This document shows, piece after piece, positions 1 through 33,106 of a stretch of DNA of 33,106 bases. The DNA is taken from IMG/VR virus record IMGVR_UViG_3300037506_000432, positions 1 to 33,106 of that record; one strand, given 5' to 3'. This DNA comes from a virus. Taxonomy: Duplodnaviria > Caudoviricetes. The translations under genes were made by a program, and so were the position numbers. Under the pieces are notes generated by a model. That model was not told the DNA's origin and made no database searches. It saw nothing but the letters and a program-made list of their open reading frames with translations. Numbering within the stretch: position 1 is the stretch's first letter; every line of letters begins with the position of its first letter.

Positions 1-98
1 AGTTCTTCACGCGCAATGCTATTGCCATTTTGGCCGAGCTGCGCGCAGCGTTCGCGGTCATCTACCCGACCGCGATTGAGCGTGTCAATCTGATCTAG
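1..98 (+). CDS. Major capsid protein, C-terminal fragment (HK97 fold), truncated by window start
   Basis: Frame from base 3 reads FFTRNAIAILAELRAAFAVIYPTAIERVNLI* (TAG 96-98). This matches the F-x-R-N-x-x-A-I-x-A-E-x-R...V-x-x-P-x-A C-terminal pattern of HK97-family capsids, and it precedes head-tail joining genes. Not in the ORF track. Confidence 0.85.
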   Translation, partial: FFTRNAIAILAELRAAFAVIYPTAIERVNLI

Positions 99-110
99 TG
101 CGTAACGCTA

Positions 111-165
111 AGCTGAGACGCCAACAAACAGGAGCGCAGCGCTCCTACGTGCTGGCGTCTCCGCT
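111..165 (+). other. Extended hairpin after capsid gene
   Basis: GAGACGCCA (115-123) pairs with TGGCGTCTC (153-161), enclosing AGGAGCG (130-136)/CGCTCCT (140-146). No U-tract follows. Confidence 0.6.
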
Positions 166-377
166 CAAAAGTGTAAAGCATTATGCCGTACGCGCTACTC
201 GCGCTAAAACGTACACGCTTTCGCATCTTTGGCCCTGTAAGCTCACAGGATGGCTTCTAAGGCACGACAGGTTTTAGCCATACAATCTATCAGGCCTGTG
301 AGGTGTCGGGGTTTACAGCGGCTTGACCGATTATGCGGCATAGCAAAGGGCTATCGCGTATGCTTTTTCGCTTAACG

Positions 378-393
378 CTTTACACGTGTAAAG
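378..393. promoter_or_regulatory. Perfect 16-bp palindrome overlapping a ribosome-binding site; possible operator
   Basis: CTTTACACGTGTAAAG is self-complementary and overlaps the AAGGAG of gene 406. A 15-bp inverted match recurs at 23810-23824. Confidence 0.4.
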
Positions 394-405
394 GAGATAC
401 AACAC

Positions 406-612
406 ATGCCGGAGCAAAAGGCTGTACTCATGATACACAAGCCGACAGGGCTGATAATGCAAGCTCTGACGGATGATGACATCGCAGCGTTTGAGCGTGT
501 TGGCTGGGAGCGCTACGATACGTCCGCCCAAGCTCAAGCTCAAGCTCACGCTCAGAGCGACGCTCCGCCCGTAGCTGAGCCGCAGCCCAAGCCGCTCAAG
601 CACAAGAGCTAA
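406..612 (+). CDS. Small hypothetical protein (head module)
   Basis: 68 aa ORF with AAGGAG RBS, located between capsid and connector genes. Confidence 0.7.
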   Translation: MPEQKAVLMIHKPTGLIMQALTDDDIAAFERVGWERYDTSAQAQAQAHAQSDAPPVAEPQPKPLKHKS

Positions 613-624
613 AAGAGAGGCGCT

Positions 625-1152
625 ATGTACATAAGCACGCTTGAGCTTCGGGACTACCTCGTCCAGGTCAATGATGAGGGCGTAGAGCCGGGTATCGACG
701 CGAAGCTTGCGCGCATCATCGAAAAAGCGTGCGGTGTGCTAGATACCGCTCTTGGCTTTAGCTACAACGGGTACACGCTCCCGGAGGAGCGCACATGGTA
801 TCAGTATCGAGGCTTTTATTTGTCGCCGCCAGCGTGTTTGCGCTCTAGCTTAGCGCTTACGACGTCCGTGCCGTACGACCGTGCGACGCTCCGTCGCACA
901 GACGGCTACATGTGGCCCGAGGGCTTGTACCGTGCTACTGCGCAATGGGGCTATGGCACAGCGCCCGCTGCCGCAAAGCAGCTTGCGCTAGAGCTCGCTG
1001 TGAACATTTGGCGGAACAAAGATAGCGCAATGTTTGCTCAGTCGCTAGGCGCTGACGATAGCTTGGCGCTCCAAAGCGTGTCGTATTTGACGGCTCAGCA
1101 GCGATTGCTTGTGCTTGAGCTTCAGCGTCAAGCGGGGGAGATAATGCTGTGA
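625..1152 (+). CDS. Head-tail connector/adaptor protein (gp6/gp15-like)
   Basis: N-terminal Y-x-S-x-x-E-L-R-x-Y-L and WGY...P-x-A-x-K-Q-x-A-L-E-L-A motifs typical of adaptors, plus position. Confidence 0.75.
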   Translation: MYISTLELRDYLVQVNDEGVEPGIDAKLARIIEKACGVLDTALGFSYNGYTLPEERTWYQYRGFYLSPPACLRSSLALTTSVPYDRATLRRTDGYMWPEGLYRATAQWGYGTAPAAAKQLALELAVNIWRNKDSAMFAQSLGADDSLALQSVSYLTAQQRLLVLELQRQAGEIML

Positions 1153-1466
1153 AGGTGTACGGCATCGACGAGCTAGCGCGGCTCCGCGCTGACTTTACGC
1201 CTGTGGAGCGAGCGTTGCGCGACGCTACGCTCGTGCTAGAGGGCGCAATCGCAAAACGCACCCGCGTGAAGACCGGCACGTTGCGCAGAAGCTGGAACAG
1301 CGTCTTCCACGCCCGTCAGTTGCTGAGCGAAGGTAGTGTGCGCACAAATGTCTCGTACATCCGCAATCAACGCAACAACCCTGGCGCGGAGGGCTATACG
1401 GACGCTTCCGTGCGTATACGGCGCTTGCTGGAGGACGCTATGGAGCTTGTACTGGAGCCGAGATGA
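1149..1466 (+). CDS. HK97 gp10-like tail completion protein
   Basis: RTRVKTGTLRRSW and VRTNVSY resemble the P-V-x-T-G-x-L-R-x-S / N-x-x-Y motifs. GTGA overlap with the upstream gene. Confidence 0.7.
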   Translation: MKVYGIDELARLRADFTPVERALRDATLVLEGAIAKRTRVKTGTLRRSWNSVFHARQLLSEGSVRTNVSYIRNQRNNPGAEGYTDASVRIRRLLEDAMELVLEPR

Positions 1467-1861
1467 GTTATGCAACAGTATACGCAGGTCTCCAAGCACG
1501 GCTTCGGAGCGTGAGCGGATTGCGTGTGCTGGACGGCGAGCCTACAGCGCTCGCTCAGCTACCTGCTGTGTATAGCCTCGCCGACGAGGCAGAGTTCACG
1601 ACGCAAGGGGTGCTCCGCGTTCGCCGGTATCGCACGCTCCATCGCGTGTGTGTGCGATATCAGGAGGGGTACGCAGCGGAAGCTGAGCTTATCGCTCTCA
1701 TAGACGCTATCTATGCCGCGTTTGACGCCGACCCGCGCCTTGGAGGAGCTATCACGAGCGGATATGCCTCTATCCGCGATTATGCGACAGGCTTTATGAC
1801 GTTAGCCAATACACGCTTGCGTATCGTCGACATTACAAGCGAAGTCATTGACAAGAGCTAG
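1463..1861 (+). CDS. Putative tail terminator protein
   Basis: 132 aa directly before the tail tube gene, with a D-P-x-L-G-G motif. ATGA overlap. Confidence 0.6.
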   Translation: MSYATVYAGLQARLRSVSGLRVLDGEPTALAQLPAVYSLADEAEFTTQGVLRVRRYRTLHRVCVRYQEGYAAEAELIALIDAIYAAFDADPRLGGAITSGYASIRDYATGFMTLANTRLRIVDITSEVIDKS

Positions 1862-1884
1862 CTCAAAGCTAGCGGAGGGATATC

Positions 1885-2892
1885 ATGGGTGCAGAACTAG
1901 CTTTTGAGCGATTGGCAATTGCGTTAGAGGCCACGCGAGGCACAGCCATCGCGACGCCCACGCATGTGCTGCCTCTTCAAGGGCAGCCCAGGCCGGTACG
2001 CGAGAAGTACCGGCCTGCTAACGAAAGCACAGGTCTGTTGGCGGAGTTTACGCGGGCGAGAAGCGTGAGAACGCGAGCTGAGCTTAGCGCGAGCGGAGGA
2101 TTGGACACGACCTTTGCGCCAGTCCTGTTTAATACGTTATACGCTCCGGTAACGACTCCGACCACACCGACCGGCGCAACCAACGCCAGACTGTGGACGT
2201 TTACACCGAGCATGACGACCGACAACCTTAAGTCCATTACTCTTTGGAGCGGTGATCCTAACGTGCAGACGTTTCGGAGCGCATACGGCATGGCGTCAAG
2301 CTTTGAGGTCTCCGGAGACGCCAGCGGTACGGATGGTGTCACCTGCACATATAACGCTACAGCGCTCTATCCGGCTCAGGTAGCGTCCCCGACGTATCCG
2401 GCGTACACGCCTGGCGTTTTGCTCATGCCGAGCGCAATGCAAGTGTGGCTCGACACCACGCTTGCTATAGGTACGACTGAGGTTGCGGGGCGGGTGGTGA
2501 GCGCGAGTGTATCGACACCGCTCAATCGGACATACAAGTATTACGCGAAGGGCGCGACGTCCGATCTTAGCTTTAGCGAGACGGGTATCGGCAAGCGCTC
2601 AGCTACAGCTAAAATCGCTGTAAGCTTTGACAGCGCGGCGGTCGCAAATGAGTACGCGCACTTTGTCAACGACACTATTGTCAAGCTCCGCATACGCTAT
2701 AACGGCCCAAACATCGAGGGGGCGCTGTATCATTTTGTCGAGTATGACGTGTATGGCACTGTCGACGACATTAACTGGACAGAGATTGAGGGCACGAACC
2801 GGGGGATGGAGATGACGGTTGTCTCGCAGTGGGATAGCGCGACAAACGCGGATTACGTTGTGCGTGTGCAAAACAATCGCACAGCGCTGTAG
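1885..2892 (+). CDS. Major tail tube protein
   Basis: 335 aa, Thr-rich and beta-rich, N-terminal A-L-E-x-T-x-G-T, GGAGG RBS, directly upstream of chaperone and tape measure genes. Confidence 0.8.
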   Translation: MGAELAFERLAIALEATRGTAIATPTHVLPLQGQPRPVREKYRPANESTGLLAEFTRARSVRTRAELSASGGLDTTFAPVLFNTLYAPVTTPTTPTGATNARLWTFTPSMTTDNLKSITLWSGDPNVQTFRSAYGMASSFEVSGDASGTDGVTCTYNATALYPAQVASPTYPAYTPGVLLMPSAMQVWLDTTLAIGTTEVAGRVVSASVSTPLNRTYKYYAKGATSDLSFSETGIGKRSATAKIAVSFDSAAVANEYAHFVNDTIVKLRIRYNGPNIEGALYHFVEYDVYGTVDDINWTEIEGTNRGMEMTVVSQWDSATNADYVVRVQNNRTAL

Positions 2893-2903
2893 GAGACGCA
2901 ATA

Positions 2904-3242
2904 GTGAGCACGTCATTTTTTGTCGACCCTAGCGCAGCGGTCGAGGTGCTTGAGAGCGAGAGCGGAGCGTTTCGCGTTACGCTCCGCACCCGCTTAACGC
3001 TTGGCGAGCGTATGCACATGCTGTCGCGCATTTCCAAAGCTCAGAGCGCTGGGACAATCGAGCAGATTATGCTCATCGCCGCCGAGACATTTATTGTGGG
3101 CTGGGAGGGCGCAGACGCTCCCCCCTTCAGCCGCGAGGCGCTTGCGCTGCTCGACCCCGACGAGCCGTTTGTGTCGTCTGTGCTTCAGGCGTGCTTGGCG
3201 CGTGTGACGGAGAGCACGCGCTTGGGAAACGCGAGGAGCTAG
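2904..3242 (+). CDS. Tail assembly chaperone (gpG-like)
   Basis: Between tube and tape measure genes, contains IVGWEG, AGGAG RBS with GTG start, ends just after a slippery heptamer. Confidence 0.75.
   Translation: MSTSFFVDPSAAVEVLESESGAFRVTLRTRLTLGERMHMLSRISKAQSAGTIEQIMLIAAETFIVGWEGADAPPFSREALALLDPDEPFVSSVLQACLARVTESTRLGNARS
3224..3230 (+). other. Programmed -1 ribosomal frameshift site G GGA AAC
   Basis: X XXY YYZ heptamer correctly phased in the chaperone frame. The -1 frame stays open to 3415. Confidence 0.8.
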
Positions 3243-3415
3243 CGCGTCGAGCTAAGCGCTGGGCGTCCGCTAGCTCTCCTTTCTACAAGCCCGGGCCGTT
3301 CGACCTGGAGATTACAATGCTTGCGAGGTTTGGTATCAAGCCTCACGAGCTGTACGCGATGGACGCTGAGCTTGTCTTTGAGCTACTCGCGTTTGCAAGC
3401 AAGGATGCACTATGA
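3224..3415 (+). CDS. Tail assembly chaperone frameshift extension (gpT-like)
   Basis: -1 frame reads KREELARRAKRW...FGIKPHELYAMD, a typical gpT-like motif, and overlaps the tape measure start (ATGA). Confidence 0.7.
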   Translation, partial: GKREELARRAKRWASASSPFYKPGPFDLEITMLARFGIKPHELYAMDAELVFELLAFASKDAL

Positions 3416-6234
3416 CGACATCGGTTGTATACGAGGCCATCCTGCGGGCAAAGGATGAGCTGAGCAAATCTCTGGATGGCGCTGTGGGGAGCGCGACGAA
3501 TCTGTCTGGCGCGCTCAGCTCGCTCGCGCTTCCTACCGCGCTGATTACCGGTGTGGCAGCGCTTGGTACTGCGTTCGCGGGTGTCGGCTCCGCTGTGCTG
3601 GACTATAGCGCAGACCAGCAGACCGCGCTACGCGACATTGAGACACAGCTAGGTATTACCGGCGAAGAAGCTGCAAAGCTCCGCGATCTTAGCAAAGACC
3701 TGTTCGTCGGGAACTCGGGCGATAGCTTTGAGGATGTCACCGCGGCGGTCATAGAGGCGCGGCGCACAGTGGAGAGCTTTGCCGCTTCGAGCGAGGAAGC
3801 TCAGAAGGCGAGCGTGGCGAGCGCTCTTACGCTCCGCGACGCTTACGGCATTGAGCTAACGGAGAGCCTGGCAGCGGCGAACACGCTGCAAAAGGACTTC
3901 GGACTGACCGCGCAGGAAGCATATGATTTCATCGCTAAGGGGCAGCAAGAGGGGCTGAACACGTCGGGCGATTTTCTCGACACAATCACGGAGTATGCGC
4001 GCCAGTTTAGCGGCGCCAAGTTTAGCGCTGAAGCGTTCTACTCCGCGTTAAAGTCCGGCCAAGCTGACGGGGCGCTTGGGACAGACAAAATCGCTGACTT
4101 TGTCAAGGAAGGCAGCATTCTGCTGACAGAGCTTGGTTCAGGCGTGCAATCCGCGTTCAAGAGTATCGGTAAAAGCGTTGGCGAAGACTTGCTTGGCAAG
4201 ACCGGCCAGTTTTACATCCAGACTGAAGCAGACGCTAAGCGCGTGCAACAAGCGCTGACCGACATCGGTCTTGCAGCGCCAAGCATCGAAGCGTTGCTCC
4301 AACCGCTAGGCACGCTCAACGAAAAAACCGGAGAAGTTACGTACCAAGCGCAAAAGTTCTCCGACGTATACAGTAACTCGGTTGTGCGCGGCATCCGCGA
4401 CGGCTCTGTAAGCGTCGCTGAAGCGCAACAGCTCGCGCTTGATGGTATCCGTGCAATGGACAGCGCGGTCGAGCAAAGCGCTGCTGGCGTCGCTATCTTC
4501 GGCACGCAATGGGAGGACTTTGGCACAGACGCTGCTCTGGCAATCGACTTTACGGCGTCCAAGATGAGCGATTTGGACGGCGCGACGCAGAGCGCTGCCG
4601 CCCAGTACCAAACGCTACCGAACGCCATCGAGGGCGTCAGGCGTGCAGGGCTTGACGCGCTGTCTCCGCTTGGCGATGCAGCGCTCGCTCTCGCTAACGC
4701 TGCGATTCCGCATCTCTTCGAGGCGCTTGAGGGGCTAAAGGGTGGCTTAGCTGAGCTCGGCGCTTTTATAGAACAGCTTGCGAGCGGCGGTGTGCCGGAG
4801 TTTGAGGCGCTCAAAGCGAGCGGTGTGACGTTCGCGGAGCAGGTGCAGAGCGCGTTTGAGCGATTCGCTGAGCTTGCGCGAGCGGTTTTTGATGGGCTGA
4901 GCGCTACGTACCGCGACAACCAAGAGACGTTCGATACGGCGGGCAGCGCTATTATCGCTATAGCTCAGTCCATCGGCTCTATCGTTGAGAGCGTGCTTGG
5001 CGGGCTGATGCAGTTCTACCGCGAACACCAGCAGGTCATTGACACGGTGCTCGCGGGCGGCTTTCGCGTACTTCTCACGGTGGTCACCACCGTCATCAAC
5101 AGCATCTCCGGCGTCTTGGAAGGTTTCGCTCGTCTCCTGCGCGGAGACGTAGCTGGAGCGGTCGAAGCGCTCAGGGCCACGTATGCTGAGAACTTTAACG
5201 CTATCCTCGGCCTCGTGACTGACCTTGGCGGACGAGCGCTCGAAGCTGGACGGGCGTTTGCTGAGAATCTGGGGCGTGGCGTCCTGGCAGGGATCAATAC
5301 GCTCATTGCCAATGTGCGGAGCAAGCTAAAAGAGCTTACCGACCTGCTACCTGGCTCAGAGCCACGTGACCGCTCAAGCCCGCTCGCTAACCTAGCGCTG
5401 CGCGGTAAAGCGATGTTGGACAACTTTGCTGCAGGGTTTGCGCAAAGCAACATCGGGGAGGTGCTGCGCGGCGTGCTTGAGCAGGCGGCTCAAGGGACGC
5501 AGGACGTATTGCGCTCCTTTAGCGCTGTCCTGCAACCGCAGCGCCTAGAGCAGCTCAACGAGGAGCGATTGGAAGCTGGCGCTCGCTTAAGCGCAGCGCA
5601 AGCTGAGGAGCGCAAAGCGTACGCTGAGCTTAGCGCCGCGAAGGAGCGGCAAGAGCTTGACCGCATTCAGGAGCTTAGCATCCAGTACGCCGCCGCACGA
5701 GCGGCAGTGCAGGCAGCTGAGGGCGAGCGCTTGGCGGCAGAAGCGAAGTACAGCGGGGCGCTCTTCGCTCAGGAGCAGCAAACGTCAGCGCTAGAGCAAG
5801 CGTTTGCGGAAGCGCAGGCGCGCTTCAGCGACCCGAACGAAGCGAACAAGTATTTCAAGCTCCGCGCCGCTCAAATCAAGGAGCTCGCAGCGCTTGAGGA
5901 GCAGTTCAGCCAGGCGCGAGACGTCAACGCTCAGCTCGCGCTACGCAAGCAGATAGAGCTTATCACAAAAGCGCAAGAGCTTGAGCTAGCGGCGCTTATC
6001 AACGAGTTCTCTGGGGGTAGCCCCAACAGCGCTCCGCCCTCGACCATCGATAGCCCGACTATTATAGATCCTAACGATGTGCTCCCCACACCAACGCCGA
6101 TCAGCATTACGCTGACCGTTCGCGATGAGCGGGAGACATCCGATAGGCTCAGGCAGGCTGTGCGCCAGGCTATTGATGGGGCGCTTGAGCAAGTGGCGCG
6201 GACAGGCACAGCGAAGCTGAGCTATCGATCGTAG
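3412..6234 (+). CDS. Tail tape measure protein
   Basis: 940 aa, Ala-rich and helical, with DFLDTITEY...F, GTDKIADFVKE and IFGTQWED motifs of phage minor tail/TMP domains. Confidence 0.92.
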   Translation: MTTSVVYEAILRAKDELSKSLDGAVGSATNLSGALSSLALPTALITGVAALGTAFAGVGSAVLDYSADQQTALRDIETQLGITGEEAAKLRDLSKDLFVGNSGDSFEDVTAAVIEARRTVESFAASSEEAQKASVASALTLRDAYGIELTESLAAANTLQKDFGLTAQEAYDFIAKGQQEGLNTSGDFLDTITEYARQFSGAKFSAEAFYSALKSGQADGALGTDKIADFVKEGSILLTELGSGVQSAFKSIGKSVGEDLLGKTGQFYIQTEADAKRVQQALTDIGLAAPSIEALLQPLGTLNEKTGEVTYQAQKFSDVYSNSVVRGIRDGSVSVAEAQQLALDGIRAMDSAVEQSAAGVAIFGTQWEDFGTDAALAIDFTASKMSDLDGATQSAAAQYQTLPNAIEGVRRAGLDALSPLGDAALALANAAIPHLFEALEGLKGGLAELGAFIEQLASGGVPEFEALKASGVTFAEQVQSAFERFAELARAVFDGLSATYRDNQETFDTAGSAIIAIAQSIGSIVESVLGGLMQFYREHQQVIDTVLAGGFRVLLTVVTTVINSISGVLEGFARLLRGDVAGAVEALRATYAENFNAILGLVTDLGGRALEAGRAFAENLGRGVLAGINTLIANVRSKLKELTDLLPGSEPRDRSSPLANLALRGKAMLDNFAAGFAQSNIGEVLRGVLEQAAQGTQDVLRSFSAVLQPQRLEQLNEERLEAGARLSAAQAEERKAYAELSAAKERQELDRIQELSIQYAAARAAVQAAEGERLAAEAKYSGALFAQEQQTSALEQAFAEAQARFSDPNEANKYFKLRAAQIKELAALEEQFSQARDVNAQLALRKQIELITKAQELELAALINEFSGGSPNSAPPSTIDSPTIIDPNDVLPTPTPISITLTVRDERETSDRLRQAVRQAIDGALEQVARTGTAKLSYRS

Positions 6235-6242
6235 GGGGACGT

Positions 6243-7625
6243 ATGCTACGTTACGTAATCGAAGATACGACATCGCCCGCGGTGCCCGCCGTGCAGATCA
6301 GCGGCTTCGCGTTCAACAATCCGGGCTTCAATAGGATAGATGGCGGAGCGGAGCTTAGCGCGGGCCAGACGCTGAGCGCAGCGAGCGCAGCGTTTGCCAC
6401 GGAGCGGTACGGTGTGGTCGAGGAGACAATCTCCTGCAACTGGACGGGCAGCGCCACGCAACTCCTCGACGCTCTCGAAAACGTGTACCAGCACCAGCTT
6501 AGGTGCGCGACGCGGACGACAGAGCGTGTTCAGGCTCAGCTGAGCGGGGGCGCTACATGGTACGCTCGGCTCTATGACATCAGCGTAGATGTGCCAGGGT
6601 CGATGTACGACCTCTTAGCGCTCAATGAGAGTCAAGGCATCCGCTTCCGTATCGTGCGCGGCTCGTTTATGCCGTTCCTCTCGACCGACACTTCGACGAC
6701 GACGAGCTCAAGCGTAGCTACCAGCAACCCGCCGTACACCAGCGCGCTCCCGCTCGCGTGCGGCGTACGGTGGGAAGATTTGGGCGTCAGCGCGAGCGGT
6801 GTTTTCACACTTCCGTCAGGCATGGCGCTCGCGCCTAACATTTCGCGCTACCAGTTTACCGCAAGCCGCAATCTGACCAACGCAACCGTTGCGTTTGGTA
6901 CAATCGTTGGCGAGACGCTCACAAGCACAGCGACAGTGACAGCCTCTGGCGCAAACGAGCAGGCAGTAGCTGAGCTTACGCTGAGCGGACTTGCGTTAGC
7001 GGACACCGGGCTTGTGGTACCCGTCATTGTCTGCAAGGAGGGGGGCAATGGTACTGCATACGTCGCTCGTCGATGGGCGCTGTATCAAGAAAGCACATCC
7101 AGCACAGCCGACAACGCCGCGTGGGACTATCGCGAATTACCAAGCACAGCGCAAGGCTTTACGACACACGTGCTCCCGGCGATACAACTACGCTCAACAA
7201 CTGATCCGCTCGTGCTGCGCATCGAGGTGAGCAAAGCGGTTGGCGGTGTGTACACGTCCAACATCGCCCGCTTCTATCTGGTCAACGTCAGCGATGGATG
7301 GGGCGGTGTGCAAGTCTATCAGCTGCCAACGTTTTTGCCGGGCGCACGTGCGTCTCTCCCGCCAAGCTCATCAACCAGCTTTACACAGCCGACGGAGTTT
7401 GGCAACACGCAGCCGCGGGGGCTAGGGGGTAATACGCCGCTCCCCGCTGTAGCGACACAGGGGATGTATATGCCGCCGTCAAGCGTCAGCGCTCCGCTCG
7501 CTACGCTCCTCTTGCCCGGCCAGAACAGCGAGGCCGCGTTTTGGACGGTAGCGGGAAGCACAAGCGCGGCGACCATTAGGTCGGTCGTCCTGAAGCGTGC
7601 GGTCACAGCGCTGCCGCGCCCGTAA
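6243..7625 (+). CDS. Distal tail/minor tail protein
   Basis: 460 aa, Ser/Thr-rich, immediately after the tape measure gene. Call is positional. Confidence 0.6.
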   Translation: MLRYVIEDTTSPAVPAVQISGFAFNNPGFNRIDGGAELSAGQTLSAASAAFATERYGVVEETISCNWTGSATQLLDALENVYQHQLRCATRTTERVQAQLSGGATWYARLYDISVDVPGSMYDLLALNESQGIRFRIVRGSFMPFLSTDTSTTTSSSVATSNPPYTSALPLACGVRWEDLGVSASGVFTLPSGMALAPNISRYQFTASRNLTNATVAFGTIVGETLTSTATVTASGANEQAVAELTLSGLALADTGLVVPVIVCKEGGNGTAYVARRWALYQESTSSTADNAAWDYRELPSTAQGFTTHVLPAIQLRSTTDPLVLRIEVSKAVGGVYTSNIARFYLVNVSDGWGGVQVYQLPTFLPGARASLPPSSSTSFTQPTEFGNTQPRGLGGNTPLPAVATQGMYMPPSSVSAPLATLLLPGQNSEAAFWTVAGSTSAATIRSVVLKRAVTALPRP

Positions 7626-7634
7626 GGAGCTTCT

Positions 7635-9020
7635 ATGTATCTCAACGGAGTATACGATGTGCGTCCGCTTGTCGAGAGCGGGCGCATCGTCTATGGCGCA
7701 CGCGGCCTAGAGAGCGTCACGCTTGAGCTGAGCGCCCCGCTCGCGCTCGACGCTATCCCTCCCATCGGCGCTCCGCTCAGCTTCTTTGGGCTTGGGCGGG
7801 CGGAGGTCGCGTACGTCTCGCAGTACGATGCGAGCGAGAGCGGAGCGACGCTCCAAGCTTTGGGCGTGTGGTGGAGAGCGGGATGGGCGCCTATCCTTCG
7901 TAGCGTGTGCGGTATGCTTGACGTCGCGAAGGATCGCTTCCCTACGGGGAACCTGGACTACACGCCCGGCAAGTTTACGACCTCTATCGACCAGGCGAAC
8001 GCAGAGCTGCGCATAGGGCTTGTGAAGAACACCTCGTATGAGACCAGCGACTTCGCGGCGTGGGCTTGGGAGGTAGAACGCACCACAGCGAGCGGGGCGC
8101 TGACCGCGAGCGCCTGGACAAGCGGGAGCCCAAACTTTGAAGCGCGATTCTTTGGCTTTAATGTAGCGCTCGGCACATACTCTGCTCCGCTGGCTGCTAT
8201 CGGCTCCACTACAAGCGCACTGGATGTCACGTGGCCAAACGCGACGTACACGCACATCCTCTACATCCTGCAAGTTACATCGCCCACCTTTACGTTTACA
8301 GGCGAAACGGACAGCGTGTATAGCTATCTGCGAGCTCCGCGAGTGATGCAAGGCAAGCTCGGCGTCGCGGGTAAGAATGTGCGCGACAATCTTAGCGCGG
8401 CGCTACAGCCGTCCGGCTACGGCTTCGCCAGCTTCTCCGCTGCTCAGCGCGCTCAAAGCCCCGAGACGCTGCACGTCGCGCCCAAAGGTGTGCGAGCGAC
8501 AAGTATCTTGGAGAGAGCTGAGGGGATATCCGACAGTACGCACACGACGGTTGGGGACCAGGTCGTAGCGCTGGACACACCGCTCAAGCTCCCCTCACTC
8601 CAGCTCATCGCTCCAAGTAGCGCTGTGCAGACAAGCGTGAGCGAGCGGAGCTACGCGACGGACTATAATGTAGAGACCAATCTCTACGGGGAAGCGGCTG
8701 AGCGACTGCAACAAGGCGTACGCTTCCCAACGCTGAAGCGCAGGCTGAGCACAGACCCGCCAGAGACTGCGCGTTTGATTACGCGCCTCGACCGCCCGCA
8801 ACAGCGTGCGCTCTCAAGCGTAAGCTCCGCTCCCGCTCACGCCTACGCTCGCAATAGCGCAGGAGATATCGTGCCGCTCTGGACAGTGCAGCCCCCCTAC
8901 CGGCTAGGCGCTGTTGTCGTAAGGAGCGTGACGCTCCGCTGGAGCAGGAGCGAGCGCGCTGTGCTGGAGTTCTCGACGGACGACGAGACGTTCTTTCAGG
9001 CCGCGTTTCTGCGGGCGTAG
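7635..9020 (+). CDS. Minor tail/baseplate hub-like protein
   Basis: 461 aa, second gene after tape measure, AAGGAG RBS. Call is positional. Confidence 0.55.
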   Translation: MYLNGVYDVRPLVESGRIVYGARGLESVTLELSAPLALDAIPPIGAPLSFFGLGRAEVAYVSQYDASESGATLQALGVWWRAGWAPILRSVCGMLDVAKDRFPTGNLDYTPGKFTTSIDQANAELRIGLVKNTSYETSDFAAWAWEVERTTASGALTASAWTSGSPNFEARFFGFNVALGTYSAPLAAIGSTTSALDVTWPNATYTHILYILQVTSPTFTFTGETDSVYSYLRAPRVMQGKLGVAGKNVRDNLSAALQPSGYGFASFSAAQRAQSPETLHVAPKGVRATSILERAEGISDSTHTTVGDQVVALDTPLKLPSLQLIAPSSAVQTSVSERSYATDYNVETNLYGEAAERLQQGVRFPTLKRRLSTDPPETARLITRLDRPQQRALSSVSSAPAHAYARNSAGDIVPLWTVQPPYRLGAVVVRSVTLRWSRSERAVLEFSTDDETFFQAAFLRA

Positions 9021-9031
9021 AGAGGACAGCC

Positions 9032-9544
9032 ATGGACACGACAGCTATCATCCAACTCTTGCTGGAGCAAGGCCTCCCGCTCGCGGCTGTGGCATTGGCG
9101 ATCTGGGTAGCGGTGTGGAAGACAATCCCGACGACAACCTTTGAGCGCATCGCGGCGTCGCGGGATGCGAGAGAAGCGAAGCGCGCTGAGCTTGAGCTTA
9201 AGCGCATGGAAGAGGCGCGGCGCACGGAGGATAGACTCTTCGCGCTGTCGGAGCGGGGAACGCAAGCGATTACTGAGCTGAGCGTCGCGCTCAACGATCT
9301 GCGCCGGAGCTATACGATGCAGGCTGAGGCGCTGCAAGACCTTAGCGATGTGCAGACACAACAGGCTCAGTTGATGCGCGAGTGCGCAGCGGAGCTTGTG
9401 ACGCTCCGGAGACGCACGGACCACATAGAGCGAATCTTGGTGGGGGAGAGTAGCGGAGGAGCGAGCGATGTGCTGCTTGACACACACACGACGCCCCTGC
9501 CGCCAAAGCGGAGGAGCGGAGACGCCGGAAAGCAGGAACGCTAG
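9032..9544 (+). CDS. Membrane-anchored coiled-coil protein (possible holin-like/lysis accessory)
   Basis: One N-terminal hydrophobic helix (GLPLAAVALAIWVAVW) followed by a long charged heptad-like region. Confidence 0.55.
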   Translation: MDTTAIIQLLLEQGLPLAAVALAIWVAVWKTIPTTTFERIAASRDAREAKRAELELKRMEEARRTEDRLFALSERGTQAITELSVALNDLRRSYTMQAEALQDLSDVQTQQAQLMRECAAELVTLRRRTDHIERILVGESSGGASDVLLDTHTTPLPPKRRSGDAGKQER

Positions 9545-9579
9545 CGCTCATATGTGCTAGCGCTCCTACAGGCTTGCGT

Positions 9580-9777
9580 CTACGCTACAGGAGGCTCAAG
9601 CATTATCTCGATGAAGTACTCCTCTAGCCCCGCCTCGTTGCACAGGCCAACAAGCGTGTCGACATCGCGCAGACACGCAGCGTCGGCGAAGCTGGAGCTA
9701 AGCTCAGCTTCCTCCGTCACGTAAGCAGTAAGCTCTCCCGCTTCGGTCTCTCGTTCCACATACGCAAAGAATCTCAT
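9580..9777 (-). CDS. Small acidic hypothetical protein
   Basis: 65 aa with GAAAGGA RBS; last gene of the - strand arm. Confidence 0.65.
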   Translation of the reverse strand: MRFFAYVERETEAGELTAYVTEEAELSSSFADAACLRDVDTLVGLCNEAGLEEYFIEIMLEPPVA

Positions 9778-9799
9778 GGCGCATCCTTTCCAGCTCTAG

Positions 9800-11071
9800 C
9801 TATGGGGGCGTCGCAACAAACGCCCGAACGGCTTGCCCTGGCATCTGAGCAAGTCCCGTACCTGCCTCCCCCGATAAGAGCGAGCACTCCTCCTTGCTCG
9901 CTCGCCCCGAAAACAGTACGCGCACAGCGACCATATCGTAGCCGCCGAAGTACAAGCGCGTAGAGAACTGTTGCGCTGTCGCACGCGGCAGCACATGTGC
10001 GTTGACGTACTGCGTAGCCGCTACGACGTGGATGCCCTCTGAGCGAGCGAGCCGCAGTAAGCTGTCGATCACAGCGCGTGCGTACACCGCGTCTCGCTTC
10101 CCTTTCCGCACGCTCACGAGCTCAGCAAGCTCGTCGATTGCCAGATAGATGCGCGGGAGCGAATCTCCTGTCTTAGCGACATACTCAGCATAATCTCTCG
10201 CTTTTGCGGACACGCGAAGCTGCTGCCTGCGCACACGCTCAGCGTCGATCTGCTGCAAGAGCGACAGCACGTCGGCTTGCGTCTCTGCGAGGACGTGTGC
10301 GACTGGAGCGAGCGCGACGCTCAAGTCCGACTTCAGGTCTACCACCCAAACCTCCCCACCTCCCCCAGCGAGCTGCCTGCACACGCTCACGAGCGTCGTT
10401 GTCTTGCCGCTCCCGCTCTCGCCAGCTACGAGCATGTGAGAGAACGATTGCGCCATGACCCGAAGCTCCTCGTCCCCCGACATCGTGTATCCCACGACGA
10501 ACAGCGGGGCGCTGGGAGTGCTAAGCTGCGCCCATGTACGCTGCGCTCTGCTCAGCGCTCCGCTCACGCTCCCGCTCGGCGCTCCGCTTGAGGGCGCGTA
10601 CGTGCCCAGTAGTCCTCTGAACGCGCTTTGCTCCGCGTACACAAGCTCGCGCTCATTGTACGCGCCAAGCTGCTCGACTGCTCCGGCGCTCTTTGCTACA
10701 TCAAACGGTACGAGCCCTGGCGCTCTGACGATTCGCGTGACGCGCACAGCGCTCCACGCAGCATACAGCGAGAGCGTGAGCGCGAGCGCTGCGGCAGTCA
10801 AGAGGATTGCTGTGAGGACAAGACTCGCAACCCTCCAATCGCCGTAGTGCGCTGTCCCGAAAAGATACGCGACGTACGCGCCCAATAGAAGCATGACGCT
10901 CGCTCCGAGAAACGCGAGCGCTAAGACGACGATGTCGCGTGTCACATGCCCCTGCGCTCGCTCGCGCCCTCTCAGCGCGCCCGCGTCGCGAGCGTCGTTA
11001 CTATCGGGATATCGGTCAGCGTCGTCCAGGATTGTAAGCCCCGACGAGCGCGCTCCCCCAAACCTACGCAT
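9800..11071 (-). CDS. FtsK/SpoIIIE-family ATPase with two N-terminal transmembrane helices
   Basis: HMLVAGESGSGKT (Walker A), VVDLK, E-R-x-R-R, LAIDELAEL (Walker B), LARSEGIHVVAATQ. Two hydrophobic segments near aa 46-105. Confidence 0.88.
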   Translation of the reverse strand: MRRFGGARSSGLTILDDADRYPDSNDARDAGALRGRERAQGHVTRDIVVLALAFLGASVMLLLGAYVAYLFGTAHYGDWRVASLVLTAILLTAAALALTLSLYAAWSAVRVTRIVRAPGLVPFDVAKSAGAVEQLGAYNERELVYAEQSAFRGLLGTYAPSSGAPSGSVSGALSRAQRTWAQLSTPSAPLFVVGYTMSGDEELRVMAQSFSHMLVAGESGSGKTTTLVSVCRQLAGGGGEVWVVDLKSDLSVALAPVAHVLAETQADVLSLLQQIDAERVRRQQLRVSAKARDYAEYVAKTGDSLPRIYLAIDELAELVSVRKGKRDAVYARAVIDSLLRLARSEGIHVVAATQYVNAHVLPRATAQQFSTRLYFGGYDMVAVRVLFSGRASKEECSLLSGEAGTGLAQMPGQAVRAFVATPP

Positions 11072-11082
11072 TTCCCCCTCCT

Positions 11083-11889
11083 TTACCCGTACACCGCAGC
11101 CTCTACGCTCGCAACCGTGTGCTCAAAGCTATCTGTGTACGTGTGCTGGATGTCTTGCCAGCTCGCAGCCGCAGCGACGAGCTCAGCGTCGCTAAGCGGA
11201 AGCTTTAGAAACAGCGGGCTTGGCAAGAGCACGAGCCTCAGATTATGTGCGAATGCGCTACCATACCGTGCGTACAGCTGACTGTACGCCATCTGTCCCC
11301 CGAGAGCGAAATCCTCAACGCACTCCGCAGGCTTGTAGCGGGTGTGCAGCGGTGGGACGTGGTCGCTCGCGTCCCCGAACACCGCCAGCGCTGCCGCGAA
11401 CGTCGTGCGGCAAATGTGCGCTTGTACGCTTTTTGGGAAGCACCCAAAGCGAAAGCCCGCGCCCGCTAGCCGCTGACGATGCGGGCTGTAGCGGGTAGGC
11501 AGCAGCATTGCGTCGTATGTGTACGCCTTTGGAAGCTGCGCGTAGTCCTTGTCCACGCCAATGACGCGGACTTCTCTTGGCGCTCGCTGTACCACAGCGG
11601 CGATGATGTCGTCAGCCTCTGCGCCGTCGTGCTCGTACACATGCAGCGCGCTTTGTCGCAAGCACGCAAGATACTCGCGCACGGTTTGCGCGTACGGCGT
11701 GCTGTGAGAGATAGCGCGAGCGACGCTTTGTTTGTACGCATCGTAAAGCGTCGAGCGAGCGCTCGCGTGAGCGTCAGCGACAAACACACACGACGCATAG
11801 CCTCCAACGCTCGCTACACGCTCGCTATCCCCCGCCCGCTTCCAGGTCCAATAGCCCGCATCTATAAGCCATCGCGTCTGCTCTTTCAT
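11083..11889 (-). CDS. 5'-3' exonuclease (PolI-N/FEN, T4 RNase H-like)
   Basis: LIDAG, YKQ, GAEADDIIA, DKDYAQL and FGDASDHVP motifs. Confidence 0.88.
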   Translation of the reverse strand: MKEQTRWLIDAGYWTWKRAGDSERVASVGGYASCVFVADAHASARSTLYDAYKQSVARAISHSTPYAQTVREYLACLRQSALHVYEHDGAEADDIIAAVVQRAPREVRVIGVDKDYAQLPKAYTYDAMLLPTRYSPHRQRLAGAGFRFGCFPKSVQAHICRTTFAAALAVFGDASDHVPPLHTRYKPAECVEDFALGGQMAYSQLYARYGSAFAHNLRLVLLPSPLFLKLPLSDAELVAAAASWQDIQHTYTDSFEHTVASVEAAVYG

Positions 11890-12095
11890 ACGTTCTCCTG
11901 TTCTCGCGCCGCACCAGCATCGAAGCGCAGCCGCACCAGCCAGAGCGCAACCGTTGGCGGCAAATCGTACACATAGCCGTAGTAGACAGCTAACGCCTCG
12001 TCCACCGATTGCTCGTAGTCAAAGCCCTGGGCCAGCAAAGCCTCCAAATAGAGACACGCTGCGCTATGCCCGCGTAGTTCTTTTGGCGTAAGCAT
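11886..12095 (-). CDS. Hypothetical protein
   Basis: 69 aa with GGGAGGG RBS, translationally coupled to the exonuclease gene. Confidence 0.6.
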   Translation of the reverse strand: MLTPKELRGHSAACLYLEALLAQGFDYEQSVDEALAVYYGYVYDLPPTVALWLVRLRFDAGAAREQENV

Positions 12096-12103
12096 ATCCC
12101 TCC

Positions 12104-14275
12104 CTATGAGCTGAGCGCGTGCGGACCTGAGACCGGAGCGTAGTACGCGCTACTGCTCTCGCACGCTGCCCAGTTCGGACCAAAGACGATTGCCGACGTG
12201 ACCGGAAGACCTAGCTGTGCAAATCGCGCAAACCACGGCTCTTGATTCAGTCGCTGAAACGTCTCCTGCACAATGTGGACAACAGCGTCTCTATCTCCGC
12301 GCATACAGTAACCGATACAACTATCGTGGACCGTAAACGCTGCGCGTCCAACTGGCCGCCCAAGCTCAAGCTCCGCTCCGCGCAACGCTTCCGCCAGCTC
12401 CGTGTACAGAAACAGCATGACGTAATTCGCATACGCCTGGAGCGGAGTATTCAGCCGCTTTCGCCCCACACTCGACAGCGCGTAGGCCCGAGCGTCATAA
12501 TAGCGATTATCGACGGCGCGCTGATACGCAAAGTCGTAGATGTCTCGCAAATCGCGCAACTTCCCAAGCGCATCCCGAGACGCCAGCGACGTCGCACCTT
12601 TTTGCGCTTGGCAATACTCCGCCAAAGCAGGGAATGCGGAGAAGAACGCTTGCTCTATGCGTTTTTCATCGTCGCGCCTCGCCCGCCCGCCATATAAAAG
12701 CTTAAACCCCGTTGTCTTGACCGCCTTACGCTCCGCCTTCGTGACCTGGTCGAGCGACTTGCCGAGCGCCAGCGCAGCGTTCGCTGTGTGCGGGTCGTCC
12801 GTGCGCAGGCTACCGGCAAACGCCCCATCTCCTGAAAGCCATGCTGCAGCTTTCATTTCGATATAATCGAGGTCGAACATCCACAGCACATCGTACGGCT
12901 CCTGTGGCACAATCGCGGCCTTGAGCAATCCGCGGGATGGGAAGTTCTGAAGATTCGGGCCCGACATCGACGTACGCCCCGTACGGGCTCCGACAATTCG
13001 GAGCGACGGTCGGTAACGGCCGCCGCCGCCCAGCGCAGCGAGCGCGGCGCTCTTCGCATAGAAATTACTATCGAGCGTCATACACTCGCGAGCCTCGACA
13101 AGCTTTGTAACAAGCGGTCTGTCGGCATACTGCTCCAAGAGTATGCGCTTGTCGACCTTCTCAACGTCCACGCCCTGCGAGCGAAGGAGCGCTGCGACGA
13201 CACGCGGCTTGCGTAGGTCGTCTAAGCCTATCCGCCCAACAAGCCCATGCAGATCGCTCAGCACACGCTCAAGGTGCGCTGTGTTCTCAGCTTGAGCTTG
13301 AGCGACCACGCTCTCATCTACAGCAACACCTTGCTCTCGCAAGCGGATTGCTTCCCCCAACGCGGCATGCATGAGCACGCTTGCCGGAAGCTCAGCTTTT
13401 GAGCGTAGCGCCTCGTAAACACCTATTGTACCACATGCGTCCTGAGCAACATATTGCTCGTCGCGAAACGAGCCAAACGCATGCGAACCGGCGAGTGATG
13501 TAAGCATCGACATCAGATGCTTGAGCGACAATACCTCATGGCCTGCAACATTCGCGAGCACTTGTGTGTCTACAAACATGCGCGTGTCAATAAGGCGCAA
13601 CCACTCCTCCCCGCCGTGACGCCACAAAAAGGACAGGTCAAAGCCTGCATTATGGACGACCGGCGTACCGCCGCCCGCAAGCAGCCGGACAGCGATATCC
13701 CTCAGCACACCCGCGTCAGGCGTATATGCGATATACGCCTCGCTTTGCGTATTCGCGAGGACTATTGCTGTGATTGTGCTCCTATCGCTCAGCGCCCAAT
13801 GCTCATCGTTGTCTGTATTTGCTGTCGTCTCGATGTCTACTGCCCACGCTCCGCTCAGCACACGCGGGAGCTGTGCCCACGAGCGCACCGCTACGCGGGC
13901 ATGCTCGACATTCCGGCAGCGCCAAACGTCTCGCTCCGCAAATGCCGCCGCGCTGTTCGGGAACAGCGACAGCGCTGTCGGCACAAGCACCACACCATCA
14001 CGCTCAAACAGCGCCCCGTGGTCTTGTCGCATATCGACAAAGCCTGGCGCTAACGCTTGCGCTAGCTTCGTCCCCACGCACAAGATGCGTGTATATTGCC
14101 CGCGCAGCTTGTGCCAAAGGCCGGGCTTGCGCTTTGTGCCCAACAGCGCTTTGCGCAGGGCGGGGAGCGTCGCGTACTCCTCAAGGTTCGAGTACTCGTG
14201 CTCTCTGATAGAGAGCAGCGCGAGCTCAGCGGAGCTGAGCGGGCGCTCTGAAAGCACCGCGTGCTCTAGTTGCAT
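12104..14275 (-). CDS. polA: DNA polymerase family A with 3'-5' exonuclease domain
   Basis: Exo I DIET, Exo II HNAGFDL, Exo III YVAQDA; TGRTSMSGPNLQN; motif A DLDYIEMK; motif B RKAVKTTGFKLLYG; NTPLQ; motif C TVHDS. Confidence 0.95.
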   Translation of the reverse strand: MQLEHAVLSERPLSSAELALLSIREHEYSNLEEYATLPALRKALLGTKRKPGLWHKLRGQYTRILCVGTKLAQALAPGFVDMRQDHGALFERDGVVLVPTALSLFPNSAAAFAERDVWRCRNVEHARVAVRSWAQLPRVLSGAWAVDIETTANTDNDEHWALSDRSTITAIVLANTQSEAYIAYTPDAGVLRDIAVRLLAGGGTPVVHNAGFDLSFLWRHGGEEWLRLIDTRMFVDTQVLANVAGHEVLSLKHLMSMLTSLAGSHAFGSFRDEQYVAQDACGTIGVYEALRSKAELPASVLMHAALGEAIRLREQGVAVDESVVAQAQAENTAHLERVLSDLHGLVGRIGLDDLRKPRVVAALLRSQGVDVEKVDKRILLEQYADRPLVTKLVEARECMTLDSNFYAKSAALAALGGGGRYRPSLRIVGARTGRTSMSGPNLQNFPSRGLLKAAIVPQEPYDVLWMFDLDYIEMKAAAWLSGDGAFAGSLRTDDPHTANAALALGKSLDQVTKAERKAVKTTGFKLLYGGRARRDDEKRIEQAFFSAFPALAEYCQAQKGATSLASRDALGKLRDLRDIYDFAYQRAVDNRYYDARAYALSSVGRKRLNTPLQAYANYVMLFLYTELAEALRGAELELGRPVGRAAFTVHDSCIGYCMRGDRDAVVHIVQETFQRLNQEPWFARFAQLGLPVTSAIVFGPNWAACESSSAYYAPVSGPHALSS

Positions 14276-14811
14276 ACGACCACCTCATATCCTGGAAAGT
14301 CTACGGCGTACCTTTGCAGCATCTCTATCGCCCGCCCGTACGCCGCGTGTTCTGCTTTTGCGTCAAACGCATACTCTCGCCCGCACGCTCGCCGCTCAAG
14401 CACAACATCAAGCGGAGGATGGAGCACGACAAAGCGAGTTTCCGGAGCGCTCGCATAGGGAACTCCCATATATCCCACGCTCCAGGCCGCATGTTCGCGA
14501 GCGCGAACATACCAACCAAGCTGATTACGTACACACTCCGCCAAGTCGCGGTTTGTGCGCAAGTGATGGTACACCGCGTGGGTAAGGCAAAAACGGTCTG
14601 TGTACAGGTCCTTGCCATGCTCCGCGTGTACACATATAGCATTCGCGAGCGCCCCGAAATCGTTCGCACTGGAGTAGCCCGCAGCGCTTATGCGCGTGTG
14701 CGTGCGGGGGCGCTCTCTCTGACCCCAGTACACGCGAGCGCCAGCCTTTTCCAAGCCTGTCACATAGGTCGTCTTGCCGACTCCAGCACAACCCTCAATT
14801 GCTATGAGCAT
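14266..14811 (-). CDS. Deoxynucleotide monophosphate/thymidylate kinase-like P-loop protein
   Basis: LIAIEGCAGVGKTT, a DRF motif and a lid region with V-L-E-R-R-x-x-R. Confidence 0.75.
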   Translation of the reverse strand: MLIAIEGCAGVGKTTYVTGLEKAGARVYWGQRERPRTHTRISAAGYSSANDFGALANAICVHAEHGKDLYTDRFCLTHAVYHHLRTNRDLAECVRNQLGWYVRAREHAAWSVGYMGVPYASAPETRFVVLHPPLDVVLERRACGREYAFDAKAEHAAYGRAIEMLQRYAVDFPGYEVVVCN

Positions 14812-15494
14812 TATAGTCTCCGTACAGGTACAAAAGCTCGGCCTGCAGGGGGTGTGTCTCGCGGATTGCCGCGCACACGCTGTACGCCGAGGAAATTGTT
14901 GCGCCTATCACGCTTCGCTACGCTCAGCTTCGCGCGAGCGTGCGGCGTCTCCAAATCGACGTCTCCATCTGGACAGAGCACGTACGAGACGCCCGAGAGC
15001 ATCCGATATGCGTCCAAGACGCTCCCGAATACACATAGCTCGTCATCGTACAAGACGTCGTACGGCCCCTCGACAACCACACAGATTTCGGCAGTTGGAT
15101 ATCCGCTGTGCCCGCGCGCGCCGAGCGTCGCAGACGAGCGCTTGTCCCAACCGCGAGCGTGCGCGCCACACAGCGTGCCGTTCGGCGTATACATCGCAAA
15201 TATGTCGTGTGTACCAAAGCCGTGCGCGCTCCCATCGTAGCACGCAAGCCGCGTCGGACGCTTTGGCGCACGCTCCGGCAGAGCAAACTCCTGAAGCGTG
15301 TGTCGCTCACGCGCAGCCGCCGCGCTCGCGAGCGCCAGTGTTGGACGCTCGTACGCGCTACAGCGATAGCAGTACGCTCCGCCATCGCTGAATCTTGCCA
15401 AGTGCCCACGCCCAGCGTCCAGCGAATCGCCACAATGCGGACAGCGCTCAATGAGCGCGCCCGATGGGAGGCGCTCTCCGATACGATAGCTCAT
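14811..15494 (-). CDS. DNA primase (zinc-binding domain plus TOPRIM), unusually short
   Basis: CPHCGDS...YCYRC zinc finger, VVVEGPYDVL and CPDGD (DxD) TOPRIM motifs. Confidence 0.8.
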   Translation of the reverse strand: MSYRIGERLPSGALIERCPHCGDSLDAGRGHLARFSDGGAYCYRCSAYERPTLALASAAAARERHTLQEFALPERAPKRPTRLACYDGSAHGFGTHDIFAMYTPNGTLCGAHARGWDKRSSATLGARGHSGYPTAEICVVVEGPYDVLYDDELCVFGSVLDAYRMLSGVSYVLCPDGDVDLETPHARAKLSVAKRDRRNNFLGVQRVRGNPRDTPPAGRAFVPVRRL

Positions 15495-15721
15495 AGTTTG
15501 CGGTACCCCACACAGCGCGTGCCTGACAGTTCAGGCGCGTAGCTCCAGTGCCACGTATGCGTCTCCGCGTCAAAGCGCTTTCGGAAGACGTACTCCACAC
15601 GGTCATACCACTCCCACACCCAGACGCTTGCCCAAGTCGACGTGACCGGAGAGTTGACCGGGGGGAGTAGCTCTATCAAAGAATATATGTACTGCTCCTG
15701 ATAGGTCATAACATCTCGCAA
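15491..15721 (-). CDS. Hypothetical Trp-rich protein
   Basis: 76 aa ORF filling the helicase-primase gap with overlapping ends. Confidence 0.55.
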   Translation of the reverse strand: MRDVMTYQEQYIYSLIELLPPVNSPVTSTWASVWVWEWYDRVEYVFRKRFDAETHTWHWSYAPELSGTRCVGYRKL

Positions 15722-16740
15722 TCGTACGTCGCATAGTCAAAGTTACACCTTGAGCTTCCCACCGTGCCAAAACGATTTTTGATACACTCGATGTTGAGCG
15801 TATACATTGTGTCCGTGCGTTGCGCTTTGCGCATGATGAGGAACATGAGTGTGCTGAAAGCGCGAGCGTCATTGCTCCACATCAGCCCGGCTTCGCTCTC
15901 CTCCTGCTCTTTTGGGTTGAGTTGCGCGGTAACAATCACAAGCCGTCGCCGCATAGATAGGAGGTTGAGCTGAGCGTACACGTGCGCAAACTCTGCTTGA
16001 ATGTCACGCGCACCACCAACGCGGACCATGATCTCCGGACTGTCTACGACCACAACCGCATTGGCGCACTCATGCTCTGTCTCAAAGTCCAGCACTTCGC
16101 GAATACTCAACCCTCCCGTTATGATACTATTGTCGGGATGGTCAAGCCCCAAAGGTGCCGCTCGCTCCGCTAACAGGTCTCGCGGCACCTCAAGCGAGTA
16201 GTAATGAATCGGAGAGCCATGATTTTTGTGCAACGCTGCAGCGAGCGCAAGCGCAAGCGTCGTCTTGCCGCGCCCCGTCTTTGCGCCCAGCAGCGCTATG
16301 CCTCCGTGCAGCCCGCCGCACGCTTTGTCGATTGGCGCAAAGCCGCTCCTCCACGCGACCCGCTGCTTCGCAACAGCAAACCCCCCAACATCACGCTCCG
16401 TAGCCGCAACACCGCTCGCTGACGCCCACGCATATATGCGCCCAGCTTGAGCGAGCGCAACGTCAACATCCTCTGCGCTGCTCCGCGACTGTATGTGCGT
16501 ATACGCCAGACGCGCGACGCGAGCGCGTGCCTCTTCTTTGGAGGCCGCGTAGCCATAGCTTTGTGCGGCCTCCACAAGCTCTGCGACTCGCTCAGCGCCA
16601 AGCTGCGGCTCTAGCGCGTGTAGCCCAAACGACGCAGCAGCAAAATGTTCCGCAAACGGCAAGCTGTGGAGCACACTCGTAGGAATCTCAAGCCCCGTGT
16701 GTGCGACTGCATACAGGGCTCTTGCATATAATCTGTCCAT
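15706..16740 (-). CDS. DnaB-like (SF4) replicative helicase
   Basis: SGF-x-x-ID, GAKTGRGKTT (Walker A), YSLE, VVVDS, TAQLN and KNRFG motifs. Confidence 0.9.
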   Translation of the reverse strand: MDRLYARALYAVAHTGLEIPTSVLHSLPFAEHFAAASFGLHALEPQLGAERVAELVEAAQSYGYAASKEEARARVARLAYTHIQSRSSAEDVDVALAQAGRIYAWASASGVAATERDVGGFAVAKQRVAWRSGFAPIDKACGGLHGGIALLGAKTGRGKTTLALALAAALHKNHGSPIHYYSLEVPRDLLAERAAPLGLDHPDNSIITGGLSIREVLDFETEHECANAVVVVDSPEIMVRVGGARDIQAEFAHVYAQLNLLSMRRRLVIVTAQLNPKEQEESEAGLMWSNDARAFSTLMFLIMRKAQRTDTMYTLNIECIKNRFGTVGSSRCNFDYATYDCEML

Positions 16741-16752
16741 CGTATGCGCCTT

Positions 16753-17214
16753 CTACTGCCCGGCCTTCTCGCCGTATAACAGCAAAATCTCAGCGTCTTT
16801 CTCATCAAAATCCGCACCATAAAAGCATGCGAAGTGTTGGTGTAACTCCAGCTTCCTGGCGCGAGACGACAAACCTAACGCCTCGCGCAACACAGCGGGA
16901 GCGATGTAGTATATGCTCATGTGCTCGCCCATACCAGCGCACGTCTGAAGCGCTGCCGCTACGCCAAACAATGCGGCAGCGTGATATTTACTTGGCTGCC
17001 ATGAAATCATTTGCTTGGCGTAGTCTATATAGGCGGCCTCTATGGACAGATTACGTAACGTTGCGTATATGCTTGTCGCGTACCGCACGACGTCAGCGAC
17101 ATCCCAGAACTTGCCGGAGACGCCCGTGATTTTGTAAAATCGCACGTCCGAGCCAGAGCGATACGCTATCACGCATTTGCCGATGCTTAGATCAACGCCT
17201 GCTATCCTGTTCAC
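16753..17214 (-). CDS. RuvC-like Holliday junction resolvase
   Basis: N-terminal IAGVDLS, I-x-P-x-x-L-R...G...A-x-K and C-terminal DEKDA. GTG start with GAAAGGA RBS. Confidence 0.7.
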   Translation of the reverse strand: MNRIAGVDLSIGKCVIAYRSGSDVRFYKITGVSGKFWDVADVVRYATSIYATLRNLSIEAAYIDYAKQMISWQPSKYHAAALFGVAAALQTCAGMGEHMSIYYIAPAVLREALGLSSRARKLELHQHFACFYGADFDEKDAEILLLYGEKAGQ

Positions 17215-17228
17215 AAGCGAATCCTTTC

Positions 17229-17263
17229 CGGTAGCCTCCCGCTTTGCATGTGGGAGGCTACCG
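17229..17263 (-). other. Strong 12-bp GC-rich hairpin after putative SSB gene (attenuator/stabiliser)
   Basis: CGGTAGCCTCCC (17229-17240) and GGGAGGCTACCG (17252-17263). On the - strand it is followed by the next gene's RBS, not a U-tract. Confidence 0.6.
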
Positions 17264-17271
17264 CGTAAAGC

Positions 17272-17832
17272 TTAGAACTCTAGCTCTTCCTCTTCCTTTG
17301 TCGTCCACGGCGCGTAGCGTGCCGTCGAGACTGTTTCGGTCTTCGGAGCGCCGAAGTCTCGCTCCGTAATCTCAAGTGCGAGCTTCCGGAGAGGTTCAGC
17401 TAGCGGCCTGTACTCTGGCAGAGGTCGCGCACGACCCACTGCCGTAAAGCTCATCCTCCCGCTGGAGGACGCAGCCTTGGGCGTGTAGGTAATCGGCACG
17501 CTTGTTCCCGAGCTATCGGGCAAAACGCCGATGTCCTCGTCAAACGTGCCGTCCTTCCGTAAAATCAAGTCGGTCAAAACCCGGAATTGGTCCGGTCGGA
17601 GCAGCAACGCTTGCTCTACGCTCGCTCCATCCATCACGACGCACACAAGCACGTGCGTCTCCTCCCGCTTGCGGTCGTACGACAACCGCTTGACCGGAAA
17701 AACCTTTGGTAACCCATCCTTGTCAGCAATAAGCTGAAACTTCAAGACTTCCGTCTTTGGATAGATAACGCTGTACGCCTTTGACTCGGCGTATTCCTGC
17801 TGAACCTGCTTCGTAAGCTCTGCGAAGTTCAT
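17272..17832 (-). CDS. Putative single-stranded DNA-binding protein
   Basis: 186 aa in the replication module with an acidic-aromatic C-terminal tip (KEEEELEF) typical of SSBs. Confidence 0.55.
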   Translation of the reverse strand: MNFAELTKQVQQEYAESKAYSVIYPKTEVLKFQLIADKDGLPKVFPVKRLSYDRKREETHVLVCVVMDGASVEQALLLRPDQFRVLTDLILRKDGTFDEDIGVLPDSSGTSVPITYTPKAASSSGRMSFTAVGRARPLPEYRPLAEPLRKLALEITERDFGAPKTETVSTARYAPWTTKEEEELEF

Positions 17833-17856
17833 TTCTGGTCCTTTCTACACTCGTTG

Positions 17857-18186
17857 CTATTCCTCTATGCGTCGTATCGTATCCCATATGCCGTCAAGCC
17901 TCCGCTCAAGCGCAGCTCGCGCTGGAGCGCTATCGACCGTGGTCATCTCCAGGCACTCGCGGATGGCGCTATACGCGAGCGCTTGAAGCAGACGCCCGCG
18001 TGAGCCGAGCGCGTGCGCAGGCGTAAGGTTGTACGCGCTATATGGTGCGCGCCAGAGCGTGTGCGTAGCTCCAGCCAGCACACGCTCAAGCTCCTCGTAC
18101 GCATACCACGTCAGCACGTGAGCGTTGTGCTGAGCGTAGCGTACGATGCGGAGCGTCAAAGCGTGTATGCGCTTATTCTCCGTCAT
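17857..18186 (-). CDS. Hypothetical protein
   Basis: 109 aa with GGAGGG RBS, in operon. Confidence 0.65.
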   Translation of the reverse strand: MTENKRIHALTLRIVRYAQHNAHVLTWYAYEELERVLAGATHTLWRAPYSAYNLTPAHALGSRGRLLQALAYSAIRECLEMTTVDSAPARAALERRLDGIWDTIRRIEE

Positions 18187-18394
18187 AGCCCTCCGATCCA
18201 GAGCTAAAAACGTCGTCGTACACGCTCAGACAGATCTCGATTTGCTCTGGCGTGTACTGGAGAGCAGCGAGCGTCTCCTGATAGATGTCTCGCACTTCGT
18301 CGTCGTACAGCCCGCCGTCGCGGACCATGTTTGCGAAGCGGATGACTTCTTCCTTGAGCATGTCCAAAGCTCGATCCTCGTAGTGATTACCCAT
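18173..18394 (-). CDS. Small acidic hypothetical protein
   Basis: 73 aa with GGAGG RBS. Confidence 0.65.
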   Translation of the reverse strand: MGNHYEDRALDMLKEEVIRFANMVRDGGLYDDEVRDIYQETLAALQYTPEQIEICLSVYDDVFSSGSEGYDGE

Positions 18395-18404
18395 CAGTAC
18401 CTCC

Positions 18405-18668
18405 TTAGTTACGCTCCAGCCATCGGCGAAGCTCCAGCGTGAGCTTTCGCCGCTCTATAAAGCATTCCATCATCCGCCGCTCTCTTTCGTCGAGCAGCCC
18501 GCTGTAGACCAACGCTTTGAGCCGGTCGTCAGGAGCTGTTTCATACGGCATGACGTACTGGCTACCAAAGAGCCAGCGCATCACAAACTGCTGGAACTTT
18601 GAGTTGTGATGCCCGATGTCCTCAAAAAAGGACCGAACCTCACTGGCGTACAAACTATCGTGAGACAT
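18405..18668 (-). CDS. Hypothetical protein (start revised to MSHDSLY)
   Basis: GGAGG RBS precedes ATG at 18668, which also removes the overlap with the GIY-YIG gene. Confidence 0.65.
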   Translation of the reverse strand: MSHDSLYASEVRSFFEDIGHHNSKFQQFVMRWLFGSQYVMPYETAPDDRLKALVYSGLLDERERRMMECFIERRKLTLELRRWLERN

Positions 18669-18678
18669 AGAAACCTCC

Positions 18679-19128
18679 CTATGCGTACCGAAAGCGGTAT
18701 CCCTTATGTGTCGCTCGTGCCCCCGCAAGCACGAGCTGTGCTAGCCGATAGGACAACCCTCGTGACCGGCAGAACTGAGCCAGATTGTCGCTGTATCCGA
18801 ACTCAGTACCACACTCCCAGACAAAAGCTATGCCCGCGCCAGAGCCCGCGTTCTGCGGCTTGATCTGATTGAGCGCTATGTACCCTTCAGCTTGGACGCG
18901 CTGAAGGTGCGCGCTCTCTCGCGCTGTGAGCTGAGCGGGCGAGCATTTTTCTACAAGCTCGAAGCGTACGCTTTGAGCTCCGTCAAACGCTTGCTGGAGC
19001 AAGCGATTATCGTGCTTGCCTTTGGCCAGCTTGCCAAAGTGGGCCAACTTGCGCCGCTCGACCTCTAGCGACTGCCCGACATAAGCATATGTGCTATCGA
19101 TGGTTATCGTGTAAATGCCTACTGTCAT
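18679..19128 (-). CDS. GIY-YIG endonuclease with C-terminal NUMOD-like DNA-binding domain
   Basis: GIYTI...YVGQS...RR...H, H-x-N-x-x-LQ, RE, LN motifs; C-terminal NLAQFCR...THKGYRF. Start revised to ATG 19128 (GGAGG RBS). Confidence 0.88.
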   Translation of the reverse strand: MTVGIYTITIDSTYAYVGQSLEVERRKLAHFGKLAKGKHDNRLLQQAFDGAQSVRFELVEKCSPAQLTARESAHLQRVQAEGYIALNQIKPQNAGSGAGIAFVWECGTEFGYSDNLAQFCRSRGLSYRLAQLVLAGARATHKGYRFRYA

Positions 19129-19173
19129 TACAGACCTCCATGTACGAGCGGAGTGTTTATCCCCTACACTTAT

Positions 19174-19202
19174 ACTATACCACGTTTTCTCATCCGTGTC
19201 AA
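19174..19202 (-). promoter_or_regulatory. Sigma70-type promoter (cassette copy 5, GIY-YIG/replication operon)
   Basis: TTGACA-17 bp-TATAGT with extended -10 TG. Confidence 0.8.
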
Positions 19203-19274
19203 GAGGCAATTTTATAAAGCTTGCACAGCATGTAGTAATACGCTCTCGCTACACGCTGTGCTCTACAGTATGCC

Positions 19275-19673
19275 TTACGTGTCCGGCCAGGATACAAAAG
19301 TAGCGCCTTGGTCGCGCACATTGCGCATGTCTGCACCTTTAAAGGTGCAACCTAAAAGTTTGGCGGAGTTTAACACCGCCATTTCCAAATCCGCCGCGTC
19401 AAAAACGCATCTGCGGAGTGTTGCGTACTCAAAGTTGGCGCCTTCTAAGAAAGCGCCTGAGAAGTTGCAGTCTTCTACGTATGCGTACGCGAAAACTGCG
19501 CCCACCATGTCACAATCCTTAAACGAAACGTTCCGCAAAACGCAATTCGTAAAAACTGCGTTTTTGAGGTCTAGCCCACGAAAGTTCACATCTTTGAATA
19601 ATAACCCCGTAAACATGTACCGACCGTAGTCCCAGAACTTTTCCACACCTTCGTCTCCAATTAAGAGTTTCAT
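19275..19673 (-). CDS. Pentapeptide repeat protein (paralog 6)
   Basis: A/C-x-F/L-x-x periodicity (CNFSG AFLEG ANFEY ATLRR). Start revised to ATG 19673 (AAGGAG RBS). Confidence 0.9.
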   Translation of the reverse strand: MKLLIGDEGVEKFWDYGRYMFTGLLFKDVNFRGLDLKNAVFTNCVLRNVSFKDCDMVGAVFAYAYVEDCNFSGAFLEGANFEYATLRRCVFDAADLEMAVLNSAKLLGCTFKGADMRNVRDQGATFVSWPDT

Positions 19674-19716
19674 ATTGTTCTCCTTGTGTGTGTGTTTGAA
19701 TACTTCCGACACCTAG

Positions 19717-19745
19717 AGTATAGCACACGAGGCTCGGCTTGTCAA
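19717..19745 (-). promoter_or_regulatory. Sigma70-type promoter (cassette copy 4)
   Basis: TTGACA-17 bp-TATACT with extended -10 TG, inside a repeated block. Confidence 0.85.
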
Positions 19746-19768
19746 GAGGCATTTTTAAGCAGATAGCA

Positions 19769-19793
19769 CAGCGCAAGCTCAAAGCTTGCGCTG
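19769..19793 (-). terminator. Hairpin between pentapeptide cassettes, possible terminator
   Basis: CAGCGCAAGCT/AGCTTGCGCTG 11-bp stem with only a weak U-tract. A related copy lies at 20952-20982. Confidence 0.45.
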
Positions 19794-19810
19794 CGCTTCA
19801 AGCACGAGCG

Positions 19811-20194
19811 CTATTCGAATCGCGCAGTGCTCTTGTCTACCCCGCCCATCGACGCGGGGGAGAATACACAATCCCTGAATGTCGCGTTGTTCAACACAAC
19901 CTCATCCATAATAGCCATATCGAAGCTGCTCTCCGAAAAGACAGCCTTCGATAGCTTTGCACCTCTCAAATCGGCGCTTTCGAAATCAGCCTCCTCGACA
20001 ACCGAGCCTATGAAACTTGCGCCATTGAGAGAGCACCCATTGAACGAGACGTTTACAAGCTCCGAGCCGTCAAAACACGCCCCTACCAAATTAAGACCTT
20101 CGAAACTAATGTTTTCGATCAGCTCGTTGGAGAACTTGAAACGACCGTCCACCCAATAAGCTTCCAACGTCTGGGAATCGAACTTGTTGTACAT
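19811..20194 (-). CDS. Pentapeptide repeat protein (paralog 5)
   Basis: ADFES ADLRG AKLSK AVFSE repeats; AAGGAG RBS. Confidence 0.9.
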   Translation of the reverse strand: MYNKFDSQTLEAYWVDGRFKFSNELIENISFEGLNLVGACFDGSELVNVSFNGCSLNGASFIGSVVEEADFESADLRGAKLSKAVFSESSFDMAIMDEVVLNNATFRDCVFSPASMGGVDKSTARFE

Positions 20195-20236
20195 GTCAGT
20201 CTCCTTTGTGTGTATATGATTACTTCCGACACCTAG

Positions 20237-20265
20237 AGTATATCACATGCTGTGCAGCTTGTCAA
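20237..20265 (-). promoter_or_regulatory. Sigma70-type promoter (cassette copy 3)
   Basis: TTGACA-17 bp-TATACT with extended -10 TG. Confidence 0.85.
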
Positions 20266-20302
20266 GAGGCAGTTTTAGAAAGCTAGCACAGCATGTAGTA
20301 GT

Positions 20303-20860
20303 CTACTCGTAAGCTGGAGGTGTATCCTCCTCCACAAACGCCTCGATTAAGTCGCATTCTATAAACACGACGTTGGGAAGGTGCAAACAGGTAACGTTTG
20401 CGTTCGTGAAAACAGAGTTCCGCACCACAATGTGCGAGAAGTCCGCATAACGTAGCGAGCTATCGGCGAAATCGACAGTTTCCAAATACGCACTGTCAAA
20501 CGACGTCGTATCGCATACCGAGCGTGCAAACGTCGTATTTGCCGCAACTAAAGAGCTAAGGTTTGCGTTCTTTAAGCTTGCACTGTCAAATGTGCAGCCG
20601 ACACACCTAGCACTTACAAAATCCGCGCTGTACATTACAGCGCCCGAGAAGTCTGTATTCTCAAGGTATGCACGATTAAAGCTTGCGCCATTGAGCGCGC
20701 AACCTTTGAACGAAACGTTCATGAGGATAGCGCGATCGAAACAAGCGTTCGTCAAGGATACCCCCTCGAACGAGATACCAGAGAACGTGAGACCCGCAAA
20801 ATTGTATCTGTTACCGTCCCACGCGGACTCCAATACTTTTGAACTGATGTTTGCGTACAT
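20303..20860 (-). CDS. Pentapeptide repeat protein (paralog 4, longest)
   Basis: ASFNR AYLEN TDFSG AVMYS ADFVS repeats. Start revised to ATG 20860 (AAGGAG RBS). Confidence 0.9.
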   Translation of the reverse strand: MYANISSKVLESAWDGNRYNFAGLTFSGISFEGVSLTNACFDRAILMNVSFKGCALNGASFNRAYLENTDFSGAVMYSADFVSARCVGCTFDSASLKNANLSSLVAANTTFARSVCDTTSFDSAYLETVDFADSSLRYADFSHIVVRNSVFTNANVTCLHLPNVVFIECDLIEAFVEEDTPPAYE

Positions 20861-20902
20861 GTCAGTCTCCTTTGTGTGTATATGATTACTTCCGACACCT
20901 AG

Positions 20903-20931
20903 AGTATAGCACACGAGGCTCGGCTTGTCAA
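20903..20931 (-). promoter_or_regulatory. Sigma70-type promoter (cassette copy 2)
   Basis: TTGACA-17 bp-TATACT, identical to the copy at 19717-19745. Confidence 0.85.
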
Positions 20932-20951
20932 GAGGCATTTTTAAGCAGATA

Positions 20952-20982
20952 GCACAGCGCAAGCTCAAAACTTGCGCTGTGC
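20952..20982 (-). terminator. Hairpin between pentapeptide cassettes, possible terminator
   Basis: GCACAGCGCAAG/CTTGCGCTGTGC 12-bp stem just downstream of paralog 3. Confidence 0.45.
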
Positions 20983-20997
20983 CGCATACGCGGTACG

Positions 20998-21423
20998 CTA
21001 CCGCCGAGTACCGCTCCAGCTAACGGCATCGCCGTCGCAGCGAATAAGACGTGCAGAGCTAAGCTTAGCGTTTAACATCGAATACGGGCGTAGTGCACAA
21101 TTAACGAGCCGCGCACCAGAAAAGTCCACGCGATCCATAATCGCGCTGGTGAAATCGCAATTGACCAGCACTGCACCCTCAAAACTAGCGTCTCGCAGTG
21201 TCGCACTGCTGAAATCGACGTTTTCGAGATAAGCGTTGTCGAATAGCGTATCATCGCATACACAATACGTAAAAGTTGCGTTTTTGATGCTTGTGTCGCG
21301 GAATATTGTATAGCGCAATTCCATGTCCTCGAAAGACACGTTTGCAAAGAATAGTCCCGCAAACGAGTACTTTTCGCCGTCCCAGAACCCGCCGAGCGAA
21401 AGATCGCAGAATAAGGGCTCCAT
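20998..21423 (-). CDS. Pentapeptide repeat protein (paralog 3)
   Basis: AYLEN VDFSS ATLRD ASFEG AVLVN repeats; AGGAG RBS. Confidence 0.9.
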   Translation of the reverse strand: MEPLFCDLSLGGFWDGEKYSFAGLFFANVSFEDMELRYTIFRDTSIKNATFTYCVCDDTLFDNAYLENVDFSSATLRDASFEGAVLVNCDFTSAIMDRVDFSGARLVNCALRPYSMLNAKLSSARLIRCDGDAVSWSGTRR

Positions 21424-21436
21424 ACCGTACTCCTGT

Positions 21437-21826
21437 CTACTGTGGTAGTATCACAGCGTTGACGTAGTGTGCGCCGTTCAAGCGCGCACCTGCAAAATTA
21501 CAAGCGATACATTTGGCGTAGTATAGATCCATGCCATCCAACTCCGCCATAGGGAAGACTGACCTGCGGATGGTTGCGTGGCCAAAGTCGGCCTTGCGCA
21601 AAGAAGCGCCGTTGAAGGAACATTGCTCCAAATAAGCGTTTGCAAAAATGGAGTTGTCACACACGCAGTTGTCAAAGCCCACGTTTAGAAGCGTTGCGTC
21701 GTAGAAAGACGCGCCTGCGAGATGTATGCCCTCAAAAGACACATCCTCAAAAAACGCCCCGCTAAAAACGTACCGACCATCGACGAGATACCGCTCCAAT
21801 TCGGATTGTGCAAGCCTCTTGCGCAT
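21437..21826 (-). CDS. Pentapeptide repeat protein (paralog 2)
   Basis: AYLEQ CSFNG ASLRK ADFGH repeats; AAGGAGG RBS. Confidence 0.9.
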   Translation of the reverse strand: MRKRLAQSELERYLVDGRYVFSGAFFEDVSFEGIHLAGASFYDATLLNVGFDNCVCDNSIFANAYLEQCSFNGASLRKADFGHATIRRSVFPMAELDGMDLYYAKCIACNFAGARLNGAHYVNAVILPQ

Positions 21827-21891
21827 ATACCCTCCTTGTGTGATTACATAGCAGCGCGAAGTGTGGAGTACGCGCTACCACAGATACTATA

Positions 21892-22257
21892 CTACTCTAT
21901 AATTGTTACGTTACGGACTGTGTCAAGGACACAGTCTGTGAACTTTGCTTGTTGTATGGCAACGTACTCTAGGTTTGCAGCAGCAAACGTTGAGTTTTTG
22001 ACTGTAGCGTACGAGAAGTCCGCATTTCGCAGATTGGCATCGGAAAAATCGGCGTTCTCAATGTGCGCGTGTGCAAAACTTGCACCTGCGCAATCCGTAC
22101 CGCAAAAGCTCACGTTCCGCAGCAAGCACCCCTCAAAGTTTGCATTGACCAGCTCTACGCCCTCAAACGTCACTCCATCGAACATGTGACCGGTAAAATC
22201 GTACCGACCGTTTAACCAACAAGCTTCCAACGTCTCCGCGTCAATTGCCTTGTACAT
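21892..22257 (-). CDS. Pentapeptide repeat protein (paralog 1)
   Basis: ADFSD ANLRN ADFSY ATVKN repeats. Start revised to ATG 22257 (AAGGAGG RBS). Confidence 0.9.
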   Translation of the reverse strand: MYKAIDAETLEACWLNGRYDFTGHMFDGVTFEGVELVNANFEGCLLRNVSFCGTDCAGASFAHAHIENADFSDANLRNADFSYATVKNSTFAAANLEYVAIQQAKFTDCVLDTVRNVTIIE

Positions 22258-22297
22258 GTCAACCTCCTTAGTGTATATACTTACTAACGACACCTAG

Positions 22298-22326
22298 AGT
22301 ATATCACACGAGGCTCGGCCTGTCAA
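22298..22326 (-). promoter_or_regulatory. Sigma70-type promoter (cassette copy 1)
   Basis: TTGACA-17 bp-TATACT with extended -10 TG. Confidence 0.85.
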
Positions 22327-22344
22327 GAAGCATTGTGCACGACG

Positions 22345-22821
22345 CTACTCCATACGCTCGCGCTCCGCTCGCTCACGCACACGCTCAGCAAACAGAGCGT
22401 TGCGCGTACGCTCCTCGTTGCAGGACAGCATGCATGCAGCCCGACGCTCCGCGACAGCCCGCCAGTACTCCAGCTCCTCCGCGTACGCTAAGCTCTCCAG
22501 GCGCGGAAGCGGAGCGCTCCGCTCAAAGCTCAGCGGCAAGCGCACCCCCGCGTCCACTAACTGCGGCAGAAGCATGCACAGCCGCTCTGCAAGCGTCTGC
22601 GCTACAAGCATCTGCGATGTGGTGTACGCCTGGCCGTGCACGAGCATTCCGCGCAAGCGCTCGCTCAGAGCGTGTGCGAGCGCGTACACACGCGCATAGA
22701 GCGAGCGAGCGCTCGCTGGCGGCTGCATATCCGCAAGCTCTAGCTCCAGCCAATCAAGCCGCACGAGCGTATCGTACGGATAGTCCAGCACATCATACGG
22801 GGCGCGGGTACGGATTGTCAT
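22345..22821 (-). CDS. Hypothetical protein, tandem paralog B
   Basis: Shares YDVL-x-Y, DAGVRLPLSFER and YAEELEYWR with 22818-23333. Start revised to ATG 22821 (ATGA coupling, GAAAGGA RBS). Confidence 0.75.
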   Translation of the reverse strand: MTIRTRAPYDVLDYPYDTLVRLDWLELELADMQPPASARSLYARVYALAHALSERLRGMLVHGQAYTTSQMLVAQTLAERLCMLLPQLVDAGVRLPLSFERSAPLPRLESLAYAEELEYWRAVAERRAACMLSCNEERTRNALFAERVRERAERERME

Positions 22822-23333
22822 GAACGGACGTCCTTTCTCGCTTCCCACATCGCCTCAAACGGGCGTGTGCGTGGCGGGAGCTTGAGCCTTTTCAACAGTC
22901 GTAGAAACGCAGCGTTCCGCGCTTGCTGCGCCTCGCACATAAGCGGATTTCTGACTCGCCGCCAAGCGAGCTTACGCCAGTACTCCAGCTCCTCCGCATA
23001 CTCTAGTGTCGAGATGTCAGGAAGCGTCGTAGGGCGCTCAAAGCTCAGCGGCAAGCGCACGCCCGCGTCTGTAAGCGTACGTAGTACTCCTACAAGCGCG
23101 TCGATGTCCGCGTAGAATGCGGCGAGAGGGAATACGCGCTTGTGCACAAGAAGCCCGTGCAGGCGCCTGTGCAAGCTCCGCGCCAGCTTCAAAGCGCGAG
23201 CGTATACCGCAGCGCTTGTGTCGGGTGGGCAGGGGGCGGCAAGCTCATCCTTGAGCCATTCGAGCCGAGCGAGCGTGTCATGCGAATACTCCAGCACGTC
23301 ATACGCCTGGCTACTACGATTAGACAGTACCAT
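22818..23333 (-). CDS. Hypothetical protein, tandem paralog A
   Basis: First gene of the - arm, GAAAGGA RBS, clear paralog of the neighbouring gene. Confidence 0.75.
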   Translation of the reverse strand: MVLSNRSSQAYDVLEYSHDTLARLEWLKDELAAPCPPDTSAAVYARALKLARSLHRRLHGLLVHKRVFPLAAFYADIDALVGVLRTLTDAGVRLPLSFERPTTLPDISTLEYAEELEYWRKLAWRRVRNPLMCEAQQARNAAFLRLLKRLKLPPRTRPFEAMWEARKDVRS

Positions 23334-23392
23334 AGCTCATTCCTTTCGTTCTACGAGCGCGTACGCACACGCGCACGCTTTCTCAGCTCATG

Positions 23393-23422
23393 AGTATAGC
23401 AAAACGCTCACGCCAACGTCAA
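23393..23422 (-). promoter_or_regulatory. Sigma70-type promoter for the leftward arm
   Basis: TTGACG-18 bp-TATACT with extended -10 TG. Confidence 0.65.
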
Positions 23423-23607
23423 TAGTACTTTTGTACTAGACGTACCGCGTGCGCGTAGCGCTCAGACGCAAGCACATAGTAGCGCTCAGCGTAGCGCTCA
23501 GACGCAAGCAATTATGAGCGCTCAGACGCAAGCACATAGGAGCGCAGAGCAAAGCGCTCACACGAGTACCTCTACGCACATAGTACTTTTGTACGTACCG
23601 CGTGCGC
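23423..23607. repeat. Short direct-repeat block
   Basis: AGCGCTCAGACGCAAGCA occurs three times, bracketed by two copies of TAGTACTTTTGTAC...GTACCGCGTGCGCG. Confidence 0.75.
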
Positions 23608-23879
23608 GGAGCGTGTGCGTATCGCTCAGCAAAGCGCATAGCAACGCGCAATGCCGAACAATATGCTTATTACGAATAGGTGTAGTAGGTACTATGCAAA
23701 AGACAGGACCATAGTACTAGCGAAACATTAAAGGAACATTAGAATTAACTATTCACACACGCTCCGCTCAGCTCCGCTCCAGCACAAGCTAAAGCTCAGC
23801 GTAGCCACGTACACGTGTAAAGCGTTTTAAATAGCGGGGTATTGACAGGGGGGGTTATAATCTAATTAGAAGAGCAAAA

Positions 23880-25075
23880 AGCTCAGCGGCGCTCGCAGCT
23901 GCCAGCCGACAGCTCGCAGCTCACAGCTCACAGCTACGAGCTAGCAGCTAGCAGCTCACAGCTAGCAGCTACGAGCTGTGCAGCTAAGCTAAGCGTAAGC
24001 TAAGCGTAAGCTTAAGCGCGAGCTTAAGCGCGAGCTTGCTTATATATACAAAGCAAAGCAACGCTAAGACGCAAGCAAGCAGAGCTCGCTACTCTATACA
24101 AAGCAAGCAACGCTAGCTAAGCTAAGCTAAGCTTGAGCTTAAGCGCGAGCTTGCTTAGACGCAAGCATATATACAAGCAACGCGAGCTAAGACGCATATA
24201 TATAAACAAGCAAAGCTCGCTAAGCTCGCTAAGACGTAAGCAAGCAGAGCTTGCTACTCTAAAGACAAACAAGCAAAGCGAGCTAAGCTAAGCTAAGCTA
24301 AGCTTGAGCTTAAGCGCGAGCTTGCTTAGCATAAACAAACAAAGCAGAGCAAGCAAAGCTCGACGCAAGCACACATAAGACGCACATAAGCAAAGCGAGC
24401 TACTCTAAACAAAGCAAGCAAAGCGAGCTAAGCTAAGCTAAGCTAAGCTAAGCTAAGCTAAGCGTAAGCTTGAGCGCGAGCTTGCTTAGACGCAAGTATA
24501 TAAACAAACAAAGCGAGCTAAGCTCGACGCAAGCATACAAAGCAAGCAAAGCTAGCTACGTCGCATATACAAACAAGCAAAGCTAGCTAAGACGCAAGCA
24601 AGCTAAGCGAGCTTGCTTATCTATATATACCGAACAAAGCAAGCTAAGCAAGACGCAAGCAATCTAAGCGAGCTAAGCTTAAGCTTAAGCTTGAGCTTGA
24701 GCTTGAGCGCGAGCTTGCTTATATATACAAAGCAAGCAAAGCTAGCTAAGACGCAAGCAAACATAAGACGCAAGCAAGCAGAGCTCGCTACTCTATACAA
24801 AGCAAGCAACGCTAAGCTAGCTAAGCTTAAGCTTGAGCTTGAGCTTGAGCTTGAGCTTGCTTATTCACTATATATAAGCAAAGCTAGCAAAGCTTGCTTC
24901 TATAGATATACCGAACAAAGCTAGCAAAGCTTAAGCTTAAGCTTAAGCTCGCTTTTTATAGATACATAAGCAAAGCTAGCAAAGCTTACATAGCTACACT
25001 CTATAAGCCGATCTTACGAAGCAAGCTTGCTAAGCTAAGCTAAGCTAAGCTAAGCTTGAGCTTAAGCTCTAGCAC
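23880..25075. repeat. AGCT-rich nested satellite-like repeat array
   Basis: 7-bp AGCT-periodic run (about 23910-23985), (AGCTA)7 at 24426-24460, (AAGCTT)2(GAGCTT)4 at 24823-24858, recurring GCGCGAGCTTGCTTA, and an exact 51-bp repeat at 24065-24115 and 24764-24814. Confidence 0.92.
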
Positions 25076-25104
25076 GCGCTAATTGTTTAGCGCCCAAACT
25101 ATGC

Positions 25105-25620
25105 CTTGCTTTAGGCGTATGGAGCTACATAAGATACGCAAAGCGTACTCTCTAGTCGCCTAAGCAAAGCTTACTCTCGGCGTATAAACGTAGCTAGCTA
25201 TGTCGTATAAGATAAGCATAACTTACTCTCGGCGTATAAGATACGCTATGTGTATCTTAGGCGTATAAGATAAGCTAGCCATACTCTAGTCGCCTAAGAT
25301 ACGCACAGCGTACTACCTAAGCTATGCTTGCTCTCGGCGTATAAGCTCAGCTAGCTATGCGTCTAAGATACGCATTACTTACTCTAGGCGTCTACGATAC
25401 GCAAAGCTTGCTCTAAACGTCTATAGATACGCAAAGCTTGCTCTCGGCGTATAAGCTCAGCTAGCTATGTCGCTTAAGATACGCATAGCGTACTACCTAA
25501 GCCAAGCTTGCTCTAGGCGTATACAGGAAGCTAGCTAGTCGCCTAAGCAAAGCGTACTCTCTACTCTCGCTAGTCGCTTAAGATACGCATAGCGTACTAC
25601 CTAAGCTCAGCTCAGCGCCT
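25105..25620. repeat. Iteron-like degenerate direct-repeat array
   Basis: TAAGATACGCAYAGCGTACTACCTAAGC at 25295, 25475 and 25579; GCTTGCTCTCGGCGTATAAGCTCAGCTAGCTATG at 25326 and 25436; repeated GGCGTATA. Confidence 0.85.
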
Positions 25621-25695
25621 GCTACTTGTCTGTTTGCGCCTGTGTATCGCAGCAAGCACGTGGGGCGCAGTTAGGCGTATATGAAAGGAGCGTAT

Positions 25696-26007
25696 ATGTG
25701 GCACACAAAGCGTAGTACAAGCGCGGCGGATGTGTCGACCATCAGGCTACAAGCTACTCCGCGTCCGAATGGAGACGCGGTTGTGACGTACATCCAAGCT
25801 GGGCAAGGCTACGTGCTGTACGTAGCGAGCGACGGGCGAGAGACAAAGATTTCGCCAGGCTTACCATCGGATGTGATGTACGACAGTCTCAGTGGATGGT
25901 TTGTCGAGGGTCACAACGCTATCCGTGTAGCGGCAGTCGTGTATCCGAAGGGGCAAAGCGGTAAGACGGCGAGAGTTGTATACTTTACGCTGCCGCTTCA
26001 GTGGTAG
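25696..26007 (+). CDS. Hypothetical protein (first gene of rightward arm)
   Basis: AAGGAG RBS before ATG 25696; beta-rich 103 aa. Confidence 0.65.
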   Translation: MWHTKRSTSAADVSTIRLQATPRPNGDAVVTYIQAGQGYVLYVASDGRETKISPGLPSDVMYDSLSGWFVEGHNAIRVAAVVYPKGQSGKTARVVYFTLPLQW

Positions 26008-26026
26008 AGAGAGAGAGGAGTACGCT

Positions 26027-26386
26027 ATGCCGGAGCTAGGTACAACAGGCGTTTTGCTGGCAGCGCTCACGTCGCTGGTGGTCAGCACCGTGTTGAGTGT
26101 GATTACAGAGTTTGCGGTAGAGCTTGGCGGGCAGCTAGGCGCAGCGTCTCGCATTAAGCCGTTGCTTGCGCTCGTAGTTGCGCTCATCCTGACCATTGCA
26201 GCGCGATTTGGGGTGTTCAACAGCGTACTCCCGGAGGCGAACGCGCTGCCCGCGCTCGCTGACTATGCGCTTACCGCGTTGCTTGTAGCGTCGAGCGCGA
26301 GCGTGGTGAACAGCGCGAAGGACGCGCTCTATTATAATGCGAAGCTTTCCCAAGAGACGGCCGTGAAGAAGTCGCTTTACGGCTAA
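26027..26386 (+). CDS. Holin (three predicted transmembrane helices)
   Basis: Three hydrophobic segments with a basic C-terminus, directly upstream of the endolysin. GAGGAG RBS before ATG 26027. Confidence 0.7.
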   Translation: MPELGTTGVLLAALTSLVVSTVLSVITEFAVELGGQLGAASRIKPLLALVVALILTIAARFGVFNSVLPEANALPALADYALTALLVASSASVVNSAKDALYYNAKLSQETAVKKSLYG

Positions 26387-26396
26387 GGAGGGCGCG

Positions 26397-27164
26397 ATGT
26401 TTGTGCAACAAAAAGTGGGGGTTGCTGAGCTTCAAACGCTGATGCAAAAAGCAGCATCTTCGGTCTGTGGCGTAGTCGTCCATCACACGTACAGACCAAG
26501 CGCTGAAACATGGAACGGGAAAGCATCGCTGCTCAACATCCAAGCGCATTATCGCAATGCGTACGGATGGACGGCAGGGCCGCACATATTTGCTGCTCCT
26601 GATGGGATTTGGATCAGCACACCGCTCTCCACGCCCGGCATCCACGCAGCCCAGGGTAATGGCTGGGGCGGTAAACACACAATCGGAGTAGAGGTCGTCC
26701 ATGACGGCACGCGCTATCCGTTCGGGCAGGGATCGGCGGAAGCGCACACAGCGTGGGAGTGGGGGAGATTTGCGTGCGCTGTCGTGCTGTACGCGCTCGG
26801 CGTACGCGATGTGCCTGCGCCAAAAGCGTTTAGCGTCTACAGCGAGCATCGCAATTACAACAAGCCAGCATGTCCAGGGAGCGCTAATCCAACAGCTCAT
26901 GTGCGGGCTGGTGTACAAAGCGCATTGCGCGACGTGTATCGGCAACGTGCGGGTGGCGCCTGGGACATGTGGGGTACGCAATACCCGCTAAGCGACGAAG
27001 CTAAAACGTACGCTATCCCGCAGTCGTGGCTGCCTGTGGCTGACCGATTGGGGGCGGCGGTCACAGGAGAGATACATTCCGAAAAAGGCGCGTACCAAGG
27101 GTTCGAGCGGGGTGTCATCCTCTGGTCGAAGGCGTCAGGTATTACAGAAGTAGTAGAGATATAG
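26397..27164 (+). CDS. Endolysin: N-acetylmuramoyl-L-alanine amidase (Amidase_2) with LGFP-like C-terminal repeat
   Basis: VVVHHT, PHIF...DG, HA-x-x-GN, IGVE, HR...ACPG zinc amidase motifs; C-terminal LGAAVTGE...YQGFERGVILWS. Confidence 0.9.
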   Translation: MFVQQKVGVAELQTLMQKAASSVCGVVVHHTYRPSAETWNGKASLLNIQAHYRNAYGWTAGPHIFAAPDGIWISTPLSTPGIHAAQGNGWGGKHTIGVEVVHDGTRYPFGQGSAEAHTAWEWGRFACAVVLYALGVRDVPAPKAFSVYSEHRNYNKPACPGSANPTAHVRAGVQSALRDVYRQRAGGAWDMWGTQYPLSDEAKTYAIPQSWLPVADRLGAAVTGEIHSEKGAYQGFERGVILWSKASGITEVVEI

Positions 27165-27172
27165 GAGCGCAC

Positions 27173-29428
27173 ATGCGTGTTGTTGTCTCCATCCAGCTTG
27201 AGCCTCTGGCGCTAAGCTACCAAAACGACACGCTCACAGCGCGTGTATATACATATGCTGACGAGGTACTTGCCGCACCGGATACGCTCACGCTTAGCGT
27301 ATCCGACCCGGCGGGCGCTACCGTAATCTATACGCTCGCTCAGCTTACGACGCTCTCGCCCGGCGCGTACGAGCGTGCTATCGCTCTGCCGACGCTTGGC
27401 GTCTGGCGCATCAGAGCTGTTGCGACGTTTGCCGCTCAGAGCGATAGCGTGACGGTCACTCGCGATGTCGTCGCCCAGCCAGGCACAGCGCCTCCTCCGG
27501 CTCCAGGGCTGACGCTCACGAGTCTGTTGACGGAGCCGCCCGCGCTCCAAGCAGGAAACGTGCCGGTGTATGACGGCTCGGTGTGGAGGCCTGGCGCTGC
27601 TGGGGGTGGGGGAGGGGGCGGCGGAGCGCCAATTGCTAGCGCGAGCGTGAGCGGCACCGTCAAGACCAACAGTTCCGTCGCTGACCCTGTCGTCTATCTG
27701 CGCAGCGAGATTGATACGCTTCTTGGAGCGAAAGCGAGCGTCGCTCAGCTCAACGCTCACGAAGCTGACACAACAAGCGTCCATGGCATCGCGGATACAG
27801 CAGCGCTTGTGATTACATCCGACAGTCGCTTAAGCGACGCTCGTACTCCGCTCGCTCACGCGCACAGCATCGCAGATACAACAGGCTTGCAGGCTGCGCT
27901 TGACGCGAAAGCTCCAGCGTCTCATACGACGCAAGTCGCGAGCGCGTCTACGCTCGGGCATGTGCGGGTAGGGAGTGGGCTAGCGATTGACGGCAGCGGT
28001 GTGCTGAGCGCGAGCGGAGGTGGGGGCAGCGCTCCGATAGCGAGCGCGAGCGTGAGCGGTACGGTGAAGACCAACACGTCTGTCGCTGACCCTGTCGTCT
28101 ATCTAAGCAGCGAGATTGACGCATTCCTAGGGGCTAAAGCGAGCGTCGCTCAGCTCAGCACGCACGAAGCTGATACAACAAGCGTCCATGGGATTGCCGA
28201 CACAGCGGCGCTTGTAGTGACGACTGACGCTCGCTTGAGCGACGCTCGTACACCGCTGGCGCATACGCATGACGGAGCAGCAATTACGTCCGGCACAGTC
28301 GCGTTTGACCGCTTGCCAGTAGCAGCATCTGGCGCAGCTACAGCAAATACAGTCGTACAAGCGACAGACAGTCGCTTGAGCGATGCGCGCACACCGCTGG
28401 CGCATAACCATGACGGAGCGGCGATTACGACTGGGACTGTAGCGTTTGCGCGCCTACCGGTAGCGGCATCTGGCGCAGCTACGGCAAGCACAGTCGTACA
28501 AGCGACAGATAGTCGCTTGAGCGATGCTCGGACACCGCTCGCTCACGCTCACGACGGCTCGGCGATTACGACCGGCACAGTCGCGTTTGACCGCTTGCCG
28601 ATAGCAGCGTCGGGAGCAGCTACGGCAAGCACAGTCGTGCAAGCGACAGACTCTCGCTTGAGCGACGCTCGTACACCAACAGCACACTCGCACATCATCG
28701 CAGATACGACAGGATTACAATCTGCGCTCGATGATAAAGCTCCTGCGACACACACGACGCAAATCGCGAGCGCCTCTACGCTCGGGCATGTCAAGGTGGG
28801 CAGCGGGCTCGCGATAGATGGTACAGGGGTGCTGAGCGCGAGCGGGGGCGGGGGCGGGGGGAGCGCTCCGATAGCAAGCGCGAGCGTGAGTGGTACGGTG
28901 AAGACCAACAGTTCCGTCGCTGACCCGGTGGTGTACCTGAAAAGCGAGGTAGATAGCGGCTTTGCGGCAGCGTCGCACAGTCACGTGGTTGGCGACGTGA
29001 CCGGGCTCCAGACAGCGCTCGACGCGAAGCTCAGCACAGCGTACACGATTGTGCCGGTCCTCACGACAGGCACTGGCGCGTTGACGTTCACGAATCTTTC
29101 AGCGTCACGCCTGGAGCTGTTTGGCTCAAACCGCAACAGAATATTGATTGACGCGACGCTGTACACGCAGATTCGTTTCCTGTTCCAGTGCAACGTTGCG
29201 GGGACTGCAGCGTCGATAGTAGAGCTTGAGCGTAGCTCCACGGTGGGCGGTACCTACACGCTTATTACAGGCACGACGCTCAGTATTGGCACAACCGGAT
29301 TTAAAGACTCTGGGTGGGCGGCTATTGGGGCGACGGGCGAGCAGTTTATACGTGTGATGACGCAGGGCGGCGATGGAGCTGCTGACCCACAGGTCGGCAG
29401 TATCTATATTGCGCTGCGGCGCGTCTAA
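27173..29428 (+). CDS. Repeat-rich fibre protein (tail/head fibre-like)
   Basis: Gly linkers, three copies of APIASASVSGTVKTN-x-SVADPVVYL, repeated D-x-RLSDARTP-x-AH-x-H, three tandem 47-aa units and GLQ-x-ALD-x-K fibre repeats. Confidence 0.8.
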   Translation: MRVVVSIQLEPLALSYQNDTLTARVYTYADEVLAAPDTLTLSVSDPAGATVIYTLAQLTTLSPGAYERAIALPTLGVWRIRAVATFAAQSDSVTVTRDVVAQPGTAPPPAPGLTLTSLLTEPPALQAGNVPVYDGSVWRPGAAGGGGGGGGAPIASASVSGTVKTNSSVADPVVYLRSEIDTLLGAKASVAQLNAHEADTTSVHGIADTAALVITSDSRLSDARTPLAHAHSIADTTGLQAALDAKAPASHTTQVASASTLGHVRVGSGLAIDGSGVLSASGGGGSAPIASASVSGTVKTNTSVADPVVYLSSEIDAFLGAKASVAQLSTHEADTTSVHGIADTAALVVTTDARLSDARTPLAHTHDGAAITSGTVAFDRLPVAASGAATANTVVQATDSRLSDARTPLAHNHDGAAITTGTVAFARLPVAASGAATASTVVQATDSRLSDARTPLAHAHDGSAITTGTVAFDRLPIAASGAATASTVVQATDSRLSDARTPTAHSHIIADTTGLQSALDDKAPATHTTQIASASTLGHVKVGSGLAIDGTGVLSASGGGGGGSAPIASASVSGTVKTNSSVADPVVYLKSEVDSGFAAASHSHVVGDVTGLQTALDAKLSTAYTIVPVLTTGTGALTFTNLSASRLELFGSNRNRILIDATLYTQIRFLFQCNVAGTAASIVELERSSTVGGTYTLITGTTLSIGTTGFKDSGWAAIGATGEQFIRVMTQGGDGAADPQVGSIYIALRRV

Positions 29429-29438
29429 TGGAGGAGTC

Positions 29439-29687
29439 GTGAGCGCTGCAAGTGATAATCGCACAAAAGCACAGGCGTTCGCGACAGAGCATCTAAGCGT
29501 CGCGTTGTACGCGCTGCTTGTGCTTGCTCAAGGCGTAAAGGTCAGGACCGGTCAAGGTACGGTCTATACACGTGCGCCGGATCGGCAAGCGGCGGAGACG
29601 CTGATAGAGCTCGCGTTGGCGGATGGGAGCGCCGACGCGCACGCCGTCGTGGCAAAGCTTATCCGCTTTGCGGAGGGGGATATATGA
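29439..29687 (+). CDS. Putative terminase small subunit (positional)
   Basis: GGAGGA RBS before GTG 29439; ATGA-coupled to TerL. No diagnostic motif seen. Confidence 0.4.
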   Translation: MSAASDNRTKAQAFATEHLSVALYALLVLAQGVKVRTGQGTVYTRAPDRQAAETLIELALADGSADAHAVVAKLIRFAEGDI

Positions 29688-30892
29688 GAGAGTATCTGCC
29701 CTCCGCTAAGCTCCGCTCAGCTATAGCGTCGCGAGCGTCGTGTGTGACGCTTGAAGGCGCGAGTCGCACGGGCAAAAGCGTAGCGTGGCTGCACAAGCTA
29801 TATGCGTGTGCGCACAAGTATCCGGGTATGCGCGGAGCGATTGTCCGCGGCGCCCGCGAAAGCCTCAGCACGACGACGCTTGTGTCGTGGGAACAGCAGG
29901 TGCTGCATCCCGAGGAGGCATGCTTGCTTGGGCCGTCACGACGCATGCGGCAGACGTACGTATTTGCGAACGGGAGCGAGATTGATGTGTTTGGTCTCAA
30001 AGCGAGCGGACATAGCAACGCCGCAAAGTATATGGGGTCAGAGTATGACCTCATCTTTGTGGACGAGGCAAACGAGGCTGATGTCGAGGACCTGCAGCGC
30101 TTGCTGACGCGGTTGTCGCACGCGAGGATGCCATACGCGCAACTCCTCCTTGCACTTAATCCGCAGTCGCCCAACCATCCGATCTACTCGTTTGTTGATA
30201 CGCAGAGCGAGGTGCATCGCGTCTATCTTTCCGACGCTGAGCACTTTATGCGCCCGGAGTATCGCGCAATACTCGATAAGCTCACAGGCTCGGCGCGTGA
30301 ACGGCTTGTTCTGGGGAAGCGAGCGGCGAGCGAGGGTTTGGTGTATAGCGACTTTATGCCGGAGTTTCACATAATACCAGCGTTTCCGATTCCAACGCAC
30401 TGGGACCGGGTCGTAGGCATAGACTTTGGCTTTACGCATCCATTTGCGGCGGTCTTTTGCGCGCTTGACGAGGACGACCGCATGTACGTGTATCGGCAGT
30501 ATCTACGCACGCAAGCGACGCTCAGGATGCACATGGAGGTCCTGTCGCAGTATAGAGATGAGGTGTGTGTCGCGGTGTGCGACCACGCTGCTGGCGATGT
30601 CGCTGAGCTCAGCTACAGCGGCTGGCCGACGCATAACGCGATCAAGGACGTGATGCTGAACAAGCAGCGCTTGATGGACCGCTTGCGCTTACAGCCGGAC
30701 GGGAGAGCACGTGTGTACCTGATGGCCGACACGCTGCTGCCCGAGAGCAACGCGCCAGGGCTTGAGACGGAGCTGCTCAACCACAAGTGGGACAAAAGCG
30801 GCAATATGCCGGAGAAAACGTACGACCACGCGCTCAACGCGCTTGAGTATCTGTGCGCGTACGTGGATACACAGAGAGTGAGCGTCTATTGA
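29684..30892 (+). CDS. terL: Terminase large subunit (PBSX/SPP1-like)
   Basis: EGASRTGKS (Walker A), LIFVDEA (Walker B), LNP, GIDFGFTHP nuclease motif and DHALNAL. Confidence 0.93.
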   Translation: MREYLPSAKLRSAIASRASCVTLEGASRTGKSVAWLHKLYACAHKYPGMRGAIVRGARESLSTTTLVSWEQQVLHPEEACLLGPSRRMRQTYVFANGSEIDVFGLKASGHSNAAKYMGSEYDLIFVDEANEADVEDLQRLLTRLSHARMPYAQLLLALNPQSPNHPIYSFVDTQSEVHRVYLSDAEHFMRPEYRAILDKLTGSARERLVLGKRAASEGLVYSDFMPEFHIIPAFPIPTHWDRVVGIDFGFTHPFAAVFCALDEDDRMYVYRQYLRTQATLRMHMEVLSQYRDEVCVAVCDHAAGDVAELSYSGWPTHNAIKDVMLNKQRLMDRLRLQPDGRARVYLMADTLLPESNAPGLETELLNHKWDKSGNMPEKTYDHALNALEYLCAYVDTQRVSVY

Positions 30893-32217
30893 TGTTTAAA
30901 CAAAAACGCGAGCTTGCGCGAAAAAGCTTGAGCGCGACGCTCAGCTCAAGCGTCCCTGGTACGGCAGGCACGACGCTGACGAATCAGCAAGCGCTGTTTC
31001 CGGGCGCGTATGCGTACAATACGAGCTTGCTACAGTCGAGCAGATCTCCGAGCGTCTTGCTTGCGGCAGCGCGGGCGAATGGGCTTGTGCTGGGGGCAAT
31101 TGACGCAAAAGCTCGGGCGCTCAATGGCGTGAGCGTGCGCGTAGAGCGAGATGGTCGCCCGGAGCCGACACACCCTGCGCTTGTGCTATTGCGTAGTAAT
31201 CCGACAATCACGCTCTACGACTGGCTACGTATGTACGTGGAGGCACGCGACATCTTCGGCGTGCTGTACATGTATTTGGAGCTTGATGGCTCCGGCACAC
31301 CGCGAGCGTGGCGTATTATTGATAATACGTGTCTGGACTTTGTGTCCGGCGCGTGGTACGAGCGTTCCTCGAACGGGCAGCGCGTACGCCTCGACGAGCA
31401 GGCGCTGCTGGCGTTTAATCGCACGTCGCTTGTGCAGACAGGCGGAGCGCTGAGCGCGTGTCTAGAGAGTGTGCTGCTGGACAATGCGATAACGGATAAG
31501 TTCGCCGCGTGGTTCAAAAACGCTCCGCTCATCTCCGGCGCGTTGTCTGTGCCGGGGATTGTCAGCGACAAAATAGCGGAGCAGATACGGAGCACATGGG
31601 TAGCGAACTACACAGGCGCGGGCTCGTTTACACCTGCCGTTTTGGGCAATGGCTCTAGCTATCAGCAGTACGTTCCGGCGTTCAAGGACTTGGACATTGC
31701 GGCCATCAGGGGCGCTACAGAGAGCAGGATAACGACATCGTTTGGCGTGCCGCCACTCGTGCTCTACGCTGCATACGCGCTTGAGCGAGCCACATACTCG
31801 AACTTAGAGCAAGCGTTCAAGGCGTTTTACGTCAATACAGTGCTTCCGCTCGCGAGAGAGATCGAGCACGAGCTCACGTACACGCTCCTACCGCTGTACG
31901 AAAGCCCCGACGATCTGGCGAGCGAGCGCGTGCGATTTATCCTGGACATGAGCGCTGTCACAATTTTGCAGCTTTTGCAGCTTGCAGCGCCCCAGGCAGC
32001 GGAGGTTGTCCGTGCCACTGCAGAGGATGCGGCAGAGCAAGTAGCGCAACGCGAGGAGCGGGCGCACGCGCACGCTCACGCTACAAAGCAAGCCGAAGTG
32101 TTCAGTCCGGAGTACATAGCTTTGGAGGAGCGCTTTGCGAAGGCGATGCAGCGCTATGTTACTGATGTGCTGGACGACCTTGAGGCCGAGGCAAGGCTTG
32201 GAGCGCGCAATGTTTGA
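30892..32217 (+). CDS. Portal protein (HK97 family)
   Basis: HP-x-L-x-LL-x-x-NP, WFKN, I-x-x-x-FGVPP and ATYSNLEQ motifs. Start revised to ATG 30892 (TGATG coupling). Confidence 0.9.
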   Translation: MFKQKRELARKSLSATLSSSVPGTAGTTLTNQQALFPGAYAYNTSLLQSSRSPSVLLAAARANGLVLGAIDAKARALNGVSVRVERDGRPEPTHPALVLLRSNPTITLYDWLRMYVEARDIFGVLYMYLELDGSGTPRAWRIIDNTCLDFVSGAWYERSSNGQRVRLDEQALLAFNRTSLVQTGGALSACLESVLLDNAITDKFAAWFKNAPLISGALSVPGIVSDKIAEQIRSTWVANYTGAGSFTPAVLGNGSSYQQYVPAFKDLDIAAIRGATESRITTSFGVPPLVLYAAYALERATYSNLEQAFKAFYVNTVLPLAREIEHELTYTLLPLYESPDDLASERVRFILDMSAVTILQLLQLAAPQAAEVVRATAEDAAEQVAQREERAHAHAHATKQAEVFSPEYIALEERFAKAMQRYVTDVLDDLEAEARLGARNV

Positions 32218-32707
32218 GGTGTTTTATCCGTTCTTGCGAGCGCTCATACGTGTGACGTGGGAAAGAGCAGCAAACGCTCCGCTTCCCTCAGAGGACAGTC
32301 CTACGTATCAGCGATTGCTTCGCCTGTTTGAGGAGCGCTTTGCTGAGCTTGAGCGGAGCTTCCGTAACGATATGATACGGCTGCTCGTAGACGCCGTGCG
32401 GAACGGCGAATCTGTCGAGGATGTCGCGTTTGAGATTGAGCGTGTGCGCACTGTCGGGCTTGTGCGGGCGGAGACAATTGCGCACACGGAGCTTGCGGCC
32501 GGGCAGAGCGTGGTCAAAGTGACGAACTACGCTCAGCTTGGCGTCGATCGCTACGAGTATCTGGCTAAGCTGGACGAGCGTACGACACAGCTGTGTAAAG
32601 ATGCGAACGGTAAGGTTTTTAGCCTTCGCGATGCGGCGCTTGGTACAAATCTACCGCCGCTCCATCCGAGATGCCGCAGTACGGTCGTACCGTATGTCGG
32701 CGAGTAA
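32210..32707 (+). CDS. Minor head morphogenesis protein (MuF/SPP1 gp7-like)
   Basis: RAETIAHTE, LDERTT-x-x-C and PPLHPRCRS motifs. Start revised to ATG 32210. Confidence 0.9.
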   Translation: MFEVFYPFLRALIRVTWERAANAPLPSEDSPTYQRLLRLFEERFAELERSFRNDMIRLLVDAVRNGESVEDVAFEIERVRTVGLVRAETIAHTELAAGQSVVKVTNYAQLGVDRYEYLAKLDERTTQLCKDANGKVFSLRDAALGTNLPPLHPRCRSTVVPYVGE

Positions 32708-32720
32708 GCGTAGAGATACG

Positions 32721-32747
32721 AAATCCCCAGCGAAACGCTGGGGTTTT
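32721..32747. terminator. Bidirectional intrinsic terminator
   Basis: CCCCAGCG-AAA-CGCTGGGG stem-loop with TTTT downstream and AAAT upstream, between convergent genes. Confidence 0.75.
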
Positions 32748-32783
32748 GGTGTTGCTCGCGTCATGTGAGGGGCTATGTAGGAG

Positions 32784-32984
32784 CTACGGTTGCAGTACGT
32801 TACGGACGTACCGCAAAAGCTCTTCCTTCGTGTCGGCTTCCATATGTACCGCTTCGCCGCCAACCCGTAGGGTAGCTTGGTAGCGCGGCTCGCGACCGTG
32901 CTCGTACGAGAAGTAGCCGACAGGGGTACCGTCCCTGTAGACCTTGTGGTAGTGCTCGTCTAAACGCCGGGTTGTGAGCTTCAT
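32784..32984 (-). CDS. Small hypothetical protein, moron-like antisense insertion in head module
   Basis: 66 aa with AGGAGGG RBS, its own promoter and a downstream terminator. Confidence 0.75.
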   Translation of the reverse strand: MKLTTRRLDEHYHKVYRDGTPVGYFSYEHGREPRYQATLRVGGEAVHMEADTKEELLRYVRNVLQP

Positions 32985-33019
32985 ACGCCCTCCTATATAT
33001 GTGTGGGTGCGTCCTTCCC

Positions 33020-33048
33020 ATTATAGCATAGTCGGAAAGGAATGTAAA
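33020..33048 (-). promoter_or_regulatory. Sigma70-type promoter of the moron-like gene
   Basis: TTTACA-17 bp-TATAAT with extended -10 TG. Confidence 0.8.
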
Positions 33049-33106
33049 GTGTGAAAACGAAAGCTCAGCTTAGCTACGCACAAAAACTGAGCGGTGAGAG
33101 CGACGA

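Follow-up and report, generated by a model that had tools for sequence, protein, structure and literature searches.

Six Pentapeptide-Repeat Genes and Their Mosaic Promoter Cassettes in a Siphovirus-Like Phage: A Candidate Early Repertoire of Host-Directed Proteins

The window analyzed here, the whole 33,106-nucleotide virus record, carries six adjacent and intact genes for acidic pentapeptide-repeat proteins (PRPs; P1-P6) together with five copies of a mosaic promoter cassette. The array may constitute a shufflable early repertoire of acidic PRPs whose beta-helix surface would serve to bind host proteins and blunt them, in place of dimeric DNA mimicry of the MfpA/Qnr type; we assign this reading a probability of roughly 0.45. 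What favors an early, gene-swapping set of host binders is that the proteins are acidic rods, four of them encoded behind near-identical, consensus-like host promoters. Early expression of the array is very probable, shuffling through the cassettes is probable, and host-directed protein binding by the PRPs is somewhat favored. The array occupies part of the early arm in a tailed, siphovirus-like phage of 33 kb, the record of which includes a tape measure, a tube-like protein and a family A polymerase; this is an uncultured freshwater phage, probably with a Chloroflexales host.

The PRP Genes and Their Promoter Cassettes

The features of the array, all on the minus strand, are as follows.

22258..22335, minus strand: cassette before P1; TTGACA-17-TATACT at 22326-22298, leader and Shine-Dalgarno; hairpin not significant (z -1.1)
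21892..22257, minus strand: P1, PRP of 121 aa, net charge -10; about 5 coils in the model
21899..21945, minus strand: weaker promoter-like site (10/12) within the final P1 codons; the -35 box forms part of a hairpin (z -3.7, -4.3)
21437..21826, minus strand: P2, PRP of 129 aa, net charge -3; repeat cassette absent
20998..21423, minus strand: P3, PRP of 141 aa, net charge -7; begins 13 nt past P2, own promoter absent
20861..20997, minus strand: cassette before P4; 14-bp hairpin (z -4.6), TTGACA-17-TATACT at 20931-20903, leader and Shine-Dalgarno
20303..20860, minus strand: P4, PRP of 185 aa, net charge -11; about 8 coils and an acidic tail
20195..20302, minus strand: cassette before P5; promoter at 20265-20237, weak hairpin (z 0.85, -2.1)
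19811..20194, minus strand: P5, PRP of 127 aa, net charge -11; highest acidity per residue
19674..19810, minus strand: cassette before P6; 15-bp hairpin (z -3.2), promoter at 19745-19717
19275..19673, minus strand: P6, PRP of 132 aa, net charge -4
19129..19274, minus strand: diverged cassette before the GIY-YIG gene; hairpin (z -3.2), TTGACA-17-TATAGT at 19202-19174
18679..19128, minus strand: GIY-YIG homing-endonuclease-like gene, 149 aa; matches under curated cut-offs

A sequence-only reading of this DNA had described six adjacent PRP paralogs of about 120-185 aa, which is confirmed: the six open reading frames (121-185 aa) are intact, each has a Shine-Dalgarno motif, and all six exceed the Pfam cut-offs for both PF00805 and PF13599, with 20-33 repeat units per protein. 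All 15 PF00805 matches in the 33,106-base record fall inside these frames and none elsewhere. The proteins are 31-45% identical over aligned pairs (29-43% to the first row of the alignment). Synonymous sites are saturated in all 15 paralog pairs (pS 0.71-0.91), so that a dN/dS test is barred, and the paralog tree consists of long, unresolved branches; the copies are old and not recent dosage duplicates. Inward positions are conserved (pN 0.18-0.29), whereas outward positions are variable (pN 0.49-0.65). Variable outward positions are expected of any PRP family. The AT-richness noted for these genes is real (GC 0.476-0.513 vs. 0.528-0.642 in 26 other frames), and about two thirds of it is due to amino-acid make-up, given a GC content of 0.596 in reference genes, an expectation of 0.527 from PRP residues and an observed value of 0.495.

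P1, P4, P5, P6 and the neighboring GIY-YIG gene each stand behind one copy of the mosaic repeat, a 110-nt intergenic family (D2) comprising a sigma70 promoter with 11/12 consensus bases, a leader and a Shine-Dalgarno motif, with a strong hairpin in three of the five copies. The whole record contains six sigma70 sites of this quality, five of which precede these five genes. Similarity is much greater among the cassettes than among the genes that follow them: identical runs reach 83 nt between the P4 and P6 copies (the longest) and 54 nt between those of P4 and P5, while pairs among P1, P4, P5 and P6 match at 119-142 of their first 270 coding bases. Across the upstream 45 nt, the P4 and P6 cassettes share 44 bases, the P5 and GIY-YIG cassettes 36, and other pairs 13-25, a pattern by which the cassette halves appear to be mosaic. 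No terminator was called on the coding strand at the cassette hairpins, where a U-run is absent, and an Rfam search of the window gave no match.

The proposal that the array is expressed early is supported as likely, by way of host-type promoters. Host RNA polymerase would fire the cassette promoters at phage entry; P2 is likely co-transcribed with P1, and the predicted transcripts are a joint P1-P2-P3 message and separate ones for P4, P5, P6 and the GIY-YIG gene.

Fold, Cap and Surface Charge

The pentapeptide beta-helix fold expected of these proteins is borne out by the model of P1, the one paralog that was modeled: it is a quadrilateral, right-handed beta-helix (pLDDT 92.5) for which the best structural matches are without exception PRPs (Z up to 17.2, VIA search). 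A helix at residues 7-13 is followed by no further helix, and the last 11 residues have a pLDDT of 56-67; P2, P3, P5 and P6 stay in repeat register to the C-terminal end. The six proteins align without gaps up to residue 93, in an ungapped five-residue register from residue 19, and the sole insertion in the alignment consists of whole repeats, so coils 1-4 are without loop insertions. The proposed N-terminal consensus is present as written, but the cap comprises only residues ~7-18 and the remainder of the motif is the first coil. The accompanying view that the paralogs diverge once past the cap is too simple for the gap-free alignment, in which the surface residues N48 and E67 are invariant. 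A cap-only profile run against 559 sequences, a small set, matched only its six source proteins, a result that is circular for those six. On the basis of the P1 model, each PRP is predicted to form a rod that is capped by a helix and open at the C-terminal end, the core being conserved and the outer surface variable.

DNA mimics of the MfpA, Ocr and ArdA type carry acidic residues in rows, at the spacing of DNA phosphates, along an elongated dimer. All six proteins of the array are net negative, at -0.023 to -0.087 per residue. Among 66 generic PRPs, none reaches the per-residue acidity of P1 or P5, two reach that of P4 and five that of P3, while P2 (19/66) and P6 (14/66) lie in the ordinary range; this background consists of whole proteins, some with extra domains, and the contrast may therefore be overstated. 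Outward charge per repeat is -0.275 in the array (n = 142) vs. -0.153 in the background (n = 1147). The most acidic face, assigned by sequence register, varies between paralogs and a common acidic face is absent; a conserved binding face (faces 2+3) was not significant (permutation p 0.089). Prediction of a P1 homodimer (score 0.00, mark 0.42) is evidence neither for nor against a dimer.

Among structures, a close likeness is to Np275 and Np276 of Nostoc punctiforme (2J8I, 2J8K), which are described in the accessible text of PMC8145042 as short PRPs from neighboring genes, capped by a helix at the N-terminus and left uncapped at the C-terminal coil. The P1 model matches them at Z 13.8-14.7 (Np275 13.8) and shares the N-cap and the open C-terminal coil; they differ in deriving from a cellular split gene with no promoter-cassette array, at 20-24% identity.

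Natural Variation and Cassette Shuffling

Sequencing runs from two studies bear on the stability of the array. In the second (run X2), a 352-nt contig links position 19129 to 19740 and so passes from P5 directly to the GIY-YIG gene; because unique P5 and GIY-YIG coding sequence flanks the joint, with 2 and 5 mismatches on the two sides, P6 is skipped. The joint is represented by one contig (depth 4.9, 80% likeness setting); 63 unlike letters separate its two sides, so a clean crossover of the window's own cassette copies does not explain it. A P6-like piece is also present in run X2, and allelic variants of P4 were seen in both runs. Among the matches listed (40 of 90), variant codons were equally divided between synonymous and non-synonymous changes (10 vs. 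10), with no clear sign of positive selection. In run X1, which may be the source sample, depth was 118 for P1-P3, 131 for P6 and the GIY-YIG gene, and 168-182 for flanking contigs, contig depth being no measure of copy number. The paralogs, the natural variants and the P6-skipping contig together support the earlier description of an expanding, variable family.

The closest known arrangement is the promoter-early stem-loop (PeSL) cassette of the T4-type phages RB49 and phi1, as far as the available text of PMC2839356 describes it: intergenic repeats of ~100 nt, each combining a stem-loop and a Shine-Dalgarno sequence with a sigma70 promoter of consensus type, precede non-essential early genes, and single genes have been lost between two cassette copies (PMC2839356). 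PeSL cassettes are further marked by a stem-loop that ends transcription from upstream and by excised mini-circles. The five intergenic copies reported here likewise carry an 11/12 sigma70 promoter and a Shine-Dalgarno motif. Gene loss between cassette copies may be reflected in the single X2 contig that skips P6, with its dissimilar joint. In contrast, RB49 and phi1 have ~50 copies, and PeSL cassettes are located in hyperplastic regions of T4-type phages, vs. five copies in a 33-kb siphovirus-like record that is not T4-type; the cargo here is one paralog family; and strong hairpins occur in only three of five cassettes, with no U-run. By analogy, the array cassettes appear to work like PeSL, but they are not classed as PeSL.

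The proposed repertoire starts from the six intact paralogs and five mosaic cassettes described above. Recombination at the repeats, of which the X2 joint is the one instance seen, would add, remove or reorder single genes with expression intact, and the paralogs would divide host strains or partner proteins among themselves; putative targets are host defense or DNA-handling factors. A bolder version, which we regard as a long shot, is an anti-defense magazine in which each cassette delivers a beta-helix decoy for a different immune or DNA-binding protein of the host, paralogs stack into mixed rods by way of their open C-terminal coils, and recombination between the repeats reloads the set strain by strain. 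If true, this would be the first role for widespread phage PRPs, to which no function is assigned in the literature searched.

Alternative Readings, Related PRPs and Host

The sequence-only reading had favored DNA mimics or decoys. As true DNA mimics, the acidic rods would occupy the DNA-binding sites of gyrase, topoisomerase IV or defense nucleases, and open C-terminal coils might allow them to stack on one another end to end. The P1 fold is that of MfpA (Z 15.7) and AhQnr (Z 15.3), all six proteins are negative with P1 and P5 more acidic per residue than any of the 66 generic PRPs compared, outward charge is nearly twice the background, and phages do encode gyrase inhibitors (Gip and Igy; PMC10886550). 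This part of the claim, fold and acidity, stands; likeness to MfpA and Qnr beyond the fold is not supported. MfpA, Qnr and AlbG share the right-handed quadrilateral beta-helix (Z 11.0-15.7) and a net negative charge, but they are longer (180-216 residues) and, according to the accessible parts of two sources (PMC8145042; PMC7897471), topoisomerase-acting PRPs form dimers by means of a C-terminal helix, and such counts as are given put them at 8-9 coils, whereas the P1 model has about five coils and lacks the helix. Topoisomerase-acting PRPs are also marked by GyrB binding, by stimulation of the GyrB ATPase or by protection against gyrase poisons. Qnr and AlbG, but not MfpA, also require protruding loops (PMC8145042; PMC7897471, same parts), of which coils 1-4 of P1-P6 have none. 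Profile scores are far below cut-off for Qnr (best 38.8 bits vs. 240) and MfpA (31.5 vs. 360), the most acidic face is not constant, and the acidity of P2 and P6 is commonplace, all of which makes DNA mimicry unlikely. The PRPs might instead be decoys of host beta-helix immune domains (Hailong HalA or NACHT/NLR-type) that jam assembly or soak up ligands; the available text of two sources lists pentapeptide repeats as sensor or effector domains in bacterial NACHT and vWA conflict systems (10.1101/2022.07.19.500537; PMC7159879). The HalA profile is weakly matched by all six proteins (22-38 bits, E 1e-9 to 9e-5), and by fold the P1 model pairs with residues 38-153 of HalA (Z 9.6). However, these scores do not exceed those of other PRP models and are far below the 250-bit cut-off, HalA ranks only 20th by fold, and in five Chloroflexales genomes the frames with PRP matches measure 204-343 aa, the scored matches including no long NACHT-type fusion. 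HalA further differs in having a transmembrane channel domain and an adjacent HalB, whereas P1-P6 are repeats throughout; no HalB was matched among the scanned neighbor genes, and PADLOC returned nothing for the six PRPs. An immune-decoy role is accordingly very doubtful.

The array could also be mainly a by-product of duplication and spread, driven by the repeated cassette together with the homing endonuclease next to it; the copies would then be redundant or close to neutral. Duplications can be generated by the repeats alone, the GIY-YIG gene sits behind the same cassette type, P6 may be missing from its slot, and face-wise surface conservation falls short of significance. The six frames have nonetheless stayed intact through synonymous saturation, their core is conserved and two surface residues are invariant, the copies are not recent dosage duplicates, and the array takes up 3 kb of a 33-kb record; a by-product is distinctly unlikely. 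That the PRPs are virion parts, such as beta-helical fibers or decoration proteins, is highly improbable: beta-helices do occur in tail fibers, and the P1 model weakly matches phage tail structures (Z 6.0-6.5), but such fiber-like matches are at background Z, and the location is non-structural, the genes heading the replication arm on the strand opposite the structural genes, behind host-type promoters.

PRPs are frequent in phages, P6 alone matching 187 of 50,697 records, and the accessible text of a 2021 review gives explicit functions for just two PRP groups, neither of them viral. Uncharacterized examples include Mycobacterium Goku gp56, Caulobacter RW gp016, Rheinheimera Barba, Microcystis MaMV-DC ORF31/32 and Listeria CKA15_017, which have the Pfam families and fold of P1-P6, usually lie amid small accessory genes and, among the matches listed, are 26-42% identical to P1, P4 and P6; the P1-P6 cap motif was not found in them, and four cultured records that were counted have one to three PRP genes each, at most two adjacent. 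Against this background, six old, intact paralogs with presence/absence variation offer a ready-made, side-by-side test set for partners and for protection against defense, and the array would carry PeSL-like shuffling of cassettes over to a small phage whose host is probably a member of the Chloroflexales.

Searches for relatives retrieved none with a comparable PRP array. Viral contigs, a set from which very near records may be missing, queried with the polymerase, P1, the amidase, two promoter patterns and a neighboring gene pair yielded no usable relative, a six-gene profile found generic or giant PRPs only, and neither the terminase (genome contigs) nor the tube protein (cultured phages) was matched. 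The promoter pattern occurred in none of 78 Chloroflexaceae-level genomes and as 31 single matches in metagenome contigs, none with DNA similarity to the window. One of these 31 contigs contains an unrelated PRP. Of 76 loci with a related amidase, 50 were scanned as virus records, 14 of them near-complete, and none gave a PRP match, with a positive control of 4/4. These records otherwise share little with the window. No CRISPR spacer was found in 167 Chloroflexales genomes, the eight short matches checked all lying outside arrays. Exact look-up of 14 start-codon variants of the six genes gave no match; the ESM Atlas contains P1, and the helicase has one homolog cluster, at 90%. A sibling contig of the phage, 33,853 nt in length, also exists.

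The phage and its pentapeptide-repeat array

The entire linear virus record (33,106 bases; database completeness estimate, 40%) encodes a terminase, portal, head-morphogenesis protein, tape measure, tube-like protein, family A DNA polymerase, helicase, exonuclease and amidase, and would represent a siphovirus-like phage; its sequence is present in two freshwater metagenome runs from two studies. Because Chloroflexota supply eight of the 10 best cellular matches to the amidase (37–41% identity; the query was an alignment and may lean toward Chloroflexota), the host is probably a member of the Chloroflexales; Patescibacteria are frequent among lower-ranked matches, and a search for CRISPR spacers against the phage, for host assignment, found none.

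Six intact minus-strand open reading frames of 121–185 aa fill positions 19275–22257, and all six pass the Pfam pentapeptide cut-offs, which bears out the tandem array of pentapeptide-repeat protein (PRP) paralogs proposed by the sequence-only reading; every PRP match in the record lies within them.

21892–22257 (−), PRP gene P1
21437–21826 (−), PRP gene P2
20998–21423 (−), PRP gene P3
20303–20860 (−), PRP gene P4
19811–20194 (−), PRP gene P5
19275–19673 (−), PRP gene P6
18679–19128 (−), homing-endonuclease-like gene (GIY-YIG)

The paralogs share the N-terminal motif as that reading described it, but the cap is only its first half; past the cap the described divergence is incomplete, with an ungapped register kept to residue 93. 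The reported AT-richness is real, with about two thirds of it owed to amino-acid composition. All 15 paralog pairs have reached saturation at synonymous sites (uncorrected pS 0.71–0.91, values at which dN/dS is not estimable), and pN is 0.18–0.29 at the conserved inward positions vs. 0.49–0.65 at the variable outward ones; outward-facing N48 and E67 are invariant. The duplications are old, and purifying selection acts on the fold. The paralog tree does not resolve branching order, and an apparently greater conservation of faces 2 and 3 is not significant (p = 0.089). Among 40 of 90 rows of natural variants, 23 fall within P4 and P5 (20 codons changed, 10 silent), with five of the eight P4 replacements at outward repeat positions; the displayed variants are too few to call positive selection.

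Promoter cassettes and a variant arrangement

P1, P4, P5, P6 and the downstream GIY-YIG gene are each preceded by a copy of one intergenic unit, in which TTGACA-17-TATACT or TATAGT is followed by a leader and a Shine-Dalgarno site; these unit promoters are five of the six sites in the record with 11 of 12 consensus bases. With z scores of −3.2 to −4.6, strong hairpins lie upstream of the promoters of P4, P6 and GIY-YIG, and a weaker promoter-like site ahead of P2 has a further strong hairpin overlapping it; in the P1 and P5 units the hairpin is weak or absent, and none of the hairpins was called as a terminator on the coding strand. Unit copies share 83 (P4/P6) or 54 (P4/P5) identical bases, while coding starts match at just 119–142 of 270 bases. 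Upstream of the −35 box the P4 unit resembles that of P6, and P5 that of GIY-YIG; downstream, P4 resembles P5. Because the units are mosaic and much more alike than the genes, we read them as the likely product of repeated recombination or conversion among copies.

RB49 and phi1 have PeSL cassettes of matching design, and single genes are removed there by recombination of flanking cassettes (PMC2839356). In the run from the second study, P6 is skipped by a 352-nt contig: one side carries the end of P5 and the −35 box (position 19740), the other the start of GIY-YIG (19129), and each includes unique coding sequence. The same run also contains, apart from this contig, a P6-like fragment that differs at 13 places. 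Since the joint is carried by one low-depth contig with 63 unlike letters between its sides, it documents an alternative arrangement rather than a clean crossover. In all, the array is genuine and maintained, its copies are old, and it is PeSL-like in build, with one gene absence sighted.

Cultured phages often carry PRP genes: among 50,697 records, 105 match P1, six match P4 and 187 match P6. In a small comparison of four hand-picked records rich in matching places, and not a survey, RW has one PRP gene, Barba5S two (by annotation), MaMV-DC two, adjacent, and B23 three, dispersed. No paper among the literature matches listed, drawn from a collection with few subscription journals, describes a phage PRP array or an experimentally tested phage PRP, though supplementary genome tables could list arrays; the nearest annotates one Listeria phage gene (PMC12282133). 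As a kind, the array is a new variation on phage PRP accessory genes and on the shuffling of promoter cassettes, both of them known.

Fold, charge and possible function

In the AlphaFold2 model of P1 (pLDDT 92.5), a helix at 7–13 leads into about five coils of beta-helix, and there is no C-terminal helix. By fold the model matches PRPs of all sorts (top five, Z 17.2–16.1; MfpA, 15.7; Np275, 13.8; HalA, 9.6), many phage PRPs included, and the anticipated beta-helix is supported for P1 by this predicted model. Np275 is nearest in architecture, with a capped N-terminus and open C-terminus (PMC8145042).

Of the readings considered the most likely, with a probability of roughly 0.45, is that the array encodes host-protein binders which would act early, as a repertoire open to shuffling. 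Next in rank, and unlikely, is true DNA mimicry, the arsenal that the sequence-only reading envisaged. All six PRPs are acidic, and none of 66 generic PRPs is as acidic as P1 or P5, but the acidity of P2 and P6 is ordinary and the most acidic face varies among paralogs (charges were assigned by sequence register, not a surface map, with the residue-orientation rule of PMC10886550). Topoisomerase-acting PRPs dimerize via a C-terminal helix, and loops are required in Qnr and AlbG (PMC8145042, PMC7897471, PMC7980463, PMC10886550); the P1 model shows no such helix and the aligned coils no such loops, and the paralogs score far under the cut-offs of the topoisomerase-acting families, which argues against likeness to MfpA or Qnr beyond the fold. 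We hold it somewhat more doubtful still that the array is a near-neutral by-product, and slightly less probable again that its products are decoys of host beta-helix immune domains; that they are virion parts is very improbable.

Other features of the window

9800–11071 (−), FtsK/HerA-type ATPase with a membrane anchor, where the replication arm ends
22345–22821 and 22818–23333 (−), further pair of tandem paralogs (43% identity), immediately upstream of the PRP array
23842–23861 (+), perfect TTGACA and TATAAT hexamers separated by only 8 nt (seven G plus T)
27173–29428 (+), tail-fibre-like gene in which a 141-nt unit is repeated (3.2 copies)
32784–32984 (−), stand-alone 66-aa gene after the head-morphogenesis gene

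Searches of Pfam, PHROG, NCBIfam and PADLOC gave no hit for the paralog pair, which has a promoter-like site at 23422, and viral_contigs yielded no relative. Between the divergent early and lysis/structural arms lie some 1.7 kb of low-complexity, non-coding repeats on AGCT-containing words (23880–25620; 63.8 AGCT per kb vs. 9.2 elsewhere; no Rfam match); GC skew turns there, both runs contain length variants, and the region is a candidate origin or genome end. A longer G run at 23842–23861 would give a consensus promoter facing these repeats; a contig of the first study's run crosses the site ungapped. The tail-fibre-like gene lies between amidase and terminase, apart from the remaining tail genes. 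Together with a nearby strong hairpin (32715–32760; z −5.0 on the plus strand, −3.4 on the minus) and the remaining one of the six 11-of-12 promoters (33048), the 66-aa gene forms a putative moron-like unit (32715–33048). GATC is depleted across the window (36 seen vs. 95 expected, ratio 0.38), which suggests pressure from a host enzyme cutting GATC.
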